From IMG/VR virus record IMGVR_UViG_3300009509_000020, positions 559 through 64,558 of that record: a DNA stretch of 64,000 nt; one strand, 5' to 3'. A program made the translations under genes and the position numbers. This stretch comes from a virus. Lineage: Duplodnaviria > Caudoviricetes. Below are positions 1 through 64,000 of the stretch, piece after piece. Positions within the stretch are counted from its first letter, which is position 1; every line of letters begins with the position of its first letter. Under the pieces are notes generated by a model. That model searched no databases and was not told the DNA's origin. It saw only the letters and a program-made list of their open reading frames with translations.

Positions 1-722
1 GACAACTCTTCTTTGATAGCTTCCTGCTTTGGTCGTTCTCTTGGAGACGCTCCTGCTGTAAGCCAATCTGTTAGTTCAATGCCAAAGTTTTCATCGGGGA
101 CAAAACTCTTATCTTGGCACCTGCCGGTTGTGCGGTCTTTGGTAACAGTAGCATAGTGAGCAGCATTGATTTCCATGAGCATGTCAAATTCGTATTCAAT
201 GCCCTTGCCCTGCTCTGGGGCAAGCCCGATACGTTCTGGCTTATCCCGGCCTTTAGCGTCCTTTACGATAATCCATTCTGTTTTCGTGCGCATTGTAGCA
301 ATGATATGTCCATCAAATCGCAAGATAGCATCAACCATCGCTCGTTGGAGTGGTGTTCCCTCTGACCATGCCGCCCACGTATTGCCGCCGAACTTGGCGC
401 GTGCAATACGTTCTACTTCCTGAAGCAGATCATGCCAGCCATGAGTCAAGCTATCAATGATCAACACATCGTAACCTCCGCGCTGTGCAGCCCCGATAGC
501 CTCAATATATGTGCGCGTACCGAATTGGTCAAGCTCCAATACATCGAAGCTAAACAAATCCGCATATTTCGAGGCCGAACCTCGCTCTGTATCTATGAGG
601 GCGATTCGCCCCCCCAGACCGGTAGCAATCCGCAAGGCGGAAAACGTCTTGCCGCTACCAGATGGGCCGAATAAGGCCAACCTGAGCTTCGCCTGTTCTT
701 TCGTTGCTTTTACGAATTTCAT
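1..722 (-). CDS. Sak4-like AAA ATPase / single-strand annealing recombinase (3' end cut off by window edge)
   Basis: Not in the ORF track. Hand translation from ATG at 722 gives MKFVKATKEQAKLRLALFGPSGSGKTFSALRIATGLGGRIALIDTERGSASKY (Walker A + IDTE). AAAGGAG RBS upstream; no stop seen in the stretches translated, including 1-60. Confidence 0.85.
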   Translation of the reverse strand, partial: MKFVKATKEQAKLRLALFGPSGSGKTFSALRIATGLGGRIALIDTERGSASKYADLFSFDVLELDQFGTRTYIEAIGAAQRGGYDVLIIDSLTHGWHDLLQEVERIARAKFGGNTWAAWSEGTPLQRAMVDAILRFDGHIIATMRTKTEWIIVKDAKGRDKPERIGLAPEQGKGIEYEFDMLMEINAAHYATVTKDRTTGRCQDKSFVPDENFGIELTDWLTAGASPRERPKQEAIKEEL

Positions 723-763
723 TGTAAATTCTCCTTTCGCATTGTATCAACGCCCGTTGACTA

Positions 764-793
764 ATTATACCACAGTTTATGGCCGGCCGTCAA
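764..793 (-). promoter_or_regulatory. sigma70-type promoter for the Sak4-like gene
   Basis: TTGACG-18bp-TATAAT with extended TGTG; palindrome TCAAC-N4-GTTGA (747-760) directly downstream. Confidence 0.7.
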
Positions 794-949
794 TAGCCAG
801 CCAAGCACAATACGGCGTTACTCTGTCATCTTGCATGACCGGGATATTACCGATGGCCGTTACGTTCCCTGGCCTCTTGACCAGGATCGCGCCTGGCAGC
901 GCAAAATGTTTTTGTGCAAAACGCGGTAGAAATGCCAGCACAATAGCCG

Positions 950-1927
950 TCAAGTCGCCTTGTTTCCCGATATTGATAAGCTCGCCCCTGTTGCCCGGTT
1001 CCATTTCGGAAACTGCCTCCATTCTTGGCTGTCTAGCAAATGACCAGCGGCCTTCTTGCCCACTTTCGCCATCGTCACATCTGGCAAAGATGTCCCGCCT
1101 ATTAACACATGCTCGCAATTGTAACTCACCCCAGACTGGTGACACCCATACTCTAGCGTATTAGGTAGCCATTCTCCCCACTGCTTGAAGAAAAATGGAA
1201 CGCCAGCCGCGACACACTGGTCACGAATAGCACGAAACCTGTCTGGATGCACCGGGCGCGCGCCTGGGCCAGTCTCGCCGCCGGCGATAACCCAAGATAG
1301 CTTGCTACTGCCATCTTTGTTACAAAGTGGGCCGTATGGTTCTCCGTCCTGGTCTATTAGTGCAAAGAATTGTTCGAAGTCAATTGGCCCCAATAATGGC
1401 TCACAACTCACAAAGCGCACGGCGGCAGGCAACTGAAGCAACTGCGGGATTCGCAAATCTGCGGCTGCCTGGTTTTCAGCCGTGACGCCGAGCCAGATAT
1501 TGTCCGGCCAGCGATTCAAGACCTCAGTCGTTACCTGCCAGGCGCTGTCGCCAGGCCAACACTCCCCCATCCACTGTTCCCAATCGCGGATATTTTCTGG
1601 CCGCTTCGTGAGTATCTGGAATGTATGATGCTCAGCAGCGGCCATCACGTCGAAAATCTGCGCACGAAAATTGTTTGGTACGCCCTCGTGAAACAGGTCA
1701 CTCATTGAACAGACAAACACCCGACGCGGCTTTCTCCAGCGCAGTGGCTCATTGAGCTTATCAGGATGCAATGTCACTCGAAATGGCTCATCGGCAGGAT
1801 AACCAAACCTGCCTGCCAAACGTTGCGCCATGCGCTTGGCATAACAATTCCTACATCCTGCCGAAATCGGGGTACAGCCCGTGATCGGATTCCATGTTTC
1901 GTCTGCCCAGTCTATTTTTGTTGACAT
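950..1927 (-). CDS. DUF5131 / phage Gp37-Gp68 family protein
   Basis: TKIDWADETWNPITGCTPISAGCRNCYA, FVCSMSDLFH, QILTKRP, FVSCEPLLGPI, WVIAGGETG, PFFFKQWG. Confidence 0.92.
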   Translation of the reverse strand: MSTKIDWADETWNPITGCTPISAGCRNCYAKRMAQRLAGRFGYPADEPFRVTLHPDKLNEPLRWRKPRRVFVCSMSDLFHEGVPNNFRAQIFDVMAAAEHHTFQILTKRPENIRDWEQWMGECWPGDSAWQVTTEVLNRWPDNIWLGVTAENQAAADLRIPQLLQLPAAVRFVSCEPLLGPIDFEQFFALIDQDGEPYGPLCNKDGSSKLSWVIAGGETGPGARPVHPDRFRAIRDQCVAAGVPFFFKQWGEWLPNTLEYGCHQSGVSYNCEHVLIGGTSLPDVTMAKVGKKAAGHLLDSQEWRQFPKWNRATGASLSISGNKAT

Positions 1928-1958
1928 TTGATCCTCTCCCTTCTCAAGACTAATGTTG

Positions 1959-2393
1959 TCATTTGCATTTTTCTTCAGGTAGCAAATAGTAAAGCTGAAC
2001 AGTTCCAGGTACTTCTACCTGGTATTCTTGTTTGGCCCAGAACGGCGGCGAATCCATTGGCGCGTGAAAGTGACTGGCTACTACTGGTAAATCTTCGATA
2101 CTTTCCCACTGCTTCGCCCTGTCAGCAAGTGCAAGATAGAAGTCCACGTCAACCGGATCGGTATCTAGCAGGGTGGCCGTTGAAAATTGCCCAGGTGCAA
2201 ACAACACTTCCCGTATCAATTGCCCATGACAGATGGCCCGGAACATGATAACCGAAGCCACGGCCTCGGCATCTACCTCAGTTGCCAGATAGCGCGGGGC
2301 CTCGTGGCCGATAGCACGCGCTAATAATACGCGATCAGGCGTGGTAATCAACAGTAACATGAGGGCAATTGTAGTTGTAACTTCTGCTATCAT
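1959..2393 (-). CDS. SleB/Hydrolase_2-like cell wall hydrolase
   Basis: LARAIGHEA...AVASVI...VLFAPGQFS...ASHFH pattern; hydrophobic N-terminus. Confidence 0.6.
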   Translation of the reverse strand: MIAEVTTTIALMLLLITTPDRVLLARAIGHEAPRYLATEVDAEAVASVIMFRAICHGQLIREVLFAPGQFSTATLLDTDPVDVDFYLALADRAKQWESIEDLPVVASHFHAPMDSPPFWAKQEYQVEVPGTVQLYYLLPEEKCK

Positions 2394-2425
2394 CGTTCAT
2401 TTAACCAATTCTGGCGGTGTGTCTG
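2372..2425. repeat. 54-bp diverged direct repeat, copy 1 (copy 2 at 3334-3387)
   Basis: tagttgtaacttctgctatcatcgttcatttaaccaattctggcggtgtgtctg versus tagttgcaacctccaccattatcgttcatttaatcaattctggcggtgtatctg. Confidence 0.8.
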
Positions 2426-2447
2426 CCAAATAACTATGAATAGACAA

Positions 2448-2666
2448 CTAGAAAAACTCATCACACTCAATCTGTTCAAAGTATAGGGTTTCTGCTGCCT
2501 CGAATGGCATGATAAAAGGTTTCTCTTTGTAGATTGCCTCTATATAAATCAATGCACTTTCAAGCCCGCTTACTGCAAGCAAAATACTAGCAGCGCGAAT
2601 GTGGAACTGAGTCACATGTGGAAGTCTCTGTAATATCCTGAATAGTTGTCTACTGTCTTTACTCAT
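2448..2666 (-). CDS. hypothetical protein
   Basis: ORF packed co-directionally in the leftward operon. Confidence 0.5.
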   Translation of the reverse strand: MSKDSRQLFRILQRLPHVTQFHIRAASILLAVSGLESALIYIEAIYKEKPFIMPFEAAETLYFEQIECDEFF

Positions 2667-2704
2667 CTTATTTGCCTATTCTTGACTTCTCAGGATAATT
2701 TGTG

Positions 2705-3352
2705 TCATGTTTTTCTGCCTTCCACAACTTTGAATTCTATAACCCATACCCATGGATTGCTGGCCCATGAAAAACCGCGCTTGGCATTGATTGAATCCCA
2801 GAAAATCGAGAAGTCCTCATCTGATGTCGCAGAATTGCCAAAAGGCCCTCCCTCTCTGCATACATCCTCATGGCTAATATCCTGTACCCGTTCTGTTCTC
2901 ACACTTGTTACCTCAAGCAAAATGCGACTGTGTTCTCTAAACATGTAAATTGAGGGTCGTTTTTCCCACCATCCATGATTACAGGGTTCTGGAGGTTCTC
3001 CATCGACGGCATACCAAACGCGACCGGTGTTTTCCTGCCATTCATCATGCTCCCCAGTCCAATAATCAAAGCCACCATTGTTCCTTGCCTCAATAAAATG
3101 TGTCTCTCTTACCCATAGCCGATCCCCTGGAATACCAAAAGAACAATCTCGTAATGCCCAATCCACAAATTTTGTATTATCAAGACTGGCAAATGGGGAC
3201 TTACCAGCATATCTGAAAATTCCATCTTCACTCGGCCCTGGTTGTGGCTTAATTACACGCCGCGTCTGTGTTTTCTGGCCGCCAAGAATAGCCTTCACCA
3301 TCGGCCTGCTAAATATAATGGGCCGTTCTTTCATAGTTGCAACCTCCACCAT
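2705..3352 (-). CDS. ASCH/PUA-like conserved phage protein
   Basis: MKERPIIFS..MVKAIL.G.KTQTRRVIKPQP, GDRLWVRET, PSIYM...SRILLEV, NPWVWVIEF. Confidence 0.8.
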   Translation of the reverse strand: MVEVATMKERPIIFSRPMVKAILGGQKTQTRRVIKPQPGPSEDGIFRYAGKSPFASLDNTKFVDWALRDCSFGIPGDRLWVRETHFIEARNNGGFDYWTGEHDEWQENTGRVWYAVDGEPPEPCNHGWWEKRPSIYMFREHSRILLEVTSVRTERVQDISHEDVCREGGPFGNSATSDEDFSIFWDSINAKRGFSWASNPWVWVIEFKVVEGRKT

Positions 3353-3387
3353 TATCGTTCATTTAATCAATTCTGGCGGTGTATCTG
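3334..3387. repeat. 54-bp diverged direct repeat, copy 2
   Basis: See 2372-2425. Confidence 0.8.
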
Positions 3388-3877
3388 TATTGGCAACGTG
3401 ATATGGTACTGCCACATAGCCGCCCAGAACGCCGCAATTACATGGCTCGTCTGGGGTAACTTCCCATCCGCACAAGATACAAATATTTTCGTCCATTGGT
3501 TTCTCCTCTGTCATGGCCGTCAGCCGATTTAACAGGCTGTGCGGCAATTTGATTTCTATTCCCGCCTCATCTTCCAATACTGCCCAGAGATGTACATCGA
3601 GGTCAAAGTCATACATAGCCCTCTCTCCTACTTCTTGAATATCGCCCACTCTGAAAAAACACGTATGCCTATCAGATTCGATTGGTTCTCCTTTACACCG
3701 CCGAATGTGATAACAAAATGCGTGGCCGAAACAAGCATCGGGCCAACAAATTAACGCAATCGCTGTGAGCATAGCGATGTCGCTTGGTATGCCATGTTGT
3801 AGCAGGATTTTGTACAGTTTGGCGTCGTGTTTGTATATACTCGTTTCGTAGAAATAACTTGGCCTATCTGATGCCAT
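3359..3877 (-). CDS. hypothetical Cys-rich protein
   Basis: 172-aa ORF in operon with CILC and CNC motifs. Confidence 0.55.
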   Translation of the reverse strand: MASDRPSYFYETSIYKHDAKLYKILLQHGIPSDIAMLTAIALICWPDACFGHAFCYHIRRCKGEPIESDRHTCFFRVGDIQEVGERAMYDFDLDVHLWAVLEDEAGIEIKLPHSLLNRLTAMTEEKPMDENICILCGWEVTPDEPCNCGVLGGYVAVPYHVANTDTPPELIK

Positions 3878-3881
3878 ATTC

Positions 3882-4562
3882 TCACTTACTCACGGCCTTT
3901 TTAACAGCCCTGGCTATTGCCTTGCCCATGGGTAATGGAACGCCATTGCCTATAGCCTTTCCAAGCTCTCGGCGTGTGAACGGTGGAACATCAAAATCAT
4001 TTGGAAGACCTTGTAGTTTTGCCATTTGTTGCCACGTTCTTCCCTTGCCGCGCCTGCTATCTTCCCAATTGCCCCCAATATGATCATGTGCTGTCACACA
4101 ATATTCAAACTCTGGATTGTCAAAAACAACAAGGCCATCATCTATGATCAACTTTCTGCCGTCTTTAGTGCCGAATGAAAACCGCCTGACACGATTCTGT
4201 TTTTCACCAAAAGCTCTATTGTTGACCAGATACGATCGGGTCACATAGTTCTCTGCAAAAGGCAGCGGAGCTTGCCTGACATTTTCCATAAGAAACCAGG
4301 CCGGTTGTGCTTCGGCTATACAGCGTTCAAATTCCGGTATCAAATTTTCCTTGTCTGTAGTAGGATAGGCCGATAATGGCGAAAATGCCTTGCACGGCGG
4401 CCCGCCGATCACGCCGTCAAATTTACCTGCCAGGGGGTGAAAATTACGAATGTCGCCACCCCATATCAAATCGGGGCCGCGTACCACACAAAATCCTTCT
4501 TCCTCGAAGGCCATATCGAGTAAGCCGATTCCTGGAAACAATGACAATACTAATTGTCCCAT
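3882..4562 (-). CDS. C5 DNA cytosine methyltransferase (compact)
   Basis: SLFPGIG (I), GGPPC (IV), MENV (VI), QNRVR (VIII), LQGLP and IGNGV (IX/X). Confidence 0.92.
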   Translation of the reverse strand: MGQLVLSLFPGIGLLDMAFEEEGFCVVRGPDLIWGGDIRNFHPLAGKFDGVIGGPPCKAFSPLSAYPTTDKENLIPEFERCIAEAQPAWFLMENVRQAPLPFAENYVTRSYLVNNRAFGEKQNRVRRFSFGTKDGRKLIIDDGLVVFDNPEFEYCVTAHDHIGGNWEDSRRGKGRTWQQMAKLQGLPNDFDVPPFTRRELGKAIGNGVPLPMGKAIARAVKKAVSK

Positions 4563-4566
4563 AAGA

Positions 4567-4740
4567 TTAACCTGTTATTTCATCGAAACTCAACTGTTGC
4601 ATTGAGGTAGGCGCAGTGCCCTTTCTGTGTAATAGACAACGCCGATCATCCTCGTTACATCCGTTTGGTATAGGGCACGAAAAACACAACCGCTGGTGCT
4701 CAGTCAATGCGTGAATTAGTACAGGCTCTCTTTTTGGCAT
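4567..4740 (-). CDS. small Cys-rich hypothetical protein
   Basis: MPKREP...CFSC...C...C, preceded by a GGAGG RBS. Confidence 0.5.
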   Translation of the reverse strand: MPKREPVLIHALTEHQRLCFSCPIPNGCNEDDRRCLLHRKGTAPTSMQQLSFDEITG

Positions 4741-4820
4741 GGTTCTTCTACCTCCATTGCGCAATGAGATATACTACAAATCGTCACTGCCAAAACTTTT
4801 CAATTCAAGCTCGCCGAGCT

Positions 4821-5381
4821 TCAGTTGGTTTCCTCATCTTTCCCCTGTCCATTTCCGAGCCGCCGCATACCATCAGCAATTTGCCTTATCACGTTCCGCA
4901 CTTCTGGCAACATTCTGACATCATCTCGCTTACGTCTCAGTAAAACGCCGTATACCTCGGCAAATCTGGCTCGCGTTGCCGCTGCCATTTCAAGTGGCTC
5001 TTGGCCGAGCCTTCCCCAGCCGCCCATTGCCTCAACAGCCTGCTGTGTCAGTTGATGAACATAATCCCGCCGACGTTCAAGCGGCATGCCAAAGGCAAGC
5101 TGTACTTGTCCCCATGCCTCTATTGCAGATGGGACATCTCCCGTCGCCATTTCTACTATATCAAAGGCGGTCTGTCGAATTGTGCCAGCAGATGGCGGAA
5201 ACTCACGGGCCTGGCCGCCAAGATAACGCACTGCTGCCCAGAGTTGATCTGCGGGTACATCTGCCAGAATTTGATAGTATGCCTCAGACGTTGCCTTATT
5301 GCCACGAAAGTTTGGATACAATGCGGCCATGAAAGCCATTATTTTAGCAAAGTCAACTGGGGCTATCAAGTCGTTCCTCAT
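4821..5381 (-). CDS. replicative helicase loader/inhibitor (G39P/P-like)
   Basis: AALYPNF...YYQILADV...FPPSAGTIR...A.EAWGQV...AMGGW..L pattern; directly after the initiator gene. Confidence 0.7.
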   Translation of the reverse strand: MRNDLIAPVDFAKIMAFMAALYPNFRGNKATSEAYYQILADVPADQLWAAVRYLGGQAREFPPSAGTIRQTAFDIVEMATGDVPSAIEAWGQVQLAFGMPLERRRDYVHQLTQQAVEAMGGWGRLGQEPLEMAAATRARFAEVYGVLLRRKRDDVRMLPEVRNVIRQIADGMRRLGNGQGKDEETN

Positions 5382-6429
5382 TCTGGGCTTGTTCTTTGTC
5401 TGTCAGCCATTCCCGAATAGCATCAAAGGCGGCCGGTTCTGATTTTGTTTCCCCGTCCTTGCCATTTCCCCTTCTTCGTACCAGTGGCTCTCCCTGTTTT
5501 GATCTTGCGCAAAATACCCCTACATCGGCAGCAAAAGAATAATTAAATGGAGTAGAATAACTTTTGAAGCTGTACCCATCGTCCTGACTTAGGGCCTCGA
5601 TACAGGGACATAGCTCATGGGCATTTATTCCCCATGTCTCAGCTATTTTGGCAAGTTCAGCGGCCCATTGTTGTCTCTGTTTGTCAGAAAGTGATGGCTG
5701 CGGAATACCTGCCAGTTGGCAGAAGGCAGTCAGCGGCCCGTCAGAGAAGGCATTGACGCCACCCGCGGCCGGCGGAACTGTCCACGAGGCCGGTTTGTCT
5801 GATGCTGCCTGTGCCTCGGCGCAATCTGCGGCCAGAGAGAGAGGATCGCTATTGCATTGCGCCCGCCGGCGGGCAATACGCGCAAGCGGTGTTTCTTTGG
5901 CTGGGACTGTTTGCAGTGGAGGCGGTGAGTTTACCGCCGTCTGCGGCGGTAAATCTGCTGTAGTCTGTGGAGCAGTCTTTGCTGTAGTCTCTGTTATGAT
6001 ATTTGATTCAACCTCAATTGGATTTTCATCGCAGTCTGAAATGGATTTTAGGTTTTGTCTAAAAACGGCTAGGAATGTTTCCCTAATTAGCCGGATATGG
6101 TGAGTAGGTGATCCATTGAATCTATATAGTTCAATTTCAACTAGTCCTTTATCTTTTAGTATTTGGCTTGCCCGATCATACTGATAGGCCGTTATTCTGA
6201 TTTCATCCCACCAGTCTGTGCGCTTTTTTGCGACCCACAGTTTACCGCCTTTTTTGACCCGTAATTTTGAGGCCCCGTTTCTGTTTGGCAAATGCCAATA
6301 GACGATTTGAGATAACAGCAGGCCGGCTATCAAGTCGCCAGTCATGTCAACGTATATTGTCTTGAAATCTATCGTGTCTCTGGTGGTTGCTTCCCAGGCT
6401 AGGAATTGACTAAATTCAACATTGCTCAT
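5353..6429 (-). CDS. phage replication initiator (N-terminal winged helix)
   Basis: IYVDMTGDLIAGLLLSQIVYW...WVAK..TDWWDEI...L...GLVE, followed by a low-complexity linker. Confidence 0.8.
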   Translation of the reverse strand: MSNVEFSQFLAWEATTRDTIDFKTIYVDMTGDLIAGLLLSQIVYWHLPNRNGASKLRVKKGGKLWVAKKRTDWWDEIRITAYQYDRASQILKDKGLVEIELYRFNGSPTHHIRLIRETFLAVFRQNLKSISDCDENPIEVESNIITETTAKTAPQTTADLPPQTAVNSPPPLQTVPAKETPLARIARRRAQCNSDPLSLAADCAEAQAASDKPASWTVPPAAGGVNAFSDGPLTAFCQLAGIPQPSLSDKQRQQWAAELAKIAETWGINAHELCPCIEALSQDDGYSFKSYSTPFNYSFAADVGVFCARSKQGEPLVRRRGNGKDGETKSEPAAFDAIREWLTDKEQAQNEERLDSPS

Positions 6430-6449
6430 TGTATAACTCCGTTATATGC

Positions 6450-7040
6450 CTAATGTAATCCAAAAGGATTACATTCATATGTTTGTATAAAAAGATTCCC
6501 TGTCCCTCCGAGGCTTCTATGACCGGCATTCCAATCACACTTGACTTGTACTTTTATTGTAGCCATAACTAAAATATCTATACCGCTAATCTGCATCTGC
6601 TCATCTGTGATTTCCGTGGTAAGCAGAGGCAATTTTATAATACCGCGCTTCAAGAGATCTTTTGTTATTGATACCGCTATTTGGCCCTTGATAGAAGTTG
6701 TTGCATTGCCTAATTTTGATTCGGCTTTTCTTGCCCACGTTTCTGGTATTTCATATTCTGCCAAGTTGGGTATATCTGATGGGGGTATCAATCTGCCTAA
6801 CGCTGTCTTTATTCCAGATTGGCTTGCGCTCACCTCTTTGTATCTCGCAAGATTTAGCGATCTCGCATCCCCAACAGAAAAGACATAAACGCGCCTCGTC
6901 TTTATAGAAACATGACATCTGATTATATCACCATCTTCTTCATATATTCCATATTGTACAAGGTTCTTATTCAACTTCGTTTCCCCATGTATCCCATCCC
7001 TCAAATTTTTCACGTGCAAATAATTCAATGCGTCTGCCAT
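6450..7040 (-). CDS. putative PD-(D/E)XK nuclease-like protein (start uncertain)
   Basis: QISGIDILV...KVQVKCD...TGNLFIQ resembles a D...(E/Q)xK catalytic motif; AT-rich; coupled to the MT-A70 gene. Confidence 0.5.
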   Translation of the reverse strand: MADALNYLHVKNLRDGIHGETKLNKNLVQYGIYEEDGDIIRCHVSIKTRRVYVFSVGDARSLNLARYKEVSASQSGIKTALGRLIPPSDIPNLAEYEIPETWARKAESKLGNATTSIKGQIAVSITKDLLKRGIIKLPLLTTEITDEQMQISGIDILVMATIKVQVKCDWNAGHRSLGGTGNLFIQTYECNPFGLH

Positions 7041-8109
7041 GAGGATATAAGGTGTCTATTATTTTTCTAAACTCTTGCGGTTTTTCAGAATGGCGCTCTG
7101 TGCGTTCGCAAGTCACTACACTATCAAACTTTTTATCACTATCTGGCGTGCAACTTCCCCTGGTACAAATTAGTAGAAATTCATGCCGGACACTGTTGTA
7201 ATGCCCAAAGTTATGCTTGACTTTATCCCAGACAAACGAGGTTTTATACTTGAAACCCCAGGCGCGGATCACTGCAAAACATTCCTCTAGTAGGGGAGAT
7301 GTAACCCATAAAAATAGAACGGCATTATCCTCGGCCATGTTCTTGATTGGCAACTTGCATAGCTCGTCAAGACTCATGGTGGGATAGTGCCGTTCTGCAC
7401 GTCCATAGTTGTCATTGTTTATTACACCAGAGTTTCCATATTGCCACGGGGGATCGGCATAGATGACACGATATTTTCCAGTCGTTTCAAATTCTACTGG
7501 TTCTGGGCGCGTTACCTGTCGGTATGCCTCTTTTGGCTTGACGCCTTGCTCTATCAAGCCAACCATCTTTACTTGTTTTCCTTCTGGTAGCTCTGTGGCT
7601 TTGGCGGCTAGGCTCACGGCTATCTTGTCTAGCTCTACCGCCTGAGCAAGTTCTGGCGCGCCTTTGGCGAGGACTTTCTTGGCGCGTTGAATTGAATCAG
7701 ATGATACATTCAGTAGCGAGCCTGCATCGCCTTGAGAAATTACCGCAAATGCGGTAATTTTCTCCGGTCTGCCAGGCCCTTCCAAATTTGCTATCTTCGC
7801 TGCTACTATTGCCCGTTGGCTTTCGCTTAAATGTCTTCGATGCAAGTTCATACTCACCACGAAAGAAACCAGCGATCCTTGTTTTTCCCACGTCCTGAAT
7901 TGCGGGCGTGTCTCTGTTTCAATACAAGCCCTATGCCGGTTGCGCCCGTCAAGAATACTCCTATCTGGATGTAGCCAGATAGCCTCTCTAAGGCCATTGG
8001 CGGCAATATCGGCTTTAAGTTCCTCAAAGTCTTGCCCCTCCATAAGGGGAAATAACTGCGCTATTTCATTATATGGCCGGTTGATTTCCTGCTCAAGCCA
8101 GTTGTCCAT
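6967..8109 (-). CDS. ParB-N domain fused to MT-A70 family N6-adenine methyltransferase
   Basis: ILDGRNRHRAC and SMNLHRRHL (ParB-like); VIYADPPW, LFLWVT, HSEKP, IELFAR, WGNE (MT-A70). Start re-called at 8109 after AGGAG. Confidence 0.92.
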   Translation of the reverse strand: MDNWLEQEINRPYNEIAQLFPLMEGQDFEELKADIAANGLREAIWLHPDRSILDGRNRHRACIETETRPQFRTWEKQGSLVSFVVSMNLHRRHLSESQRAIVAAKIANLEGPGRPEKITAFAVISQGDAGSLLNVSSDSIQRAKKVLAKGAPELAQAVELDKIAVSLAAKATELPEGKQVKMVGLIEQGVKPKEAYRQVTRPEPVEFETTGKYRVIYADPPWQYGNSGVINNDNYGRAERHYPTMSLDELCKLPIKNMAEDNAVLFLWVTSPLLEECFAVIRAWGFKYKTSFVWDKVKHNFGHYNSVRHEFLLICTRGSCTPDSDKKFDSVVTCERTERHSEKPQEFRKIIDTLYPHGRRIELFAREKFEGWDTWGNEVE

Positions 8110-8123
8110 TTTTCTCCTCAAAC

Positions 8124-8295
8124 AAAAAGCACCGATGATCTGTCCCGGTGGCCGATGGCAATTACCCCCTAGCAATAGGTAACGACCACCGGCACAGATC
8201 GCCAGTGCTTTTTAGCTAGGGGTTTAGGCTTGCCACGGCCCGCGCTTCTTTTAATCGCGCAGCTATATTCTACCACTACTCTCCTGGATTGTCAA
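8124..8295 (-). promoter_or_regulatory. promoter plus structured A-B-A'-B' leader of the MT-A70 operon
   Basis: TTGACA(8295-8290)-17-TAGAAT; helices 8215-8235/8156-8173 and 8183-8213/8124-8154; U-tract after. Confidence 0.65.
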
Positions 8296-8310
8296 GCACA
8301 TGACTCATAT

Positions 8311-8595
8311 TTATTCGCCTTGATATGCAGCAATGGCCCTCATAATCAACTCTGCGGTTTCTCTGCCACTTTCATCAAGGGGAACAATAAAAGCCTGTCC
8401 GCTATTATCTCCAATTGAAATAGCATCAAACTCAAATAAATGAGGATACTTTTCTTGCTTTTCTATTTCATGTAGCGTTGCTGGAATTGCATTGTATCTT
8501 GCCGTGCGAATACCAAGCGTTGCTCGCTTTAGGCGTTCCAAGCTCCAAAATTGACTCATTATTATCAATCTCCTTTCTTCAAAATGCTTTGCCAT
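8311..8595 (-). CDS. hypothetical protein
   Basis: ORF in operon. Confidence 0.5.
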   Translation of the reverse strand: MAKHFEERRLIIMSQFWSLERLKRATLGIRTARYNAIPATLHEIEKQEKYPHLFEFDAISIGDNSGQAFIVPLDESGRETAELIMRAIAAYQGE

Positions 8596-8908
8596 GCCGA
8601 TATGGCCGTATCGCGTTGTACACCATCTTGGCCTCTATTGCTTCGGCCAGTCTCAGATTGCATCCCGCCGCATAGTCCATGATGCGGATCACGGCGTCGG
8701 CCAGTTCTTCTTCGACTGCGTTGAAGCCAGGCATCTTTTCGCTTGACCCATTGCCATTGCGCAATGCTTCCAGGGCCTCTGACAATTCAGAGTGCATCAG
8801 GGCAATAAGCTCGCCATCATTGCGCTCGCCGTCCCACCAGCCATTGGCTCTGGTCACGGTGTATATCTCACGTTGCTTCTTTTCAAACGCCTGGGTGAAC
8901 GTGCTCAT
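8579..8908 (-). CDS. MazG-like NTP pyrophosphohydrolase
   Basis: LIALMHSELSEALEALR...EEELADAVIRIMD...KM.YN..RPYRHGK. Confidence 0.88.
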   Translation of the reverse strand: MSTFTQAFEKKQREIYTVTRANGWWDGERNDGELIALMHSELSEALEALRNGNGSSEKMPGFNAVEEELADAVIRIMDYAAGCNLRLAEAIEAKMVYNAIRPYRHGKAF

Positions 8909-9114
8909 TTAGCCGCCAATGCATTCAGGAATTCTTTCAGGTGTGACTCGCAAACGAAGGTAACAACGCCCCCGACCTTGATCCACGCATCTGGGTCAGC
9001 TCCACAGAATTCACAGCACGAGGGCACGTCGCCGTAGCTGCCGGCCGATTGCTTGTACTGTTGTACTAAATTCTCAATTACACGAAGCATTCTGAGTCTG
9101 TAATTTGTGCTCAT
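8905..9114 (-). CDS. small hypothetical protein
   Basis: MSTNY...CEFC...C..H ORF overlapping its neighbours by a few bases. Confidence 0.5.
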   Translation of the reverse strand: MSTNYRLRMLRVIENLVQQYKQSAGSYGDVPSCCEFCGADPDAWIKVGGVVTFVCESHLKEFLNALAAK

Positions 9115-9303
9115 CTCGCCTTCTCTCCGTAAAATATCCATGCCTTGCCGTCATAAGACTCTCTTTGCCATTCTAGTATTCGCTGACGGCCCGTTATTCT
9201 GTTTCCACCGTAAATATGACCTATCTGTCGCTCGGTGGCAGAATATCCGATGTGAACTATCTTGCCACGAACCTTGACTTTTTCCTCTTTGCGCTCATTA
9301 CCT

Positions 9304-9432
9304 TTACTCCGTATCGTCAGCCTCATCTACAAAATACTCGCCACATTCTGGGCAGTAGTATTCTACTTCGCCGACTTCATCAGGGTATCCTGTCGCCTCA
9401 CATTCTGGGTTGTCACAGTATGGACATTGCAT
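9304..9432 (-). CDS. 42-aa acidic zinc-ribbon protein (not in ORF track)
   Basis: AAGGAG RBS; MQCPYCDNPECEATGYPDEVGEVEYYCPECGEYFVDEADDTE; paralog of 12057-12272. Confidence 0.75.
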   Translation of the reverse strand: MQCPYCDNPECEATGYPDEVGEVEYYCPECGEYFVDEADDTE

Positions 9433-9477
9433 TTCCTGTTGCTCCTTCTAGCCTTGCAGGACTAATGGAAAATTGTG

Positions 9478-10440
9478 TCAATTCTTGTAGAGCAAGTTGA
9501 TAACTTTGAATGACAGCCGCTCACCATTCACACTTTGTTCCATGACCGGACGAACGACAATGCCTTCGCGCTGCTTGCCGTTGGGATACAAACCTTCAGC
9601 CAAAGTTCTCAGTTCCTCGTCATTGTACTGGAAAGCAATACCGAATACTGTCTCTTTGACCATTGGAATATCAGACCGTTCGGCCCAATCTTGTACAACT
9701 AGGTAGCCGAAATAATGTCGCCCAACGATATTGTAGACACTGAACAGTCGCCCTTCGACTTTCTTGAGACCCATTGGGTTGCCTTGAATGCCTGGCCCAA
9801 CGACCTCGAATTGCAGGGCAAGTCCATCATCAAGTAGGGTTTCTAACCCGTGTTCTCTGGCGATCTTCCAGATGGCGTTGTTCGGCGTCTCTTTCAATTC
9901 CAAGTTGCGGCTACAACAGCCAAATTGTCCCTTGTATTTGTAGACCGTCGCCGAGCTTCCATCCGCCTTCTCAGTTACGTAAAATGGCAAGCCGCCCAGG
10001 GCTTCTACCAGATGGGGAACAGTCTGGAAGTTCGGCTCATCTGTCTTGGGAACGAAGGACGGGAACCAACCAAGTGCATCACCACCGATTGATAATGACA
10101 ATGGCTTTTCGTACTTAGTGACGCCTGCCTGTTCCGTAACGTCATCTCCGAGATTGCCTGAAACATGAGGCATGATCAACACCTCAGATGGCACGCCTCG
10201 CAAGCGGGCCATCCTCACGCGAAAGTTATACTTGCGCATAAACTCAAATTCTGACAGTTCAGGCAGCAGTGAATCTTGTAGGTAGACTTGGCACAAATCA
10301 CCTGCGACAAATTGTCCCTTCTGAACCGTCCCTTGCCACTTGCCCCCCTTGCCACAGATAACGATGGCCGATTCAATGCGATCTGCATCTGGAATGGGAT
10401 TTATCTCGGCGATTTTTCCCACATATACTAGACCTGACAT
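9478..10440 (-). CDS. RNA ligase, Rnl2/DRB0094 family, with N-terminal OB-like domain
   Basis: INPIPDADRIE, PKTDE, motif I TEKADGSS, CSRN, QFEVVGPGIQGN, REGIVVR, SFKVIN. Confidence 0.9.
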   Translation of the reverse strand: MSGLVYVGKIAEINPIPDADRIESAIVICGKGGKWQGTVQKGQFVAGDLCQVYLQDSLLPELSEFEFMRKYNFRVRMARLRGVPSEVLIMPHVSGNLGDDVTEQAGVTKYEKPLSLSIGGDALGWFPSFVPKTDEPNFQTVPHLVEALGGLPFYVTEKADGSSATVYKYKGQFGCCSRNLELKETPNNAIWKIAREHGLETLLDDGLALQFEVVGPGIQGNPMGLKKVEGRLFSVYNIVGRHYFGYLVVQDWAERSDIPMVKETVFGIAFQYNDEELRTLAEGLYPNGKQREGIVVRPVMEQSVNGERLSFKVINLLYKN

Positions 10441-10454
10441 ATCATTATCTCCTT

Positions 10455-10617
10455 GCATGATAGTCAGTTAAGGCAAATGGATCGTCTGGCTCCGCCCCAG
10501 ATTTTTGCCCCTACAGCAAGTCAGAGCAGGGCAACCCATGCTACCGACCATCTTCTGACTTTTTGGGTCGTGTTCCTGTCCACGACGCGATCCATTTGCC
10601 TTAACTGACTATCATGC
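10455..10617. mobile_element. 163-bp element with perfect 30-bp terminal inverted repeats (IS4-like MITE or structured ncRNA)
   Basis: 10455-10484 is the exact reverse complement of 10588-10617. The end GCATGATAGTCAGTTAAG resembles IS4-type TAATGCCGATCAGTTAAG. No clear target-site duplication. Confidence 0.55.
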
Positions 10618-10623
10618 CATAAT

Positions 10624-10787
10624 AAAAAGGCCCTATCCACCCGACCCGTTGCCCGCTTTGTTGTTAATCACTCTTACCGCCAAGCAAAAGTGTGGCAAAA
10701 CAGGCCGGGGGGATAAGGCCCCTCGGTAACTACTATCATACTTTTGCTTGGCAATTTCATTGTACCACGAAATGGGCGATTTGTCAA
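10624..10787 (-). promoter_or_regulatory. promoter plus interleaved-helix leader of the RNA ligase operon
   Basis: TTGACA-17-TACAAT; A 10740-10752 / A' 10679-10691; B 10694-10720 / B' 10629-10653; U-tract; homologous to 49450-49598. Confidence 0.7.
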
Positions 10788-10934
10788 CCCCCAATTTGAC
10801 TTGCATATTCCTGGCGTATCGTCTCAATTATTCTGGTCGCTGTGCTTGCGCCACAAGCCACGGCCTCAGATAATGCAGCCTCAAGCTCTACTAGGTCAAA
10901 GTCGCCGGGTACACATAATACCAAAATGCTCATG

Positions 10935-11567
10935 CTATCCCCCCCAATCTATTAGCCCCTGCGTTATCTCAATAATGGCGTCAATTTGTGCAAGGCAATT
11001 GCCGTTGTCACACCAAATCTCAAGGCGGCCTTCCTCGTAATATATGACGCCCTTTGCTCTACCGTCATTCGGTGGCGGGGGTTGCGGCCTATGAATCAGT
11101 TTGCGCAAGGAGCGGGTGGATAGTTTTTCTTCGGCTGCCCTATTGAGCCAATAAGCCTGTTTCTCTTGTGGTAACGGGGCAACGGCGGCATAATGGTTAT
11201 ATGTCAACGCCTCATTGCGCAATGGCGGCGGAACCTGCCGGGCTACACGTTGGTAATTGTTGAGAGAGCCTTCGGCATAGTCTAATCCATCAACGACCTG
11301 AGCATACGCCTCTCCCCAGCGCTCTTCCATGTAATTGAGCAAATCTCCGAGCCACATTTGAACAGCGTCTTTGACGATATGTAGCCTGTTAATCATGGTC
11401 TCACATTGCTCAAATGTTGGCTGTCCTTGCACGACCAGGCCGGTAGCAGTGAACTGAAAACCATCTGAGCGCATTATCAGGCCAGTCTGTGAATCTTCTT
11501 CTATGACAATCTCGCCTGTCGCCGAATCTATGATGTCCAATGTCATTCTCCTATCTATTGAAAGCAT
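10935..11567 (-). CDS. LmbU-like DNA-binding protein
   Basis: WLGDLLNY.E.RWGE.Y...SL.NY..VAR...R...L.Y.HY..VA.L...WL..A....S...LR. Confidence 0.7.
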   Translation of the reverse strand: MLSIDRRMTLDIIDSATGEIVIEEDSQTGLIMRSDGFQFTATGLVVQGQPTFEQCETMINRLHIVKDAVQMWLGDLLNYMEERWGEAYAQVVDGLDYAEGSLNNYQRVARQVPPPLRNEALTYNHYAAVAPLPQEKQAYWLNRAAEEKLSTRSLRKLIHRPQPPPPNDGRAKGVIYYEEGRLEIWCDNGNCLAQIDAIIEITQGLIDWGG

Positions 11568-12060
11568 TCCAGGCCCGCTCGCTTGCTAGATAGGCCAATG
11601 CCGCCCTGATTGCATCTGCTTCGTCTTTTCCCACTTGCCGGTTCATGTCATTGGTCGCGTCTTGCACCCATAGCAGCGTCGCCGCCATGTGGTGTTTGCC
11701 GAGGCCGGCGGCCATGATCTCGTGCGGCGCAATCGGACAAAATTGTGCGCCATATTTTGCGGCCAGCCATGCCAGAAAATAGTATACGCCCCCCAATTGT
11801 CTATCGGTGCGCCGGTTGTCGTGGTCGCCCATCGGAATCTCCACCGCGAGGTGTGTGATTGGCCCACGCCTGATAAGGGTCTGAGCCATCAGCGCATCTA
11901 GCCAATTGCACGCGGCCACGATGCGGGCCGTTTCATCGGCACACTTTATGACCTTTTCGCCGCTAGAATGATAACGCCCATTAAGGAACAGCGCCCAGCC
12001 TATGGGGTTCTTTTTTGTCGCAGTTGACGGATCAATTCCCAGTAGGTTTATTGCTTTCAT
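11551..12060 (-). CDS. RuvC-like Holliday junction resolvase
   Basis: LLGIDPS, AVEIP, DEADAI acidic triad. Confidence 0.8.
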   Translation of the reverse strand: MKAINLLGIDPSTATKKNPIGWALFLNGRYHSSGEKVIKCADETARIVAACNWLDALMAQTLIRRGPITHLAVEIPMGDHDNRRTDRQLGGVYYFLAWLAAKYGAQFCPIAPHEIMAAGLGKHHMAATLLWVQDATNDMNRQVGKDEADAIRAALAYLASERAWNAFNR

Positions 12061-12272
12061 TCTGCCTGCCTGCCGACGATGTCACCTGCTGGGCGTATAG
12101 TAGCCTCAATAGTATCAATAGATTCAACAAAATATTCGCCACAATTAGGACAATTAAATTCTGCTTGTCCAGTCTCGTCTGGCTCAGCCACTTGTTTACA
12201 TTCTGGACAGTCACAATAAGGACATTGTGCCATATTGCAGACAAATTTTATTTTTTTTATAGGCTGATTCAT
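12057..12272 (-). CDS. zinc-ribbon protein
   Basis: QCPYCDCPEC...CPNCGEYF. Confidence 0.7.
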   Translation of the reverse strand: MNQPIKKIKFVCNMAQCPYCDCPECKQVAEPDETGQAEFNCPNCGEYFVESIDTIEATIRPAGDIVGRQAE

Positions 12273-12434
12273 ACTAACTCACTCCTGTAAATCAAAGTCG
12301 CCATAGACTCGACAAACAATGGGTCGCAGCAATAATCGGGCAAACTCCACTGCCTCATCTTCGGGTAGCAGCCCCCAGTAATATCGTGTCAGTTTTGCCC
12401 GTTGCGCGTCACTTAAATCTGATAATGACATCGT

Positions 12435-12641
12435 TTATCCTCGTTCCTTGATTGCTCGCCACAATTCGGCGGCGAAAATCATATCCTCTCTCAGTATATC
12501 TCTGGCAATGATTGCGCCATCTGATTCTCGCCCCCAGTTCGTCTCGCCCGGTAGAAGATAGGCCAGTTCTGGCGGCACATGGCCCGCTACAATTGGGCCG
12601 GGAAAATTAGAAGGAAACCGCAAGGTGTATCTCAGGGCCAT
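12435..12641 (-). CDS. hypothetical protein
   Basis: ORF coupled to the upstream gene. Confidence 0.5.
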   Translation of the reverse strand: MALRYTLRFPSNFPGPIVAGHVPPELAYLLPGETNWGRESDGAIIARDILREDMIFAAELWRAIKERG

Positions 12642-12937
12642 TTCTGTTTTCGTTCTTCCAGGGTCTTTTTATAAGCCAGCAATTCTTTTTCTGTCGTTGC
12701 CCAGGTTGTCAGTCTGGGAATGTCTTGGTAGCCAGCCTGAATTAAGTTCCGTAGTAATCGCGCCACCTCAGCAACAAGCGTTGCGATTTCCTCATTGCTG
12801 CTTTCACAAATCTTGAAGCCCTTATGATTACCCGCTTTTACTGTATATCGCCTGACACCAAGAAGTGAATCACGGGACACCGTGACAGTTGCCCCCCAGG
12901 CCCACTCTTTGTGTCGTGCTATAACCTGGAATCCCAT
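12632..12937 (-). CDS. hypothetical protein
   Basis: AAGGA RBS; in operon. Confidence 0.55.
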   Translation of the reverse strand: MGFQVIARHKEWAWGATVTVSRDSLLGVRRYTVKAGNHKGFKICESSNEEIATLVAEVARLLRNLIQAGYQDIPRLTTWATTEKELLAYKKTLEERKQKWP

Positions 12938-13000
12938 TTGCTTTTTCCTTTCAACCCTGTATAGTTGAGGCCCTTGATATGCAGAGATAACACCAGAATA

Positions 13001-13456
13001 TCAATACCCTGACAGTCGTCGCCGCTGGGCAAGGCTGTTATATCCATTGCCGCCAGTTGGCCTTTGTTCCCGTTTCTTTCCAGGCCAGAAAATCTCGGTT
13101 TGCCAGCCGCAGCTTGGGCACACGCCCCAAAATTCCATCACGCCGTCAAAGTCATCCTGGCCGTAGTAGTTGAGGGGGATGTGGCGGCCCTGGCAGTGGC
13201 AGGGGAAGCATGTCTGGTCGTAGAGGCGGCTGTTCTGCCGCCAGGCGCGCCTGACCTTGATTTGGAAGCAGCCGGTCTTGGGGTGGCGGCGGGTTTGGAG
13301 ACTGACGACGGGGAAGGTAACGTCACGGATTTGCCGCCTGGCTTTGGCCCGCTCGACGAAGGCCAGGTTGCGGGCGGTGAGGTCGGTGATTTGGGCCAGT
13401 GCGGCGGCGGGGGGTAAGGCAGCCAGTTTTCTTTGGGCTTGTTCTAGGGTCAACAT
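13001..13456 (-). CDS. hypothetical Zn-binding protein
   Basis: GGAG RBS; CHC and CPSC motifs; GC-rich core. Confidence 0.55.
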   Translation of the reverse strand: MLTLEQAQRKLAALPPAAALAQITDLTARNLAFVERAKARRQIRDVTFPVVSLQTRRHPKTGCFQIKVRRAWRQNSRLYDQTCFPCHCQGRHIPLNYYGQDDFDGVMEFWGVCPSCGWQTEIFWPGKKREQRPTGGNGYNSLAQRRRLSGY

Positions 13457-13472
13457 TTTGTCTCCCTATAAA

Positions 13473-13715
13473 TTATTGAATCGCGGCGGGGGGTTTACAG
13501 GTTTCCCGCCAATCACGCCAAGTCTCAAGTTCTTCTTGAGCAGCAATTTGTGTCTCATGCTCTTTTAGCTCAAATTCACCACACCAGTGAAGTTTCGTGT
13601 CTACTTGAGGCCATTTCGCCTCACTTGTGACAGGGGATGGTTGCGGCGCATTTCTGCGACACTCGCCCAGTCCGGTAAACAGTAGTTCACAGAACCTACA
13701 ATCTTTACAATTCAT
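13473..13715 (-). CDS. Cys-rich phage protein
   Basis: MNCKDCRFC...GECRRNAP...WP.V....WCGEF. Confidence 0.7.
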   Translation of the reverse strand: MNCKDCRFCELLFTGLGECRRNAPQPSPVTSEAKWPQVDTKLHWCGEFELKEHETQIAAQEELETWRDWRETCKPPAAIQ

Positions 13716-13729
13716 TTTGTTTGCTCCTC

Positions 13730-14125
13730 TTATGCCTCTCTGCAAAGCAAAATTTCATCGTCAAATATATCGTTTAGAAAAGTAACCAGTTTTTGTAGGC
13801 CTGTAATAACCCCTTCGTATTCATCGCAATTGAAGATGTACGTACCTTGATTAGTTTCTGTTTCTGCTGTTAAGACAATGCGTCGCAAACATTCTCTACT
13901 CATATTATTGCCCTTTCTCTTCTTGACTTGTTCTTTGGCGCGCCAGGCCCGCAACCATGCGGGAGCTATCTGTTTCCAGCCATCCGGTTGCGCCACGGCA
14001 AATCCTAACCGGAGAAAGTAGTCAGCCCGTGGGTTTTGACTGTCTCCCGCCCAGAAAAGTATCATGGCCTCTAGCCGCTCTTGTGGAGCTGCCGCCCTCA
14101 ATTCAGCATAGACATCGTCACTCAT
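13730..14125 (-). CDS. hypothetical protein
   Basis: ORF in operon. Confidence 0.5.
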   Translation of the reverse strand: MSDDVYAELRAAAPQERLEAMILFWAGDSQNPRADYFLRLGFAVAQPDGWKQIAPAWLRAWRAKEQVKKRKGNNMSRECLRRIVLTAETETNQGTYIFNCDEYEGVITGLQKLVTFLNDIFDDEILLCREA

Positions 14126-14363
14126 TATCTTGTTTCTCCCCTGTGGTTAGTCGTATACCACGACTGATATGTCGGCCGGCGGCGTCTATCGGCCATTCGA
14201 GATGGCCGGATTCTATCAAGGGCAGAATGTGATGACGCCAAAGTCCGACGTGATCCATACCAACGACATGCCCGATCTCTCGCAGCGTGGGGGGGTAGCC
14301 CCGTTTAGACAGACTCTTTATCGCGGCGAAAATAGCCTCGGTAACAGCAGATTTATTTTCCAT
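14118..14363 (-). CDS. LexA-type DNA-binding HTH protein (no protease domain)
   Basis: GYPPTLREIG..VGM...V...H...L...G.L......SRGIRL; start re-called at MENK. Confidence 0.75.
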   Translation of the reverse strand: MENKSAVTEAIFAAIKSLSKRGYPPTLREIGHVVGMDHVGLWRHHILPLIESGHLEWPIDAAGRHISRGIRLTTGEKQDNE

Positions 14364-14519
14364 CCTTGTTGCTCTCAAGCACGGTCTGAATATGCCGCGC
14401 ATCCTTGCCTGTTAGCCTGGCAATCACCTCGCCAGGTTTGCCCTGAGCATTCGGCCTGTGTAGGTTTACTCTACCCAGAGCAATATTTAGTATGATGACC
14501 GGCTCATGTTCTAATATCA

Positions 14520-14918
14520 TCATGTCTGGCCGCACCATACATTTTGCTCATCGCTGAACAGGCCGTCTAGTCCTGTCGGGTCGCCTTCGCCAGATGTTGC
14601 CGCTTCGGCAACAATGTTGGCAGCCTGGGCTGTGGTTATATCATCAGATGTTACCGGGCCAGAAATAGGGTGATAATCATCCACCCCAATAGAAGGGCCG
14701 TCAATATAGATATGCCCGCCATTCTTGCGAAACTGCCGGGGCAATGGTTGCGCTTGCATATATAGTCCCGTGATTTCTGGGTAGCCAGCGAGGGAAAACA
14801 TCAGCGGTAGAGCTTCAACAGGGCGCGCCTCTTGACGTGTTTCTCTTGTTTCTTCATCCAGAACATGGAAGACGATCATCCCCTCTTCTTTTGCTATTGC
14901 CGTCCAAACCTCGCTCAT
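14520..14918 (-). CDS. hypothetical protein
   Basis: AAGGAG RBS; first gene after the promoter at 14975-15003. Confidence 0.6.
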   Translation of the reverse strand: MSEVWTAIAKEEGMIVFHVLDEETRETRQEARPVEALPLMFSLAGYPEITGLYMQAQPLPRQFRKNGGHIYIDGPSIGVDDYHPISGPVTSDDITTAQAANIVAEAATSGEGDPTGLDGLFSDEQNVWCGQT

Positions 14919-14974
14919 TTTTGCTCCTTTCTTTACAGGTCAAAGGCCGATTATTTGTCAACACTTGTTGACTC

Positions 14975-15003
14975 ATTATACCACATAGCGCCAGAAAAGT
15001 CAA
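14975..15003 (-). promoter_or_regulatory. sigma70-type leftward promoter
   Basis: TTGACT-17-TATAAT with TGTG; palindrome TCAAC-N4-GTTGA at 14958-14971. Confidence 0.75.
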
Positions 15004-15041
15004 GTGGTTTTGTGACCAGATTCTACAAAATAAGGTTAGAA

Positions 15042-15073
15042 TTAAGAGGCGCATCACCTGATGCGCCTCTTAA
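15042..15073. terminator. perfect hairpin, probable terminator
   Basis: ttaagaggcgcatca-cc-tgatgcgcctcttaa. Confidence 0.6.
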
Positions 15074-15075
15074 AC

Positions 15076-15246
15076 TTAGACTACGATGTCAGATGATTGG
15101 GCATTCGTGCCCTCATTCTCTTGTCGTATCTTGGCTGCCTGTTCGGCCCGAATACGCGCCATTACTGCCTCGATCCGCGCCCGCTCAGTAGCCGTGCCAG
15201 GCAAGTCTGTTATATCTACGTCAAAATGTAATTCTGTCATTACCAT
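15076..15246 (-). CDS. small hypothetical protein
   Basis: Short ORF downstream of a TGG-TATAAT element near 15283; followed by the hairpin. Confidence 0.45.
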   Translation of the reverse strand: MVMTELHFDVDITDLPGTATERARIEAVMARIRAEQAAKIRQENEGTNAQSSDIVV

Positions 15247-15354
15247 CACGCCTTTCGTCAGCGGTTGTTGTCTGTCATAATCATTATACCACGGAAACAT
15301 AATAACTAGGCTTTAGATTCGGTATATTTTGCGTTAACGTTGCGTTGTGAAGTC

Positions 15355-15383
15355 TTGAGTTTTGCTACAATCTGTGGTATAAT
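15355..15383 (+). promoter_or_regulatory. rightward sigma70-type promoter
   Basis: TTGAGT-17-TATAAT with TGTG, at the strand switch. Confidence 0.7.
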
Positions 15384-15560
15384 ATACTATGAGCGGCCGG
15401 CAATGAAAGTCGGGTACATCCCGTGTGACATTGTGGTCGAGGCCAGAATGCCCTAGTTGCCACGGGCCGCGAATAACCCGCCTGGACGCGGGGGGATAGC
15501 GGGGAATTACATAAAACAGGGGCGGCGCGGCGTCCAGGCTCTAATTTATGGAGGTGGAAA

Positions 15561-15638
15561 ATGGAAGGGGCAATCGGTGGCGGATTTATGCCAATAGGCG
15601 GCGGCGGCTATACAGAGGGAGCACTCGGCGGGGGGTAA
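15561..15638 (+). CDS. 25-aa glycine-rich peptide (not in ORF track)
   Basis: GGAGGT RBS; MEGAIGGGFMPIGGGGYTEGALGGG. Confidence 0.45.
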   Translation: MEGAIGGGFMPIGGGGYTEGALGGG

Positions 15639-15673
15639 TTATGCGGGCATGATGTAGCCATCATGTCTATTTT

Positions 15674-15781
15674 GGGGCTGGTAGCTCAGGCAGGCATGAG
15701 CGCGGCCAATTTCTAGATCGTTGGCTATTATAGTGACACTAGATAAGCTGGGGTCGCTGGTTCAAATCCAGCCCAGCCCCA
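15674..15781 (+). ncRNA. tRNA-like RNA with an elongated anticodon arm
   Basis: GGGGCTGG/CCAGCCCC acceptor, TA-GCTC...GAGC D arm, GCTGG-TTCAAAT-CCAGC T arm; a ~48-nt stem-loop replaces the anticodon arm. Confidence 0.8.
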
Positions 15782-15795
15782 TTGCGCAATGAGAG

Positions 15796-16413
15796 GTGAA
15801 AGGATTAACGATGTTTTTTTCACAACGAGCGAAAAATTTGTGCCTAGCAGGCTTGGGGGGCATTGTTCTTTTCCTGGTTTTGTTGCTCGGCTGTACTTCT
15901 GAGCCAACGCAGCCGCCGACGCCTATTTCTCCCCTGCCAACTCCAACGCCGTTCTATGACGCGCCGGTATCTATCGCTAAATCGTATGCCATGATGTATC
16001 GTCTATCGTTTACTTCTGGATCGGTTCACATTACGACATCCTGCAAATACGACCCTGGAGTTTTTCGTGTTCGGCTGGTTGACGCCAATCATACTATCGT
16101 CGCTTCACAAACTATCGAGACAGACATCGAATTACCCGATATTCCCACGGCCGGAGATGTTGGATTCGTGTATTACACATGGGATATAACGCCGACCGAG
16201 ACATTGACTGAGGAAGCGCAATTTTTCTTTCAAGCTGAGGCTGGTTGTGACGCTTATTGTTTCGATGGTGTCACGTCGTTTCAGTGTGACTTTCTAATCA
16301 CGCCATGCGTTACCCCGGCCGATGAGCCAGACTGGTGCTTCGGCGGGATTCTAACCCCGACATCTGATATGTACCGCGCCTATGTTCCATACCTGATAAA
16401 GGGTGAGGATTAG
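15796..16413 (+). CDS. putative lipoprotein with Pro/Thr linker and C-terminal YVPYL motif
   Basis: LLLGC lipobox, ISPLPTPTP, ...YRAYVPYLIK. Confidence 0.65.
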   Translation: MKGLTMFFSQRAKNLCLAGLGGIVLFLVLLLGCTSEPTQPPTPISPLPTPTPFYDAPVSIAKSYAMMYRLSFTSGSVHITTSCKYDPGVFRVRLVDANHTIVASQTIETDIELPDIPTAGDVGFVYYTWDITPTETLTEEAQFFFQAEAGCDAYCFDGVTSFQCDFLITPCVTPADEPDWCFGGILTPTSDMYRAYVPYLIKGED

Positions 16414-16422
16414 ACATAGAAT

Positions 16423-16644
16423 ATGAGTATCGGGACGATATATGTCATTTCTGTTTGCGATAGGGATGGTTATTTTATTCCCGTTTTGGCAGCGACCACT
16501 GAGCCTGCTGCCAGGGATATGCTGGCGAAGTGGCGCAAGCAGAACGAGAAAAATGAATATTGGGAAGATGTTGATGATTGTACAGTTGTGCCGCTTTATC
16601 GTGAGTTTCAGGGAACCACACCGTCTGATATAGAATATGAATAG
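16423..16644 (+). CDS. hypothetical protein
   Basis: Packed ORF. Confidence 0.5.
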   Translation: MSIGTIYVISVCDRDGYFIPVLAATTEPAARDMLAKWRKQNEKNEYWEDVDDCTVVPLYREFQGTTPSDIEYE

Positions 16645-16666
16645 TTAGTAAGGAATAATCATTGCT

Positions 16667-16912
16667 ATGATTTGTCAGCATTGTGGGCAGAATATCGCCG
16701 AGGGCAGGCGTCATCGGCGACTCGTACTAGGCCGTTGTCAGGTGATAGATGTTGTCGGTTCAAATAGTCACGTTTCGGCCCTTGTCGCTGCCATGTTGGT
16801 CTTGGTAGTAGAACAGCTTGGGCCTGAGCCGAGCCAAGAGCGGCTTGATGTACTGCGACTGGCAGCCGAGCGCGAGTTTAGGTTGGCCGTTGCTGAGATG
16901 GTCGGGGAATGA
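16667..16912 (+). CDS. hypothetical protein
   Basis: CQHC N-terminus; ATGA overlap with the next gene. Confidence 0.5.
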   Translation: MICQHCGQNIAEGRRHRRLVLGRCQVIDVVGSNSHVSALVAAMLVLVVEQLGPEPSQERLDVLRLAAEREFRLAVAEMVGE

Positions 16913-17124
16913 TTACCTTTTCTATCACACGTGCCAATCACCACGCTATCATCGCCGATCTGCTTGCCGCCTTTGAAAAGTCGGTCTGGCTCAACATACT
17001 CGTTTCGCGCATGGAGATGACCTTCGAGAATGCAGGAGCTATGGTGACGGCAGAAGTGGCATTGTGGGGCTGCGAGGATGCAATCAGGTGTCAGCTTGAG
17101 GCAGTGGGCATAGAGATAGACTGA
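16909..17124 (+). CDS. hypothetical protein
   Basis: ATGA overlap. Confidence 0.5.
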   Translation: MITFSITRANHHAIIADLLAAFEKSVWLNILVSRMEMTFENAGAMVTAEVALWGCEDAIRCQLEAVGIEID

Positions 17125-17132
17125 GAGGCATA

Positions 17133-17513
17133 GTGTCTCAAAACAATTGTCGCGTCGTGTCTAATCAGAGAGGCCATGTTCTGTTTATCAAAGAATGTGA
17201 GCGATTGCCCCATTGTCTGGTAATTGAGCCACTAGGTGATCCGCTCCCCTGTGAGACGTTGTTGCCATTCGAGGCAGCAGGTGATCCGTCTCCACAAAGC
17301 AAGCCGCGTGGGCGAGCCAGATACACTGGCAAAGACGCCCTCATGGCTGCCTGGCCTGGTAACGGCCCTGTGACCATCTATGACCTGATGCAGGCCACTG
17401 GCAAGGCTAGGTCTACGTTACATGACTACGTCAGCAGGGCGATTGCGCATGGCGATGTGATATGCGCCGGGCAAGATGGGCCGTCGCTGCTCTATGAGTT
17501 GGCAAGGCAATGA
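17133..17513 (+). CDS. HTH-containing protein
   Basis: TIYDLMQATGKARSTLHDYVSRAI winged-helix pattern. Confidence 0.55.
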   Translation: MSQNNCRVVSNQRGHVLFIKECERLPHCLVIEPLGDPLPCETLLPFEAAGDPSPQSKPRGRARYTGKDALMAAWPGNGPVTIYDLMQATGKARSTLHDYVSRAIAHGDVICAGQDGPSLLYELARQ

Positions 17514-18064
17514 GCGATAGCATAAACTGGTTGCCCGTGATGGTGCGATTGAATCAGCTTGACCTTTGGGCCGATAACCCAAAGCGCATGAGCCATGCTC
17601 AGGCCAAACGGCTGGAAACATCAACAGACAAATTGGGCAGGGCCGGGGCATTGCTCATTGGGCCACAGACAAATGGCGGGGCTTTCCCGCTTTACGACGG
17701 CCACCAGCGCGTCAGGATATGGTCTGCGCTGTATGGCGACAATCTGGAGGTTAATGCCTTGCAAGCCCACAGACCGCTTACCGATAAAGAGCAGCGCGAA
17801 GTATCATTGCTGACCATCACGGCCCAGGCGAGTTTCGATTGGGACATTCTGGCAGGATGGGACTTTGAGGACTTGACAGCGGGCGGATTCAGCGAGGGGC
17901 TGCTTGTCGAATGGAACGATGGCGCGCTTAATCTGCGGGAGATGTTGATGGCGGAAGAAGTAATACCGGACTTTCGGCCCGTTTCGGCAGATGAACAGCC
18001 GAGACTTGACCAGAGGTCGCCCGTGACTTGTCCTGAGTGTGGCGCAGAGTTTATACCTAAATGA
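17510..18064 (+). CDS. ParB/Srx-like protein with C-terminal Zn ribbon
   Basis: NPKR, DGHQRV, FDWDIL, EQPRLD...CPECGAEF; ATGA-coupled to the Mom gene. Confidence 0.8.
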   Translation: MSDSINWLPVMVRLNQLDLWADNPKRMSHAQAKRLETSTDKLGRAGALLIGPQTNGGAFPLYDGHQRVRIWSALYGDNLEVNALQAHRPLTDKEQREVSLLTITAQASFDWDILAGWDFEDLTAGGFSEGLLVEWNDGALNLREMLMAEEVIPDFRPVSADEQPRLDQRSPVTCPECGAEFIPK

Positions 18065-18720
18065 GCCGGCCCGATGTAGTGGTAGACTGGTGTAGCTATG
18101 AGGCTGCCAAGTATGCGGTTGAGCATTGGCATTATAGTAAGCGAATGCTAGCGGGCAAATATATGAGTATCGGGATATGGGAAAACAGATTGTTTATCGG
18201 GGCTATTGTATTTAGTCACGGGGCTAACAAGGCAATTGGCAAGCAATATGGTCTGTCTCTTTTTCTGGCCTGTGAATTAAGCCGCGTGGCAATGACTAAG
18301 CACGCCATATTTGTTTCACATTTGATAGCAAAATCGTTATCTATGCTAAAAAGCCAAGCAGATCGGTTACGGCTTGTCGTTTCATACGCAGACCAAAGAG
18401 AGGGACACATAGGGGCGATTTATCAGGCCAGTAATTGGATATATGTAGGGCAATCGAGTGGGAATGATAGACGTAATTGCCCATATTTGAAACCTGGCGG
18501 CGGGATTGTGCAGTGGCGCACTATGTCAAAGATATGTCAGCGGCATGGAATGTCACACACCTTACAGGCGGCTATATCGTTGGGCTATACCCCGCTTGGC
18601 TTTATGCCAAAGCACAAATACCTCTACCCTCTCGATAAGGCCATGCGCCGACAAATCGAGCCTTTGGCACAACCATATCCAAAACGCGAACATGCGGGCG
18701 AGGTGCATGATGGTGCATAA
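18061..18720 (+). CDS. mom: Mom-family (GNAT-fold) DNA adenine-modifying enzyme
   Basis: HWHYS, CELSRVA, VVSYAD...GH.GAIYQASNW.Y.G, KHKYLYPL, PYPK. Confidence 0.85.
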   Translation: MSRPDVVVDWCSYEAAKYAVEHWHYSKRMLAGKYMSIGIWENRLFIGAIVFSHGANKAIGKQYGLSLFLACELSRVAMTKHAIFVSHLIAKSLSMLKSQADRLRLVVSYADQREGHIGAIYQASNWIYVGQSSGNDRRNCPYLKPGGGIVQWRTMSKICQRHGMSHTLQAAISLGYTPLGFMPKHKYLYPLDKAMRRQIEPLAQPYPKREHAGEVHDGA

Positions 18721-18765
18721 CTGGCGACCAGTCAGCAGGCGCAGGTTCAATTCCTGCCGCCCGCT
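18694..18765 (+). tRNA. non-canonical tRNA-Gly(ACC) overlapping the mom 3' end
   Basis: GCGGGCG/CGCCCGC + U73; D stem GTGC/GCAT; anticodon stem CTGG/TCAG with loop CG-ACC-AG; 4-nt variable loop; GCAGG-TTCAATT-CCTGC; no encoded CCA. Confidence 0.8.
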
Positions 18766-18896
18766 TTGGCAGTTGGGATAACTTGGGATAAGTTTGGGAT
18801 ATTGGCACTTGGGACGATATTAGAGATGGCTGAGGTGTATATTTTGCGTGAGACAATCAAACACTGAGCAGAGTATTATCACCAAAGCTGAAAGGA

Positions 18897-19127
18897 ATGA
18901 AGATGGAAATATTACAAAAACTATACGATAGTGAGATAAACTTTAGATTGTCTTGTTTCTTTGATGCTGGTTTTGAAGCAAGTCTAGGTGATGAAATAAA
19001 TGGGTTTAAAGCATCAGACGAAAACTTTGAGACCTTAGAAGAAGCCATAGACCATCTTGTAAATATGGCAAAGAAGTTCTATCCAGAATCAGAATTTTCA
19101 AGAACTATAGAAACTGGCGGACGATAA
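18897..19127 (+). CDS. hypothetical protein (AT-rich)
   Basis: AAGGA RBS. Confidence 0.6.
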   Translation: MKMEILQKLYDSEINFRLSCFFDAGFEASLGDEINGFKASDENFETLEEAIDHLVNMAKKFYPESEFSRTIETGGR

Positions 19128-19143
19128 TAAATAGTGAGACTAT

Positions 19144-19698
19144 ATGGCCGAAGAAAAAGAACACAGAAAACCTAGACGGTCGGCAGCGCAGCTTGCACGT
19201 GACAGGCGACGCATAGCCGGGCTTTACCTTGAGGGCCAGCTACAGGCTGACATTGCCGAGGCCGTTGGTGTCTCACAGTCTACCGTATCTAATGACCTGA
19301 AGGCGATACAACAGGAATGGCTACAATCGTCCTTGATGGACTTCAACGAGGCGCGGGCGCAAGAGATTGCAAAGATTGACCGGCTAGAGCGCGAATACTG
19401 GGCAGCTTGGCAGCGCAGTTGTGAGGACGCCGAAACGTCTACCCAAAAGGTAAAAGGCAAGCTACAGAAATACCAGGATGATAGCGGAAAGTTCGTAGCC
19501 GAACAGCCGGCGGAAGCGACTAAAACAAGCCGGGAACAGGCAGGCGATCCGAGGTTCCTGAGTGGCGTCCAGTGGTGTATCGAGCGGCGGTGCAAGCTGT
19601 TGGGAATTGACGCACCACAGCGTCACGAATTGACAGGCGCGGATGGCGGCCCGGTTATCCTGAACTACGTTGGGAACATAAGTCCAGATGACCTATGA
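19144..19698 (+). CDS. terminase small subunit (HTH)
   Basis: QADIAEAVGVSQSTVSNDL...IERRCKLLGIDAP...ELTGADGGP; overlaps the large subunit gene. Confidence 0.8.
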   Translation: MAEEKEHRKPRRSAAQLARDRRRIAGLYLEGQLQADIAEAVGVSQSTVSNDLKAIQQEWLQSSLMDFNEARAQEIAKIDRLEREYWAAWQRSCEDAETSTQKVKGKLQKYQDDSGKFVAEQPAEATKTSREQAGDPRFLSGVQWCIERRCKLLGIDAPQRHELTGADGGPVILNYVGNISPDDL

Positions 19699-20965
19699 AA
19701 ATCCCTATCGCTTTTATGGACAAATCAGAGAGGCGATACTTTGCCGTGACAGAGAGGTTATCATCGAAGGCCCTGCTGATACGGGCAAAACTCTTGGCTT
19801 GCTATGGAAACTTCATACCCTGGCCTACAAATATCCGGGCTGCCAGCTTGCCATAATTCGCAAACGAAAAACTGACATAACTGGCACATCGTTCCATACC
19901 TTAAAAAGAGATTTACTGACAGACTATGGCCCTGGCATAGAGGTATACGGCGGTCAATATCCACAGTGGATCGACTATCCCACAGGATCGCGCTTATGGT
20001 TCGGTGGGATGGATGATCCAGGTAAGACGCTATCTGCGGAGCGTGACATGATATATGTCAACCAAGCCGAAGAGCTTGCCTTGTCCGACTGGGAATACCT
20101 GATCCGGTGCGTAACAGGGCGTGGGGCGGTAATGCCATATACGCAGCTTATAGGTGATGTGAATCCAGGCCCCCCTACACATTGGATTCTATCGCGGGCG
20201 AAAAGTGGCGCATTGCGGTTATTCAAATCAACTCATAGAGATAATCCGATGTTGTATGACCAGGCGACGGGCGAGCTTACAGAGGGCGGCAAGGGCCGCC
20301 TGGATGCACTAAAACGCCTAACCGGCTCTCGATTATTGCGGCTTTATCATGGCTTGTGGGCCGCGCCAGAAGGAGCAATCTACGATGTATTTGACCAGGA
20401 GAAGCACGTCGTCAAGGCATTCCCAATTCCGCCATTCTGGCCTAGAGCGGTTGGCATTGACCCATTCGGCGCAACAGTGGCCGCTGTTTGGTTGGCCTTC
20501 GACCCACAGAATAACAAGCTAAATGTCTACCGTGAATATGCAGAGCCATTCGGTCTTACGACGGCAGGCCATGCGGCCAACATTCTTGAGGTTTCAAGGG
20601 GCGAGTCAGTATTTGCCTGGGTATGTGGCGGCCCATCTGAGCGGGCATGGCGCGTCGAATGGCAAGCAAGTGGCATACCGGTGCTTGAGCCGCCAATTAG
20701 CGATGTTTGGGTTGGTGTAGACAGGGTATATCAACTACTCAGAGAGTTCTCGTTAGTAATTCACGATAATTGTATGGGACTGATAAGCGAGATTGGTAAC
20801 TATAGGCGCAAGCTAGATAGACAAGGCCAGCCGACAGATGCTATAGAAAGCAAGGAAAGCTACCACTTGCTTGATAGCCTGCGCTATGTCGTAAGCTGGC
20901 TATCGCATGTCGAGGCCACACAGGAACGAATGAGTTTTAGTCCATATAGACTAGGGAGAGTATAA
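19688..20965 (+). CDS. terminase large subunit
   Basis: GPADTGKT Walker A, DVNP..PTHW, HRDNP, GIDP, HLLDSLRY. Confidence 0.93.
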   Translation: MTYENPYRFYGQIREAILCRDREVIIEGPADTGKTLGLLWKLHTLAYKYPGCQLAIIRKRKTDITGTSFHTLKRDLLTDYGPGIEVYGGQYPQWIDYPTGSRLWFGGMDDPGKTLSAERDMIYVNQAEELALSDWEYLIRCVTGRGAVMPYTQLIGDVNPGPPTHWILSRAKSGALRLFKSTHRDNPMLYDQATGELTEGGKGRLDALKRLTGSRLLRLYHGLWAAPEGAIYDVFDQEKHVVKAFPIPPFWPRAVGIDPFGATVAAVWLAFDPQNNKLNVYREYAEPFGLTTAGHAANILEVSRGESVFAWVCGGPSERAWRVEWQASGIPVLEPPISDVWVGVDRVYQLLREFSLVIHDNCMGLISEIGNYRRKLDRQGQPTDAIESKESYHLLDSLRYVVSWLSHVEATQERMSFSPYRLGRV

Positions 20966-20969
20966 TGCT

Positions 20970-21185
20970 ATGCCGAAGTGTAAAAGATGCAAATCTGAAT
21001 TTGTTATAAAATGGAAATTTAAAACGAATTATCCTTATACTGATAAACCAGCAACATACTACTGGCACGGTGATTATGAATCCGAGAGATTCTGTCCATA
21101 TTGTGGCAAAAGGCTTTGTCCTTCATTGTTTGAATCTATACGAAAAAGTTATCTTTTTTTACTAGAAAGAATAAATAGATGCTGA
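20970..21185 (+). CDS. Zn-ribbon hypothetical protein (AT-rich insert)
   Basis: CKRC...FCPYCG. Confidence 0.6.
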   Translation: MPKCKRCKSEFVIKWKFKTNYPYTDKPATYYWHGDYESERFCPYCGKRLCPSLFESIRKSYLFLLERINRC

Positions 21186-21559
21186 TAAACATCGGTGATA
21201 TAAAGACACGTCTCAAATCGGCTTCAGGTGACTTGCCAGTATATTTTGATTTTTGTGAGTGTGTGCCAACAAATATAAATAGCTGGCGTGGCAATTACGC
21301 CGAGCCTGCTATTGGCTGGTCGCCCAGTGGCTACAGCGGCAATGGCAAGCCGCCTACGGTCGCACAGTTTTTAGATGAGCTTGAGATGGCAACATCTGGC
21401 AGGCTCTATAGTGGCTGGCACGGTGATACATTTTCCTATACTGACAATAACCAGTTATACGTTGATAATTACGGCGATTCTACTTCTACTAAAATCATGG
21501 GCATTGAAGTTTGTGAAAGCCGAGTGATTTTGCATACCGCCAAGACGAACAATAGGTAG
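21179..21559 (+). CDS. hypothetical protein
   Basis: SWRGNY.EPA...GWHG pattern seen in small phage proteins. Confidence 0.65.
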   Translation: MLINIGDIKTRLKSASGDLPVYFDFCECVPTNINSWRGNYAEPAIGWSPSGYSGNGKPPTVAQFLDELEMATSGRLYSGWHGDTFSYTDNNQLYVDNYGDSTSTKIMGIEVCESRVILHTAKTNNR

Positions 21560-21608
21560 TAAACTACCCCGCCGCAAGCGGCGGGGTTTCCAGCCGGAGG
21601 TTACATGA
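21559..21608. mobile_element. IS200/IS605-type palindromic end remnant (PATE-like)
   Basis: GTAAACTACCCCGCCGCAAGCGGCGGGGTTTCCAGCCGGAGGTTACATGA: one hairpin with left-end-like and right-end-like flanks. Confidence 0.55.
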
Positions 21609-21958
21609 AGCAATTTCCTATCTCAGACAACTTGCTTTTGACCTTGAAACCGCACCGAGATGTGGCGGGTTAAGAGATGAGCCAGAGGGCGCAATGTTTG
21701 TCATTCTGTCTAATACGTTTGCATGCAAAGCGGCGACAAGACTAAGGGAGATAATGAATGAATTGGTTAGTTAATTTTGTTGAGGGCTTTAATATCAAGA
21801 TAATCAAGCGGCTGTTCCAAAGAAAAGAACAAAAAATACCTGCTTATTGGCAAGCCTATACAGATGCTATGGGCACTGAAGTTATACAACTTACAAATGA
21901 ACAAAAGAAGCAAGCATGGCTTGAACACGTTTTGCGAGTTTATGGGAGATAATAAAAA

Positions 21959-22207
21959 ATGCTTGACAAGGCCCTCACGCTTATTTATGCGGGCAAATCA
22001 GACGATGATATGGTTATCTGGTATAATAACCTTTCGCCAGACGAAAGAGCACAGCTTGATTGTGAACTTGTTGCGAGCTTGAGAAATATCAGAGAAGCAT
22101 GGCAAGCGATTCAGGATCGGTGCATCATGGCATTAGAAATAGTTGGGAATTATTTTGCAGAGTACAAGGAATTGATAGGCCAATGCCAACATTTAGAGAA
22201 CGAATAG
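21959..22207 (+). CDS. hypothetical protein
   Basis: GGGAG RBS; overlaps the portal start. Confidence 0.5.
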   Translation: MLDKALTLIYAGKSDDDMVIWYNNLSPDERAQLDCELVASLRNIREAWQAIQDRCIMALEIVGNYFAEYKELIGQCQHLENE

Positions 22208-24006
22208 CAAAACTGGCCTTCGGGCCTGAAATGGCGCGGCTTGCACGGGCCGAACATGGGCAGCGCGCCCTCATGGAATTGTTACAATGGCAGCCAGCCG
22301 CCATGCTCAGAATGCAAGAGGTTGACCCCGCTTATCTTGATTGGCTTATGAGCCTGCAAGACTATGAAAATGTGGCTTGGAAAGGCTATGATTTTGAATC
22401 TGAGACACAGCGGCTAGTCAAGGTCAAGGAATCGCGGCGGTTATTCAATAATAACCCTGTTCAGGAACGTTGCGTTATGACCTGGACAGATTTTGGTTTT
22501 GGGCAAAACATAGACATAGATCCGTTAGACCGTGGTGATGTTGACGAAACTGGCACGCCCGAAGAAGGCAGCGGCGCGTGGTATTGGAGTGAGTTTTGGA
22601 ATTCACAGGATAACAGGCCCATCCTCGGCGAGCGCGTATTGCACGAACTATCTAATACCACCCTAACAGATGGCGAAATCTATTTTGTGTTTTTCGTGTC
22701 AAGAATTGACGGTGCGGTTTCGGTGCGCATTATTCCAACAGACGAGATACAGGAAATTATCACCGAACAGGATGATACCTCTGTACCCGTTTACTACAAG
22801 CGCGTGTACAATCGGCAGGGTGAATCTGGGCAGGCGACGCTTTACTATACCGATTGGCAGGTAAAGACGGCCGAAAAGCCAGATACTATATTGAGAAAGG
22901 CAAAGTTGCCCGATGGCGCAAGGCTGGCAGAAGATGAAGCCAAAGAAACAGAGATCATGGTGATGCACGTCGCACACCGACGCAAGCGCGGGTTACGCGG
23001 CTGGCCGCTAAATGCCTCTAGCCATGATTGGATTGCTGAATACCAACACTGGCTCACGGCGCGGGCTGCCGTGGCCCAGGCCGTCTATCTCTACGTTGAC
23101 AAAATAGTGACGAAAACAGGCTCACGGGGCATTAAGGCGATCAAGAGCAAACTACAATCTGCACTTGCCATATCTTCGACCTATTTAGAGACAAATCCTG
23201 TAGGCGCACCGGCAAGTGTCTATACTGGCAATGTGGATATTGAACGCCGGCCACTTGATACTGGCGCGGGCGATGCAGAGCGAGACGGCGGGGCATTATT
23301 GGCTATGGCAGCCTTGCCGGCTGGACTTCCGCCGCATTATCTTGGACGTGGTGAAGTCGTGCGCATGGCCGTTGCCGAGGAAATGCGCGAGCCTATCCGC
23401 CGCCAATGGGCACGGTATCAGGTTTTTTGGGCCTCTGTATGGCGCGATATGGTAAGGCTCGTTTTGTGGGCCGCTGAAAAGTACGACGATGCTGATTTTG
23501 AAACTTACGATGCTGATGTGGGAACTGATGCGCTTGTCCAGACAGACATGGCAGGCATCGCGCGGGCAATGGATGCTCTGGCAAATATGATCGACCGTCA
23601 GGTTTTAGACCCTGATACGGCTCGCAAGGCCGCGCTTGAGATTTTGCGTATCACGTTACAGCAGCTTGGCGTCAAAGATACAGACCAGATCGTAGGTGAT
23701 ATTTTGGAATCGCTCGAAACCAAAGATGAAGGGGAGGAAGAACAACCGCCAGAACCGACGACTCCAGAAGCGCCGCCAGAACAACCGGAGCAACCAGAAC
23801 CGCCAGTCGCGCCAGAGGGAGAAGAAACAATCGAAATGATGCTATCCCTAGCTGCCGTGGAGGCCCTGGCTGAGGCCCACCAAGTACAAATAGTCAGTCG
23901 TCATTGTCCTCTTTGTGGTTTCCCTCAAGCCGAATCATACGAGGGTCATAGAGGATTATTGCGCTGTATTGGTTGTAAAAAGACTTACGATCCGAGTGTG
24001 GAATAA
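22183..24006 (+). CDS. portal protein with acidic/Pro linker and C-terminal Zn ribbon
   Basis: Position after terminase; DGEIYF...VR.IP..EI, RGWP, GLPPHYLG; tail CPLC...CIGC. Start re-called at MPTFRER. Confidence 0.85.
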   Translation: MPTFRERIAKLAFGPEMARLARAEHGQRALMELLQWQPAAMLRMQEVDPAYLDWLMSLQDYENVAWKGYDFESETQRLVKVKESRRLFNNNPVQERCVMTWTDFGFGQNIDIDPLDRGDVDETGTPEEGSGAWYWSEFWNSQDNRPILGERVLHELSNTTLTDGEIYFVFFVSRIDGAVSVRIIPTDEIQEIITEQDDTSVPVYYKRVYNRQGESGQATLYYTDWQVKTAEKPDTILRKAKLPDGARLAEDEAKETEIMVMHVAHRRKRGLRGWPLNASSHDWIAEYQHWLTARAAVAQAVYLYVDKIVTKTGSRGIKAIKSKLQSALAISSTYLETNPVGAPASVYTGNVDIERRPLDTGAGDAERDGGALLAMAALPAGLPPHYLGRGEVVRMAVAEEMREPIRRQWARYQVFWASVWRDMVRLVLWAAEKYDDADFETYDADVGTDALVQTDMAGIARAMDALANMIDRQVLDPDTARKAALEILRITLQQLGVKDTDQIVGDILESLETKDEGEEEQPPEPTTPEAPPEQPEQPEPPVAPEGEETIEMMLSLAAVEALAEAHQVQIVSRHCPLCGFPQAESYEGHRGLLRCIGCKKTYDPSVE

Positions 24007-24028
24007 GATTGTTAATAAAGGGGGGCAA

Positions 24029-24248
24029 AATGAACAGGCGCAAAGTAATTTCAACGGGGAATTTTGGTTTTAAATTGCCGTTAGGCGAGATTGCGATAGC
24101 CTATCTTCTACTTGATAGATTTTCAGCACCAGGGTGGGCCTATGGCATAGTATTTACAATTCTTGGCCTCATTTGTATTTGTGCCATAGTTTCATGGTTA
24201 TGTTTTGAGAAGAGTATTGACATTTTTAGTGAGCGGGATAATGGCTAA
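24029..24248 (+). CDS. small membrane protein
   Basis: Two hydrophobic segments, LLLDRFSAPGWAYG. Confidence 0.55.
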
Positions 24249-24415
24249 TGACCTTCAAGCACAAATCGAAAAGCGCAAAAGGAAAATCGCCAAACAAATC
24301 AGGGCTATCATTGCCGCCGCCTTGAATAATGAAGATGGCTTTCAACGGCTTCGGGCTATTACAGACGAAGAATGGCAAGCCGCCGTAGAGACAGACGAAT
24401 TAGAGAGCGAGCCTA

Positions 24416-25069
24416 ATGCCTAGAGACTGGCGGGCCGTTGTAGATGGAATGACGAACGTTCAAAAACTGGTTCACTTGGCGATGCGCCAAGACCCGGTTG
24501 ATGAAGAAAATATTAGGGGGAGCCTGCTTCGCGCTAGACGACTAGCTTATGAGGATGAACTAACAGCACAGGCAATCATCGTGGGATGTACCGGCCGTAC
24601 AGGTCGTCTGACAAACGGCGATATACTATCCGGTCTAAATAATGATAGTCGCCGCGATGCAGCAAGTATCGTCAATACCTATAACTATGACCTGGCGATT
24701 GCGATCCTGAATATCGCTGCTGAAGTGCCAGCGGCTAACCGCTACGTCTATGCTTCTCGCCTGCAGGGATGGGAATCTGCCAGGGCTTCCTGGAAAAATG
24801 CTCAGATTGCATTGAATACTGAGCTAACGGCCCGCTCTGGAGCACAACAGGATTTTTACAGATTCAATAATATCGGCGGCTCGGCGACCTTACAACCGAC
24901 AAGGGCAGTATGCCCGATTTGCCAGGGATGGATAGCCAGGGGTGAAGTTCCTGTCAGGGTTGCACAAGCGAATCCGCCGCCATATCATGTAAATTGCCCA
25001 CATTTGTGGGCTACCGATCCAGAAAAGATAGCGCCAGATGAATGCGCCGATTTGTGGATGGGACAATAA
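24416..25069 (+). CDS. minor head morphogenesis protein (SPP1 gp7/Mu F-like)
   Basis: IALNTE..AR...CPIC...PPYHVNC.H. Confidence 0.75.
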   Translation: MPRDWRAVVDGMTNVQKLVHLAMRQDPVDEENIRGSLLRARRLAYEDELTAQAIIVGCTGRTGRLTNGDILSGLNNDSRRDAASIVNTYNYDLAIAILNIAAEVPAANRYVYASRLQGWESARASWKNAQIALNTELTARSGAQQDFYRFNNIGGSATLQPTRAVCPICQGWIARGEVPVRVAQANPPPYHVNCPHLWATDPEKIAPDECADLWMGQ

Positions 25070-25081
25070 GAAAGGAATGAT

Positions 25082-25336
25082 ATGAAAGAAAGTGGGATTT
25101 ATGGAATATGGGGTGAACGTCGGGATGGAAAAGAGGCCAATTGGATAGTTCCTCCCAATATGCCAATGTTTTTTAAGAATAGAAAAATTTTACTTGGAGT
25201 AGCAACACAACATTGCAGATATGACTACTACAATCAACAGGTATTTAACTTCTATATCTGCGAACTGGGCGAAGATGGTTATCCTATCCAAGAAACAATG
25301 GAATTAATAGAATTTAGCAATAGCCGGGTCAAATGA
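25082..25336 (+). CDS. hypothetical protein
   Basis: AAGGA RBS. Confidence 0.5.
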   Translation: MKESGIYGIWGERRDGKEANWIVPPNMPMFFKNRKILLGVATQHCRYDYYNQQVFNFYICELGEDGYPIQETMELIEFSNSRVK

Positions 25337-25695
25337 CACAAGACGATATACAACATCTTTTTGATATTGCCGCCGAATTAACGGCGATGGCCGAGGTGAT
25401 ACAAGATACAGGCCAAAGTGAAGATTGGCGCAAGATGCAATTGGCAGCAATGCGCAAAGCCTACTTGGAATGGTACAGAAAATGTCTCATGTTTCTGAGC
25501 GCCAGAACAGATACCACAATTAAACAGCGTTTCATCAGGCTATATCAGGGCAAATGGTACAAGTTCGGTATAGAAGGCTTCTTGAGATTGGGACATAAAC
25601 AACATTCGCTAAGTGGCTGGGTAGCACGTTTTGACTCTGCATTTGAACGAAATATAGAAGAACAATGCAACATCCTGGCGGAAGTCACGAACTAA
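25333..25695 (+). CDS. hypothetical protein
   Basis: ATGA-coupled. Confidence 0.55.
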   Translation: MTQDDIQHLFDIAAELTAMAEVIQDTGQSEDWRKMQLAAMRKAYLEWYRKCLMFLSARTDTTIKQRFIRLYQGKWYKFGIEGFLRLGHKQHSLSGWVARFDSAFERNIEEQCNILAEVTN

Positions 25696-26159
25696 CCCCG
25701 CGCCAAATTCAAATTCTTGGCTTGGCAACATTTTCTAACAATGAAATAGCCTATATATTAAATGTCAGCGCCCAAACAGTAAAAAATCATTGGAGCAATA
25801 TCTATAGGTATCTAGGGCTGACGCCACGGGCTGGCGAATCTATTAGGCTGAAGGCAATAATAATAGCATTAGAACGAGGGCTTATTCCGAGCGTATGGGA
25901 TTTGCCATTGGGCAGCATGATAAAATGTACCAAACGACTATTGACATTATGGCAGGTTTATGATAAAATGGAAAACAAAGAGAAGTGTGTAATAACTGCT
26001 ACGCCCCAACCAAGATTTTACCCGGAATCTTGTACATTGGCCGAACATCAGATTCTAAAGCGCATCAGGCAACTTGTTCGCAAGGGCCGGTCTATACTCA
26101 TACTAGAGATAGTGTCTCGTGATAGTGTGCGCGAACTGGGCAGCACAATGATGGAATAG
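25665..26159 (+). CDS. LuxR-type HTH protein
   Basis: LTPRQIQIL...SNNEIAYILNVSAQTVKNHWSNIYRYLG; contains an internal promoter TTGACA(25941)-17-TAAAAT. Confidence 0.7.
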   Translation: MQHPGGSHELTPRQIQILGLATFSNNEIAYILNVSAQTVKNHWSNIYRYLGLTPRAGESIRLKAIIIALERGLIPSVWDLPLGSMIKCTKRLLTLWQVYDKMENKEKCVITATPQPRFYPESCTLAEHQILKRIRQLVRKGRSILILEIVSRDSVRELGSTMME

Positions 26160-26202
26160 TTAGTCAACTTTATATTAGGCTCACAGAAACTTTTGACACT
26201 CT

Positions 26203-26242
26203 GGGCCACGAAGGATGATTCCTTCGTGGCCCTTTTATTTTT
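26203..26242 (+). terminator. intrinsic terminator with possible overlapping antiterminator
   Basis: gggccacgaagga-tgat-tccttcgtggccc-ttttattttt. Confidence 0.75.
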
Positions 26243-26252
26243 GGGGGAACGA

Positions 26253-26738
26253 ATGCCCAATCGTGATTATGTGCTAGATCCATATCCCAAAGCCTGGACA
26301 AATCCTGTAGTAATGCGGGCAAGTGCAGCATTGCCAGCAGCAGGGGCTTGGGATGCAACACCTACGGAACAGAATATTTTTGGTGCTCAGGGCATGACTT
26401 TTAGTTTCACTTATACACGCGGCGCGGCGGGCGGGGCATTCGATTACCAGATCGAGCTTTCACCATATTCTGTCGTCGCCCTCGTGCCGGCCGGGGCAAA
26501 TGAGTGGATTACAGAATCTATATATGCCAGTGGCGCGGTGGCGCTTGGAGTTGATACGCAAAGCCGCGAACAGAGAGAATATCAGACATATGGTAGTACC
26601 GGCGCGGGAGCTGAGGGTTTTCAGATTGATTTTGAGCTACGAGCGCCCTATGAAAGGATACGCATCTTGGCACGGGAAAGCGCCGATGGTATACCAGCCA
26701 ATCCGGGCACTTTGCAAATAACGATGGTGGTTTGGTAG
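26253..26738 (+). CDS. probable virion structural protein
   Basis: Beta-rich Ala/Gly/Thr ORF in the head module. Confidence 0.55.
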   Translation: MPNRDYVLDPYPKAWTNPVVMRASAALPAAGAWDATPTEQNIFGAQGMTFSFTYTRGAAGGAFDYQIELSPYSVVALVPAGANEWITESIYASGAVALGVDTQSREQREYQTYGSTGAGAEGFQIDFELRAPYERIRILARESADGIPANPGTLQITMVVW

Positions 26739-27296
26739 ATGGCCGATGGTATTCAAGATCAAAGCATGATACTCATTCCATCTGAATTCAATTTTATACG
26801 ACTAAATCTAGGCTATACTCCACCTTCACATATTGAGGGCCTTATTTTTTATGACCATGAAAACAAGACGATTTCTTTGATGACCAGCGTGCCTAATGTC
26901 ATCTTACAAATTGGTCAAGAACAATACCTTAGAGCCAGAAATGATCAGGGCGCACAAATTAACAATGGACAGGCAATATATATATCTGGGTCTGCTGGAG
27001 ATATTGCTAATGTAAAACTTGCCAAAGCAGATGCGATGCCAATGGTATGTGCAGTGGCATTGGCAACAGAAAACGTTGCTATTGGAGAAATAGGGTTTTT
27101 TACTACATTTGGCATTGTTAGAGATATAGATACATCTGGATTATCTATTGGGGATGTATGGTTATCTCCGACAATTGCTGGGGGATTAACAAATATAAAA
27201 CCAACAGCGCCAGATATTCCTGTTTTAATAGGCTGCGCCATTAAAATACATGCTAATCAGGGACAAGTACTCGTGAATATCGTGAGAAGTATTTAA
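26739..27296 (+). CDS. capsid-cement/fibre-like protein
   Basis: LQIGQE...I.NGQAIYISG...LAKAD...GIVRDIDTS...LSPT.AGGLT..KP.AP. Confidence 0.6.
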   Translation: MADGIQDQSMILIPSEFNFIRLNLGYTPPSHIEGLIFYDHENKTISLMTSVPNVILQIGQEQYLRARNDQGAQINNGQAIYISGSAGDIANVKLAKADAMPMVCAVALATENVAIGEIGFFTTFGIVRDIDTSGLSIGDVWLSPTIAGGLTNIKPTAPDIPVLIGCAIKIHANQGQVLVNIVRSI

Positions 27297-27739
27297 TGGG
27301 GGGTATAAGAAGCTCAGGATTCGATGACCAATCAATTGCCACTGGCGATGTTGATGTTGTCGTTGATGAAATCAATGCAAAAGTTCTGGAGTTACAAGAA
27401 ACTGGCGGAACCCTCGTAGCCGATGGAACAGAGCAAGATGTCTATATCGTAAATGCGCCGACAGCAGAATTAAAGCCAATCGTAACCTTCATAAATTTAG
27501 ACAATATGCAAGTCGGAGATGCTACCTTTATAAGAGTCTATTATCGAATTGCCAGCGGTGGCGCATGGCTATTGAGTGATTTTCAAGGATTTGCCAATGC
27601 TGATGGTGGATTGACGAACGGCAAGGTTTTGATAGCCATCGATCTTTGGCCTATCAGATATGGAGTGCGTGTAACATTGGAACAAACTGCTGGGGCAAAT
27701 CGGAATTATTTACATCAAACGATGTATGAGGCTAACTAA
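27296..27739 (+). CDS. probable virion structural protein
   Basis: TAATG-coupled; beta-rich. Confidence 0.55.
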   Translation: MGGIRSSGFDDQSIATGDVDVVVDEINAKVLELQETGGTLVADGTEQDVYIVNAPTAELKPIVTFINLDNMQVGDATFIRVYYRIASGGAWLLSDFQGFANADGGLTNGKVLIAIDLWPIRYGVRVTLEQTAGANRNYLHQTMYEAN

Positions 27740-28338
27740 TGGCCGGAGTTGGTATTGATTCAATAGGTAGAATAAAGAGCATTTTGGATTCTACTGACCA
27801 ATTGGTAAATGTATCAGCCCCTGGTCTTGGAGCGGCTATTGGTAGCGTCGCTTATACAGTAGCCGAAATAGAAAAACACTTTCATACCCGCGAACGGTGG
27901 CTCGGCATTAGAAGCCCGCAAACGGCGACGCAATGGGCAGCCAAAGGCGTAACAAATCCATATGTTGCTACAAGTGGCAACAATACTTGGGGAGCTGCTA
28001 TCCAGCTAATCGGAACAGGAGATACGCCGACTATTCCTGATATGACGATGTTCGACCCGCACCGCATCTTAGTAGTCGGCGTTAGCCATGATACACAATA
28101 TCTAATGCGGATTAGTTATGGCCCTGGAACACAGGCCGATGCGATAACAGCCAATCAATACTCTGAGATAATGGTAAAATTCGATTCTTTGAATCCACAA
28201 CAATCTGCCGGTATTCCATTTGACATCAAATTCCCTAGACAGAATGTGGGCTATGACAAGCTGTGGGCAGAATGCTGGAATGCAACAAATCTGGCAACGG
28301 CAAGTTTCTTTATCGGCATCCACGAATATATAGGATAG
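27739..28338 (+). CDS. probable virion structural protein
   Basis: TAATG-coupled. Confidence 0.55.
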   Translation: MAGVGIDSIGRIKSILDSTDQLVNVSAPGLGAAIGSVAYTVAEIEKHFHTRERWLGIRSPQTATQWAAKGVTNPYVATSGNNTWGAAIQLIGTGDTPTIPDMTMFDPHRILVVGVSHDTQYLMRISYGPGTQADAITANQYSEIMVKFDSLNPQQSAGIPFDIKFPRQNVGYDKLWAECWNATNLATASFFIGIHEYIG

Positions 28339-28347
28339 GTTCATATC

Positions 28348-30246
28348 ATGCCGTTTACGATTGCTGATGTCGAAAAGCATACAAAGAAGGCAACTACAGA
28401 TGACCTCAAGGCGCAATGGGTAGCCGTTGCCAATTCTGCGCTCGAAGGGTGTATTGAGGATGACGGCGACGATGAAAGTTGCGCGCCGAGAGCGATACAG
28501 CAAGCAAATGGCGTGATAGCCAGAATGGCTAGGGAGAACGAGGCTATGCCTTTAAATGAATATGCTTGTAGGATAAGACCACCTGATGATTTTCAGGATG
28601 GAAGTATGCGGCGTATAACGCGTGGGGCTAAGACAGGGCCAGGGCCTAGAGACGGCAAACAGCTTTCAATTATCATCGGTAGATTGACTGGAGAATCTGC
28701 CACGACAGCACAGGCATACCGTTACAAAAAGGATGATTGGACAGAAGCCCAAGCGAGGCAACATTGTCAAGAACAGGATGGAACTTTTGAAGAAGTAGCA
28801 GAAGGCGATATTGAAAACCTGGATGATTATATTGCTACGGCTGAAGAATATTATCGTCTCACTAGCAAATTCTCTGAATCGGCGGCGGCCCTTGATGCTA
28901 TCTTTGAAGAATTCACTGGCTCGCCGCGAAATCCTTATGGCACACATGCCAGCAAGGGTTATCCTGGCGGTCGGAATGCTTGGTTAAAAGCCTGGCGGAT
29001 TCATTTGTCTAAGGCCGATTCGGGCGCATTGCGGGGTACTATTCGTCGAATTGGTATGATTGGGGCGACGATGAAATGTGATATGCCTGCCATGTCAGCA
29101 GATGACGTCGGCCCACGCAGCGGGCCATCTGGCAGATTGGCCGGAGAATATAAGGAAAAGCCAAGTGACTATGGACTATCATCTTGGAAAAGTCCTAGTG
29201 ATGACGAACTGACTGCTGAAGATGTACAATTCACCTGCCAAGACCTGCAAGACATAAAGAAAATCGTGCTACAGGAGATAGCCAAGCGGCAGCAAGAAGC
29301 AGAGAATGAAGAAAGCGAAATAATGTCAGAAGATGCAAACCTAGCAGAAGTTTCTTTCGGGTATGCTGTTGATTTCGTAGAGCGCGAAAGCCCGAATGGC
29401 GCGGCCTACATTGACCTTGTACCCCTCAGGCCAGGATGGGGCAATAGGAAAGACAACCATTATTACCCGCATGATGTCGTGCGTGAATCTGCCTCTGTAT
29501 GGTTGGGTGCTAAAATGTGGGCAACAGATCACCGTCAAGAGGATAAAAATGCGCTCAATCAAATCAGCGAAGTTGTGCAAGCCCCAGCGGGATATACAAA
29601 AGATGGCGTACCATTCGTTCGGGCAGTTATCCTGAGTCCTGAATTTGAAGAGGTCGTAAGGCGTCGTAAACGGGCCGGAATCTTAGATAACTTGCATTGT
29701 TCTATTCTGGCTTCTGGCACGGTGCGCAAGAAGGAATTTGAAGAAAACGGACGTAAGGGCAAATATGTCGAATCAATCAGCCCAGACGGGGCTGGTATAG
29801 ATTGGGTAACGAAGGCCGGTGCGGGCGGTCATGCAACGGCCTTCAGCGAGGGAGGCATTATGAAGGTAAAAGGGGAAAAAGTCGAAGAAGTCAAAGAAGT
29901 GCAAGAGGTAGAATTGCGCGAGGGGGACAAAGGGCAAGAAGCCAGGCCCGAAGAAAAGGCAAAGAAATCACTGGCAGAAGCAGAAGTCAAGGATACTTTG
30001 GCAAGATCAAATTTGCCTGGCGCATCGCAGCAGCGGCTTGCCGAGGCGTCTTATCAAGACGCCGAGGCACTTGAGACGGTCATCAAGGCTGAAAAGGCTT
30101 ACGTCAAAGAGTTAACGGGGAGCGGCAAGCCGGTCGGTATGGGTGGCACGAAATCTATTGAAGAACTGTCGCCTGAAGAAGCAGAAGAAAAACAAAAGGC
30201 CCGCTTCAATCGTATCATGCGCGAAGTCGGGGCTAAGGAGGTATAA
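28348..30246 (+). CDS. multidomain prohead protease/scaffold with ChaB-like N-terminus
   Basis: QWVAVANSAL...RAIQQAN (ChaB-like); PGWGN...YYP...DH...CSI...DWVTKAGAGG (protease); charged scaffold tail. Confidence 0.75.
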   Translation: MPFTIADVEKHTKKATTDDLKAQWVAVANSALEGCIEDDGDDESCAPRAIQQANGVIARMARENEAMPLNEYACRIRPPDDFQDGSMRRITRGAKTGPGPRDGKQLSIIIGRLTGESATTAQAYRYKKDDWTEAQARQHCQEQDGTFEEVAEGDIENLDDYIATAEEYYRLTSKFSESAAALDAIFEEFTGSPRNPYGTHASKGYPGGRNAWLKAWRIHLSKADSGALRGTIRRIGMIGATMKCDMPAMSADDVGPRSGPSGRLAGEYKEKPSDYGLSSWKSPSDDELTAEDVQFTCQDLQDIKKIVLQEIAKRQQEAENEESEIMSEDANLAEVSFGYAVDFVERESPNGAAYIDLVPLRPGWGNRKDNHYYPHDVVRESASVWLGAKMWATDHRQEDKNALNQISEVVQAPAGYTKDGVPFVRAVILSPEFEEVVRRRKRAGILDNLHCSILASGTVRKKEFEENGRKGKYVESISPDGAGIDWVTKAGAGGHATAFSEGGIMKVKGEKVEEVKEVQEVELREGDKGQEARPEEKAKKSLAEAEVKDTLARSNLPGASQQRLAEASYQDAEALETVIKAEKAYVKELTGSGKPVGMGGTKSIEELSPEEAEEKQKARFNRIMREVGAKEV

Positions 30247-30248
30247 AT

Positions 30249-30854
30249 ATGCCTGCAACTTTTTATAGCGGCCCGCAATGGCAGCAATCTAGCGAACCGC
30301 ATACTTTCGTAGATGTACAAGAATTTGATTGCTGGCCGGTTGGTGATCGTAGCGGATCGGGCACTAAAGATCAACTCGCTCCTGGATTGCATCCTATCAT
30401 TGCTATCGGCGGCCGAACGGCAGCGGATGGCCGTCCACTTAATGTGACTGGCGTCGTGGTGAGTTATGCCGGTGTGGGTAGCGGAACGGCGACGGATCGC
30501 GTCGAAGTCAACATCGCCGATGGCACAATCGTGCGTCAATACGTCGCCAATGTATTGACCTACGCAGCGGGAGTGCCTGCCACTTTTGAGACCGCGCCAG
30601 TTGTCGGCCAGCCAGTCTACGTTGACGATAGCAATGATCTCGGCGAGGGCGTAACGTGTAGTCTAAGTCCGCTAAATGATGCTGATGTCAAGAATCCAAT
30701 GGCAGGCGTTCTTTGGTATTGCCAGGATGAAATCGCCGATGGTTTTGTGGGGGGTGCAAGGGCAACGTCCACATTCAATACCAGTCTGCCAAACGAGCTG
30801 ACAGAGCAGGTATTTTGTGTTCTGCTTATCAATGGCGCTCGTGAGTTGGCTTAG
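30249..30854 (+). CDS. head decoration / capsid cement protein
   Basis: Lies between scaffold and major capsid genes; VGQPVYVD motif. Confidence 0.6.
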   Translation: MPATFYSGPQWQQSSEPHTFVDVQEFDCWPVGDRSGSGTKDQLAPGLHPIIAIGGRTAADGRPLNVTGVVVSYAGVGSGTATDRVEVNIADGTIVRQYVANVLTYAAGVPATFETAPVVGQPVYVDDSNDLGEGVTCSLSPLNDADVKNPMAGVLWYCQDEIADGFVGGARATSTFNTSLPNELTEQVFCVLLINGARELA

Positions 30855-30863
30855 GAGAATAAC

Positions 30864-31991
30864 ATGAGACGAATTCTTTATGCAATGAAAGAAATTCGGC
30901 GCGGGCAATTGGAAGATAATGGCGCGCCGGATACGAAAATCAAAGAAGCGGTCAATATGTTTGAATACCTTGATCGCAACCTGAGCGGTATTAAGGCTAC
31001 TGATACCAATGCCAAACTATATGAGGTTATGATTAGCGCCGACTTCACTTATGCTATCCAGGAATTTGTACAACGACAAGCATTGCCTGGCTATCGCCGC
31101 ATGATGTTCAACTTCGAGCCGCTGGTCTATCCTGACACGTTGCCGAACTTCTTGCCTGTCACGAGGTATCAGAAACGCGCTGGCGTTGATGATCTGGAAT
31201 ATGTCGGCGAGAAGGGACAGGCGCGGCCGGGATATGTCGTTGATGCAACGAAGCGCCAATGGCAGGTTTACCGCTGGGATAAGCAATTCGACTTTTCATA
31301 CGAGGCGCTGAAAAACGATGACTTGGGTTACTTTTCCGACCAGGCGGAGTTGATGGGACAAGCGGCCCGGCGCACGCTTGAGAGGTTCGTTAGCCGTATG
31401 TATACCAATGCCACGACCATTGCCAGACTAACCGCCCTCGGCGCGCTGTATTCCACGACCGGACGCTTGACTTCAAACCGCATAAGCACGGCGCGGATGG
31501 CTTTCGGACAACGTGTTGACGACCGCAATGAGCCGATTGACGCCGACCTGGCTTATATCGTCTATCATCGCGGGCTTGAAGATACCGTTCGGCAAATCCA
31601 AAACAGTGAACTTGTGCCAGAACTGGCAACGAATGCAGCCAATGTCGTGCGCACCGGTTGGATTGGAATCAAAGACCCCTATATCGCCGGAGTTGCCCCT
31701 AACCTGCCCTGGTATGCTTTTGTAGATTATCGCTCCTATGGTATCCGCCCATTTATCCTTGCTCGTATGCAAGGCATGACTGGCCCGATGATTCTGCGCA
31801 AGCGCAGCGACATCGAGGCCGTGACTTCTATGCTTGGCGGGGGTGTGCCGGTCGATCCGATCATGGGCGATTTTGAGAGCGGCAATATCACGCTGAAAGT
31901 CGCCGATGTTTGGGGAACCTACGTTGATGGAACTGAGGGCAACCTGAACGACTATCGTGGCGCATATTACTCTAGCGGTACAGCGCCCTAG
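30864..31991 (+). CDS. major capsid protein (Mu gpT-like, HK97 fold)
   Basis: SADF...FDFSYEALKNDDLGYF...GQAARRT...F.SGNITLKV...DYRGAY.S.G. Confidence 0.88.
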   Translation: MRRILYAMKEIRRGQLEDNGAPDTKIKEAVNMFEYLDRNLSGIKATDTNAKLYEVMISADFTYAIQEFVQRQALPGYRRMMFNFEPLVYPDTLPNFLPVTRYQKRAGVDDLEYVGEKGQARPGYVVDATKRQWQVYRWDKQFDFSYEALKNDDLGYFSDQAELMGQAARRTLERFVSRMYTNATTIARLTALGALYSTTGRLTSNRISTARMAFGQRVDDRNEPIDADLAYIVYHRGLEDTVRQIQNSELVPELATNAANVVRTGWIGIKDPYIAGVAPNLPWYAFVDYRSYGIRPFILARMQGMTGPMILRKRSDIEAVTSMLGGGVPVDPIMGDFESGNITLKVADVWGTYVDGTEGNLNDYRGAYYSSGTAP

Positions 31992-32015
31992 AAAACAAGA
32001 GGGGGAGCAAAACCA

Positions 32016-32408
32016 ATGTCTAAGTTTGATAAATTGACGGCCGAGGTGAGAGAACTAAGGTCACTTCTAAGGCAACATGGAATCGTTGCGCCTGGCGAGC
32101 GGCCAGATACGACCAAGCAACACGATTATGTAGAGCACGGTTCGGCCCAACATGCGCAAATCATCGGTCTGATAGAAGCCAGGCCAGAGGATGATACATC
32201 TGGCTACATCACCTTCAAAAGTCCACAATCTGGCCGAACCTGGCGCTTGCACGATGAAGTGACGCCTTTCATGCAACATGCGAACCCGCGCCAGGTAGCA
32301 GAACTTGTCTTGCGCCAAAAGGTTTCAGAGCTTGATGCAGGCCAGCCGCAAGTGCCAGAAGGCGCGCCGTCTATGTGGCAGCCTGAGCGTTTAGCATACA
32401 CCTTTTAA
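32016..32408 (+). CDS. hypothetical protein
   Basis: GGGAG RBS after the capsid gene. Confidence 0.6.
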   Translation: MSKFDKLTAEVRELRSLLRQHGIVAPGERPDTTKQHDYVEHGSAQHAQIIGLIEARPEDDTSGYITFKSPQSGRTWRLHDEVTPFMQHANPRQVAELVLRQKVSELDAGQPQVPEGAPSMWQPERLAYTF

Positions 32409-32421
32409 GGAGTAACTAGAG

Positions 32422-33384
32422 ATGAGTGTCTTTGGCGGTGTGCCTATTCCTATGGAAAAATTGCCGCCGTGGTTTGGCGGCCAGTTTGGTGTGCCTGGAA
32501 GCGATACGCCAGAAGGATTGCGTCTCGGCTCGCGGTCTATCGTCTATTATGTTGATAAAACGAATACAGAGGCCAATGATAATAACGATGGCACCGACCC
32601 CCGCGCCCCAAAACTAACTATCGCATCTGCAATTACTGCCAGTAACGCGACGATCAACTGGGGAGATGCTTTTGGAGGAACCAAACCCTACAACTGGATT
32701 TTCGTCGGGCCTGGGGTATACCAGGAAGCCTTGACCAGCTTGCCACATTACTGTCACGTTGTTGGAACTGGCGTCTTGGGCACTGATGGGGCTACTGAGA
32801 TACATCCGACTGCTGGCAGCGCCATTGCTGGCACACAAATCAATGGGCGCTGGGCAAATATATGGTTCGAGTGTGAGACAGCAGTGCCGATTATTGATTT
32901 CAACGTCTGTAACAACGTTTTGGTAGAACATTGCTTCATCGCACGGGGCATAGCCGGTCTGGCGACTATCGGCATTGATTTTAGCAATGCAAGTCACGTT
33001 CAAATCGAAAACAACGTTTTTGGCTCAGGTGTTGCGGCCATCCCTACTGGAATCAATTTTGCCGGTGGAGTTGACATCTTTGCCCATTTCGTGCGCATCG
33101 TGGGCAATTACATCAACTGTGCAACGACTGGCATCAACATCCCGGCCAACTGTACGGCCTCCGGGGCATTAATCAAGCAAAACGTCATTTCCGGGCGTCC
33201 TGTTACCGGTATTCAAGACCTGAATGGCGGCTCTTACTGTGTAGACAATTGGATCACGGCCAGTGTTGATGCAATCAGTCATGTCAACCTGGCAACCAAT
33301 TGTATTGCCAATCACGTCATTGACGGCGCTGTGGGGGCAGTCGAAGATGCTGTGGGGGCAGTCGAAGATGCTGGAAATGATTAA
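32422..33384 (+). CDS. right-handed beta-helix (pectin-lyase-like) virion protein, paralog 1
   Basis: YYVD...D.NDGT.P..P..TI..AI, GPGVY.E, repeated I.NN.I strands. Confidence 0.75.
   Translation: MSVFGGVPIPMEKLPPWFGGQFGVPGSDTPEGLRLGSRSIVYYVDKTNTEANDNNDGTDPRAPKLTIASAITASNATINWGDAFGGTKPYNWIFVGPGVYQEALTSLPHYCHVVGTGVLGTDGATEIHPTAGSAIAGTQINGRWANIWFECETAVPIIDFNVCNNVLVEHCFIARGIAGLATIGIDFSNASHVQIENNVFGSGVAAIPTGINFAGGVDIFAHFVRIVGNYINCATTGINIPANCTASGALIKQNVISGRPVTGIQDLNGGSYCVDNWITASVDAISHVNLATNCIANHVIDGAVGAVEDAVGAVEDAGND
33328..33373 (+). repeat. 21-bp tandem duplication (AVGAVED x2)
   Basis: GCTGTGGGGGCAGTCGAAGAT twice, then GCTG. Confidence 0.9.
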
Positions 33385-33399
33385 GGCGGGGAGAATAAG

Positions 33400-33711
33400 A
33401 TGTTTGGCGACAATATAGCCAATCTGGATTGGGAATATTGGAATGGTGCGGCCTGGGCGGCGCTGACGATAAACAATGACAATACAGCGAATGGTGGGCA
33501 ACCAATGAGTGTCGCCGGTGTAAACTCGGCACATTGGAAACAACCAGCCAACTGGGATACGACTGCGGTTGGCGGGGTGACAGGTTATTGGGTGCGCGCC
33601 TTAATGCCAATGAGCGCGCCCAGGCTATGGACAAGATTTCTAAGGCAAATATTCTTAAAGAGGCGGCCCAATAATCCGATTATAGTCAAGAAGAAAAGCG
33701 GGAATGAATAG
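33400..33711 (+). CDS. short ORF carrying a duplicated segment of the distal tail gene
   Basis: 33419-33593 matches 43753-43927 with 9 mismatches in 175 nt; has its own GGGGAG RBS. Confidence 0.55.
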   Translation: MFGDNIANLDWEYWNGAAWAALTINNDNTANGGQPMSVAGVNSAHWKQPANWDTTAVGGVTGYWVRALMPMSAPRLWTRFLRQIFLKRRPNNPIIVKKKSGNE

Positions 33712-33719
33712 GGGGCAAT

Positions 33720-34706
33720 ATGCCTAGTTCTAGCGTGCAATGGCCCATTCCATTAACGCGCCTCAATCCCTGGTATCCAGGACAATTCGGCGTGCCAGGA
33801 ACAGATAACGAAACAGGATTGCGGCTACATAGCACTGGCGCAATTTTCTACGTAAGTCCAAATGCAATAGGCGTCTCCGATAGGCGAGATGGCACAGACC
33901 CCAACGAGCCTTTAGCAACAATCACGGCGGCGTTGACCAAGTGCCAAGCATATCGCGGCGACACAATTGCCGTCATGGCAAATAACGCCTGGCAATATGG
34001 CAATGCCGCCGATGGATATGCTTTGCCCATCTCAGAAGAAGTCACAATCACCGTGCCAGGCGTGAAATTAGTCGGGGTACACCCCTCTGGCTCGCTCGGC
34101 GTCGTCTGGACACCGGCGAGCAATGGCGGCACTTGTATCACCGTCCATGCTATAGATGTGCTTATCGAGGGCTTTGTTTTTACCGAGGGTGTATATACTG
34201 GCCTCGATGCAATCTATTGCGAATGGGATGGGGCTACTCTATTCGGCGAAAATCTAACCGTTCGGCATTGTTATTTCGACGATACGGTTGATACTGCGAT
34301 TCAGCTTGAGTTTAGTTGGTATTGTCATATTCACAACAATGTCTTTCAAGAATGTGACGCCTATGGCATTTATGTCGATCCTGCCGGGTCTAGTATTACA
34401 TATGCCATGATCGTTGATAACTGGTTTCAAAATTGTGCCGCTGCCCTTTCCTTGCGCGGCGTGGATAGATGCAAGATAGCCCGTAATCAAATTTACAATA
34501 GCAATGCTCAGGGCGGCGCGGCCGCGACAGATGAAGGAATAGATACGGCGGGCGGGGGACAAAACCTAGTGTACCACAACGTGTTATCTTGTTTGTTGCC
34601 TGTTCCTGCCAACGGAGATTATGATGACTTTTGTACAGCGGCGGCGACAGACGCCTGGATGCAAAACTACTGCCTAAACGGCCCATCAACGACTAATCCG
34701 ACGTAG
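33720..34706 (+). CDS. right-handed beta-helix virion protein, paralog 2
   Basis: Shares PW..GQFGVPG.D...GLRL...YV...DGTDP..P..TI with 32422. Confidence 0.75.
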   Translation: MPSSSVQWPIPLTRLNPWYPGQFGVPGTDNETGLRLHSTGAIFYVSPNAIGVSDRRDGTDPNEPLATITAALTKCQAYRGDTIAVMANNAWQYGNAADGYALPISEEVTITVPGVKLVGVHPSGSLGVVWTPASNGGTCITVHAIDVLIEGFVFTEGVYTGLDAIYCEWDGATLFGENLTVRHCYFDDTVDTAIQLEFSWYCHIHNNVFQECDAYGIYVDPAGSSITYAMIVDNWFQNCAAALSLRGVDRCKIARNQIYNSNAQGGAAATDEGIDTAGGGQNLVYHNVLSCLLPVPANGDYDDFCTAAATDAWMQNYCLNGPSTTNPT

Positions 34707-34715
34707 GAGAATGAC

Positions 34716-34898
34716 ATGATAGATGAACGATGCAAAAATACTCTGGTGAACAAACTTGGCATAAGTGTGGATTTGGCCGGTGTTGCCGTAGCGGCCGGCC
34801 TGACTTCTGTTTTGCGCGTCAGAGGCGCTTCTGATACTATCTTGCTTGCGCTCGGTTTTACACAGGAACAGATCGATGCTATCAAGGACAGAGAATAA
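34716..34898 (+). CDS. small hypothetical protein
   Basis: AGGAG RBS. Confidence 0.55.
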   Translation: MIDERCKNTLVNKLGISVDLAGVAVAAGLTSVLRVRGASDTILLALGFTQEQIDAIKDRE

Positions 34899-35351
34899 AT
34901 GGCTTGTACTGGCGCTTATGCTACGGCAGACGATTTTGCCGATTTCTGGTGTCTGGCTACAACCCTGACGGCCGAGGAAGAAGCCGCCATTGACGTTTTT
35001 CTTGCCCTGGCAGCAGCAGATATACACGCGGCACTGGCGGCAAGCGGAGCTTGTGATTGCACTTTGGCCTCATGGGCTACGCCGTTTCTGAAAAAGCTAA
35101 ATGTCATAGACGCTGCGGTTATTCACAATTGCCCGTGCGGATCGGCCAGTAATCGTTGGTCGGATGCTGTCAAGATGGGTATGTTAACCTGGATTTCGAC
35201 ACAGCTTGACCATTTGAGAACTGGGGCGTTAGAAGTATGTGATGGCGAGACGGGTATTGATTTCCCGTATGTGGATACCATAGAAAGAAACCTGACACCG
35301 TGGAATGAGGCGCAAATTATTTTGAATCGTCTGATGCGTGAGGGGAGCTAA
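34899..35351 (+). CDS. head-tail adaptor (Mu gp36-like)
   Basis: YAT.DD...L..A.ADI.A.L...L..LR.G. Confidence 0.7.
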   Translation: MACTGAYATADDFADFWCLATTLTAEEEAAIDVFLALAAADIHAALAASGACDCTLASWATPFLKKLNVIDAAVIHNCPCGSASNRWSDAVKMGMLTWISTQLDHLRTGALEVCDGETGIDFPYVDTIERNLTPWNEAQIILNRLMREGS

Positions 35352-35615
35352 ACTTGTGAGGCGGGCGCAAAGAGCCGCGTGCGGCTATACAACAAGAAAA
35401 GCCGATAATTGTTCCGGGCGAAATTGGCTTTGTGGAACTGAGATACAAGGGCCTTGCAAGGCGGCCTAGAAAATGGCGTGGTAAAGAAACGGGGGTTACA
35501 TACAAATTCTGGAGAGATAAAAGGCGGGGCTACGTTGATGTAAGAGACGTTGATGGCCTGATAAATCCTCCCCTACCAGAATATATGAATCCAGAGCCGC
35601 TATTTGAGGTAATAG

Positions 35616-36125
35616 ATGATTCTAACCAAGATGATAAAGCCAGGCAGACTTGATTCGGGGGCGATGCAGGCCGAACTAATTGCCGGTATATTAGAAATAT
35701 CACGGGGAATATTAAAAGATTTTCAGGAAACGACCAAGACATGGGCCAAGAAACCAAAATTCGATATGCTTTATGACCTCAAGGGCGGCCCTACAGTTTT
35801 AATCGGGACAGATGACGAGATTTACCGATACGTTGATGAGGGCACGAAACCTCACCCGATTTTTGCAGGAATCTATACGGGCAAAAGTGACAAAATGGTA
35901 CTGGCCTTTCCATCTATCTTCAAGCCGAAAACGACGCCGAACGTGATAGGCTCCGGGCCAGGATTCAAGGGCGGCGATACGGTATTGAGGCCATACGTCA
36001 ACCATCCAGGTACTAAACCACGCAATTTTAGTGATAATATTAGAAAAAAATGGGAAAAGCCATACAAGCGGCGGATGGAGCGGGCAATGAAAGACGCTGC
36101 TAGAAAATCAGGACACGGATTATGA
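35616..36125 (+). CDS. neck/tail completion protein (HK97 gp10-like)
   Basis: YVDEGTKPH.I...V.HPGTKPR.F. Confidence 0.75.
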   Translation: MILTKMIKPGRLDSGAMQAELIAGILEISRGILKDFQETTKTWAKKPKFDMLYDLKGGPTVLIGTDDEIYRYVDEGTKPHPIFAGIYTGKSDKMVLAFPSIFKPKTTPNVIGSGPGFKGGDTVLRPYVNHPGTKPRNFSDNIRKKWEKPYKRRMERAMKDAARKSGHGL

Positions 36126-36520
36126 CGATTGAAGATGAACTACCCATAGACGAACAAGGAGAAAGGCCAAAACGGCGCAAGATGGTACAGATAAAAGTCA
36201 TCTCACACAAAGGCCATTCTACGCTGATAGAATATGATGGCGGCAGCAAGCGGGTCTATGTGCCGCTTGATAGGATAGATGGGGACAAGATCGCGCAAGA
36301 GGAACTTGATAAGGGCATTGTCTACGGCCTTGAGTTTGAGCGGCTGATAACTATTTCTGGTACGCCAGAAGCGATTGCTGCCGAGTTAAAGAGGCGTGGG
36401 GTATGGACTTATGATGATTTGTGTCAGAAACCCCATGCCGTCCATAAGGCATTTATGAGATTTTACGGGAGAGACTTGGCGGCTCTCATGCAGGCCGCTA
36501 AATTGGAGGTGAACAAATGA
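36122..36520 (+). CDS. hypothetical protein
   Basis: ATGA-coupled in the tail module. Confidence 0.6.
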   Translation: MTIEDELPIDEQGERPKRRKMVQIKVISHKGHSTLIEYDGGSKRVYVPLDRIDGDKIAQEELDKGIVYGLEFERLITISGTPEAIAAELKRRGVWTYDDLCQKPHAVHKAFMRFYGRDLAALMQAAKLEVNK

Positions 36521-38046
36521 GTCGTCAAGGCGATTATTTTGACGCCAATATGGGCGTGCTCTGGATTCAACCAGCCGGCCCAAACACGCAGCCGCAATAC
36601 CTCGGCTGCCATGACTTGGGCGATGTGAGTGAGCCACAAGGCGATATTGCGCAGCGATATTGCCCTAATCCAGATGGGCCAGGGTCTTGGGATGTAGTGC
36701 TTGTCACACAAGGGCCGCCAGATAGAATCACCACGACTATCACGACATACGTTGGCAAAACTGCCGATTGGTTGGAAAGACAGGTTTGCCCTGTTCCGGT
36801 TTATGTACATCAATCTAAGTGCGGCAAGAAAAATATCTTTTTGACCTACGATAGAGGGGAGCTTTACCAATATGCCCGTTTTGCTGGCAAGGGCCGCTCA
36901 AATCTGGCGATGCGTGAAGGAGTTGACGCCTCGGAGCAAACTTTTGACCTATCGGCTGATTCATATCCCAACGGCCTTTTTGGCAAGTATTATCCGCTAA
37001 AACTTACACGCCAGGTTACAACCGAGGCCAATGGTCTCTTTGATATCGCCTTCTGTAATGCCCTAACCTGTCTCGGCCCTTGTGGCCCAGCTCAAGACCT
37101 TTGTACAGAAGGCTATATCGTCGCCGCTGCCGGGATTGGTGTTTCAGCTAACGTCTTGCGCACCGCTAATGCCGGTGTGACATGGGCGGCAACTGCTGCC
37201 GATCCTTTTGCTATTAACGAGGATATTATCAGCGTCGTTTGCTTTCCTGTTTCCCGCACCGTGACACGGGTGGTCGTGGCGCGGGGAACAACAGATGTGG
37301 CTAACCCTGCCGAAATTGCCTACAGCGATGATAACGGCGCGACCTGGACGAACGTTAATGTGGGCAGCACTAACGGCGAATACATGCAGTGGACGGGCGC
37401 TCTATTTGCGATTGATAACTACCACATTTGGGCCGTGACTGATGCTGGGGCAATTTTCAAGAGCACCGATGGCGCGGCAAGCTGGACTGAGCAGACCACA
37501 ACTAATACCAATGGCTTGAATTATATCCGCTTCAAAGACGAAAATCACGGCTTGACGGTTGGCGATACGAATGCTATTCTCTATACAGAGGATGGCGGGG
37601 CACATTGGGCTATTATCGCCGGCCCTGCTGCTCAGGCCGCCCAAAATGCGCTATGCTGTGAAATTCTGGATGCTTACCGCTGGTGGGTTGGTTACGCTGA
37701 TGGCGAGCTTTGGTATACCAACGATGGCGGGACGAACTGGGCGCAGCGCACGGTTGATACTCCGACTGGCGCTGTGAGCGTTGACCGTATCAACGACATC
37801 ATGTTTATTGACGACTTCTTGGGTTTCTTTGTAACCAAGTGGACAGATGGCAGCGCCGACGAATTTGGCTCGATTCATCGCACCTTTAATGGCGGCCACG
37901 ATTGGGAAGTCTACCAGGTTACAGACGCATTTGATACTGACACACCTACGGGATTAAATGCCGTTTGGGCCTGTCACTATAACCTAGCCTATGCCGTTGG
38001 CAATTTGATCGATTCGACCGGTGCGATCTATACCGTCTCTACCTAA
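36517..38046 (+). CDS. probable major tail protein fused to a BNR/Ycf48-like beta-propeller
   Basis: Position before chaperone and tape measure; Asp-box repeats SDDNGATW, STDGAASW, TEDGGAHW, TNDGGTNW, TFNGGHDW. Confidence 0.7.
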   Translation: MSRQGDYFDANMGVLWIQPAGPNTQPQYLGCHDLGDVSEPQGDIAQRYCPNPDGPGSWDVVLVTQGPPDRITTTITTYVGKTADWLERQVCPVPVYVHQSKCGKKNIFLTYDRGELYQYARFAGKGRSNLAMREGVDASEQTFDLSADSYPNGLFGKYYPLKLTRQVTTEANGLFDIAFCNALTCLGPCGPAQDLCTEGYIVAAAGIGVSANVLRTANAGVTWAATAADPFAINEDIISVVCFPVSRTVTRVVVARGTTDVANPAEIAYSDDNGATWTNVNVGSTNGEYMQWTGALFAIDNYHIWAVTDAGAIFKSTDGAASWTEQTTTNTNGLNYIRFKDENHGLTVGDTNAILYTEDGGAHWAIIAGPAAQAAQNALCCEILDAYRWWVGYADGELWYTNDGGTNWAQRTVDTPTGAVSVDRINDIMFIDDFLGFFVTKWTDGSADEFGSIHRTFNGGHDWEVYQVTDAFDTDTPTGLNAVWACHYNLAYAVGNLIDSTGAIYTVST

Positions 38047-38062
38047 CAAGACGTTCACTACT

Positions 38063-38168
38063 GAGCATCCTGGGGAGCAATGGGATGCGCTTAAATAATC
38101 AATACAGCCAACAGACGACGGCAAGCAGCTCCCCGCTTGTCGTCGTTTTGTTGGACTTAAAGGGGAGT
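38063..38168 (+). promoter_or_regulatory. two-hairpin kissing-loop element with anti-SD loop
   Basis: Loop GGGGAGC (38072-78) complements loop GCTCCCC (38128-34), which also complements the SD GGGGAGT (38162-68). Confidence 0.6.
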
Positions 38169-38580
38169 GAATGAAATGAGGCGACGCGAATTTTGGTTGA
38201 TAGATGATAGCTCGGCCTTTATTATTGAGAACGAGCTAAAAACGTCTCTGACTAATATTAACGCAATTGTGGAAAAGATAGAATGGGGTAAACGGGGCAA
38301 AACAAATATTGTCTTGAGGGGCTACCTGCCTTTGGCTTATTATCTAATTGTTATGGCAGATGGGATTGCATTAGAAATACAAAATGAGCCATGTAGTAGA
38401 AAAGACATTTACGTAGATGGTACAACAATAATTAGGATAGCAGATTGTGAGATAATAAAGAGGTGGATTGAGCAGCCAGTATCTATACAGCCCAGTCATA
38501 ATGATATAGAGATATTTGTTGAGCTTGAAGGTGCAAGTATCGAATTCCCACAGGAGCAGATTAAAATGGGGAGCGAATAA
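38167..38580 (+). CDS. hypothetical AT-rich insert
   Basis: Between tail tube and chaperone genes; lower GC. Confidence 0.55.
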   Translation: MNEMRRREFWLIDDSSAFIIENELKTSLTNINAIVEKIEWGKRGKTNIVLRGYLPLAYYLIVMADGIALEIQNEPCSRKDIYVDGTTIIRIADCEIIKRWIEQPVSIQPSHNDIEIFVELEGASIEFPQEQIKMGSE

Positions 38581-39166
38581 AATGAACGAAGAAAATAATA
38601 CATACAAGACGAGCCGGGGCATAATAATTCGGTTAGTACCCATTCCATTTCTACTAGACCAAGTGCGGGCAAGTGTGGTATTCCCGGAGCCGCCCACTTA
38701 TGAAGTCGTAAATGTGGCGGGTGATACCGAGGTACATTTGCACGATGAAACCACACTTGAAACCGATGAAGACAAGGCCAAATGGGCCGCCTATCTCAAG
38801 GCTAGAGATGAAGCCGAGGTTAGGTTGCGCGAAAATATGACCAGAACCATATTGGCTAAGGGCCTTATCGTCGAAATGCCAAAAGACGATGAATGGGTCA
38901 AAGATCAGGAATGGTGCGGGGTAAATGTGCCTACAGAACCACGAGAGAGGCGATTGCACTACATTTTGACAGAAGTTATCGGCCGGCCCGATGACCTGAG
39001 CGACATCATGATCGGTATTGGCAGAATCTCTGGCGTAAATGAGGAGGCGCTGGCGACTGCCGAGGATTCCTTTCGTTCTGCGATGGGGCGGGGAGAAAGG
39101 TCGGCCGCTGGAGAACATCAAAGCCATATTGCGCCGCTTGAAGGGCAAGAGGGGCTGGTGGCATAG
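38581..39166 (+). CDS. tail assembly chaperone (gpG-like)
   Basis: Position before tape measure; GGGGAG RBS; start re-called at MNEEN. Confidence 0.75.
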
Positions 39167-39338
39167 CCCGCGTTATTCGGAGGTGGATACGGCCCACGAT
39201 TGGGGTATAGACCTCGATAGCTGGTGGGGATTGAGTGAAGCGGCGCGGGCCTACATGATGGCTTATACTGGCGCACGAGGATGGATGAAAGCCTGGGAAG
39301 AACACCTGGCCGAACGGGAGAGTAAGAAGCGTGCCTGA
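39072..39338 (+). CDS. +1 frameshift extension of the tail chaperone (gpT-like)
   Basis: Open +1 frame through TCC TTT CGT (39068-76) reading ...AHDWGIDLDSWWGLS..ARAYMMAY; abuts the tape measure gene. Confidence 0.7.
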   Translation, partial: FVLRWGGEKGRPLENIKAILRRLKGKRGWWHSPRYSEVDTAHDWGIDLDSWWGLSEAARAYMMAYTGARGWMKAWEEHLAERESKKRA

Positions 39339-42300
39339 GAAAATCGGCCTCATGGCCGTCTTAGACACAACTGAATTCGATAGGGGATTAAAATCCTATC
39401 TTGGTGGTTTAAGTACGACTGAATCACAAACCAGGCGTACTTCTGATGCTGTAGTCAAATTTGGAGAACAAACTAAAGGCGCAACTAAAAACTTAGGTGC
39501 TGCTGCCACACAAATTTCCAAGACAACTAGTAGCTTGGGTACTATGGAGAGTGTTTACGGGCATATCAAAGGCCCCCTTGCAAGTTTAAATCAATGGTTG
39601 TCTGGAACTGTTAAATCTACTACTACAGTTCAAACTAGTTTGGACAAAGTTACTAGAGGAATAGGCCAATCAGCAAGTGCAATTGATAGAACAGCAAGTA
39701 TAGCAAGTGGTGCTACTCAGAAAATTGGAGAAGCGACTAGTGGACTTGGGGAAACTACCAAGCAAACAGTTAGTTCTATAAACAACATGGGGACTACTGC
39801 CCAAACCGTTTTTGGAGTTATCATAGGAAATATTGCTGTACAAGGAATTGGTTTATTAACTAGAACTATTAGCGGAGCAATTTCTTCTATCGGTGATATG
39901 GTGCGTGGGGCGGCGGATATTCAGGGCGTTAGAGTTGCCTTCGAGGCCCTGACTGCTGCCCAACCAGATTTTTTGAGCAAGATGCAAGACGCATCGTCTG
40001 GCATGATCGCACAACGCGACCTCATGCAATCTTATAACCTGGCCGCGCAGTTGGTCGGCAAAACCTTCGCCGATCAATTGCCCGAAGCGATGGGCTATTT
40101 GACCAAAGTTTCGGCCTCTACCGGCCAATCTATGCAGTACCTCATGGATTCCCTCGTTCGTGGTGTTGGCCGCCTTTCCCCGATGATTTTGGACAACCTG
40201 GCAATCCAGGTTGATTTGACATCGGCAACAGATGCTTATGGCAAAGAAATTGGCAAGACAGCCGAAGAAATGACAAAGGCCGAGAAACAGGCTGCCGTCA
40301 TGGCCGAAGTTATGAGACAACTTGCTATCAATACGGCGGCAATGCCCGACGTGAGCGGGCTGGCGTCTTCTGGTATAGCAGGATTTACTGCCCGGATTCA
40401 AAATCTGAGAGATGCTGCCGGCACTGGATTATTGCCAGTTTTGAACGGCCTAATCGGGCCAGTCAATGCTATCATAGACCGTTTTACAGTAGCAATCGGC
40501 GAAGGTGGCGCTTTGAGCGCCGTGATGACCAATCTTGGCGCGGCAGCTTCCGTTGTGGGTGATGGTCTAGCACAAATGGCAGACGTGGCAGCAGACCGGG
40601 GCATCAACTTTATCTCTACTCTAAACGAGCGGTTTGGGCAGGCGGCCAGGAATGCGCTGGAGTGGGGTATCAACATCGTTGCTCAACTTGCCGATGGCAT
40701 GATACAGGGCGCTGCCTCTGTATTAAATGCGGCCATGACGTGGATCGGCAATCTTTTGGCGGGCTGGCTTGCGCCTGGAAGCCCACCGGCCATTGCCCCT
40801 GACCTCGATTTGTGGGGCGCGGAAGCGATGAACGAATACCTGCAAGGTTTTACTCAGGCCGATTTTGACATTCTCGAAGGCTTGCAGAGTAAAATGCAAT
40901 CGGTTTTCAATTCTCTTGCTGCTGCTGGCGTTATGACAGGAGAGCAGGCGTCACAAGCATTTGCTGACTTTTCTATGGAGATAACTAGGTCGCTGGCAGA
41001 AACAGGCGAAGTTGGAGAAGATATTTTTTCCAGACTGGTAGAGATAGCCGGGCCGTTTGGGCAAGAGATTGCCGACTTGACGCGGGCGCAAGTTGGCCTT
41101 GCTCAGGCATTAGACGAAGTTCGCAAAGCTCAGGAAGAACTGAATAAGGCTAATGAGGCTATCTCTACGGCAGAATCGGATGTTGCCCGCCTAACCAGAG
41201 AGTATAACGCCATGCTCAAGGCCGGGGCCAGCGACGAAATATTGAAAGCCAAATTAGCAGAAATCAATGCTGCTGAAGATGGTCTCGACGTTGCCCGCAA
41301 GCAGCGCAACGAAGCGCAGAAGGCATTGAAGGACGCCGAGAAACGAGCCGACCCACTAGAGGAACAGGTCAAGCTCCAAGAGAGATTGGTCAAACAGCTT
41401 TTGGACATGGCAAAGGCGCAAGAAAAGGCCAGGAAAGAGGCGGAAAAAGCCGCTGCCGGAGGCGGCGGGGGAGGCGGCGGGGGAGGCGGTGGGGCGGGGC
41501 GCGTAGGCGGTGGCGGCGCGGCGGCGGCTATGCCTGCTTTGGGCGCGGCCTTGCCCACCCTGGCGGCAGGTCTGCCGGCCAGCTTTGAGGAAGCAAAGGC
41601 AGGCATTCTGGCCTCGCTGGGCGACTTGTTTGCGCCGCTCAAAGAACGTTGGGAAACATCCATGCTGCCGACTATACAAGGCATAGCCGACAAGTGGACG
41701 TGGTTTACTGGCATCGTGAAAACTTTCTATGATGAAAAAGTAAAGCCAGTCATAGATGCTATCACCGGTCTCATTCCCCCCACGCTGCTTGAGAACATCG
41801 GCAAGGCCATCGGTATCATTGCCGCGCTTGGGGCAGCCTTTGCCGCTGCCAGCGCAGTCATCGGTGTCATAGGCGGTATCATCGGGGCGCTAGTTTCGCC
41901 TATAGGTCTAATCGTCGGGGCAATCGCCTTGCTCATTACGGCCTGGGAAGGTAATTGGCTCGGCATCCGTGATATTATGACCAACGTTTGGGAAAACACA
42001 CTCAAGCCAGCACTAACCGCTATCTGGGAGTGGTTGAGTACGAATATCCCCGTCGCTATCGAGACGGCCAAGACGTTCTGGGAAACGACGCTGAAACCAG
42101 CCCTAGAAGCGGTTTGGAGTTTTATTACCGATAGCCTGATTCCTGCCTTTACTGCCGTTGCCGACTGGCTTGGCGTGACTATCGGGGCGGCCATAGATAC
42201 GGCCAAACAGGTATGGGAAGAAGTGCTCAAGCCAGCCCTAGAAATCGTCTACAATTTTATCAAAGATGATTTGTTACCATTGTTTGATTCCCTCAAAGAG

Positions 42301-42930
42301 CTTTTCGATGTTGGTTTGAACCTAGCCGTCACTGCTATGGCAGGACTTTGGCAAAATATCCTCAAGCCCGCCCTCGATGTTGTCTACGCCTTGATCAAGG
42401 ATAAATTACAACCAATTCTCGATGGCATACAGACATTCTTTGAAGATGACTTGAAACCAATACTTGATACTATTGCTACGCTTTTTAGCGTAACATTGAC
42501 TGCCGCCTGGAACACGTTTACCGACGTGCTAACCGTTGCCAAGACGACGATTCTCGATCCAATCAAGACAGTTTTCGAGAGTATTTCGACAGCAATACAA
42601 GATGTTACGACGTGGATAAAAGACCTGACGGATAAATTGAAAAACATCACTTTGCCTGATTGGTTAATGCCCGGATCGCCACCACCGCTATTTTATGCCT
42701 TGCAGGATATAGGCAATCAAATGAGGCAATTATCGGCAGTTGAGTTGCCCCGATTGGCAGCAGAATTACAGTTACAGCCACTTGGCGCGGCGGCCACCAT
42801 GCAACAAATGCCAGGCAGTGTGAGCAATTTTAATCAGACAACTCAAATCGGGCCGAATACTATTCAAAATGGTATGGATGTAGCCGCTATAGAAGCGTTG
42901 GTAGAACGCGCCGTAGCCAGGAGAATATAA
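39331..42930 (+). CDS. tape measure protein
   Basis: 1199 aa, Ala/Gly-rich helical; GVGRLSPMILDNL; periodic W/F repeats (WENTLKPAL). Confidence 0.92.
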   Translation: MPEKIGLMAVLDTTEFDRGLKSYLGGLSTTESQTRRTSDAVVKFGEQTKGATKNLGAAATQISKTTSSLGTMESVYGHIKGPLASLNQWLSGTVKSTTTVQTSLDKVTRGIGQSASAIDRTASIASGATQKIGEATSGLGETTKQTVSSINNMGTTAQTVFGVIIGNIAVQGIGLLTRTISGAISSIGDMVRGAADIQGVRVAFEALTAAQPDFLSKMQDASSGMIAQRDLMQSYNLAAQLVGKTFADQLPEAMGYLTKVSASTGQSMQYLMDSLVRGVGRLSPMILDNLAIQVDLTSATDAYGKEIGKTAEEMTKAEKQAAVMAEVMRQLAINTAAMPDVSGLASSGIAGFTARIQNLRDAAGTGLLPVLNGLIGPVNAIIDRFTVAIGEGGALSAVMTNLGAAASVVGDGLAQMADVAADRGINFISTLNERFGQAARNALEWGINIVAQLADGMIQGAASVLNAAMTWIGNLLAGWLAPGSPPAIAPDLDLWGAEAMNEYLQGFTQADFDILEGLQSKMQSVFNSLAAAGVMTGEQASQAFADFSMEITRSLAETGEVGEDIFSRLVEIAGPFGQEIADLTRAQVGLAQALDEVRKAQEELNKANEAISTAESDVARLTREYNAMLKAGASDEILKAKLAEINAAEDGLDVARKQRNEAQKALKDAEKRADPLEEQVKLQERLVKQLLDMAKAQEKARKEAEKAAAGGGGGGGGGGGGAGRVGGGGAAAAMPALGAALPTLAAGLPASFEEAKAGILASLGDLFAPLKERWETSMLPTIQGIADKWTWFTGIVKTFYDEKVKPVIDAITGLIPPTLLENIGKAIGIIAALGAAFAAASAVIGVIGGIIGALVSPIGLIVGAIALLITAWEGNWLGIRDIMTNVWENTLKPALTAIWEWLSTNIPVAIETAKTFWETTLKPALEAVWSFITDSLIPAFTAVADWLGVTIGAAIDTAKQVWEEVLKPALEIVYNFIKDDLLPLFDSLKELFDVGLNLAVTAMAGLWQNILKPALDVVYALIKDKLQPILDGIQTFFEDDLKPILDTIATLFSVTLTAAWNTFTDVLTVAKTTILDPIKTVFESISTAIQDVTTWIKDLTDKLKNITLPDWLMPGSPPPLFYALQDIGNQMRQLSAVELPRLAAELQLQPLGAAATMQQMPGSVSNFNQTTQIGPNTIQNGMDVAAIEALVERAVARRI

Positions 42931-44945
42931 TGCCTATCACAGCAATCTTGAGAATAACAGATGGGACAGACCCCGCCGTTAACCTGCTGAACCAAAGCAC
43001 AGGACTTCATCTCGAAAATTGGCGACAGGTTCCATTGCCCAGTAAAGGCGAGGGAATTTACCAATCTAGCCCCATTGCCGACGGCCGCCGTCTTGTTGCT
43101 AGGCAATGGGACAACACCCTGGATCGCTTCGACCTGATTGTCAACGGTCTGGAACAAGACGCCGTAATTTACGATTTGAGGCAACTGTTTACATTGCTCG
43201 AAAAGGCGACGCAATATTGGACAACTGATTGGCAACAGGAGCCGGTATGGCTAGAAGCGCGGGCCGGGTGTGAGACCAACCTGCGCTATGCCCATATCGT
43301 AAACTGGCGCGTGCCAGAGTTAAGCAGCCCATATCATGGCGCATTTCTCGAACACCTAACAGCGATGGGCGACATCACGCTATTGATAGAACATACGGGC
43401 TGGCGCGATTTACCGCCAGGCGAGGGCAATGCAATAGAATTGAGCGCCGTCGAAACCTACGACGGGCGAAATCTGGGCAACGTTGACGATGCAGGCGATA
43501 GAACGCCTACAACTAACGATGAAGTTTATATTGTCAATAAGCGCAATCAGGCCAATCTGACAGATATTTATATCTACGATACGCCAGTATTTTTGCCAGG
43601 CAACTATATGGATGCGGTCTTGCCGTTCAATATGTTGCCAGCCGTCCCCGTCGCTGGCGATATAATTTACTTTGGTATTGATACGACTTTAGCCAATAGC
43701 GGGCCATTTAACAATCTCGTGTTTGACCTCAGTGCAGCCCAAACGAACATAACCAATCTGGATTGGGAATATTGGAATGGCGCGGCCTGGGCGGCGCTGA
43801 CGATAAACAATGACAATACAGCGAATGGTGGGCAACCAATGAGTGTCGCCGGTGTAAACTCGGTACATTGGGAACAACCGGCCAACTGGGCCACGACTGC
43901 GGTTAACGGGGTGACGGGTTATTGGGTTAGGCTGCGCGTCCTGGCTGTCGGGGCCAATCCAACCCCGCCAGTACAACAGAATAGAGACATTTATTCTTGT
44001 ATCTGGCCTTATATCGAGATTCAGGCGGAAGATATTGGCGGCGACGTGTCAGCAATGAATCATCTCGAAATATTGTCTGTAGCTGAAGCAGATTTCTTGC
44101 GAATCATCGTAGGATTACGGTCTCTTTCGCGTGGTGACGAATTCACCGCTTGCCTAAATGCCGCCGATGAACAGAATGTGGGTTTTACGTGTGCAGTTGG
44201 TGTCACTACTGCTTTTATAAATGATGTAACTTCACCGACTGGCAGAATTGCACAATATAATCCAGCAGGTGCAGATGCATTGACAAATAGAGTTGCCTGG
44301 ACTTTCCAAAATACTATCGCGCCTGACTTCGTCGGGGAATACCATTGTTTTGTCCGTTATGACACGACCGGAACGACAACATCATATACGATGCAAGTTA
44401 GAATAGAAACGATAGCGACTGACCAACCTTTTATTTCTGAAATAGTGACTATTCCGGCTGGCTTGACTACAGATTACGGCGTTGCTGATATGGGCAAGCT
44501 ACCTTTTTATCCCTACGATGAACACGTTGATATATCAGATACAAACAGGACTTCATTACGAATTTATATTGGCAGTTCTGATGGAACAGATAACATAAAT
44601 ATTATAGACTGTTGGTTAATTCCTACTGACGAATGGGCTGGAGATTTTGAACTTGCTGGGGCAGCTTCAATTCTGAAGACAATAACGCCAGTCGTTGATA
44701 GCGTTACCCTGCCAAAGAAGATGATTCGCTCTCCTGTATTAAATGATCGGGCTGGCGATGTTCATACGTCAATGAAACACGCAACTAATGGCCCTGCAAT
44801 ATTACAGTCAAACGCACAACAACGATTGTGGTTTTTCGTCATGGGTTCAGAAAGCGATGGCATATATGAATCACAATTCTTCTATTCAGCACGTGTTTTA
44901 GATTGGGCAGTTCAACGTTATATTGCTATGAGGGGTAATAGATGA
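42930..44945 (+). CDS. distal tail (Dit)-like protein with inserted beta domains
   Basis: TAATG-coupled to tape measure; 671 aa. Confidence 0.65.
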   Translation: MPITAILRITDGTDPAVNLLNQSTGLHLENWRQVPLPSKGEGIYQSSPIADGRRLVARQWDNTLDRFDLIVNGLEQDAVIYDLRQLFTLLEKATQYWTTDWQQEPVWLEARAGCETNLRYAHIVNWRVPELSSPYHGAFLEHLTAMGDITLLIEHTGWRDLPPGEGNAIELSAVETYDGRNLGNVDDAGDRTPTTNDEVYIVNKRNQANLTDIYIYDTPVFLPGNYMDAVLPFNMLPAVPVAGDIIYFGIDTTLANSGPFNNLVFDLSAAQTNITNLDWEYWNGAAWAALTINNDNTANGGQPMSVAGVNSVHWEQPANWATTAVNGVTGYWVRLRVLAVGANPTPPVQQNRDIYSCIWPYIEIQAEDIGGDVSAMNHLEILSVAEADFLRIIVGLRSLSRGDEFTACLNAADEQNVGFTCAVGVTTAFINDVTSPTGRIAQYNPAGADALTNRVAWTFQNTIAPDFVGEYHCFVRYDTTGTTTSYTMQVRIETIATDQPFISEIVTIPAGLTTDYGVADMGKLPFYPYDEHVDISDTNRTSLRIYIGSSDGTDNINIIDCWLIPTDEWAGDFELAGAASILKTITPVVDSVTLPKKMIRSPVLNDRAGDVHTSMKHATNGPAILQSNAQQRLWFFVMGSESDGIYESQFFYSARVLDWAVQRYIAMRGNR

Positions 44946-45154
44946 TAAAGCGCACGATCATTACAATCATCGTGACAATCCTTCTTTTGGGCAGTTATAC
45001 TATTTGTTCTTTGGCCTATCATCCACCACCGCCTCCTATCATGCCGACTAATATACCAACCCAAACTAAGACGAGATCAGTCCCGACACCAAATGTAACC
45101 AAGCCGATTCAATATCGTTCATATCTGCCCAATATTTGCTCTGATTGCTGGTAG
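44942..45154 (+). CDS. small secreted Pro/Thr-rich protein with YLP motif
   Basis: Signal peptide, PPPP..PT linker, YRSYLPNI. Confidence 0.55.
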   Translation: MIKRTIITIIVTILLLGSYTICSLAYHPPPPPIMPTNIPTQTKTRSVPTPNVTKPIQYRSYLPNICSDCW

Positions 45155-45184
45155 CCGAGATGAAACTATATGGGGGTAAATTAA

Positions 45185-45661
45185 ATGACGACACATACGA
45201 TTATTTTGCCAGTTGAAGGCGGCAGGGCCGATTCTACCGTTCCGGCTGGCGTTTCACTCACTGGTCTGGTAAAACGATTGTTCGATGATTCACAAGAAGA
45301 AAAGCACTCTTGGCAATTTGACATGCCAGAAAACTATTCTAGTAGCCCGGTGTTAGTAGCGACCTGGGCAATGGCCTCAGCGACTAGTGGGAACGTAGTA
45401 TTGACCGGTCGAGTGAAAGCCGTAACGCCGAACACAGAGGATATAGACGCGGCTGCTTATGCAGCCGACAATGACGTAACTACTGCCGTTCCTGGAACGG
45501 GGGGGTATACGAAACAAACTAGTATCACTCTGACCAACGATGATAGTTTGGCGGCTGATGACTTCGTGCAAATCGAATTCGCCAGAAAGGGCAATAGTGG
45601 AAGTGACACGGCTTCTGGCGACTTGGAGCTTTTGGCTGTAAAGCTGGAGTATTCCGACTGA
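45185..45661 (+). CDS. beta-sandwich virion protein
   Basis: F.MP.NY......V..W...RK....DT..GD..L..V.LEY. Confidence 0.6.
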   Translation: MTTHTIILPVEGGRADSTVPAGVSLTGLVKRLFDDSQEEKHSWQFDMPENYSSSPVLVATWAMASATSGNVVLTGRVKAVTPNTEDIDAAAYAADNDVTTAVPGTGGYTKQTSITLTNDDSLAADDFVQIEFARKGNSGSDTASGDLELLAVKLEYSD

Positions 45662-47604
45662 TGGCAATTTTATTCGATGAGGTAGACGATTATTTTTCTA
45701 TCGCCAACGATGCGAGCTTGACGCTACCAGATGATGATTGGTGCGTAGGTATCTGGACTCGTGTAACTGATAACAGCGGTTCGTTTTATCAATACATTCT
45801 TAGCAACAATAACTATGGAGTAAATAACTCGTTTAATCTATTTCTGGTAGAAGCAGCCGAAGGAGCAGACCCGAACGAATGGGCAATTAACACCGTTGAT
45901 GGTGATGGCACAACCGTATTGTTCGACAGCGGCGCGTCTGCGCCCGGAGCAGATGGGTTGTGGAGATTGATCATAATACAGCGCGTCACTGCTTCTTCTC
46001 AAATACAGATGTGGTTCTGTACGTTTGGTGGAACGCCAGCGATGGTCAACAGCGCATCTGATTCTGGATTCAATGCCGTTGATGGCGGGATTTGGAATAT
46101 CGGGCGGCGCGTGGATGGTAATATAGATAGATATTATGGCAGTATTGCGGCTGAATTTTTCAAGGGCGATTTTAGTCTTAGTCAATCTGAGATCGCTGCA
46201 TTAGGAAGTGGTTGGCCGATTTATGCTCTTGGAAAAGTCCCAGATATTTATCTCATAATGGGTGAATCAGTCGCTACGTTGGTAGATTTATTTGGATCGA
46301 ATGATGCGACGCGCAATAGTGCCCCAACGACAGTTGAGCATGTTCCAATCGTGCGCCCAATCAGTACAACGCCTGTAATAATCGGCCCTACCGCGCCATC
46401 GCCGCCAATCTCTGTCGCTGCTGCTGAATTTATCGTACCATCACATACACAATCGAATCAGCTAACCATCGCCATATACAAACCAGCGATTGGTAGTTAT
46501 ACGCCAGCAGGAACTTTTCTATATAATCTATCTGACACGATAAACGCCTATTCACATACTATCCAGGCATTAGGTGGTTATTGGGAAGCCAGTTTCTCAT
46601 TAGGAGATCGGCTTGGAAAATTGGAAGATTGGCTAGATGGTCTTGGCTGGCACATTGAAGTCTACAATCCTGCATTAGTCAAGATTTGGGAAGGATTCGT
46701 CAACGAAGTGACGCTGGGCGTCGGTGGATTCTCGGTTACACGTGGGCCGCTGATGAATATTGCCAATCGGGTGACGGTATGGTATAGCCTGCTAGATACG
46801 ACAATTACGCCGCCTGCAACTGGTATATCACGGCCTACGCCGATAGCCGAGGATACTGCATCACAGGCAAAATACGGTATCGTAGAAAAGACGCTTTCTG
46901 TAGGTAGCGTAGAGACTACAGATGCAAATCAAATTCGTGATACGTTTTTGGCTGAAAATGCGTTACCAGAAACAGGCAAGAGCGTCAATCTTGGCGGGTC
47001 TGGCTCAGAAGCCTCTATAACGGTAAATTGTTTGGGATATGTTCGTTGGCTCGATTTCTACGTTTATGATGACACTGCGTCTGGCACAAGAACGATAACG
47101 CAGAAAATACAAGATGTCATGGGCGCAGATCCAAATACTCTATTTAGCACAGATTATGCTAATATAGCAACCAATAACTTGCTCGTTTCGAGGTATGATA
47201 CCGAAGAGCGCACAGCTTGGGCGATCATCAAGGCTTTGGTAGCACGTGGCGACGTAAACGATAATCGCTATATTTTTGGAATTTACAATAATCAAGTAGC
47301 ATATTATGATGCTATTCCGACAGATATTGAATATTACCAACGCCTTGCCGATCCATCACAGCGCGTAGAGACGCTATTCGGACAGTGGGTCAAGCCGTGG
47401 GATGTACAGGTCGGAAAATGGCTTTTATTCCCCGATTTTCTAATCGGCAAAGTTCAGCCTACCAATATCAGATTAGACCAGAGGGCAATGTTTATCGAGT
47501 CATTGACCTATACTGCCCCATGGGCGTTGAGCCTGACCGGGGGGAAAGTAAGCTCTTTATCTCAGCGTTTAGCGCGTCTTGGTCTGGGCGGAACGGGAGC
47601 GTGA
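45661..47604 (+). CDS. LamG-like domain fused to tail hub/tip protein
   Basis: N-terminal FD.VDDY...IGRR lectin-like part; C-terminal WEGFV, NRV.V.Y, SQAKYGIVE. Confidence 0.7.
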   Translation: MAILFDEVDDYFSIANDASLTLPDDDWCVGIWTRVTDNSGSFYQYILSNNNYGVNNSFNLFLVEAAEGADPNEWAINTVDGDGTTVLFDSGASAPGADGLWRLIIIQRVTASSQIQMWFCTFGGTPAMVNSASDSGFNAVDGGIWNIGRRVDGNIDRYYGSIAAEFFKGDFSLSQSEIAALGSGWPIYALGKVPDIYLIMGESVATLVDLFGSNDATRNSAPTTVEHVPIVRPISTTPVIIGPTAPSPPISVAAAEFIVPSHTQSNQLTIAIYKPAIGSYTPAGTFLYNLSDTINAYSHTIQALGGYWEASFSLGDRLGKLEDWLDGLGWHIEVYNPALVKIWEGFVNEVTLGVGGFSVTRGPLMNIANRVTVWYSLLDTTITPPATGISRPTPIAEDTASQAKYGIVEKTLSVGSVETTDANQIRDTFLAENALPETGKSVNLGGSGSEASITVNCLGYVRWLDFYVYDDTASGTRTITQKIQDVMGADPNTLFSTDYANIATNNLLVSRYDTEERTAWAIIKALVARGDVNDNRYIFGIYNNQVAYYDAIPTDIEYYQRLADPSQRVETLFGQWVKPWDVQVGKWLLFPDFLIGKVQPTNIRLDQRAMFIESLTYTAPWALSLTGGKVSSLSQRLARLGLGGTGA

Positions 47605-47605
47605 G

Positions 47606-48409
47606 ATGGCGGTACAAGTTCGTAACAATGAGTTAGTCGATCTTTTGCGGGCCGACTTTCAGGCCCGTAGCGAGCCAAACTTTGCCTGGAAGTCGGCCGT
47701 CTCATCGCTTTTGGCATTGCCTGGTATTCGTGGCGTCTGGCCGATGAGTTCATTCGATTCTGCTGGGAATGCCTATGACATGAGTGGACAGGCCAGGACG
47801 TTGACCTACAATGGCAATCCTCTATACAACTACAGCAATCTAGCTCCATACATACAATTCGACGGGACGGGAGATAGACTTACCAGAGCAGATGAAGCCG
47901 GTCTTGATATAACCGGAACAGAAAGTTATGTAGCACCAGTGGCTAATGGGCTGACAATGCTTGGCTGGTTTTACGTCACGGCCTTCGACGTGGCCGCAAA
48001 TGACGGGCTTTTCTCAAAATGGATTACGGCTGGAAACCTGCGCAGCTATCTTCTATATATCCCAACTCCCGCCTCACAAATTGCGACTTTCGTCATATCA
48101 ACTGATGGAATTGCTACCGTTGCTGTCTCTACTACCACTATTTCTATTGGGAGATGGTATTTCATCGCTAGCAGATTCGTTCCCAGCACCTCATTAGATA
48201 TATGGCTCAATGGCACTAAAACCACAAATGCGGTTGGTATCCCGGCAAGTATTTTCAATAGTACTTCTTTATTAGAAATAGGTTCTATGCAAAATGGGGC
48301 TAATCCGTTCAACGGGCGCGCCTCAATGTGCGCTTTGTGCGCAACAGCATTGAGTGATGCGATTATCGGTACGTTATATCAACAAATGAGGACGATGTAT
48401 GGGGTATGA
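47606..48409 (+). CDS. LamG/concanavalin-A domain tail protein
   Basis: AYDMSG, QFDGTGD, GRWYFIA, WLNG, LEIG...FNG; start re-called. Confidence 0.8.
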   Translation: MAVQVRNNELVDLLRADFQARSEPNFAWKSAVSSLLALPGIRGVWPMSSFDSAGNAYDMSGQARTLTYNGNPLYNYSNLAPYIQFDGTGDRLTRADEAGLDITGTESYVAPVANGLTMLGWFYVTAFDVAANDGLFSKWITAGNLRSYLLYIPTPASQIATFVISTDGIATVAVSTTTISIGRWYFIASRFVPSTSLDIWLNGTKTTNAVGIPASIFNSTSLLEIGSMQNGANPFNGRASMCALCATALSDAIIGTLYQQMRTMYGV

Positions 48410-48462
48410 TACAACATGCCCCTGTGTTGCTCAGGCTATGAAGAAGCAAGCAGGCAGTAAAT

Positions 48463-48852
48463 ATGATAGATATTAGTCTTGAGACATCTGAAACAAATAT
48501 GGCGTTGTTGCGCACACAACTTGAGGCCGAAATAACCCAACAGGCATTGATATTATTCAAAGACTTACGGCGTGAATACTCTAATATGAACGAGCGGCTA
48601 CAGGCCCGTGTGGCAGAACTGGAAAAACAACGAGCCGAACATACTCAACAGATAGACGACCTAGCTTTGGCCCTGAAAGGCGCGTTGCGCAAAGAGAAAG
48701 AGTATCAGGCTACGATACGTCGGCTGAACGATGAAGTCAAAGACTTGATGCGAGACCTGGCTTCATTGCGCAATGAGAATGTTGCCCTGAGTCGTGAGGT
48801 CGCCGAATTGCGGTTAGAGGTAGATGGATTTCGGGAGGTAATTCGGGATTGA
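48463..48852 (+). CDS. coiled-coil protein (lysis region)
   Basis: Heptad repeats. Confidence 0.6.
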   Translation: MIDISLETSETNMALLRTQLEAEITQQALILFKDLRREYSNMNERLQARVAELEKQRAEHTQQIDDLALALKGALRKEKEYQATIRRLNDEVKDLMRDLASLRNENVALSREVAELRLEVDGFREVIRD

Positions 48853-48919
48853 AATTGCTGGCAAAGTGTGGTATAATATTGTAGACACCTTATTATATTA
48901 GATGAAAGGATGGTGTGAG

Positions 48920-49453
48920 ATGACCTTAGAAGGATTGATCGGGCAATGGTGGTTTTGGATTGGGGCAATCGCCGTGGTATTTTTTGCCAGCGTTGGTATT
49001 GTCTATGGCCTAAAGGCAGCCAAGAATTGGCTCAAGGGCAAGGCCGATGATCCTGGCAAGGATGAATGGGATCAGGCCTACGAGCTTTTGGCCCCGTTCA
49101 TTGATCAGGTTATCGTCGCCGTATTCAAGTTATCTGAGGCCGCATCAGACGAAGTAGGCAAGCGATTGGATGAAGTAGACAAAGGCGCTCTTGCCGATAC
49201 GCTCTATGATGCAGCGCTTATTTGGGCACTTGAAACTCTCCCCCCCTGGGCAGTAACATTGATTTTTGACTATGTTACCCGCAATAGGTGGCGGGGTATG
49301 GTCGAAGAACGTTTCAACGAGCTTATAGATTTGTGGCGGGAAAAAAGCGGAGAGTTGCTTGATTGGCTGCGTCCAGACGCGCCTATTTCGACGCGGCTCT
49401 TTACGCTTGCTGGAAGCAGGCCGCCAAAGCTACAAATTCATACAACTGCTTGA
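48920..49453 (+). CDS. holin-like membrane protein
   Basis: One N-terminal transmembrane segment followed by a helical domain; end of late module. Confidence 0.4.
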   Translation: MTLEGLIGQWWFWIGAIAVVFFASVGIVYGLKAAKNWLKGKADDPGKDEWDQAYELLAPFIDQVIVAVFKLSEAASDEVGKRLDEVDKGALADTLYDAALIWALETLPPWAVTLIFDYVTRNRWRGMVEERFNELIDLWREKSGELLDWLRPDAPISTRLFTLAGSRPPKLQIHTTA

Positions 49454-49598
49454 CACGCGACTAAATCTATGGTAAAATAGGGTATAGCCAATTGCAGAGG
49501 TGGGGCCTTGTCCCCCTAGCCCAATTCGTCGTTTACTCTGCAATTGGCTGTAGAGAAATAACCTAAACGCGAACGGACTAGGGGGACAAGGCTTTTAT
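49450..49598 (+). promoter_or_regulatory. promoter plus interleaved-helix leader of the Y RNA-Ro60 operon
   Basis: TTGACA-17-TAAAAT; A 49483-99 / A' 49536-52 (17 bp); B 49505-19 / B' 49578-92 (15 bp perfect); TTTT. Confidence 0.75.
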
Positions 49599-49600
49599 AT

Positions 49601-49724
49601 GGCCGAGGTAGCTCAGTTGGCAGAGCGCCACAATAGTCTCATCTCTGTTTTGTCCATAGGCCGGCGGGAGAGGGTTATCGCATACGGGGCAAGGGGTCGC
49701 TAGTTCAAATCTAGCCCTCGGTCA
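49601..49724 (+). ncRNA. circularly permuted YrlA-like Y RNA (tRNA body with internal Ro-binding helix)
   Basis: 8-bp acceptor GGCCGAGG/CCTCGGTC with D and T arms; insert TTGTC-CATA-GGCCGG...GGGTTATC. Confidence 0.8.
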
Positions 49725-49730
49725 ATGGGT

Positions 49731-49795
49731 AGGCGGGCCGGAGTTTCAGCGTTATCTTAAGAAGATGAACCGCTGGACATCAATTTGCCCGCCTT
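49731..49795 (+). ncRNA. short Y RNA
   Basis: AGGCGGGC(C)GGA/TTTGCCCGCCT bulged-C helix, GTTATC motif, second stem TTCAGCG/CGCTGGA; directly upstream of Ro60. Confidence 0.82.
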
Positions 49796-49832
49796 AATTT
49801 TTACCCACGGAAGGGGGTCATAGGGAGCCGAA

Positions 49833-51419
49833 ATGACAAAAACATACCAATCTTTTTCAACGCGGCAAACGCTACAATCACAACCAATTCCTGGCTCAGA
49901 CCAAGTCAAGAATCAGGCCGGGGGTTATGCTTGGCAGATTGACGACTGGCAACGGCTAGAGCGGTTTCTCATCTTGGGCAGTGAGGGCGGGACGTATTAC
50001 GTCGGTGAACAGAAACTTACCTGCCAAAGTGGTGAGGCAACGTTACGTTGCATTAGGACAGATGGGCGGCGCGCCGTGGCGCAAATCGCTGAAGTCTCCG
50101 AGGCTGGGCGAGCGCCAAAGAACGAGCCTGCCCTTTTTGCGCTGGCAATGGCCTTGAAACTGGGGGATTGGACAACGCGCAAGGCCGCCGCTGAGGCGTT
50201 GCCGAGGGTAGCTAGAACTGGTACACACCTTTTGCATTTCTGTGCTTACATGGAGCAATTCGGCGGGTGGGGTCGTATAGCGCGTACGGCCATTGCCAAT
50301 TGGTATAACGGCAAAGAGGCCGATGCGCTGGCCTATCAGGTCGCCAAGTATCCGCAGCGCGATGGATGGTCACATCGGGATGTCTTGCGGCTCTCCCATC
50401 CCCGGCCGGCAAGTGAACAACGCGATCAACTTTACCGTCATATCACAGGGAAAAGGGTAGCAAACGAAAAGCTGCCTGCTATCATTGGGGCGATGCTTGA
50501 GGCACGAACGGCAAATGAAAAGACTATTGTGCGCCTCATTCGAGACGGCGGCCTGACACGTGAAATGCTGCCAACCGAATGCCTGAATTCTATCGCTGTT
50601 TGGGAAGCACTGCTTGAATCCATGCCCCTCACAGCCATGATCCGTAACCTGGGCAAAATGACCTCGATTGGACTTGTCAAGCCGATGTCACAGGCGGCCG
50701 GTAAAGTCATTGCTGAGTTGGATAACACAGAACGATTGCACAAAGCCAGGGTACATCCGGTACAGATTCTTGCGGCAATTATGACCTATAAGACAGGCAA
50801 GGGTTATCGGGGCCGCTTGTCATGGTCGCCAGTCTCACAGGTCGTTGATGCACTTGATAGGGCATTCTATGCCTCATTCGGCAATGTCGTCACGACTGGC
50901 AAGCGGTATTGTTTCGGGCTTGATGTTTCGGGTTCTATGGCCGGCACTCAGGTAAACGGTATTCCGTTCTTGTCTTGCCGCTCCGCCTGTGGAGCTATGG
51001 CGCTAGTATCAGCGGCGCGTGAACCGAATAACTTGTTTGTCGCCTTTGATACTCAGGCATATAACTTGGCGATCTCATCCCGCCAAAGGCTTGACGACGT
51101 GACACGTATCTTGCAGCAAACAGGGGGTGGCGGTACTGATTGTGCCATTCCCATTGCCTATGCCTACCATGCGCAGATACCGATTGATATGTTTGTTGTC
51201 TTGACAGATAGCGAGACATGGTGGGGCAAGATACATCCTGCTCAGGCTATGCAGGAATATCGTCAAAGAATTGGGATGCCGGCCAAGCTGGCGGTTGTAG
51301 CCATGTCGGCAACGCAGACGACGCTTGCCGATCCGCAGGATGCAGGACAAATTAACTTTGTTGGCTTTGATACTGCCACACCACAACTTATCAGTGACTT
51401 TGCGGCCTCTGACCATTGA
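49833..51419 (+). CDS. rsr: Ro60/Rsr TROVE + vWA RNA-binding protein
   Basis: QVKNQAGGY, RLERFLILGSEGGTYY, KY.QRDGWSHRD.LRL.HP, AMIRNLGKMT, LDVSGSM, GGTDC, TDSET, VGFD. Confidence 0.95.
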   Translation: MTKTYQSFSTRQTLQSQPIPGSDQVKNQAGGYAWQIDDWQRLERFLILGSEGGTYYVGEQKLTCQSGEATLRCIRTDGRRAVAQIAEVSEAGRAPKNEPALFALAMALKLGDWTTRKAAAEALPRVARTGTHLLHFCAYMEQFGGWGRIARTAIANWYNGKEADALAYQVAKYPQRDGWSHRDVLRLSHPRPASEQRDQLYRHITGKRVANEKLPAIIGAMLEARTANEKTIVRLIRDGGLTREMLPTECLNSIAVWEALLESMPLTAMIRNLGKMTSIGLVKPMSQAAGKVIAELDNTERLHKARVHPVQILAAIMTYKTGKGYRGRLSWSPVSQVVDALDRAFYASFGNVVTTGKRYCFGLDVSGSMAGTQVNGIPFLSCRSACGAMALVSAAREPNNLFVAFDTQAYNLAISSRQRLDDVTRILQQTGGGGTDCAIPIAYAYHAQIPIDMFVVLTDSETWWGKIHPAQAMQEYRQRIGMPAKLAVVAMSATQTTLADPQDAGQINFVGFDTATPQLISDFAASDH

Positions 51420-51449
51420 CGCCGGGCTAATTCTGTGGTAGAATAGAGT

Positions 51450-51545
51450 CATAAAGGCGGCCTTGGCAAGCCGCGCACAGGATCGTAGCGTTTCTTCTCC
51501 TTTCGCAAAATGCGCCGGAAAGAGCACCCCGGCGCATTTTGTGTT
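51450..51545 (+). ncRNA. candidate sRNA with exposed anti-SD sequence
   Basis: Own promoter TTGACG(51416)-17-TAGAAT; no ORF; TTCTTCTCCTTTCG followed by hairpin caaaatgcgccgg/ccggcgcattttg. Confidence 0.55.
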
Positions 51546-51552
51546 TTAAAGC

Positions 51553-51587
51553 AAGGCCCTGGCCATCACGAGCAGGGCCTTTTGTTT
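51553..51587 (+). terminator. intrinsic terminator
   Basis: aaggccctg...cagggcctt-ttgttt. Confidence 0.7.
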
Positions 51588-51600
51588 ATCAGGGACAATA

Positions 51601-51682
51601 GTTAGAAACTAGTTAGAATCACAAAAACACGCGAAACAGTATGCTAAAGCCGCTTGACAGATAGGGCCATTTGTGGTATACT
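51601..51682 (+). promoter_or_regulatory. promoter with upstream GTTAGA direct repeat
   Basis: TTGACA(51654)-17-TATACT; GTTAGAaactaGTTAGA at 51601. Confidence 0.7.
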
Positions 51683-51713
51683 GTATACATGCTAGAGAGA
51701 AGGAGAGGCAAAG

Positions 51714-51941
51714 ATGACAGAGGAAAGATTCACAGTAAAAAAGTTGTATCTCGGAAGGCACAAAGTTGCGGGCGGTAAGCCAGATTGGACGGGGGCGGGG
51801 TTCGCAGTGGCAAACGGGCGGGGTGAGATCATGACTACCCCAATAGAATTTGAGGTAGCCAGGCCGCCTTATGCGGTCAATGTTTTTGAGACAAAGCAAG
51901 CCGCACAAGCAGAGTGTGATTGGATGAACGAGAATCTATAG
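51714..51941 (+). CDS. hypothetical protein
   Basis: AGGAG RBS after the promoter. Confidence 0.6.
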   Translation: MTEERFTVKKLYLGRHKVAGGKPDWTGAGFAVANGRGEIMTTPIEFEVARPPYAVNVFETKQAAQAECDWMNENL

Positions 51942-52183
51942 GCCAAAGATGACAAAGCGAAGCCACAATTATTCAGGATACAAGGGCAATTACTGGGCCA
52001 TCGTCTTAGGCCCAAAGGGCAATGGCCTCATACCCCTCCCGTTATTTCAATTCGTGAGAACTAGTAACAAGGCCCAATTTATTGAGCGGGCACAAGTAGC
52101 CCATAGGGGTATGATCGTGCGGGCGATTCCGCAGCCTATCCCGCCCGTTTTCAGGGCAGGAATGTAGAGAAAGGGGATAATCA

Positions 52184-52432
52184 ATGAGTCAGGCAATGAT
52201 CTGGAAAAAGCGATACGAGGGCCTATACCTATTCATGGGCCAGGTAATAGTTGGAAATGTCTTTTACACTTGTGTCCGACAAGGCGCGGGGGCATACCGG
52301 GCGGTATCAAAGCTGCCTGGAATAAGAAACGATGTAGACTGTTATTTTGCCACCGAAGATGAGGCGCGGGAAAAGCTCGAAGCGATAACTAGGCAATGGT
52401 TTTTGGCAGTCGGGTATCCAATTCAAGTTTAA
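52184..52432 (+). CDS. hypothetical protein
   Basis: AAGGGG RBS. Confidence 0.55.
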   Translation: MSQAMIWKKRYEGLYLFMGQVIVGNVFYTCVRQGAGAYRAVSKLPGIRNDVDCYFATEDEAREKLEAITRQWFLAVGYPIQV

Positions 52433-52552
52433 GGCAGGAATGTGAGAAGGGAGAAATAGACGATGAAAGTTAAATCGGCACAACAAGAAGCGACTAACCG
52501 GCTTGCGGTGGGAAGGTTGACTTGGATATGAAGCCAAAGAAGGAGGGTAGAT

Positions 52553-53041
52553 ATGTCCCGCAAAAATATTTCTGATTTACAGGTATGTCTAGCTTACAAG
52601 CGGGCCAGAGAACTTAGAGATCTTAATAGAAATAATGTAACTGACCACGTTTGGCCAGAAGACTTACTTGCCGCTTTGACAGGGCAACCAGTCAAGGTGT
52701 GTCTGCGAGCTATGGAGCGGGCTGCGGATCGGGGGTATATTGATTGGGGAGTATCATTGCGGTCGGGATGGCTAACAGAAAAGGGCGTAGAACTTATTGG
52801 CAATGTGATGAAAATTGAACTTGAATTATCAAAAGACATGGCGCGTTCAATAGAAAGGCTTTTGGGTCGTCGCTATGGCAGTCGTAAGGGCATTGAGACG
52901 TTAATCATGTTGGCAGCACAAGAGATAGCTAGACTTGAGGCTGAAAAGATACTACAGGATGAGGAAAATGAAGAGGCCGAAAAATACGGGCATGATTTGC
53001 TAAAAGAAATTGTCTCACAGAAAGGAACAAGCAATGAGTAA
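52553..53041 (+). CDS. hypothetical wHTH-like protein
   Basis: ISDLQVCLAY...KVC.RAMERA..RGYIDWGVSLR.GWLTEKG. Confidence 0.65.
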   Translation: MSRKNISDLQVCLAYKRARELRDLNRNNVTDHVWPEDLLAALTGQPVKVCLRAMERAADRGYIDWGVSLRSGWLTEKGVELIGNVMKIELELSKDMARSIERLLGRRYGSRKGIETLIMLAAQEIARLEAEKILQDEENEEAEKYGHDLLKEIVSQKGTSNE

Positions 53042-53369
53042 ACGAGGAAGGCCGGCCGGGCAATGGCCTCAGCGTCATCTTCGGGTGGCCGCTGAGGCGC
53101 AAGAGTTACAGGCAGTCTGTATTGCCGTGCCAGATACGCGGCAACGCACGATTGTATTATTGGCTACTCCAGACCTGGCAGATGCACTGGCGCTCATAAC
53201 GGCTAATGCACGAGAAATATGGCACGCAACAGACACAATTGCAAGGGCCAATGAGCCGGGTTCTATGATAAGACAAAGCAATTCCATCATAGCCAGGCAG
53301 GCCAAAGAAATATATGACCTGGCAACTGAAGCAAGGGCAGTTCTGAGGGGAGAAGAAACTGATGAATGA
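53034..53369 (+). CDS. hypothetical protein (N-terminal KRGRP AT-hook)
   Basis: AAGGA RBS. Confidence 0.55.
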   Translation: MSKRGRPAGQWPQRHLRVAAEAQELQAVCIAVPDTRQRTIVLLATPDLADALALITANAREIWHATDTIARANEPGSMIRQSNSIIARQAKEIYDLATEARAVLRGEETDE

Positions 53370-54375
53370 AGTGAGTTTGACAAAGGTACTCAGGGCGCAT
53401 CGTCTTTGGCTATATCGGCCCGCGAGCCGATTTGCAAGGCGAGCCGACCTACGCGGGGCCGACTTGACCGAGGCCGACCTGACCAGAGCCGACCTGACCG
53501 GGGCCAATCTGACCGGGGCCGACTTGCGTTGGGTCAACCTGACCGGGGCCGACCTGACCGAGGCCAATCTGACCGGGGCCAATCTGACCGGGGCCGACTT
53601 GCGTTGGGTCAACCTGACCGGGGCCGACCTGACCGAGGTCAACCTGACCGGGGCCAATCTGACCGGGGCCGACCTGACCGAGGCCAATCTGACCGGGGCA
53701 AACTTGTGCGGGACAACCCTGACCGAGGCCAATCTGACCGGGGCCGACCTGACCGGGGCCGACCTGACCGAGGCCAATCTGACCGAGGCCAATCTGACCG
53801 AGGCCAATCTGACCGGGGCCGACCTGACCGGGGCCGACTTGACCGAGGCCGGCCTGCGCGGGGCAAACTTGTGCGGGGCAAACTTGACCGGGGCAAACTT
53901 GTGCGGGGCAAACCTGACCGGGGCCGACTTGACCGAGGCCGACCTGCGCGGGGCCGACTTGACCAGAGCAAACTTGCGCTGGTCAAACTTGGCCGGGGCA
54001 AACTTGACCGGGGCCGGCTTGCGCGGGGCCGACTTGACCGAGGCCGACCTGCGCGGGACAAACTTGACCAGAGCAAACTTGTGCGGGGCAAACTTGACCG
54101 GGGCAAACTTGTGCGGGGCAAGTTTGACCAGTGCAAACTTGTGCGGGGCAAACTTGGCCGGGACATCTGGCAAATTTGCTACTGGCTCATTTGGCCGTCA
54201 TCATGCTATCGCAGCAGGCGGTTATATATCAATTGGCTGTGAGCGTCATACATTTGCCGAATGGTTGGTTCAGTATGAAGAAATCGGACGCAAGTACGAT
54301 TACACCAAAACCGAGATTAAATTATATGGTGATTGGATTAAGGCCGTAGTTAGTTGGCTTGAAGGTGAGTCCTAG
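53362..54375 (+). CDS. pentapeptide repeat protein
   Basis: Long A(D/N)LxG/E array encoded by 15-bp repeats (about 53440-54160); C-terminal ISIGCE.H...W domain. Confidence 0.95.
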   Translation: MNEVSLTKVLRAHRLWLYRPASRFARRADLRGADLTEADLTRADLTGANLTGADLRWVNLTGADLTEANLTGANLTGADLRWVNLTGADLTEVNLTGANLTGADLTEANLTGANLCGTTLTEANLTGADLTGADLTEANLTEANLTEANLTGADLTGADLTEAGLRGANLCGANLTGANLCGANLTGADLTEADLRGADLTRANLRWSNLAGANLTGAGLRGADLTEADLRGTNLTRANLCGANLTGANLCGASLTSANLCGANLAGTSGKFATGSFGRHHAIAAGGYISIGCERHTFAEWLVQYEEIGRKYDYTKTEIKLYGDWIKAVVSWLEGES

Positions 54376-54408
54376 TATACTGATCGCCTAGAAGGAGGAT
54401 AACTAATC

Positions 54409-54738
54409 ATGTATCCTAGTTATGATGCAGAAGATTTCGCCCAAATGAAAGTAAATGCTGGGCGCGGCGGGGTATCATGTGATACCTGCTACTATAACGG
54501 CGATTGCTATTATAGTAGCTGACCCAATAGACAAGAAAAGCACAATTGCCCAGACTGGGCAGAAAGGACGGAACAAGCAGAACAGGCCATTATTGCATTG
54601 AGACATGGAAAGCCAGAAGGTGTGGCTAATTGTCTCGTTGGGATTTTTCAAAGTCGTCTGGCAATGGGAGATGGGCTGCTTGCGGCTTATGAGAAAGCCC
54701 TACTGGCCCATATCGCCGCTGCCAAAAGATTAAGTTAG
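54409..54738 (+). pseudogene. 109-codon ORF interrupted by an in-frame TGA (54520-22)
   Basis: AAGGAGG RBS; CDTC...C..SS*PNRQEKHNCPDW continues in frame to TAG at 54738. Confidence 0.55.
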
Positions 54739-55039
54739 CAATAGGCCAATCGGGGCAATAGATATTAGGCGCGCCGCCTGCCTAAGTGGCGGCACATTCT
54801 ACAGGGGGACGCACCCATCACGCGTCCCCCTTTCCATTTACGAATGTTGAGGATTATGTAAGAATTGGTTAAAAATTGATTAAATAGCGCGATATTACTT
54901 CACTTTTACTTGACAAATGGGAAAAGGCCATGTAAACTTGTAGGTATGGGTATCATCACCATCACAAACAGAGACGACATAGCGGCCGGGGGATAATGCA
55001 GTAGCATTGTTCCCCTTTTTGTACATAGGAGATAGATAC

Positions 55040-55897
55040 ATGGGCGGCTTCCTGACGGTATTGACAGGAGATCATCATTGTGGTAGCTATTTCGGTTTGT
55101 GTCCATCGAAGGTCAATCTCGAAGATCAAGGCGAGTACCGGCCCTCACCAGTCCAGCGCGCATTACTAAAAGCATGGCTTGATTTCTGGGGTGAGGCAGG
55201 ACAGATAGCAAAGACAAATAATGTTGAGGCAATCAATCTGATTTTCGGCGGCGACTTGATGGATCTGAATTGGCATGATTCCGGGGCCGTGTTCACCCGC
55301 AATCCTGGCGTTTTGAAGGCTGTGGCCGCTGAGATAGTAGACCTGGCCCTGGGCAGATTGCGAGAGACAGTGCCCAAGACGCCTATCTATCTATTCGTTG
55401 TGCGTGGCACGCCAGCCCACGTTGGACGTAAGGGACAGCTAGAGGAAGCCATAGCTCAAGACTTGGCAGCAGAAAAAGACGAACAAAGAAATACTTGGAG
55501 CTGGTATACCTTGAATCTGGTCTCTGGCGGCATAACAATCAATATCCAGCATCACCCAGAGGCCGCAACATATAGAGAACATACCGATGGCGGCGCGGCC
55601 CGAACAATAGCAAGCGAAGTCTGTATCAGCCATTGGCGCAACGGGCAAAACCCGCCAGATATAGCGGTACGATTCCATGCCCATCGCTGGCAGGATAGCG
55701 GACGAAACCTGCCGTGTCAGGCATTCTGTTGTCACGGCTGGCAACTGGCAACGGATTTCGGCCGGCGTAAGGGGGCAGGGGCCAAGATTTTGCCGGTTGG
55801 TGGTATGTGGATTTTGGCAGAGAACGGGGCTTATACCTATGATGAAATCAATTACGTTCCGAGGGGACAGGTGAGCACATGGCGACAAAAACAATGA
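55040..55897 (+). CDS. calcineurin-like metallophosphoesterase
   Basis: GDHHCG, GGDLMD, RGTPAH, QHH, FHAH; promoter TTGACA(54910)-17-TAAACT upstream. Confidence 0.8.
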   Translation: MGGFLTVLTGDHHCGSYFGLCPSKVNLEDQGEYRPSPVQRALLKAWLDFWGEAGQIAKTNNVEAINLIFGGDLMDLNWHDSGAVFTRNPGVLKAVAAEIVDLALGRLRETVPKTPIYLFVVRGTPAHVGRKGQLEEAIAQDLAAEKDEQRNTWSWYTLNLVSGGITINIQHHPEAATYREHTDGGAARTIASEVCISHWRNGQNPPDIAVRFHAHRWQDSGRNLPCQAFCCHGWQLATDFGRRKGAGAKILPVGGMWILAENGAYTYDEINYVPRGQVSTWRQKQ

Positions 55898-56154
55898 GTG
55901 TAACAGAGCAGGCTGTTCTGCAAGCGATAAAAGAAATTCTGTCTCAGGCGAGAGACAGAGACCCCGACACATTTACGACTGCCGAATTGGCAGGGTATCT
56001 TGGCGTCTGTGTAGCAACGACGCAGAAAAAGCTGAGGCAATTGTTTGACCAGGGCTTGATAGAATCTATACGTGTGCCAATTATAGACATGGCAAATCGT
56101 CCAACGACGACCTGCGGGTACAGATATGTCGGCAACAATTCTGAGACAGACTAG
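55879..56154 (+). CDS. winged-HTH protein
   Basis: FTTAELAGYLGV...QKKLRQL...GLIE. Confidence 0.7.
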   Translation: MATKTMSVTEQAVLQAIKEILSQARDRDPDTFTTAELAGYLGVCVATTQKKLRQLFDQGLIESIRVPIIDMANRPTTTCGYRYVGNNSETD

Positions 56155-56228
56155 GAACTGGGCATGAGTTCCAGAAGTGAGCAAAATCCTTCTAGTTATT
56201 AAAATGATTTTACGCCGCGAGGCATACT

Positions 56229-56292
56229 GAGGCCGGAATAACCGGCCTCTTTTATTTTGGGGCTTGACAAGAAACAGAAACGGGCGTATAAT
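56229..56292 (+). promoter_or_regulatory. terminator followed by promoter
   Basis: gaggccgg-aataa-ccggcctc-tttt, then TTGACA(56264)-17-TATAAT. Confidence 0.7.
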
Positions 56293-56357
56293 AGAATGTA
56301 ATAGTCCCCGCTTTAAGGGGTGGCAAATATGCTATAATCAAAACATAGGGGGATAAA

Positions 56358-56678
56358 ATGATTGGGCAACTTGAAAGACAAACAGAACGGCCGATCAATG
56401 CAAACGAGTTAATTGAGCGGCTTGAAAGAGAAACTGGACAACGGATCGATGCCAATAACGGCGACAATCTGGCAATGGCCGGTCTGTTCGGGGCAATGTC
56501 CAGATTGTTGGGATATTCACCAGCGTCATATAGAGAACAAGATGACGTGGCGGCAGGACTGGTTATTAAACATCGAATGTCACCTGCTTATCAACGACGG
56601 CAAGCCGCCGATGTGACATTGACACAATTGCTGACTGCTGGCATGTCACCCGATGATATAAAAGAATTTCTTGGATAA
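56358..56678 (+). CDS. hypothetical protein with short N-terminal repeat
   Basis: QLERQTERPINAN / RLERETGQRIDAN. Confidence 0.6.
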   Translation: MIGQLERQTERPINANELIERLERETGQRIDANNGDNLAMAGLFGAMSRLLGYSPASYREQDDVAAGLVIKHRMSPAYQRRQAADVTLTQLLTAGMSPDDIKEFLG

Positions 56679-56736
56679 TCAGATGATATACTTGGTCAGG
56701 AATCATATACGGCAGTTGTGGAGTTTATGACAAAGC

Positions 56737-56970
56737 ATGGCGCCTGGAAAAATGACTAGCAAGGCCAATAAATCATTTTATTTGAGGCCGGGTTTAGACG
56801 ACGACGTGGCGGGCCGCCTAGAGGCTGAGCCTAATATGTCGGCAGTAGTACAAGCGGCGTTGCGCTTGTACTATGATCGCCAAGATGTTTTGCAGGAATT
56901 GGCACAGGCGGTCGCTAGAGTAGAATTGCGGATTGAAAAACTGGTGCAATTGTTGGAGGTGGCAGATTAA
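56737..56970 (+). CDS. ribbon-helix-helix (ParR-like) protein
   Basis: SFYL....DDDV...LE...NMS.VV..ALR.Y plus coiled coil. Confidence 0.55.
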   Translation: MAPGKMTSKANKSFYLRPGLDDDVAGRLEAEPNMSAVVQAALRLYYDRQDVLQELAQAVARVELRIEKLVQLLEVAD

Positions 56971-57105
56971 ATGCGAACTACGATACTGGGCTGGCCGTCG
57001 AGTCCATCTCGTGCGGCTGCCCGAACTGCGGCCATGAGTTTGAGGCGCTTGTTGCCAAGCGCAACGTGTAACTGGATCGGGGGGTAACAATGTGCCCGAA
57101 CGAAT

Positions 57106-57396
57106 ATGTTACGGACGGCGGCATCTAAGATAATAGGAAACGAAATGCTGTTAAAACTACTCGTTGTTTTTTGTCTGGCTATCATCACTGAGGGGTTTTA
57201 CACGAACTATACCTATTTCGTGGCGCGTGGTGATATGGTAAAAGGCCCGTTGTCATCGGGGGCTATAGCTGTATTTAAAGCCATTCTGGTTATTCAGTAT
57301 GTTCGAGAGCCAATTGTCATTGCGGCGTTGGCAATAGGCCAGATCGTAGGAACGTATTTGACTCTGCGATTGATAAATCCTAGAGAGCGGGTTTAG
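57106..57396 (+). CDS. small membrane protein
   Basis: Three hydrophobic segments, G..VGTY. Confidence 0.55.
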   Translation: MLRTAASKIIGNEMLLKLLVVFCLAIITEGFYTNYTYFVARGDMVKGPLSSGAIAVFKAILVIQYVREPIVIAALAIGQIVGTYLTLRLINPRERV

Positions 57397-57851
57397 ATGT
57401 TGATTATCACCACTGAGCAGGAATACCGGAGGGCAATTTTCCCTGGAAGTCGCATACCTGGTTCAGGGAAGGCGGCTCGGCTTGAGCGGCCTGTGGATAC
57501 GGCAACCTGGCACAAAAACTGTAACACCAAAAAGGACTTTGAGATGAAAGTTTCTTGGCAATTCTTTGCGGGCTTCATCACTGGCGGTCTGGTCGCAGTG
57601 AATTATTGCAAGTCAAGTGGGCCGTCACTGTTGATGTTTGCTATAGCAGTTGTTACTACCTATGTAATGCATTCTTATATCATTAACTACCATGTACTAC
57701 CGAAAAAGAACGTTGATTTTAAGTCTGAGAGACTAACATAAATTAGACGGGGGGTGATGCACTTGGTGATTTTGGCAACGTTGATTGTATTGGTAATAGG
57801 TGGATGGACTTGGAGTGGGTAGTAGCAACATTGCAGAATTAGCGTAATAGA

Positions 57852-58355
57852 GTGTATGACCTCACATATCGTGAAAACTGGCGTGCTGTTGATTCTGACA
57901 AAAACCAGCCGCCTTACTGCCCTGATGTCAGCAAAGTAGAAAGATTGGAGGGAAACGCAATGACAGACAAAGAACGCGAGTATTTTTATTATGCCGTCAG
58001 CGATGCAATGACAGAGTTCTATAAGGCTGTGAAACTTATTGCCAAGATCACGGTTGGTCGGCTTGGCTTGGTGCAGGCGGCCTATGCTCCTGAGCTATGG
58101 CTTGCTGCCCATCAGGAGACAATCATGCTGGCCTATGACCTTTCACAGCATGATTGTCTCTCGCAAAGAGAGGCGAAAATGGCGGCGCTCAGAGAGGCGG
58201 CACAATGGCTTGCAAATTATGGCGGTAGTTGGCAGCGCCGGGATCGCGGCCTTGACGAGATTGAACAGCGATTAAAACTATTGAGGCGGGAAGATAGTGG
58301 CCCTGCGGAAAATGTAAAGGAAACTGGGGAAACAGATAATGAACATCGGACTTGA
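57852..58355 (+). CDS. hypothetical protein
   Basis: ORF upstream of the ParM-like gene; real start may be 57960. Confidence 0.5.
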   Translation: MYDLTYRENWRAVDSDKNQPPYCPDVSKVERLEGNAMTDKEREYFYYAVSDAMTEFYKAVKLIAKITVGRLGLVQAAYAPELWLAAHQETIMLAYDLSQHDCLSQREAKMAALREAAQWLANYGGSWQRRDRGLDEIEQRLKLLRREDSGPAENVKETGETDNEHRT

Positions 58356-59313
58356 TGTGGGTTATTCAGCTACTAAGGCCATATCAGGGGAGCGGCGCAT
58401 AAATCTGCCGTCAATCGTCGGAACACCAGATAGGGCGAGATTTGCCTTGTCTGACTCAGACAATATGGTTCTGACTTTGCCAAGCGGCAAGGTGTATCAG
58501 GTTGGACGGGCGGCCGTCCTGCAGAGCCGATTCGTTGATAGGCAAGAGGATCGTAACTGGATTCAAAGTGAGGCTTACTATGCTCTCATGTTGGCCGCCC
58601 TCACAGAATTGACCCCCGCAACGGTTGACACCATCGTTGTCTCTGGATTGCCAGTCGCCTTCTATGGAGATAAGGATACTCTGCGTAATATACTGCTAGG
58701 AGAACACAGAGTAACCCGCGAAGGTCGCCGGGCGCAACTTTTCCGTATTACCGAGGCGCGGGTTATACCACAGCCATTCGGCACACTTCTGGCAATGGCT
58801 TTGGATAATAATGGGCGCATCAGCGAGCAGTCACTTGCTACTGGCTCAGTTGGCGTCATAGATTGCGGGGGCAAGACAACCAATTTGCTCTCTGTTCATC
58901 GGTTGGCAGAAATTAGCCGCGAAACAGCAAGCGTCAACTTGGGGGCCTGGGATGTTGTGCGGGCAGTCGGCAATTGGTTAACTGATAACTGCCCCGGCCT
59001 GGATCTGCGCGATCATCAGTTGATGGATGCTATTATTGCCCGCAGCGCGTTGTATTGCGGCGAGCCTGTTGATCTGCATGAGATAGTAGCAGAAACCTTA
59101 CAGCCAATGGCCGAACAGGTGCTTGCACAGGCAGGCCAGCTTTGGAATGGGGCGGCCGGACTGGCGGCCATCATGGTTACAGGCGGGGGGGCATTACTGT
59201 TAGGGCCACAAATCAAGGCTAGATTTCGCCATGCTCGCATCGTAGACGATCCGGTATTCGCTAATGCACTAGGCTATTGGAAGTTTGCTCAACGACTGTC
59301 TAATAATCAATGA
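58339..59313 (+). CDS. ParM/StbA-family actin-like ATPase
   Basis: IGLDVGYSATK, VSGLPV, VIPQP, VIDCGGKTTN, VTGGGA, FANALGY. Confidence 0.9.
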   Translation: MNIGLDVGYSATKAISGERRINLPSIVGTPDRARFALSDSDNMVLTLPSGKVYQVGRAAVLQSRFVDRQEDRNWIQSEAYYALMLAALTELTPATVDTIVVSGLPVAFYGDKDTLRNILLGEHRVTREGRRAQLFRITEARVIPQPFGTLLAMALDNNGRISEQSLATGSVGVIDCGGKTTNLLSVHRLAEISRETASVNLGAWDVVRAVGNWLTDNCPGLDLRDHQLMDAIIARSALYCGEPVDLHEIVAETLQPMAEQVLAQAGQLWNGAAGLAAIMVTGGGALLLGPQIKARFRHARIVDDPVFANALGYWKFAQRLSNNQ

Positions 59314-59334
59314 TAAATAGCCCCTAATAATACT

Positions 59335-59613
59335 ATGACGGCAATTTATAGTTTCTCTTTGGATGAAAAAAATGACGCGGTTGTCAAGAGATGGCTTGAT
59401 TCACTGCCCAAGCGACGGCGGTCGCGTGAAATATGTGAGATTCTTGCGGCGCATATCAATGGTCAAGTGACGCTATTAGAAATCTATCACAAACTGACGG
59501 TCATAGAACAAAAGATTGGTAATGGCATAATAACGACCAGGGTCAAAGAAGAGGCTGGGATGATAGACGAGCCGCCAGATGTTGCCGCCAATATTGACGG
59601 GTTAGGAAAATGA
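59335..59613 (+). CDS. ParR-like adaptor / RHH protein
   Basis: Directly after ParM; YSFSLD...D..V..WL..LP....S..I..IL; acidic tail. Confidence 0.65.
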   Translation: MTAIYSFSLDEKNDAVVKRWLDSLPKRRRSREICEILAAHINGQVTLLEIYHKLTVIEQKIGNGIITTRVKEEAGMIDEPPDVAANIDGLGK

Positions 59614-60707
59614 GCAGTGGGGGCGGGGGAAGATTCAGCCCATTCGGCTGGATGTTGGGTCGGATCACTGCCGACCAACCGGTTGAAGAAAAAGTAACAC
59701 ACAATATCGAAACGCAGGTTAGAATACCAAACCTGCAATCACGCTATGCGGGTATCAGTGCGGCCACCATTGCCGTGCTATTCGTGGCCGCCTGGAGTTG
59801 TCTGCCTGCTGAGTGGATCATTTTACTACCCTATATCGTTACTGGCGTATCATTGATCGCGGTATCTGCCTGGGGGGCAAGGGTCTCACATGATGATTCT
59901 GAGTTCTGGCAAATCGTCAGAACGCGCGGCCCGCTTGAGGTTTTCGCGGCCATAATCTTCACCAAGCAATTCTGGGCACTGCTACTGCCATTTGGCCTGG
60001 GCCTCGTGACGTTCAAGTTGCACGGCCTATCTGATGAGTGGTGGTCACAGAATGCCGGATACGCTTTTTGCATGGCGCTTGGAGTTGGCCCGTTTGTAAC
60101 GGGCCTCATGCGCATCTATCTCTACCCGCGTGAGACTATCGTGCGATTCGAATTGACTCCCTGGATGAGGGAACTGATGAGGGCGATCCGGCTGTATCTT
60201 GCGCCAGCCATCGAGGCCGAACTAGGCATAGATGTATCAGGCGATAGGCTGGAAAGAATCCTGGATGATTTTAGGGGTGAGATTTACGATGCACTTGGTG
60301 AGGCTGGACGATTAGACAGGCTGGCCGACCAGGCCACGTTACAACGAGAGGGTCGCGTTACTGCAAATTATCGTTTTAGATATGACGCGCTCGCATTTCT
60401 ATATATCAGCCAAGACCCCGGCATTGGCTTGGCGCGTAATAGCTGGGTTGATGCTAGACAGGCAGCTATTGAAGATGGGGCTATCGTTTTGCCTTCTGGC
60501 CTAGTTGTGGACTATACGGCCTATGTTGCTATAGTTGATACTCTGGCAGTAGCAGGAATCATTAGCCGGGCAAAACGCAAAGAACCGAAGGTGAACTTTG
60601 ACAGGCTGACACGCGAGGATATTGTTGACATGATTTTTGGCTTGACGGTGGACAAGTTGCCCAAGCCACTACAAGACCATTATTATAGCAATTCGACATA
60701 TACATAA
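59610..60707 (+). CDS. multi-pass membrane protein
   Basis: About four transmembrane segments, then a soluble domain. Confidence 0.65.
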   Translation: MSSGGGGRFSPFGWMLGRITADQPVEEKVTHNIETQVRIPNLQSRYAGISAATIAVLFVAAWSCLPAEWIILLPYIVTGVSLIAVSAWGARVSHDDSEFWQIVRTRGPLEVFAAIIFTKQFWALLLPFGLGLVTFKLHGLSDEWWSQNAGYAFCMALGVGPFVTGLMRIYLYPRETIVRFELTPWMRELMRAIRLYLAPAIEAELGIDVSGDRLERILDDFRGEIYDALGEAGRLDRLADQATLQREGRVTANYRFRYDALAFLYISQDPGIGLARNSWVDARQAAIEDGAIVLPSGLVVDYTAYVAIVDTLAVAGIISRAKRKEPKVNFDRLTREDIVDMIFGLTVDKLPKPLQDHYYSNSTYT

Positions 60708-60995
60708 TAACTTGGGTTGGGTTGGGTTGGGGCGTGTTTTTTGTGATTTCCAAGACGAACACAGGATGCTAAGTGGGGTAGGGGTATGAAAATGTTCATT
60801 AAGCTCTGGCGAATACTATTCTGGCCTAGAGTCTGGGTTTGGATTTCGGAAGCCTACTCCCCGCGCCTGAATGTGTCCAAAATTATCCGGGGGATGGGCT
60901 ATATAGAGCCTATTGTACTGATTCAGAATACGACCTGTGATGGAAAGACTATCGAGGGCTGGGTAAAGTTCGTTCATAGAAAGGGGGAGTAAAGA

Positions 60996-61550
60996 ATGAG
61001 AACGGCTCGCTGGGTCATAGCACTATTGTCGCCACTGTTGTTATCCGGGTGTGATGTCCTGGAGGCAAGAAGGCTAAATGCCGAAGCAGCGGCGTCCAGG
61101 GCAAAAGCCGCTGAAATCTCTGCGATCTACACGGGCCGCGTCGCCGAAACTGAGGCAGAAACGGCGCAAATCCTGGCAGAACAGCAGGCAGCAGAAGAAG
61201 ATCGAGAATCGCGTCTAGCCGCAGAAATTCAGCAATCGCTATTGCGTCAAGCGGAACTTGATCGGCGGGCATTGCGCCGCGCCGCCGAGTTACCGTTTTG
61301 GGCTATGATGATTTTTGTCGGAATCGGCCTGCCATTGATAGTGGTCGGGGGGCTATATGCAGTTTTCTCGTTTGGACGGGGAAGGTCTGGGGCACCACTA
61401 TATTGGTATCTGATAGCCCGCGCTCAGAGGCGCGGATTACTACCCAATCCGCCTGCCACGATAGTTGCCCTGCCCACCAGAGAACAGATAACGATAGGGA
61501 GTCAAACAGACGATAGCAACGGAGACGGGGATAACATCATACGAATATAA
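60996..61550 (+). CDS. putative lipoprotein with coiled coil and transmembrane segment
   Basis: LLSGC lipobox, Ala/Glu coil, hydrophobic segment. Confidence 0.6.
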   Translation: MRTARWVIALLSPLLLSGCDVLEARRLNAEAAASRAKAAEISAIYTGRVAETEAETAQILAEQQAAEEDRESRLAAEIQQSLLRQAELDRRALRRAAELPFWAMMIFVGIGLPLIVVGGLYAVFSFGRGRSGAPLYWYLIARAQRRGLLPNPPATIVALPTREQITIGSQTDDSNGDGDNIIRI

Positions 61551-61557
61551 AAGACAC

Positions 61558-61587
61558 AAGGCCCGCGCCAGAAACGCGGGCCTTTTT
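61558..61587 (+). terminator. intrinsic terminator
   Basis: aaggcccgcg...cgcgggcc-ttttt. Confidence 0.75.
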
Positions 61588-61636
61588 GTGTGAAAACGCC
61601 AAAGTGTGCATCAGTAAAATGTATCACATCTAAATG

Positions 61637-61773
61637 GTTAGAAACCGGTTAGATTGTTTGTCTTTGGTAAAATTACACGGCGAACTGTTTATAAAACGCT
61701 TGACAAATTTACTTTCTCGTGGTATACTAATTATAGAAAATGAGAAACAGAAACGAACCTGAACAACAGAATA
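61637..61773 (+). promoter_or_regulatory. early promoter with GTTAGA repeat and boxA-like site
   Basis: GTTAGAaaccgGTTAGA; TTGACA(61700)-17-TATACT; GAACCTGAACAACAGAATA at 61755. Confidence 0.7.
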
Positions 61774-61855
61774 ACCCAATAGACCCAACGAACTAACGGC
61801 GGGCGGAAACGCAAGAGGCCGGGCATCTAGGGGGTGAGGGCAGAACAGAAAGGGC

Positions 61856-61920
61856 GAGTCAACCGAGTAAACGGTCTCGGTTTTGAAAAGCGCGGGCAAA
61901 AAGCCCTAAGCGCGAAACTC
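61856..61920 (+). ncRNA. type III hammerhead ribozyme, U3-A8 core variant
   Basis: GAG-TC | AACCGAG/CTCGGTT | TTGAAAA | GCGC.../GCGC | GAAA-CTC. Confidence 0.72.
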
Positions 61921-61937
61921 AGAAAAGAGGAAACGAA

Positions 61938-62198
61938 ATGAACATGCAAGAAATGCTCACGACAAAAAATCTAGGGGACATTACAGACGAGGACATCAGG
62001 GCGGCGGCCTATGCGATAACATACGGCGAGTTTGCTATAGAAGTCACCGGCCGCCAGAGAGAATTGAAAAAACGCTTGCGCGAATTGGAAGCAAAAAATG
62101 CTGCTAAAAGGACAGAAAAGCGAGCTGCGCTACAAGAGAAATTACAGCGGTTAGCAAGCACTATGTTTTCCGATGAGGATGCCTATGCAGATAGGTAG
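61938..62198 (+). CDS. hypothetical coiled-coil early protein
   Basis: GAGG RBS; lies between the two hammerhead-like elements. Confidence 0.65.
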   Translation: MNMQEMLTTKNLGDITDEDIRAAAYAITYGEFAIEVTGRQRELKKRLRELEAKNAAKRTEKRAALQEKLQRLASTMFSDEDAYADR

Positions 62199-62239
62199 TA
62201 ACAACATAACAGCGAACCTGCCGGGGTGAGAAGCCTGGC

Positions 62240-62305
62240 GAGTCGGGGCACACGGCCCCCTGATGAGAGCCTGAATGGCAGGCTCAGGCCACAAGGGCGA
62301 AACTC
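62240..62305 (+). ncRNA. type III hammerhead-like ribozyme with atypical stem II
   Basis: GAG-TC | GGGGC/GCCCC | CTGATGA | branched stem II | C-GAAA-CTC. Confidence 0.62.
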
Positions 62306-62333
62306 AAAGGCAAGAAAGACGAAGGAGCTTGAA

Positions 62334-62513
62334 ATGAGTAAGGTTGTGTTTTACCAGGAACAAACGTGTGGCTGTGGCTGTGGCCGCAAGGGCAAATCAT
62401 TCGAGCTTGTAACTAAGGGAACCGCCCAACAATTCGTGTTTCCAGATGGGCATGTCATCACGATCCCATCCCCCAGTCTCCCACAGTACAGTGTCGAATC
62501 CACAGAGGAATAA
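62334..62513 (+). CDS. small protein with CGCGC motif
   Basis: AAGGAG RBS; start re-called at MSKVV. Confidence 0.55.
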   Translation: MSKVVFYQEQTCGCGCGRKGKSFELVTKGTAQQFVFPDGHVITIPSPSLPQYSVESTEE

Positions 62514-62695
62514 ACTGAATATCTCGCAGGGCGTGCTCGCGCCCTGCCGCTCGCCAGCCCCAACCGCGTTACAAAAAAGCCAAACGGCTGGGCATGTCGG
62601 AGGAATCGCGGTAGCCCCTCCGAGGCGAGCAGGAGCGCGTGAGCGCAGATGGCTAATCAAGATGTGGTCTTTAATACAAGAAAGGAGATGATAGA

Positions 62696-63034
62696 ATGAG
62701 TAAATATGCTATTACCATGTGCATTACCGTAAGTACCGTCATTCACCAAGTATCTGGTTCTCAAGATGAACTCCGAGAGATCCTGGAAAAACTTGCCAGA
62801 GAAGAAGGCAATCTCGCCGTAACATGGCTCGGAGAGGAGATGACAATAGCCGACATTGACATCACTGGTATCTATGATGGCAATTGTGACAGAATAAAAT
62901 GCAATGAGAATAATCATCGGTGGGAGTGGGCCGGTGATGATTGGGAGTGTCAGGTATGTGGCGTGTCAGCAGCAGCAGTCTTTTTGCCACTATTAAAGGA
63001 GACGGAAACAAATGCAAAAGATGTTGAGGGCTAA
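62696..63034 (+). CDS. hypothetical protein
   Basis: AAGGAG RBS; C....H.W......C..C. Confidence 0.55.
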   Translation: MSKYAITMCITVSTVIHQVSGSQDELREILEKLAREEGNLAVTWLGEEMTIADIDITGIYDGNCDRIKCNENNHRWEWAGDDWECQVCGVSAAAVFLPLLKETETNAKDVEG

Positions 63035-63203
63035 TAGTATAGGTGACTTGGTAGAATTAGTGAACGGATACTTGGAAGGCGGCTGGCATGTCAAAGTTGT
63101 CGGAGCAGAGTCACTTGAGCAAGTAGCCTCACCTCTTGCCAACAATAAAACCCCAGCGGGCACTACATTTTTGCACTTTTGGTGGGCAGTGATCGAGGTC
63201 TAA
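63012..63203 (+). CDS. hypothetical protein
   Basis: L...VN.YL..GW pattern. Confidence 0.5.
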   Translation: MQKMLRANSIGDLVELVNGYLEGGWHVKVVGAESLEQVASPLANNKTPAGTTFLHFWWAVIEV

Positions 63204-63215
63204 CCATAGAAGGGA

Positions 63216-63545
63216 ATGAAGATGAACGATAACCGAATAACCACCGTTGAAGCCGCACGGCTGTGCGGTCTCACACGTCAGGCCATCACGGCCCGAATTA
63301 AGCGGGACTTTTACCAGTCTGCGGCCCGGCTGGGCCGGGACTGGACACTGGACAGGACTGAGGTTGAGGCTTCTGCCAAAAATCCCCCCAGAGTAGGCCG
63401 CAAGCGAAAGCCACCCCAAGAACCGAGTGAGGTATTCTGTGTAGATTGCGGCTGGACAGGCAACCCAGATGCACTGGTGATCGGATTCCCTGGCAGCAGT
63501 GATATTGAGAATATTGACCCCGATGAAGAAGGGAGAAATGAATAA
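63216..63545 (+). CDS. excisionase-like HTH protein with AT-hook
   Basis: ITTVEAARLCGLTRQAI...I......A.RLGRDW.L...EV...VGRKRK. Confidence 0.7.
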   Translation: MKMNDNRITTVEAARLCGLTRQAITARIKRDFYQSAARLGRDWTLDRTEVEASAKNPPRVGRKRKPPQEPSEVFCVDCGWTGNPDALVIGFPGSSDIENIDPDEEGRNE

Positions 63546-64000
63546 AATGAAATAAGATGAACTACTTAACTTGGCAAGAAACCTTGCCCTTGCACTAGCC
63601 GATGAAGTGACATTCGCTGGCGCTGACGCCGCCGAACGGTCGTTACAGGTATTGACTCAGGCCCGCGAAAAGCTGGGCTTGGCAAAAGAGTTTGACGAGA
63701 TTGAATCCTTGAGTATGCAGGGTACATAAAGGCCAAGAAAGGTAAAAATAGAACGACAGAACTTTACGAAGTTGGACAAACGGTACTGATTATAGACCAA
63801 CGTCCTCCTGCTAAGGGACAAATCATCAAAGTTTCAACATGGGCACAAGTAACAGGGCTTGCTAGTGATGATTCAGACTGTTACCTTATTCGGGCCGCAA
63901 CGTGGGCGTGCGATGCCTGGATAGGCGGGGTTTTTATTCGGCCGGTATCAGATTCGGCATAGTATTACCAAAAAGAGGTGGGGGGCATTTAGCCCCCCAC

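What the first reader, a model, noticed from the sequence alone, without database searches (positions are those of the whole stretch)
17510..18765. Mom-family DNA hypermodifier with a non-canonical tRNA-Gly(ACC) embedded in its 3' end: candidate dedicated glycyl donor
SEEN: 18694-18765 folds as a full 72-nt cloverleaf that overlaps the last 9 codons of the mom-like gene (stop 18718-20). Acceptor is GCGGGCG/CGCCCGC with discriminator U, the anticodon loop is CG-ACC-AG, the variable loop is 4 nt and the T arm is GCAGG-TTCAATT-CCTGC. KNOWN: G1-C72, C2-G71, G3-C70, U73 and C35/C36 are the bacterial GlyRS identity elements, and all are present. Features needed for translation are altered: A8 for U8, G33 for U33, an ACC anticodon not normally used in bacteria, and A51-U63, the weak EF-Tu pair of staphylococcal non-proteinogenic tRNA-Gly used by FemXAB. 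From recall (to verify), Mu Mom transfers glycine from Gly-tRNA-Gly to adenine N6. INFERENCE: ParB-like + Mom + cis-encoded tRNA form a self-contained modification module whose tRNA is charged by host GlyRS, escapes the ribosome and feeds Mom.
Basis: partly seen in the sequence, partly recalled or inferred. Interest (0 to 1): 0.95.

Follow-up and report, generated by a model that had tools for sequence, protein, structure and literature searches.

The report
Phage Mom gene's private glycine tRNA
A phage gene for Mom, an enzyme known to take glycine from charged glycine-tRNA to disguise DNA, ends in a deformed glycine-tRNA gene that recurs at the same spot in nearly all related Mom genes, so it is probably the enzyme's own glycine carrier, though nobody has tested this at the bench.

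Summary
Window 18694-18765(+) is a 72-nt cloverleaf. It passes Rfam's tRNA model (35.8 bits, threshold 29), although default ARAGORN misses it. It overlaps the last 9 codons of a clear Mom-family gene (Pfam PF25680, 136.9 bits).

A covariance model built from 17 copies finds the element at the mom 3' end in 73 of 80 viral loci and in 86 of 90 genome and metagenome loci. No match at E <= 0.2 lies away from a mom gene in about 743 kb.

Across 124 unique copies, G1-C72 and C2-G71 are invariant, U73 is in 123 and G3-C70 in 119. Every tabulated anticodon loop holds the CC doublet, and 59 copies encode CCA. U8 occurs in only 11, U33 is rare, and 118 carry a bulged A in the T stem.

Mu Mom uses Gly-tRNAGly (PMC13219725). 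The best reading, at about 0.65, is a phage-encoded glycyl carrier dedicated to Mom. Charging, processing and use are all untested.

The RNA was seen inside mom homologs in 2011 (PMC3146451) with no function assigned. This scan has noted the same pairing before on other DNA. The window's copy is atypical: it has a regular T arm, so EF-Tu escape is poorly supported for this copy.

The parts
17510..18064 (+). Upstream ORF (184 aa): ParB-N-like protein with a conserved GHQR motif and a C-terminal CPxC zinc-ribbon-like tail. It is the first gene of the module and overlaps the mom start by 4 nt.
   Evidence: ORF. Its only Pfam hit is a weak Zn_ribbon_19 match (E 0.089). It matches PHROG 9353, of unknown function. 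It is 30% identical over 155 aa (E 3e-10) to the phiEf11 protein annotated as ParB-like by PF02195. 7 of 30 family members match Pfam ParB_N (best E 5.2e-9), and G64, H65 and R67 are invariant or nearly so. A homolog lies directly upstream of mom in 150 of 174 loci.
18061..18720 (+). mom homolog (219 aa), a GNAT-fold Mom-family DNA modification enzyme. The conserved domain ends at residue 208, and the last 9 codons are tRNA sequence.
   Evidence: Pfam PF25680 Mom at 136.9 bits, residues 6-208. PHROG 1384 at 156.3 bits. Residues 10-132 align to Mu Mom 8bv8_A at E 2.2e-8, with an Arg (window R75) and a Ser (window S86) at the columns I infer to be Mu R111 and S124. That residue numbering offset is my inference.
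18694..18765 (+). tRNA-Gly-like gene, 72 nt, anticodon ACC at 18727-18729. It has G1-C72, C2-G71, G3-C70, U73, C35, C36, A8, G33, a potential C32-G38 pair, an A27.C43 mismatch and a regular T arm. No CCA is encoded (TTG follows).
   Evidence: Rfam RF00005 at 35.8 bits. Called by ARAGORN at -ps90. Cloverleaf minimum-free-energy fold. Member of the mom-linked family (model R1, 58.5 bits; it was one of the 17 seed sequences, so that score is partly by construction). A near-identical relative has U43, which restores the 27-43 pair, and G37.

Best explanation
The 72-nt element is a real, conserved RNA gene of a family of deviant glycine tRNAs that travel with one large subfamily of Mom genes. That subfamily is the one preceded by a ParB-N-like gene.

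The likely mechanism is as follows.
1. The RNA is made on the parB-like/mom transcript and cut out by the host's tRNA-processing enzymes (inferred).
2. It receives CCA from the host CCA-adding enzyme where CCA is not encoded, as in this window (inferred).
3. It is glycylated by the host GlyRS, because it keeps every known GlyRS identity element (inferred from the conservation pattern).
4. It is a poor substrate for the ribosome, because U33 and a 7-nt anticodon loop are missing. In most family members it is probably also a poor EF-Tu substrate, because of a bulged A in the T stem (inferred).
5. It therefore supplies a pool of Gly-tRNA that Mom can use to glycylate adenine N6 in phage DNA. The product rearranges to N6-carbamoylmethyl-adenine and protects the DNA from restriction. 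This chemistry is shown for Mu Mom only.

Shown here: the RNA's structure, its conservation, its covariation, and its near-constant position at the mom 3' end. Not shown: expression, processing, charging, or use by Mom.
For: (1) Linkage.
- Default ARAGORN makes 12 tRNA calls in 80 Mom loci. Eleven sit on the mom 3' end on the same strand. Ten of those are tRNA-Gly and one is undetermined with anticodon 'gacc'.
- Model R1 hits the mom 3' end in 73 of 80 viral loci (E <= 2.3e-4). The only other matches in 490,903 bases are L036, also at the mom end (E 0.21), and one on the minus strand of L071 (E 0.95).
- R1 hits 86 of 90 genome and metagenome loci. Two of the four misses are contigs that end right after mom.
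- With filters off, 8 further loci show weaker matches at the same spot (19.9-29.6 bits), and L076 has none.

(2) It is an RNA structure.
- On a plain MAFFT alignment, 17 of 21 pairs show compensatory changes.
- On the model-fitted alignment, 97.7% of cells are paired against 35.5-41.8% when partners are slid. 18 of 21 pairs have double changes. The covariation score is 0.594 against at most 0.093 when slid, and 0 of 500 shuffles reach the observed values.

(3) What is conserved is the GlyRS identity set, not the translation set. The counts are over 124 unique copies.
- G1-C72 and C2-G71: 124. G3-C70: 119, with the other 5 being C3-G70. U73: 123.
- Every anticodon-loop type tabulated (the 30 commonest) holds the CC doublet, usually followed by A. 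In the earlier tally, which is reliable for positions before the variable loop, C35 is in 135 of 135 rows and C36 in 134.
- CCA follows U73 in 59, where chance would give about 1 in 64.
- By contrast, position 8 is A in 101 and U in 11.
- 100 copies have a 5-nt loop closed by a 32-38 pair. Of the 99 listed 5-nt loops, only 14 start with U33.
- Position 34 is A in 49, U in 42, C in 7 and G in 1.
- 118 have a bulged A in the 3' strand of the T stem.
- The GlyRS determinants named in PMC7826273 (passage) are G1-C72, the C2 pair, U73, C35 and C36.

(4) Mu Mom needs Gly-tRNAGly with an intact 3' A. It accepts all three E. coli isoacceptors but not Gly-tRNAAla, and it is thought to read the acceptor end (PMC13219725, sections 9, 10, 14).

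(5) The RNA acts in trans, because position and strand can change while the linkage is kept.
- In Microbacterium phage Appa it lies 33 nt after mom on the opposite strand.
- In a Chloroflexota contig it lies upstream of mom, as in the Dehalococcoides islands (PMC3146451).

(6) It occurs in cultured phages.
- Salinibacter phage B2_17: annotated tRNA-Gly, 91.8 bits.
- Arthrobacter phage BarretLemon: unannotated, 55.9 bits.
- Pseudanabaena phage Pan3: unannotated, 30.5 bits.

(7) A near-identical relative of the window changes C43 to U, which repairs the 27-43 pair, and changes A37 to G. Contigs of related phages diverge from the window just upstream of about 18772, so the cassette ends right after the tRNA.
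Against: - There is no experimental or expression evidence of any kind.
- Mu Mom works with host tRNAGly, so a private tRNA is not needed for the chemistry.
- The element is not universal. phiEf11, whose Mom is 43% identical to the window's, has none. Four of four sampled distant Mom homologs also have none within 1.2 kb: Salmonella VSiP, Listeria A511, HGTV-1 and the Mu-like Pseudomonas JD024.
- The window's copy lacks the family's bulged A. Its T stem (G49-C65, C50-G64, A51-U63) shares only one pair with the weak EF-Tu set of staphylococcal non-proteogenic tRNAs. It also has a canonical T loop and GG in the D loop. It could therefore still bind EF-Tu.
- It encodes no CCA and has an A27.C43 mismatch.
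- Because the gene lies inside the mom ORF, cutting the tRNA out would remove mom's stop codon from that transcript. That is awkward for simple co-expression.
- Some family members have lost the D arm (a complete D stem is present in 96 of 124). Most have a non-canonical T loop, which might hamper processing, CCA addition or charging.
- Alignments A2 and A3 were fitted to the model, so their pair counts lean towards it. Some metagenome loci are the same contigs as viral loci, which is why I count unique sequences.
Confidence: 0.65

Rival explanations
1. It is an ordinary decoding tRNA-Gly. The phage supplies it to top up the translational Gly-tRNA pool, for example to offset what Mom drains or to match phage codon usage.
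For: Phages often carry tRNAs (general knowledge). The window's copy passes Rfam's tRNA model and has a canonical T loop and GG in the D loop. The Appa copy looks fully canonical, with a 7-nt loop, U33 and CCA.
Against: Across the family, U33 is present in only 14 of 99 listed 5-nt loops, and 100 of 124 copies have a 5-nt loop closed by a 32-38 pair. Position 34 drifts between A, U and C, while G34, which I recall as the common bacterial Gly anticodon, is almost absent. U8 is present in only 11 of 124 copies, and 118 of 124 have a bulged T stem. The window has G33, A8 and an ACC anticodon. A general need for tRNA would not explain why the element is always tRNA-Gly and always sits against mom.
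Confidence: 0.1
2. It is a cis-acting RNA element of the mom transcript, with no role as a donor. One version is an RNase P/Z cleavage site that ends or destabilises the mom mRNA by leaving it without a stop codon, which would limit a toxic enzyme. Another version is a 3' tRNA-like structure that stabilises the message.
For: There are 131 non-identical loci with the element downstream of mom. In 110 the mom frame stops only after the tRNA, in 17 inside it, and in just 2 before it. The tRNA start lies -47 to +13 nt from the end of Mom homology, with a median of -6. No terminator-like site follows mom on the + strand in the window.
Against: A processing signal would not need C35, C36, U73 and G1-C72/C2-G71 to be invariant, nor an encoded CCA in 59 of 124 copies. 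In Appa the element is on the opposite strand, and in L094 and the Dehalococcoides islands it lies at the 5' side, so it cannot always act on the mom 3' end. This role could also coexist with the donor role.
Confidence: 0.1
3. It is a regulatory decoy or scaffold. The RNA binds Mom or the ParB-like protein, for example as an uncharged competitor that holds Mom inactive until late, and never donates glycine.
For: Mom is thought to recognise the tRNAGly acceptor end (PMC13219725 discussion), so an acceptor-stem mimic could bind it. Mu mom expression is known to be tightly controlled; that paper cites this, but I did not examine it.
Against: The anticodon nucleotides C35 and C36 are GlyRS determinants, and Mom is not known to read them. 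Their invariance, together with the enrichment of CCA, points to charging.
Confidence: 0.08
4. It is a chance cloverleaf, a decayed tRNA pseudogene, or a copy of a host tRNA kept as a phage attachment site.
For: Default ARAGORN rejects it. It has A8, G33 and a stem mismatch. tRNA genes are common integration sites (general knowledge).
Against: There are 124 unique copies with compensatory changes, all at the same position relative to mom. An attachment site needs only the 3' part of a host tRNA and would match that tRNA rather than evolve by covariation. In the Dehalococcoides islands integration is at ssrA, not at this element. I did not screen the whole window for an integrase.
Confidence: 0.02

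Closest known systems
Phage Mu Mom with host Gly-tRNAGly (Silva et al., Nat Commun 2026, PMC13219725; structure 8bv8)
   Same: Same enzyme family: Pfam Mom at 136.9 bits, aligned to 8bv8 at E 2.2e-8, with the Arg and Ser that I map to the catalytic R111 and S124 present. The co-substrate shown for Mu is Gly-tRNAGly, which is the tRNA type encoded here.
   Different: Mu uses whatever host tRNAGly isoacceptor is available, and the paper's main text mentions no linked tRNA gene ('tRNA gene' 1 hit in Methods, 'tRNA-like' 0, 'ParB' 0; supplements not seen). A Mu-like Pseudomonas phage Mom locus has no such element. Here the enzyme gene ends in its own deviant tRNA-Gly and follows a ParB-N-like gene.
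The tRNA-Gly-like 'pseudo-tRNA' embedded in mom homologs of Dehalococcoides ssrA genomic islands (McMurdie et al., BMC Genomics 2011, PMC3146451; passages read)
   Same: A tRNA-Gly-like locus of about 76 bp, with anticodon DCC, embedded in a mom homolog that follows a ParBc-domain gene. It is conserved in 16 islands and in a deep-sea fosmid. This is the same kind of module as here.
   Different: There the element lies in the first 150 bp of the annotated mom ORF, and no function was proposed because Mom was then thought to be a methylation-type enzyme. Here it lies at the 3' end, in a phage next to the terminase genes. I did not align the Dehalococcoides copies with model R1. Their figure is in a supplement I could not see.
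Non-proteogenic tRNAGly (NP1-NP3) of Staphylococcus aureus, the glycine donors for FemXAB/FmhB (Rietmeyer et al., NAR 2021, PMC7826273; abstract and passages read)
   Same: The logic is the same. A tRNAGly keeps the GlyRS determinants but interacts poorly with EF-Tu and the ribosome, so an aminoacyl-transferase outside translation gets its own pool of Gly-tRNA. The window copy shares A51-U63.
   Different: Those are cellular tRNAs that feed cell-wall synthesis, and they are not linked to the transferase gene. Their weak EF-Tu binding rests on A49-U65, U50-A64 and A51-U63. The mom-linked family uses a bulged A in the T stem and a closed 5-nt anticodon loop instead, and the window copy has neither the bulge nor two of those three pairs.

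Membership tests
tRNA (Rfam RF00005) | Cloverleaf that scores above the family's gathering score | tested here: met
   35.8 bits against a gathering score of 29, model positions 1-71. The minimum-free-energy fold is a cloverleaf.
tRNA (canonical elongator) | U8, U33 and an open 7-nt anticodon loop; recognised by a standard tRNA finder | tested here: not met
   A8, G33 and a C32-G38 pair, which leave a 5-nt loop in the minimum-free-energy fold. Default ARAGORN makes no call in the window, and calls the element only at -ps90.
Bacterial tRNA-Gly (GlyRS substrate) | Identity set G1-C72, C2-G71, G3-C70, U73, C35, C36 | tested here: met
   All six are present in the window copy and nearly invariant in 124 unique relatives. 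The determinants are as listed in PMC7826273; G3-C70 is from my recall.
Bacterial tRNA-Gly (GlyRS substrate) | Actually glycylated by GlyRS | not testable with these tools
   Needs in vitro charging or acid-gel northern blots.
   The window tRNA starts 3 codons after the last Pfam-matched Mom residue. The same position holds in 159 of 160 model hits; L094 is upstream.
mom-linked tRNA-Gly-like family | Closed NNCCA anticodon loop (32-38 pair) | tested here: met
   The window has C32-G38 around GACCA, which is the commonest loop in the family (28 of 124 unique copies).
mom-linked tRNA-Gly-like family | Bulged A in the 3' strand of the T stem (GGCGG...CCG-A-CC) | tested here: not met
   118 of 124 unique copies have it. 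The window has a regular GCAGG/CCTGC T stem and is one of 3 copies with no extra base at that spot. It belongs to a minority of regular-T-arm copies, together with L004, L012/L014/L128, L099, L103, L131, BarretLemon and Appa.
Mom (Pfam PF25680) | Full-length match to the Mom model, with the catalytic Arg and Ser present | tested here: met
   136.9 bits, residues 6-208 against model positions 2-202. R75 and S86 align with the residues I infer to be Mu R111 and S124. The numbering offset of chain 8bv8_A is inferred from the M107/R111/S124A pattern quoted.
Mom (Pfam PF25680) | Makes N6-carbamoylmethyl-adenine in DNA | not testable with these tools
   Needs LC-MS of DNA from a cultured carrier or from expression in E. 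coli.
Staphylococcal non-proteogenic tRNAGly | Weak EF-Tu T-stem set A49-U65, U50-A64, A51-U63 | tested here: not met
   The window has G49-C65, C50-G64 and A51-U63, so one of the three. It may work like these tRNAs but is not one of them.
ParB N-terminal domain (Pfam PF02195), for the upstream ORF | Match to ParB_N | tested here: inconclusive
   The window protein gives no ParB_N hit even at E 0.1. 7 of 30 aligned homologs match (best E 5.2e-9), and the GHQR motif is conserved. The protein is 30% identical to the phiEf11 protein annotated by PF02195.

The most novel reading that the evidence does not exclude
Mom enzymes of this subfamily and their embedded RNAs form portable, orthogonal enzyme/carrier pairs. 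The RNA keeps only what any bacterial GlyRS needs. It has shed what EF-Tu and the ribosome need. It has also gained features, such as the bulged-A T arm and the closed NNCCA loop, that its own Mom may read. This would let the cassette work in hosts from many phyla whatever their tRNAGly looks like.

Because the RNA lies inside the mom reading frame, each transcript could yield either the enzyme or the carrier. Cutting out the tRNA leaves a stop-less mom message, which would build in a limit on a toxic enzyme.
Probability: 0.25. Interest if true: 0.9.

Novelty: new variant of a known kind. Interest (0 to 1): 0.8.

Why it matters
It has been in print since 2026 (preprint 2023) that Mom hypermodifies DNA with glycine taken from charged tRNA. 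If a large branch of the family carries its own carrier RNA, that would be the first virus-encoded tRNA devoted to DNA modification rather than translation. It would parallel the staphylococcal cell-wall tRNAs.

It would explain a 'pseudo-tRNA' that has sat unexplained in annotations since 2011. It would also flag a class of RNA genes that standard finders miss: default ARAGORN called 11 of 80 loci, and Rfam's tRNA threshold was passed in 1 of 20. These genes lie hidden inside protein-coding annotations.

The conservation pattern is a natural experiment on what GlyRS needs and what translation needs. The hypothesis can be tested directly in cultured phages of Salinibacter, Arthrobacter and Pseudanabaena. 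An orthogonal tRNA/transferase pair could also be useful as a tool.

Tried and rejected
Expression evidence. The look-up of sequencing runs listed no RNA holder for window 17500-19700, so nothing can be said about expression or processing.

Read laying used DNA contigs only. Parts of mom had no cover in three of the four runs, which I do not interpret.

Closer relatives of the window's own variant. The best Mom homolog in the viral, genome and metagenome collections is 54% identical. Fine-scale covariation of this particular variant therefore rests only on the two substitutions seen.

Origin of the regular-T-arm variant. The Mom tree was the quick version, because the careful search did not finish in 300 s. 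Only 29 of 128 branches were well supported, and rows shorter than 170 aa or with identical proteins were dropped, leaving 131 rows. Regular-T-arm copies appear in several places, but the tree cannot show whether they arose once or several times.

A count I corrected. My first feature tally was mis-indexed after the variable loop for alignment A3, so I redid it. Counts are reliable only for positions before the variable loop.

A claim I corrected. My first statement that no locus has a stop before the tRNA looked only beyond the end of the tblastn match. The more careful scan finds 2 such loci, L019 and L107.

The second tRNA-like hit at 15675-15780. I considered it as a second donor and rejected that: model R1 does not match it and it has no Gly features.

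Rivals considered and set aside. The attachment-site, pseudogene and chance readings are covered under the rival explanations.

Steps not taken. I did not run complex prediction on the ParB-like protein and Mom, because I do not claim that they bind. I did not fold the proteins.

Literature. Searches for a published link between mom and a private tRNA returned only the two Mom papers, the 2011 island paper and unrelated papers (passages). The supplements of PMC13219725 (homolog lists and contigs) and of PMC3146451 (Figure S1, the tRNA-Gly alignment) could bear on novelty and I did not see them.
Full report
WHAT IS THERE

The window is bases 559-64558 of a single 64,558-base contig. Its gene layout looks like a phage. 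Leftward genes run up to about 14 kb and include a C5 cytosine methylase, an MT-A70 methylase, an RNA ligase and a DUF5131 protein. A long rightward block follows, containing a helix-turn-helix small-terminase-like ORF (19144-19698) and a large terminase (19688-20965; Pfam Terminase_3, 29 bits).

Immediately before the terminase genes lie three overlapping or abutting elements on the + strand:
- a 184-aa ORF at 17510-18064;
- a 219-aa ORF at 18061-18720;
- the 72-nt element at 18694-18765.

The 219-aa ORF is a clear Mom. It scores 136.9 bits on Pfam PF25680 over residues 6-208 and 156.3 bits on PHROG 1384. It matches the Mu Mom crystal structure 8bv8 at E 2.2e-8. In that alignment the window has an Arg (R75) and a Ser (S86) at the columns that I infer to be Mu R111 and S124, the two residues that Silva et al. 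report as essential. The numbering offset of the crystal chain is my inference.

THE OBSERVATION

It overlooked two things: an A27.C43 mismatch in the anticodon stem, and the fact that C32 and G38 can pair, so the minimum-free-energy fold has a 5-nt anticodon loop.

Rfam's tRNA model matches at 35.8 bits against a threshold of 29. Default ARAGORN finds no tRNA in the window, but calls tRNA-Gly(acc) at these coordinates once its threshold is relaxed to 90%.

IS IT CONSERVED?

I collected 80 viral-contig loci encoding Mom homologs at 39-50% identity. Default ARAGORN makes 12 tRNA calls in them. Eleven sit on the 3' end of mom on the same strand: ten are tRNA-Gly (anticodons acc, ccc, tcc) and one is undetermined (gacc). 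The twelfth is an unrelated call on the opposite strand of L050.

I aligned 17 copies, including the window's. RNAalifold gave a cloverleaf in which 17 of 21 pairs show compensatory changes. I built covariance model R1 from that alignment.

R1 finds the element in the window and in 73 of the 80 loci at E <= 2.3e-4, always on the mom strand and at the mom 3' end. The only other matches in 490,903 bases are L036, also at the mom end (E 0.21), and one at E 0.95 on the minus strand of L071.

A second set came from 10 genome or MAG contigs and 80 metagenome contigs. It gave 86 of 90 at E <= 6.8e-4. Two of the four misses are contigs that end right after mom. With the speed filters off, the other two (L085, L097) and six of the seven earlier misses show weaker matches (19.9-29.6 bits) at the same place. 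L076 shows none.

Some metagenome contigs are the same DNA as viral contigs, so I count unique sequences: 160 hits give 124 unique RNAs.

On the model-fitted alignment of the first set, 97.7% of cells are paired against 35.5-41.8% when partners are slid. 18 of 21 pairs have changes on both sides, and 0 of 500 shuffles reach the observed values. That alignment leans towards the model. The MAFFT result does not.

WHAT IS CONSERVED AND WHAT IS NOT (124 unique copies)

Conserved:
- G1-C72 and C2-G71 in all 124.
- G3-C70 in 119; the other 5 have C3-G70.
- U73 in 123.
- Every anticodon-loop type tabulated (the 30 commonest) contains CC, usually followed by A. In the tally C35 is in 135 of 135 rows and C36 in 134.
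- CCA follows U73 in 59.

Not conserved:
- Position 8 is A in 101 and U in 11.
- 100 copies have a 5-nt loop closed by a 32-38 pair.
- Among the 99 listed 5-nt loops, position 33 is G in 37, A in 34, C in 14 and U in 14.
- Position 34 is A in 49, U in 42, C in 7 and G in 1.
- A complete D stem is present in 96, and GG in the D loop in 52.
- Most T loops begin TGC, CGC or GGC rather than TTC.

The family hallmark is an extra A in the 3' strand of the T stem, present in 118 copies.

According to Rietmeyer et al. (PMC7826273, passage), the GlyRS determinants are G1-C72, the C2 pair, U73, C35 and C36. So what the family keeps is what the synthetase reads, plus an aminoacylatable end. What it lets go is what decoding needs.

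The general Rfam tRNA model recognises only 1 of 20 of these loci at its threshold. This explains why they are rarely annotated.

GEOMETRY

The tRNA starts -47 to +13 nt (median -6) from the end of Mom homology. There are 131 non-identical loci with the element downstream. The mom frame stops after the tRNA in 110, inside it in 17 (the window among them), and before it in 2. In the remaining 2 the contig ends first.

tRNA position 1 falls in all three codon phases: 106, 32 and 21 of 159 hits. The tail is therefore not a conserved peptide. The RNA gene is simply packed into the end of the ORF. Cutting the tRNA out would leave that mom message without a stop codon. I cannot explain this and flag it as open.

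THE MODULE

A homolog of the upstream ORF lies directly upstream on the same strand in 150 of 174 loci. The window's protein gives no Pfam ParB hit. It is 30% identical to the phiEf11 protein annotated as ParB-like, and 7 of 30 aligned family members match Pfam ParB_N. A GHQR motif and a C-terminal CPxC are conserved.

CULTURED PHAGES

- Salinibacter phage B2_17 has an annotated tRNA-Gly right after its Mom homolog (91.8 bits with R1).
- Arthrobacter phage BarretLemon has an unannotated copy overlapping the end of its annotated Mom CDS (55.9 bits).
- Pseudanabaena phage Pan3 has one inside the end of its Mom CDS (30.5 bits).
- Microbacterium phage Appa has an annotated, canonical-looking tRNA-Gly(ccc) 33 nt after mom, on the opposite strand.
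- Enterococcus phage phiEf11 has none.
- Four more distant Mom loci have none within 1.2 kb: Salmonella VSiP, Listeria A511, HGTV-1 and the Mu-like Pseudomonas JD024.

The element therefore marks a large subfamily, not all Moms.

The MAG labels of positive loci span Bacillota, Thermodesulfobacteriota, Acidobacteriota, Verrucomicrobiota, Pseudomonadota, Planctomycetota, Omnitrophota, Ignavibacteriota and Chloroflexota. Binning of phage contigs is not reliable evidence of host.

CLOSE RELATIVES OF THE WINDOW

A 15,915-nt contig in run X3 matches 17508-18818 with 8 differences. Two fall in the tRNA. 18736 C>T turns A27.C43 into A27-U43, and 18730 A>G keeps a purine at position 37.

Contigs in all four runs laid diverge from the window just upstream of about 18772. 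The TTGGGATA repeat array that follows is shared by many other contigs. This places the right edge of the cassette a few bases after the tRNA.

WHAT IS KNOWN

Silva et al. (PMC13219725; abstract and sections 9, 10, 14 read; preprint searched) show that Mu Mom transfers glycine from Gly-tRNAGly to adenine N6. All three E. coli isoacceptors work, Gly-tRNAAla does not, and the acceptor end is probably what Mom reads. Their main text does not mention linked tRNA genes. I could not see the supplements.

McMurdie et al. (PMC3146451; passages) described a conserved 76-bp tRNA-Gly-like 'pseudo-tRNA' embedded in a mom homolog next to a ParBc gene in Dehalococcoides islands and in a deep-sea fosmid. They proposed no function.

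My searches found no paper that joins the two.

Earlier notes of this scan report the same pairing on other DNA: 195 notes in at least 140 genomes. I treated them as leads only.

VERDICT

The element is real and belongs to a widespread family linked to mom. The best explanation is a private glycyl carrier for Mom (confidence 0.65). The rivals are a decoding tRNA, a cis-acting processing signal, a decoy, and a relic.

The window's copy is unusual in having a regular T arm.

Noticed in passing
window 15675-15780 (+): A second tRNA-like RNA (Rfam tRNA, 37.1 bits) with normal acceptor, D and T arms. About 40 nt stand in place of a normal anticodon arm. Default ARAGORN does not call it, and with introns allowed it gives an unconvincing tRNA-Pro. 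Model R1 does not match it, so it is not part of the mom system.
   Followed up: partly
window 18766-18814: Directly after the tRNA's discriminator there are three TTGGGATA repeats spaced 10-11 nt apart and two copies of TTGGCA(G/C)TTGGGA. Metagenome contigs with different upstream DNA share this array: depth spikes there and loose ends cluster at about 18772. It may be a protein-binding array, such as a packaging or regulatory site, and a mosaic junction.
   Followed up: partly
window 18818-19144: The small ORF 18897-19127 (76 aa, no family hit) is missing in close relatives. Contigs in runs X3 and X8 skip 325 nt here and carry 7-8 other letters instead.
   Followed up: no
window 3882-4562, 6967-8175, 9478-10458 (all - strand): The phage also encodes a C5 cytosine methylase, an MT-A70 methylase and an RNA ligase (PF09414 plus an OB-fold domain). 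It therefore stacks several DNA-modification systems. An RNA ligase also lies next to the Mom-like gene of halovirus HGTV-1.
   Followed up: no
L091:970-1038 and 1045-1108: Two tandem copies of the mom-linked tRNA-like element follow one mom gene. The second is cut by the contig end.
   Followed up: no
L083:2071-2144 (Arthrobacter phage BarretLemon) and L175:1768-1836 (Pseudanabaena phage Pan3): These are unannotated copies of the element inside the 3' ends of annotated Mom-like or hypothetical CDSs in GenBank records of cultured phages. The CDS ends are probably over-extended through an RNA gene.
   Followed up: partly
L084:2127-2201 (Microbacterium phage Appa): The annotated tRNA-Gly(ccc) next to mom is on the opposite strand and looks canonical, with a 7-nt loop, U33 and CCA. 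The linkage therefore survives a change of strand.
   Followed up: partly

Follow-up and report, generated by a model that had tools for sequence, protein, structure and literature searches.

Two paralogous leader RNAs ahead of the Ro60/Y-RNA and RNA-ligase genes of a phage are candidate transcription attenuators with an interleaved layout

Two homologous leader RNAs were identified in a phage genome, leader 1 on the plus strand between a sigma-70-type promoter and the Ro60/Y-RNA module and leader 2 on the minus strand between a promoter of the same type and the RNA-ligase module. Both are ~115-135 nt long and carry segments A, B, A', C and B' and a U-tract in that order (Table 1). We hold it to be an even call whether these paralogous promoter-proximal RNAs act as transcription attenuators; they probably gate transcription into the Ro60/Y-RNA and RNA-ligase genes. 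The window, that is, the whole 64,000-nt stretch analysed here, comprises bases 559-64558 of a 64,558-bp IMG/VR virus record (IMGVR_UViG_3300009509_000020), which has direct terminal repeats and is rated complete. The phage proteins recognised were a large terminase, a portal protein, a head protease/major head protein, a DnaD-like loader and a partition protein. Between ~950 and ~15300 the genes lie on the minus strand; beyond that they lie on the plus strand.

Table 1. Positions of the leader segments, neighbouring RNAs and genes, and other promoter-terminator units in the window
Feature	Position	Strand	Basis
Leader 1 promoter: TTGACA, 17-nt spacer, TAAAAT preceded by TG	49450..49478	+	promoter scan, 11/12
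Leader 1 predicted transcript start	~49484-49487	+	promoter position
Leader 1 segment A (GCCAAUUGCAGAG), predicted RNA 5' end, partner A'	49487..49499	+	stems, duplex -26.5 kcal/mol, covariation
Leader 1 segment B, 5' arm of terminator rod	49502..49522	+	folding, stem search, covariation
Leader 1 segment A', partner A, or C via 49536-42	49536..49548	+	folding, covariation
Leader 1 segment C (UGUAGAG), apical rod hairpin with A', loop AUUGGC; paired with A' over 49549-55	49549..49555	+	folding, covariation
Leader 1 segment B' (3' rod arm) plus U-tract, TTTT 49593-96	49575..49597	+	stem search, folding
tRNA-like RNA with 63-nt insert at anticodon position	49602-49723	+	Rfam tRNA, 40.3 bits, local scan
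Hairpin like nematode stem-bulge (Y-type) RNAs	49730-94	+	28.3 bits, below gathering score 38
Leader 2 promoter: TTGACA, 17-nt spacer, TACAAT with TG	10759..10787	-	promoter scan, 11/12
Leader 2 predicted transcript start	G10752	-	promoter position
Leader 2 segment A (GCCAAGCAAAAGU)	10740..10752	-	sequence, duplex energy, covariation
Leader 2 linker, no counterpart in leader 1	10723..10739	-	sequence inspection
Leader 2 segment B	10702..10722	-	folding, covariation
Leader 2 segment A'	10679..10691	-	folding, covariation
Leader 2 segment C (GGUAAGAGUG), hairpin with A', loop UGGC; paired with A' over 10676-70	10669..10678	-	folding, covariation
Leader 2 segment B' plus U-tract, TTTTT 10628-24	10624..10650	-	folding, covariation
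Perfect 30-bp stem after leader 2, enclosing 103 nt	10617-10588/10484-10455	-	z -9.6
Leader 3, like design, before MT-A70 methylase gene	8121..8295	-	scans, folding
Leader 3 promoter	8295-8267	-	promoter scan
Leader 3 upstream strand A3	8240-8215	-	duplex/folding
Leader 3 partner A3', in apical part of terminator rod	8173-8150	-	duplex/folding
Leader 3 rod, then TTTTT 8128-24	8208-8129	-	folding
MT-A70 gene, downstream of leader 3: SD GAGGAG	ATG 8109	-	sequence, Pfam
Separate promoter-hairpin-terminator unit, no gene behind	51416-51590		scans, folding
Plain promoter-hairpin terminator-gene unit	54910-55041		promoter/terminator scans

Promoter scanning of the window returned sigma-70-type matches at about twice the shuffle expectation (43 versus 26 and 50 versus 26), and a subset of near-consensus phage promoters had TTGACA, 17 nt and (G)TGGTAnAAT in common. 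The promoters of leaders 1 and 2 both belonged to the 11/12 matches and both carried the extended -10 TG, which bears out the first-pass annotation of this DNA, made from the sequence, in placing leader 1 right after a promoter. [quoted passage not shown]

The same annotation had described two interleaved helices in leader 1, and both were recovered. Helix A:A' contains 14 perfect Watson-Crick pairs (49486-99/49536-49) and extends to the annotated 17 bp with one G.U (49483-99/49536-52), and helix B:B' contains 15 perfect pairs (49505-19/49578-92) followed by TTTT at 49593-96. Among perfect stems of at least 9 bp and a span below 140, of which the whole window holds 51 per strand, there were three interleaved pairs; leader 1 alone combined two stems of at least 14 bp with a T-run, and the other two pairs consisted of just 9-10-bp stems without a T-run. 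The duplex between the upstream strand and the interior of the leader reached -28.1 kcal/mol in leader 1, which none of 1000 dinucleotide shuffles equalled, and -23.6 kcal/mol in leader 2, equalled by 7 of 1000. Duplex energies in leaders 1 and 2, respectively, were -26.5 and -20.5 kcal/mol for A:A' and -33.9 and -29.1 kcal/mol for B:B'.

We examined the overall folds of the leaders, and the minimum-free-energy fold, computed with ViennaRNA, which does not score pseudoknots, was a single ~95-nt rod made of B:B' and A':C rather than a pseudoknot. Neither this rod nor the helix A':C (-8.7 kcal/mol in leader 1) was part of the first-pass annotation. Folding was better than in shuffled sequences (z -5.9 for leader 1 and -4.9 for leader 2; in both cases none of 200 shuffles folded equally well). 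The rod has a G+C-rich basal stem of 15-21 pairs followed by UUUU or UUUUU, as intrinsic terminators do, and the standard terminator scan, which allows loops of 3-8 nt, misses it because the hairpin spans 88-92 nt. When folds of the growing chain were computed, A:A' was the best structure in both leaders from the emergence of A' until that of B', and after B' had emerged the rod won (-54 and -56 kcal/mol). A:A' and A':C have A' in common, and A':C forms the tip of the rod, so A can pair with A' only at the expense of C; in leaders 1 and 2, A:A' has no nucleotide in common with the basal stem B:B'. Folding also showed that the GGGG/CCCC mini-hairpin within segment B of leader 1 is formed while A:A' is in place.

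The annotation had further pointed to a leader of the same order on the minus strand at 10752, and this homology was confirmed with a covariance model. The model built from leader 1 only (R1), run over the window with filters off, matched leader 2, which spans 10752-10618 and has the same segment order, with 34.3 bits (E 3e-7). The next unrelated match in the window scored 16.5 bits (E 0.03; 7308-7416, minus strand), lies inside the MT-A70 coding region and was taken as chance; it was followed by leader 3 (12.9 bits, E 0.29), which shows no clear homology to leaders 1 and 2. The antisense strand of leader 1 also scored 30.7 bits with R1 because the rod is nearly palindromic. Both leaders keep the GCCAA/UUGGC flanks, the B motif GGGGCCUURUCCCCC and AACGG, which served as alignment anchors, and by sequence and model score they are paralogues. 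Leader 2 contains an additional linker whose sequence, by inspection, recurs in the 5' arm of the 30-bp stem that follows the leader (AUGAUAGU-AGUUA versus AUGAUAGUCAGUUA).

We compared the paired positions of the two leaders, and the changes were largely compensatory, as the annotation had noticed for two of the helices. In this comparison of two paralogues of one genome aligned by their own structure, which is not a phylogenetic test, A:A' had 13 pairs (6 the same, 7 changed on both sides, none changed on one side or broken), B:B' had 15 pairs (9 the same, 2 changed on one side, 3 on both sides, 1 broken) and A':C had 7 pairs (2 changed on one side, 5 on both sides, none the same or broken), which gives 15 both-sided compensatory pairs over the three helices. 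When the 3' partner was slid by 1-3 columns, 9-12 of the 13 A:A' pairs and 6-11 of the 15 B:B' pairs broke. A:A' and A':C are thus both kept even though they are mutually exclusive, as a switch predicts, and judging from the sequences the retention of two exclusive helices would be hard to explain except by a switch. The sequence of segment B, unlike that of segment A, is nearly invariant between the leaders, which suggests that its hairpin may be a protein site.

We asked what lies behind each terminator. Both leaders end in the G+C-rich stem and 4-5 U directly ahead of the next RNA. Leader 1 adjoins an 8-bp acceptor-like stem, and the real Y-like RNAs of the phage lie behind it at 49601-49794; the hairpin at 49730-94 is followed by UUAAUUUUU, and the Ro60 gene farther downstream encodes TROVE and vWA domains. 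Behind leader 2 and the 30-bp stem, the RNA ligase (PF09414 plus OB fold) has the SD AAGGAG and a likely start, assigned partly by sequence inspection, at ATG 10440. Promoter scans between the leaders and the downstream genes found no other usable promoter-like site, and expression of these genes must therefore pass the leader terminator.

These results are consistent with the leaders being kinetically controlled attenuators. In the read-through fold, the 5'-terminal helix A:A' would form first during transcription and loop out B; in the termination fold, B would pair with B' beside the U-tract and A' with C at the tip, so that the ~95-nt rod would constitute a long intrinsic terminator, A and C being rivals for A'. 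With A holding A', the interior of the rod would not be pre-organised and a bulky helix would sit beside the base of the terminator stem; completion of the hairpin would be slowed and RNA polymerase would read on, from leader 1 into the tRNA-like RNA, the Y RNA and Ro60 and from leader 2 into the structured 5' region and the RNA ligase. With A kept off A', the rod would form and transcription would stop at 49593-97 in leader 1 or 10628-24 in leader 2. We infer a working terminator, a reduction of termination by A:A' and a factor that picks the fold; candidate deciders would be a protein on the conserved B mini-hairpin, an RNA pairing with the 5' GCCAA strand, or polymerase speed. A:A' is expected to be the default helix, and the leaders may therefore stay in the read-through state constitutively. 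The leaders may also co-regulate the Ro60/Y and ligase loci.

A like design was found at a third place, ahead of an MT-A70 methylase gene. Leader 3 is ~140 nt long (8260-8121), its upstream-to-interior duplex reaches -35.4 kcal/mol (2 of 1000 shuffles as good), and its growing-chain folds follow the same order of events as those of leaders 1 and 2. A3' and the upper 3' arm of its rod overlap, so that in leader 3 the two folds are mutually exclusive. In sequence, leader 3 and leaders 1 and 2 have only CCCCUAGC/GCUAGGGG in common, with 3 sites in the window versus 1.7 expected. The third leader, together with the unit at 54910-55041, indicates that the design extends beyond RNA-repair genes. A further unit, at 51416-51590, has no gene behind it, so the phage seems to make small RNAs; the hairpin loop of this unit (51451-51590), CUUGGCAA, is complementary to the 5' ends of the leaders over 6 nt (leader 2) and 5 nt (leader 1). 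UGGC-containing hairpin loops occur in leaders 1, 2 and 3 and in the unit at 51451, and differ in size and register. Two other candidates were set aside: a 12-nt match to segment A at 11899-11910 is probably due to chance, having a palindromic CAATTG core, and a putative leader at 15390-15560 folded no better than its shuffles (z -0.24).

Whether the leaders are switches or terminators overridden from outside was weighed on the same data. A processive antitermination system encoded by the phage could override constitutive terminators, models being lambda N/nut, Q at PR'-tR' and HK022 put; the hairpins of the leaders would then be recognition or polymerase-modifying elements. Several strong promoters of this phage do have a terminator before the first gene (leaders 1-3, 54910-55041), and the additional promoter-terminator-gene unit at 54910-55041 fits genome-wide antitermination equally well as it fits local switches; the near-invariance of segment B, which A does not share, suits a protein-binding hairpin, and the UGGC-loop hairpins recur. 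This reading nevertheless leaves the covariation of A' with both A and C unexplained, the UGGC loops vary in size and register, and antiterminator families were recognised in 0 of 40 phage proteins (PHROGs) and 0 of 20 (Pfam), a weak argument as most proteins had no match of any kind; we consider it unlikely. That the leaders are independent small RNAs, each ended by its own terminator, which act in trans or serve Ro60 and the ligase as cofactor or substrate RNAs in the manner of the long-hairpin YrlB and Yrn2, with the downstream genes expressed by leak only, is to our mind quite unlikely. Each leader does have all that a complete small-RNA gene needs (promoter, ~115-135 nt of structured RNA, terminator), and the gene-less unit at 51416-51590 is an example from the same phage; according to the available part of PMC4201824, Y RNAs lie upstream of rsr and each studied bacterium has a second, long-hairpin Y RNA. 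Against this, the motif GNCGAAN0-1G given there is absent from both leaders, one leader copy precedes the ligase and not Ro60, and the downstream RNAs and genes start right after the U-tract without a usable promoter, so that the terminator must be passed anyway.

Because A:A' and B:B' have no nucleotides in common, the two helices might be present together in a pseudoknot; A:A' would then not necessarily stand in the way of termination, and its effect on the terminator would be argued on steric and kinetic grounds only. A stable long-range pseudoknot of this kind might be a 5' domain for end protection or for processing, by RNase P before the tRNA-like RNA or by RNase III at long stems, and would involve no switching. 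By geometric reasoning the linkers of leader 1 (2-5, 16 and 25 nt) would accommodate both helices at once, the duplex energies (-26.5 and -33.9 kcal/mol) add up to a value near that of the rod, and the leader adjoins the acceptor-like stem; however, a fixed pseudoknot leaves the conserved, covarying A':C hairpin without a role, this hairpin, as far as sequence can tell, argues for a switch, and in leader 3 the two folds are exclusive at A3'. We rate the fixed pseudoknot as less probable still. That the pattern reflects chance or a DNA-level feature without RNA function, such as operator repeats or the relic of a duplicated cassette, appears highly improbable: there are only two copies in one genome and their sequences are partly palindromic, as the antisense score of leader 1 shows, but the shuffle tests and the compensatory pairs changed on both sides in the three helices speak for RNA, as do the presence of U-tracts on no strand but the transcribed one and the constant placement of the leaders behind their promoters. 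Attenuation by alternative pairing of A' remains our preferred reading. A bolder version of it, which we think quite improbable as a whole, is that the leaders form a "loop-invading" class of attenuators not described before, in which the 5'-terminal strand captures the apical strand of the terminator rod and a trans factor on the 5' GCCAA strand or the B hairpin decides expression of an RNA-repair and anti-defence regulon (Ro60 with the tRNA-like and Y RNAs, the RNA ligase and, via the analogous leader, the DNA methylase). The trigger could then be the small RNA of the unit at 51451-51590 or RNA ends left by host nucleases.

To place the leaders among known RNA families, the whole window was scanned with Rfam 15. 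At gathering scores, two tRNA matches were found, both outside the leaders, and permissive local scans over the leaders returned only hairpins of microRNA models (14-21 bits versus thresholds of 66-100). Identities as T-box leader, C4 antisense RNA or Y RNA were accordingly rejected, there being no match to an Rfam model at either setting, and this disposes of the C4-type motifs that the first-pass annotation had wished to see excluded. A Y RNA identity (YrlA, YrlB) was also dismissed because the Ro60-binding motif GNCGAAN0-1G is absent from leaders 1, 2 and 3. A leader-peptide attenuator was rejected as well, since inspection of leaders 1-3 found no conserved short ORF with a start and an SD: leader 2 has an AUG-started frame of 21 codons without an SD, leader 1 has just a GUG without spacing from AGAGG, and leader 3 has no AUG. 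In the promoter scan, the best antisense site opposite leader 2 was a 9/12 match with TG on the plus strand (10596-10623), and none was found opposite leader 1.

Homologues of the leaders were sought in several collections, and none was found. In IMG/VR, the exact B motif occurred in 37 stretches, none with a downstream B' complement, two further patterns had 0 matches each, and no kin of the phage portal protein was found; a gapped B...B' pattern gave 5 metagenome and 9 genome stretches, none of them leader-like. Searching the three leader regions with blastn against 50,697 GenBank phage records returned only matches to tRNA halves or one 33-nt chance match. A stem scan upstream of 27 ligase homologues (35-54% amino acid identity) and 80-81 phage Ro60 loci detected no interleaved design, and the wide stems found there look like Y-RNA stems. 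Model R1 had no match at E <= 1 on 100 loci (0.5 Mb), and model R2 had none on 10 whole phage records. Closer Ro60 relatives came from Logan assemblies (P0002, 82% identity; P0003, 77%, on a 51-kb contig; P0004, 75%).

The region itself was present in 20 runs of 7 studies on sediment and soil, all of them DNA, which may include the source run of the window, and contigs of four runs were compared over 49380-49860. A 429-nt contig, from a near-identical strain in another metagenome, differed from the 114 nt of leader 1 by one substitution (C49515U) and a 1-nt deletion (C49578), and over the 215 nt that follow by 11 substitutions and a 2-nt deletion; leader and flank did not differ significantly in substitution density (Fisher p = 0.06). 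C49515U, which occurs in a second study too, forms G.U with G49582 and keeps the pairing. In three contigs, divergence from the window begins precisely where the promoter does, upstream of 49449 or 49460, and the promoter-leader-ncRNA-Ro60 unit thus behaves as a movable cassette.

Phage Ro60/Y-RNA modules and RNA ligases are thought to handle RNA damage during infection. The known bacterial control of such genes, as given in the available part of PMC7790460, is the sigma-54 activator RtcR. If true, a stand-alone RNA switch placed behind a strong constitutive promoter and ahead of the repair genes would be a different answer from RtcR. Our literature search found no attenuator upstream of Ro60 or Y RNA, and supplements may hold locus maps; the available text of PMC4201824 mentions neither a terminator nor a leader, and that of PMC12135203 mentions no terminator, promoter or operon. 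The first-pass annotation had proposed an undescribed cis-regulatory RNA serving two RNA-repair loci; the position, the terminators, the covariation and the lack of an Rfam match agree with the former, and the restriction to RNA repair does not hold, as leader 3 precedes the MT-A70 gene.

Phage promoter-proximal systems include the 6S transcript of lambda PR'-tR' with Q, nut (nutL/nutR) and HK022 put (putL/putR). The leaders resemble lambda PR'-tR' in having a strong phage promoter, a short structured RNA and a terminator before the genes, and nutL/nutR and putL/putR in being a paired promoter-proximal RNA element in two operons of one phage. They differ in that none of the phage proteins scanned was recognised as belonging to a Q, N or other antiterminator family, and in that the three-way covariation of A, A' and C points to an internal switch, which the lambda and HK022 systems are not known to have. 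Classical terminator/antiterminator attenuators include the trp leader and the countertranscript-driven attenuators of pT181, pIP501 and pAMbeta1. As in these, a promoter-proximal leader has an intrinsic terminator ahead of the first gene, an upstream strand would form first and pre-empt a later helix, and the alternative pairings have one strand in common, here A'. In leaders 1 and 2, however, the pre-empting helix stays off the basal terminator stem and takes the apical strand of the ~95-nt rod, so that A:A' and B:B' are interleaved. Inspection found no conserved leader peptide, and the promoter scan found no convincing antisense promoter, its best antisense site being the 9/12 match opposite leader 2.

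The Y RNAs of bacteria and phages (YrlA, YrlB and Yrn2) are structured RNAs directly upstream of Ro60, arise from one precursor and include one kind that is a long hairpin, as described in the available parts of PMC4201824 and PMC12135203; in YrlA and YrlB the Ro60-binding motif GNCGAAN0-1G (PMC4201824) would be expected near the 5' end. Leader 1 likewise is a structured RNA directly upstream of Ro60, whereas the leaders lack this motif, match no Y-RNA model and include one copy before the ligase. The zipper-type attenuator cATTpLS20 of Bacillus conjugative plasmids, in the available part of its description (PMC13401043), has a long leader, a long imperfect stem-loop, upstream/downstream complementarity and an extended antiterminator set against an intrinsic terminator, features that the phage leaders would share. 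Its upstream strand pairs with the terminator itself and extends the central stem, a nested layout, whereas in the phage leaders this pairing falls within the terminator hairpin; the two systems are unrelated in host, genes and sequence. The terminator/antiterminator class of leaders is well known; if true, the interleaved layout would add to attenuator design a variant in which the pre-empting helix acts at the tip of the terminator, not at its base. The closest described layout that we found, from the part of PMC13401043 available, is this pLS20 zipper-type attenuator, which is nested rather than interleaved.

Contigs of related strains from two studies matched the window only downstream of position 49449 or 49460 (+), and their sequence upstream of these positions differs from that of the window. 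The segment 49449-49460 (+) is a mosaic junction lying exactly at the -35 of the promoter of the Ro60 cassette, which consists of this promoter, a structured leader RNA (leader 1), a tRNA-like RNA, a hairpin similar to Y-type RNAs and the Ro60 gene. The Y-like hairpin contains GGCCGGA and scored 28.3 bits against the ceN72-3_ceN74-2 model, below the gathering score of 38. It is followed by UUAAUUUUU, then by the Ro60 RBS (GGGAG) and the ATG at 49833 (+), and two terminator-like sites thus precede Ro60.

Features of the Ro60 and RNA-ligase loci and of other parts of the window
Feature	Position	Strand	Details
tRNA-shaped RNA	49601-49724	+	8-bp acceptor-like stem, D and T arms
Hairpin like nematode stem-bulge (Y-type) RNAs	49730-49805	+	ceN72-3_ceN74-2 model, 28.3 bits (gathering score 38)
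Promoter TTGACG, 17 nt, TAGAAT with TG	within 51416-51590	+	overlaps Ro60 stop codon
Pentapeptide-repeat protein, 337 aa	53362-54375	+	PF00805, E 1e-110
Plain promoter-terminator-gene unit	54910-55041	+	promoter, ~50-nt leader, terminator hairpin
30-bp perfect stem enclosing 103 nt	10455-10617	-	z -9.6
Rfam tRNA match	15675-15780	+	37.1 bits, 106 nt long
Rfam tRNA match	18694-18765	+	35.8 bits

Downstream of the promoter at the Ro60 stop codon, we found the hairpin GCGGC-CUUGGCAA-GCCGC and, after it, two hairpin-plus-U-tract terminators, with no gene between this unit and the following promoter at 51654. The unit could be a gene for a small RNA, or it could mark where the Ro60 unit ends. Exactly two copies of the 14-mer GGCCKTGGCAAGCC are present, at 8227-8240 (-) and 51459-51472 (+); each lies downstream of a strong promoter, no more than 35 nt from its -10 hexamer.

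At the RNA-ligase locus, the 30-bp stem sits between leader 2, the paralogue of leader 1, and the ligase SD (AAGGAG, 10454-49). Its 5' arm is repeated, with a 1-nt indel, in a linker of leader 2 (10739-10725, -) that is absent from leader 1, and the linker could thus pair with the 3' arm. The length of the perfect duplex makes it a plausible substrate of RNase III or the ligase.

Elsewhere, ARAGORN reported neither of the two further Rfam tRNA matches as a tRNA; the longer one, given its length, carries an insert. In the plain unit, a 296-aa ORF that belongs to no known family begins after the hairpin (12 bp, then UUUUU) and an RBS. The pentapeptide-repeat protein is encoded in the phage's right arm.

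The tRNA-shaped RNA of the Ro60 cassette scored 40.3 bits against Rfam tRNA in a local scan and bears a 63-nt insert at the anticodon-loop position; ARAGORN called no tRNA over the whole window. Two 31-nt contigs from one sediment run, each at a depth of 950, matched its 5' half (49602-49630, +) with two differences each, and they probably represent an abundant cellular tRNA that the phage RNA mimics. The tRNA-shaped RNA resembles a Y-RNA tRNA-mimic whose acceptor ends are open, an arrangement opposite to the layout of YrlA.

Follow-up and report, generated by a model that had tools for sequence, protein, structure and literature searches.

The sequence analysed here, referred to as the window, is a stretch of 64,000 nucleotides that covers bases 559-64558 of a 64,558-bp IMG/VR virus record (IMGVR_UViG_3300009509_000020). 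The record has direct terminal repeats and is rated complete. The window encodes a large terminase, a portal, a head protease/major head protein, DNA methylases, a partition protein, and an Rnl-type RNA ligase. The terminase is less than 40% identical to that of any of 50,697 deposited phages, and a blastn search with positions 61500-62700 against 50,697 phage records gives no match. The region described below lies 2-3 kb from the right end of the genome and comprises a promoter, a leader, two hammerhead-like elements, and a series of small ORFs. All of its features are on the + strand.

The unit upstream of this region ends in an intrinsic-terminator-like hairpin (61558-61584), which has 10-12 pairs, 8 of them G-C, and is followed by a T run, TTTGTGTG. 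Next comes a sigma-70-type promoter, TTGACA-17-TATACT with a TG extension (61700-61728), which matches the consensus at 11 of 12 positions and is conserved in the related record L042. The A/C-rich 5' leader (61735-61860) is about 125 nt long when its start is inferred from the promoter, and its first part is common to L042. Hammerhead 1 (61856-61920) ends 17 nt before the ATG (61938) of an 86-aa orphan ORF, which together with its RBS (AGAGGA) occupies 61926-62198. Hammerhead 2 (62240-62305) starts 41 nt past the stop codon of this ORF and ends 28 nt before the ATG (62334) of a 59-aa orphan ORF, which together with its RBS (AAGGAG) occupies 62321-62513. A structured spacer (62514-62695) separates the 59-aa ORF from three more small ORFs, one of which has a weak helix-turn-helix signal. 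No further terminator-like site was found on the + strand between the promoter and 63914. The 86-aa and 59-aa ORFs have no Pfam match over the cut-off, no PHROG, and no usable look-alike in the ESM Atlas, and none of the small ORFs of the operon could be assigned to a family. The operon is probably an early one, as judged purely from its position, its promoter, and its small orphan ORFs.

Hammerhead 1 is composed of GAGUC, the stem-loop AACCGAG-UAAACGGU-CUCGGUU, the core UUGAAAA, the stem-loop GCGC-GGGC-AAAAA-GCCC-UAA-GCGC, and GAA-ACUC. The GAGTC lies at 61856-61860, the core TTGAAAA at 61883-89, the GAA at 61914-16, and the ACTC at 61917-20. Stem I (AACCGAG/CTCGGTT, 61861-67 / 61876-82) has 7 pairs, with A-U adjoining the core. 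Stem II (61890-61913) consists of 4+4 pairs with a 3-nt TAA bulge and includes the G10.1-C11.1 pair. When compared to the CUGANGA consensus, the core departs from it solely at positions 3 and 8, where C3-G8 is replaced by U3-A8 and pairing is kept. The first-pass annotation of this DNA had described the core TTGAAAA as carrying a compensatory U3-A8 in place of C3-G8, and the letters read directly bear this out. The change also has natural precedent, as Perreault et al. 2011 (PMC3088659) report C3-G8 to U3-A8 covariation in several natural hammerheads and cite Przybilski & Hammann 2007 for cores that covary at these two positions and are active in vitro. The minimum free energy fold of the 65-nt element alone is the exact hammerhead structure, at -23.0 kcal/mol. 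Within an 81-nt context another fold competes at about the same energy; there the 3' strand of stem I is captured by a GCGAG from upstream. As judged from its sequence and folding, the identification of hammerhead 1 as a hammerhead is well supported, and the element is likely to be a self-cleaver. It is probably active, and perhaps slower than one with a C3-G8 core, with the predicted cut at 61860/61861.

Hammerhead 2 is composed of GAGUC, the stem-loop GGGGC-ACACG-GCCCC, the core CUGAUGA, a stretch of 32 nt, and GAA-ACUC. The GAGTC lies at 62240-44, the core CTGATGA at 62260-66, and GAAACTC at 62299-62305. Stem I (GGGGC/GCCCC) has 5 pairs, with G-C adjoining the core, and every letter of the core is intact. 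The stem II region (62267-98) is irregular. In the best fold (-27.8 kcal/mol), a pair of hairpins, one at 62267-85 and the other at 62288-98, replaces stem II, so that G10.1 (G62267) and C11.1 (C62298) fall in separate hairpins. Folds that pair G10.1 with C11.1 reach -16.7 or -14.7 kcal/mol and are 11-13 kcal/mol costlier; an unbranched stem II lies 11 kcal/mol above the best fold. When the element is aligned on hammerhead 1, positions 10.2/11.2 (A-G) and 10.3/11.3 (G-G) are mismatches. The folding z-score is -1.45. An earlier description gave the element a canonical CTGATGA and a stem II that is branched or extended, and the folding energies make this a fair account. A two-hairpin stem II is not described in the passages of Perreault et al. 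2011 compared here; the supplementary alignments of that paper may hold it, or a position-7 insertion. The hammerhead identification of this element is plausible from its letters. It may be a hammerhead that has gained a hairpin beside G12, one that can switch between folds, or a copy in decay, and its function depends on the core tolerating the extra hairpin. Hammerhead 2 may thus be impaired, and self-cleavage at its predicted site, 62244/62245, has about an even chance.

Both elements share the same frame. Stem III is GAGU/ACUC in each, has 4 pairs, and is open, at the ends of the motif; weak stems III are common according to Perreault et al. 2011. The GAAA is intact, an A15.1-U16.1 pair is present, and the GUC triplet with C17 lies at 61858-60 and 62242-44. 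Stem I is free of mispairs next to the core in both. The first-pass annotation had noted that both elements run from GAGTC to GAAACTC around stems I and II, and they are read here as type III hammerheads on the + strand. It had further placed cuts after 61860 and 62244, which would release a 384-nt RNA holding the RBS and the 86-aa ORF. The present coordinates agree with this interval, the cleavage being a prediction from the motif. The 8 nt before both cuts are identical (GGCGAGTC), as are the 10 nt at both 3' ends (GCGAAACTCA), and the 3' halves of the two elements have 84% identity over 19 nt. The shared 5' and 3' motifs do not co-occur anywhere else in the window. By these identities, hammerheads 1 and 2 are paralogous copies. 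Inspection of loops I and II by eye finds no Watson-Crick complementarity of 4 or more between them in either hammerhead.

The odds of finding such elements by chance were estimated with descriptors. A strict type III descriptor (core with C3-G8 or U3-A8, GAA, a non-G at position 17, contiguous stems) was applied to both strands of the 64 kb, and hammerhead 1 is its sole match. None of 100 dinucleotide shuffles has a match with stems as long as those of hammerhead 1 (at least 7/4/4), while a loose descriptor with stems of at least 4/3/3 finds a match in 25 of the 100. The descriptor for hammerhead 2 (CTGATGA, stem I of at least 5, stem III of at least 4, any stem II) is matched in 10 of 100 shuffles, with a mean of 0.1. 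The bare letters GAGTC..TTGAAAA..CGAAACTC occur at the right spacings in 63 IMG/VR loci, and none of these 63 has a stem I of at least 4 pairs together with a stem II of at least 2. The corresponding search with the canonical core, GAGTC..CTGATGA..CGAAACTC, yields 41 matches in 40 IMG/VR loci, just four of which have a stem I of 6-7 pairs (L007, L009 twice, and L028). None of these comes from a phage related to the present one.

Rfam at its gathering thresholds reports neither hammerhead. The Hammerhead_3 family (RF00008) scores hammerhead 2 at 29.6 bits, which is 19 bits short of the gathering score of 48.5. Under permissive settings the alignment is end-to-end, with an E of 5e-4 when 1.1 kb is searched and of 0.03 for the whole window, and it flags non-standard pairs in stem II. 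Hammerhead 1 has no match to a hammerhead family, even when a 101-nt sequence is searched at E ≤ 10. At E ≤ 0.1, Hammerhead_3 also missed the four regular-looking type III elements of L007, L009 (twice), and L028. Its silence is therefore weak evidence, and the test is insensitive for phage forms.

Relatives of the phage were sought in IMG/VR. The 86-aa, 184-aa, and 365-aa ORFs have no relative there, and the partition protein leads to 5 related records at 52-85% identity. In the closest relative, L042, the promoter and the initial stretch of the leader are preserved, with 73% identity over 178 nt; L042:11387-11556 aligns to window positions 61637-61807, and the likeness stops near 61807. Past the shared leader, L042 runs straight into a different first ORF and has no ribozyme. 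A tblastx comparison of 61000-64000 with the 5 related records matches only this promoter and leader of L042, and the operon ORFs have no relative in the five. The covariance-model search in related phages that had been proposed earlier was made with Hammerhead_3 at E ≤ 1 and has no match in any of the 5 records. A loosened descriptor gives three weak matches in them, one within the partition gene, and none is convincing. The ribozymes and their ORFs are thus not conserved in this phage group, and by this comparison they sit in a hypervariable region.

Short sequences from the locus were also traced. A 17-mer of the leader occurs at three IMG/VR loci, which are the L042 contig and two unrelated AT-rich DNAs. 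An 18-mer of the leader occurs at 23 JGI metagenome loci, none of which has blastn similarity to window positions 58001-64000. The 3' half of hammerhead 1 has no locus in IMG/VR and 9 in GTDB genomes, none with GAGTC and stem I upstream. Since no relative with hammerhead 1 was found in IMG/VR, JGI, or GTDB, an alignment for covariation could not be built. An alignment of other phage hammerheads was tried as a model and rejected, as MAFFT misaligned stem I of L007. The other phage hammerheads that were aligned all have an extra base that is absent from hammerheads 1 and 2.

Metagenomes contain variants of the locus, and those with the leader come from sediment and soil (studies P2-P5). Parts of 61500-63600 are present in 20 runs of six studies, all of DNA, and contigs of four studies were aligned to the locus. 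Contigs of three studies (X2 and X11 at 61860, X8 from 61847) have another stem I after GAGTC, with the arms GCCAGG/CCTGGC. This variant stem is followed by TTGAA-T-AAGCG, and thus the U3 core and the start of stem II are retained. A stem I that is wholly replaced and yet paired is what a functional stem I predicts. One extra U is present in the core (TTGAATAAG) of the variant-stem-I contigs, and also of an X11 contig at 61887 that has the stem I of the window. The core is therefore polymorphic. Read from the letters, the extra U would be either a second nucleotide at position 7 or an insertion after A6; an insertion after A6 is active but slow according to Perreault et al. 2011. The close strain X3 keeps hammerhead 2, with no listed changes.

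Some contigs join positions that are distant in the window. Contigs of two studies (X2 and X8) have 61852 joined to 62237, with 8 letters fitting either side, and what this joint leaves out is the very interval of 384 bases bounded by the cuts. Further joints connect 61920 to 62240, 62267 or 62272 to 62512 or 62513, and 62308 to 62513. The sides of these joints are 28-32 letters long, the likeness threshold is 80, and each joint carries the label 'between: not known'; joints of this type are often unreliable. They suggest that the ORFs are exchangeable cassettes and that the ribozymes are their shared joints. The bodies of the 86-aa and 59-aa ORFs are without cover in X2 and X8, and in X11 only that of the 86-aa ORF is; the joints, and not these gaps, are used here.

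Taken together, the anatomy of the elements, the low odds of meeting them by chance, the promoter before them, and a stem I that varies in relatives would fit an mRNA that processes itself. Both hammerheads would fold and cut co-transcriptionally after C17, at 61860 and 62244. The first cut would remove the leader of about 125 nt, and the second would split cistron 1 from cistron 2. Each downstream mRNA would then begin with a 5'-OH and a folded ribozyme body, and each upstream piece would end in a 2',3'-cyclic phosphate. As an effect, translation and decay of each cistron would become independent of the upstream sequence. This model as a whole, with leader removal and cistron separation by self-cleavage, is somewhat favoured on the sequence. 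A layout with one ribozyme per RBS would suit genes that are shuffled between contexts.

The first-pass annotation had likewise proposed a self-processing mRNA, giving either 5'-OH stabilisation or a circular mRNA. Its hammerheads, cut sites, 384-nt interval, and U3-A8 pair hold in silico, and the layout is compatible with 5'-OH stabilisation, since the 5' end of each downstream cistron retains its ribozyme. The circular mRNA finds no specific support. In many Gram-negative bacteria, an RNA with a 5'-OH end evades the RNase E attack that depends on a 5'-monophosphate, whereas in Bacillus such ends are targeted by RNase J1. Whether the 5'-OH would stabilise or destabilise thus depends on the host.

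Other readings of the locus have to be weighed against this processing model. Ordinary intercistronic hairpins without catalytic capacity could resemble hammerheads by chance, which agrees with both elements lying under the Rfam threshold and with the frequent matches of the loose descriptor in shuffled DNA. This reading is very hard to credit, as the two matches are 384 nt apart on one strand with an identical stem III, no shuffle equals hammerhead 1, and none of the loci that share its bare letters has the stems. That only hammerhead 1 cuts is rather unlikely, though it deserves more weight. Hammerhead 2 would then be a decayed or regulated copy whose extra hairpin blocks the core; the leader would be removed, no 384-nt RNA would arise, and cistrons 1 and 2 would stay joined. 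The preference for two hairpins over an unbranched stem II, the non-standard pairs flagged by Rfam, and a z-score that is merely -1.45 all point in this direction. They are opposed by the intact core letters and stems I and III of hammerhead 2, by its preservation in strain X3, and by the active hammerheads with a stem II of two pairs, or of one, in Perreault et al. 2011 (PMC3088659). It is also possible, on a tentative view, that the role of the repeats lies in the DNA. They would be short homologies through which small-gene cassettes are gained, lost, or swapped, and RNA activity would be secondary or lost. The X2 and X8 joints that skip precisely the interval between the cuts speak for this, as do the further joints that start or end at 61920, 62240, 62267-72, 62308, and 62512-13, and the operon ORFs without a relative in the 5 related records. 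Against it, the joints are short-sided and of an often unreliable type, and DNA homology alone leaves the intact catalytic core, the compensatory U3-A8, and the re-paired stem I unexplained.

Closure of the 384-nt RNA into a circular mRNA is improbable. Its 3' end (..GGCGAGUC>p) would pair with the GAAACUC of hammerhead 1 and re-form a hammerhead, and the ends would be sealed by the reverse reaction or by a host RtcB. The 8 identical nucleotides before both cuts mean that the junction would reproduce hammerhead 1 exactly, but duplication explains identical ends equally well. The chemistry of the ends suits RtcB, but no RtcB was found in the phage genome. The ligase that the phage does encode is an ATP-dependent Rnl type (PF09414 with a PHA02142 OB domain), and Rnl-type ligases need a 5'-P and a 3'-OH. 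Five ORFs in the neighbourhood of the RNA ligase gene were scanned; none has a Pfam family, and none was recognised as an end-healing enzyme. Stops are present in all three frames (7, 6, and 3), so that the circle would be without an endless reading frame. Reviews show that retrozyme and viroid monomers share the build of such a unit, but neither circles nor spliced products were detectable for the arrangements of Perreault et al. 2011 (PMC3088659). Still more improbable is that the 384-nt stretch is a gene cassette defined by its RNA. It would be excised, re-form hammerhead 1 from its ends, and be closed to a translatable circle by a host RtcB or by the ribozyme itself, and related phages would gain or lose the same unit as DNA, in line with the contigs of two studies that skip these 384 bases. 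If this were true, the ribozymes would be at once processing sites, expression insulators, and joints of cassette exchange.

Three more distant ORFs were included in the scan around the ligase gene; one has a C-5 DNA methylase match and one a DUF5131 match.

The self-processing arrangement preferred here resembles known systems to different degrees. Perreault et al. 2011 (PMC3088659) describe several hammerheads that flank single genes in prophages; three of these arrangements cut in vitro as predicted, and one also in E. coli. The ribozyme-flanked gene arrangement of their Fig. 3 is found at this locus, with two + strand hammerheads around the 86-aa ORF of a complete phage record. As in the clusters of that study and of the review by de la Pena 2017 (PMC6155905), close hammerheads on one strand bracket small non-conserved ORFs in phage DNA. 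The 2011 study proposed that a polycistronic RNA is processed at such clusters and also weighed circular or spliced products, and U3-A8 is natural there as it is here. The present phage differs in being without a close relative in the searched phage records. The 2017 review treats the role of hammerheads that flank small non-conserved phage ORFs as an open question, and a 2019 review likewise calls the role of phage hammerheads open. Later papers report that self-cleaving ribozymes of bacteria are enriched both in each other's vicinity and close to phage genes.

The HHphage of haloviruses HF1 and HF2 has a similar position. The variant of halovirus HF2 lies 13 nt before the first early ORF, and the 5' end of the transcript maps near the cut site (PMC3088659). 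Like hammerhead 1, it closely precedes the first ORF of a polycistronic transcript, which is early in the halovirus and probably so here. In contrast, C3 and stem I of HHphage are adjoined by insertions and its need for Mg2+ is very high, whereas hammerhead 1 has a compensatory pair change. The pair in the IMG/VR record L009 (7379-7432 and 8426-8479) has the same GAGUC...GAAACUC stem III, with its members 1047 nt apart on one strand and flanking small ORFs. Unlike the pair described here, it belongs to an unrelated phage and has canonical CUGAUGA cores, with stem II preceded by one extra U and stems that are short and regular; its members are candidate ribozymes that Rfam misses at E ≤ 0.1.

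Engineered and mobile RNAs offer two further comparisons. Ribozyme insulators such as RiboJ place a type III hammerhead between promoter/leader and RBS, which cuts off the variable leader and stays as a 5' hairpin. The layout of the phage locus is the same, but RiboJ is engineered, whereas the phage arrangement is natural and its effect would be the one predicted above. Retrozymes and viroid-like RNAs (PMC7761336, PMC6765202) have two direct hammerhead repeats that bound a unit whose ends re-form one ribozyme, as the ends of the predicted piece would here. In contrast, those units are non-coding or RNA-replicating and need a reverse transcriptase or RNA polymerases, whereas the phage unit is a predicted 384-nt mRNA piece with an ORF.

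The ribozyme-flanked phage gene arrangement is therefore already known in kind, since U3-A8 cores and multiple flanking hammerheads were published in 2011. The fresh points are the odd stem II of hammerhead 2, the natural core alleles, and a hint that ribozymes mark the borders of cassettes. The locus makes for a compact test case: the promoter is strong, the leader is common to a ribozyme-free relative, and each of two cistrons is preceded by a ribozyme. It offers natural core alleles (U3-A8, with or without the extra U) and a copy with an extra hairpin at stem II. It could show whether early mRNAs of phages are insulated or stabilised by such ribozymes, and whether a hairpin beside G12 can be tolerated. 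Should the borders of the metagenome contigs hold, ribozymes would be linked to the mosaic exchange of small early genes.

The region downstream of the two ribozyme-preceded ORFs is also structured. The G+C-rich spacer (62514-62695, + strand) is 182 nt long and folds at -72.9 kcal/mol with a z-score of -3.07, and 1 of 200 shuffles is as good. Rfam gives no match in the spacer at E ≤ 10, and a search of 62480-64000 at E ≤ 10 gives nothing ribozyme-like. The spacer occupies, before the third ORF, the place that is held by a ribozyme before the first and second ORFs.

The leader that precedes the two predicted hammerhead ribozymes begins with an A/C-rich stretch at 61740-61810 (..GAACAACAGAATAACCC.., plus strand), which is conserved at 11490-11556 of L042, the closest relative among the related IMG/VR records. 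All sequence downstream of this conserved start differs between the window and L042. The leader start contains A-R-N-like triplets, and triplets of this kind are bound by Hfq. Self-cleavage after position 61860, as predicted for the first ribozyme, would free the leader, giving a short RNA in its own right (about 125 nt). Upstream of both ribozymes lies the motif GGGGTGAG (61824-61831 and 62223-62230, plus strand), at slightly different distances. The UGAG within this motif could pair with the ACUC strand of stem III in competition with GAGU, and this UGAG-ACUC pairing is a possible inactive alternative common to both elements.

A near copy of part of the second ribozyme occurs inside the 59-aa ORF. 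GGCCGCAAGGGCAA (62382-62395, plus strand) matches GGCCACAAGGGCGA at 12 of 14 positions, the latter, 95 nt upstream, comprising the second hairpin of that ribozyme and the GA of GAAA that comes after it. The two stretches appear in repeat families D1 and D2, and GGCCGCAAGGGCAA would be what is left of a further copy of the ribozyme, or else a product of chance.

The third ORF is preceded by a G+C-rich, structured spacer (62514-62695, plus strand), which occupies the place that the ribozymes take before the 86-aa and 59-aa ORFs. Its predicted fold (-72.9 kcal/mol, z -3.07) is much more stable than those of shuffled sequences. The spacer comprises a long hairpin at 62526-47, a GNRA-capped hairpin, and two hairpins enclosed by the helix GCTCGCC/GGCGAGC, whose loops, ACCGCG and CGCGGT, could form a kissing interaction. 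An Rfam search of the spacer gave zero matches at E<=10. Variant metagenome contigs break within it at 62547-52 and 62621-29.

A pattern search of IMG/VR found two type III hammerhead-like elements in L009, a contig unrelated to this phage (7379-7432 and 8426-8479, plus strand), spaced 1047 nt apart and with small ORFs between them. They have the stem III of the window's ribozymes (GAGUC/GAAACUC), canonical cores, and one extra U before stem II. The unrelated loci L007 and L028 contain single similar elements. Rfam Hammerhead_3 matched none of the elements of these three loci at E<=0.1.

The phage has an RNA ligase gene at 9478-10455 (minus strand; PF09414 at 7e-20, PHA02142 OB-fold domain, phrog_968 at 1.5e-39), with no kinase or phosphatase recognised among the neighbouring ORFs scanned, and two tRNA genes (15675-15780 and 18694-18765). 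The role of the ligase may be tRNA repair rather than the handling of ribozyme products. Also present are genes for a partition protein (58339-59310, plus strand; phrog_691, 2.7e-51) and a ParB-like/methyltransferase fusion (6967-8172, minus strand), which together hint that the phage may be maintained as a plasmid-like prophage.
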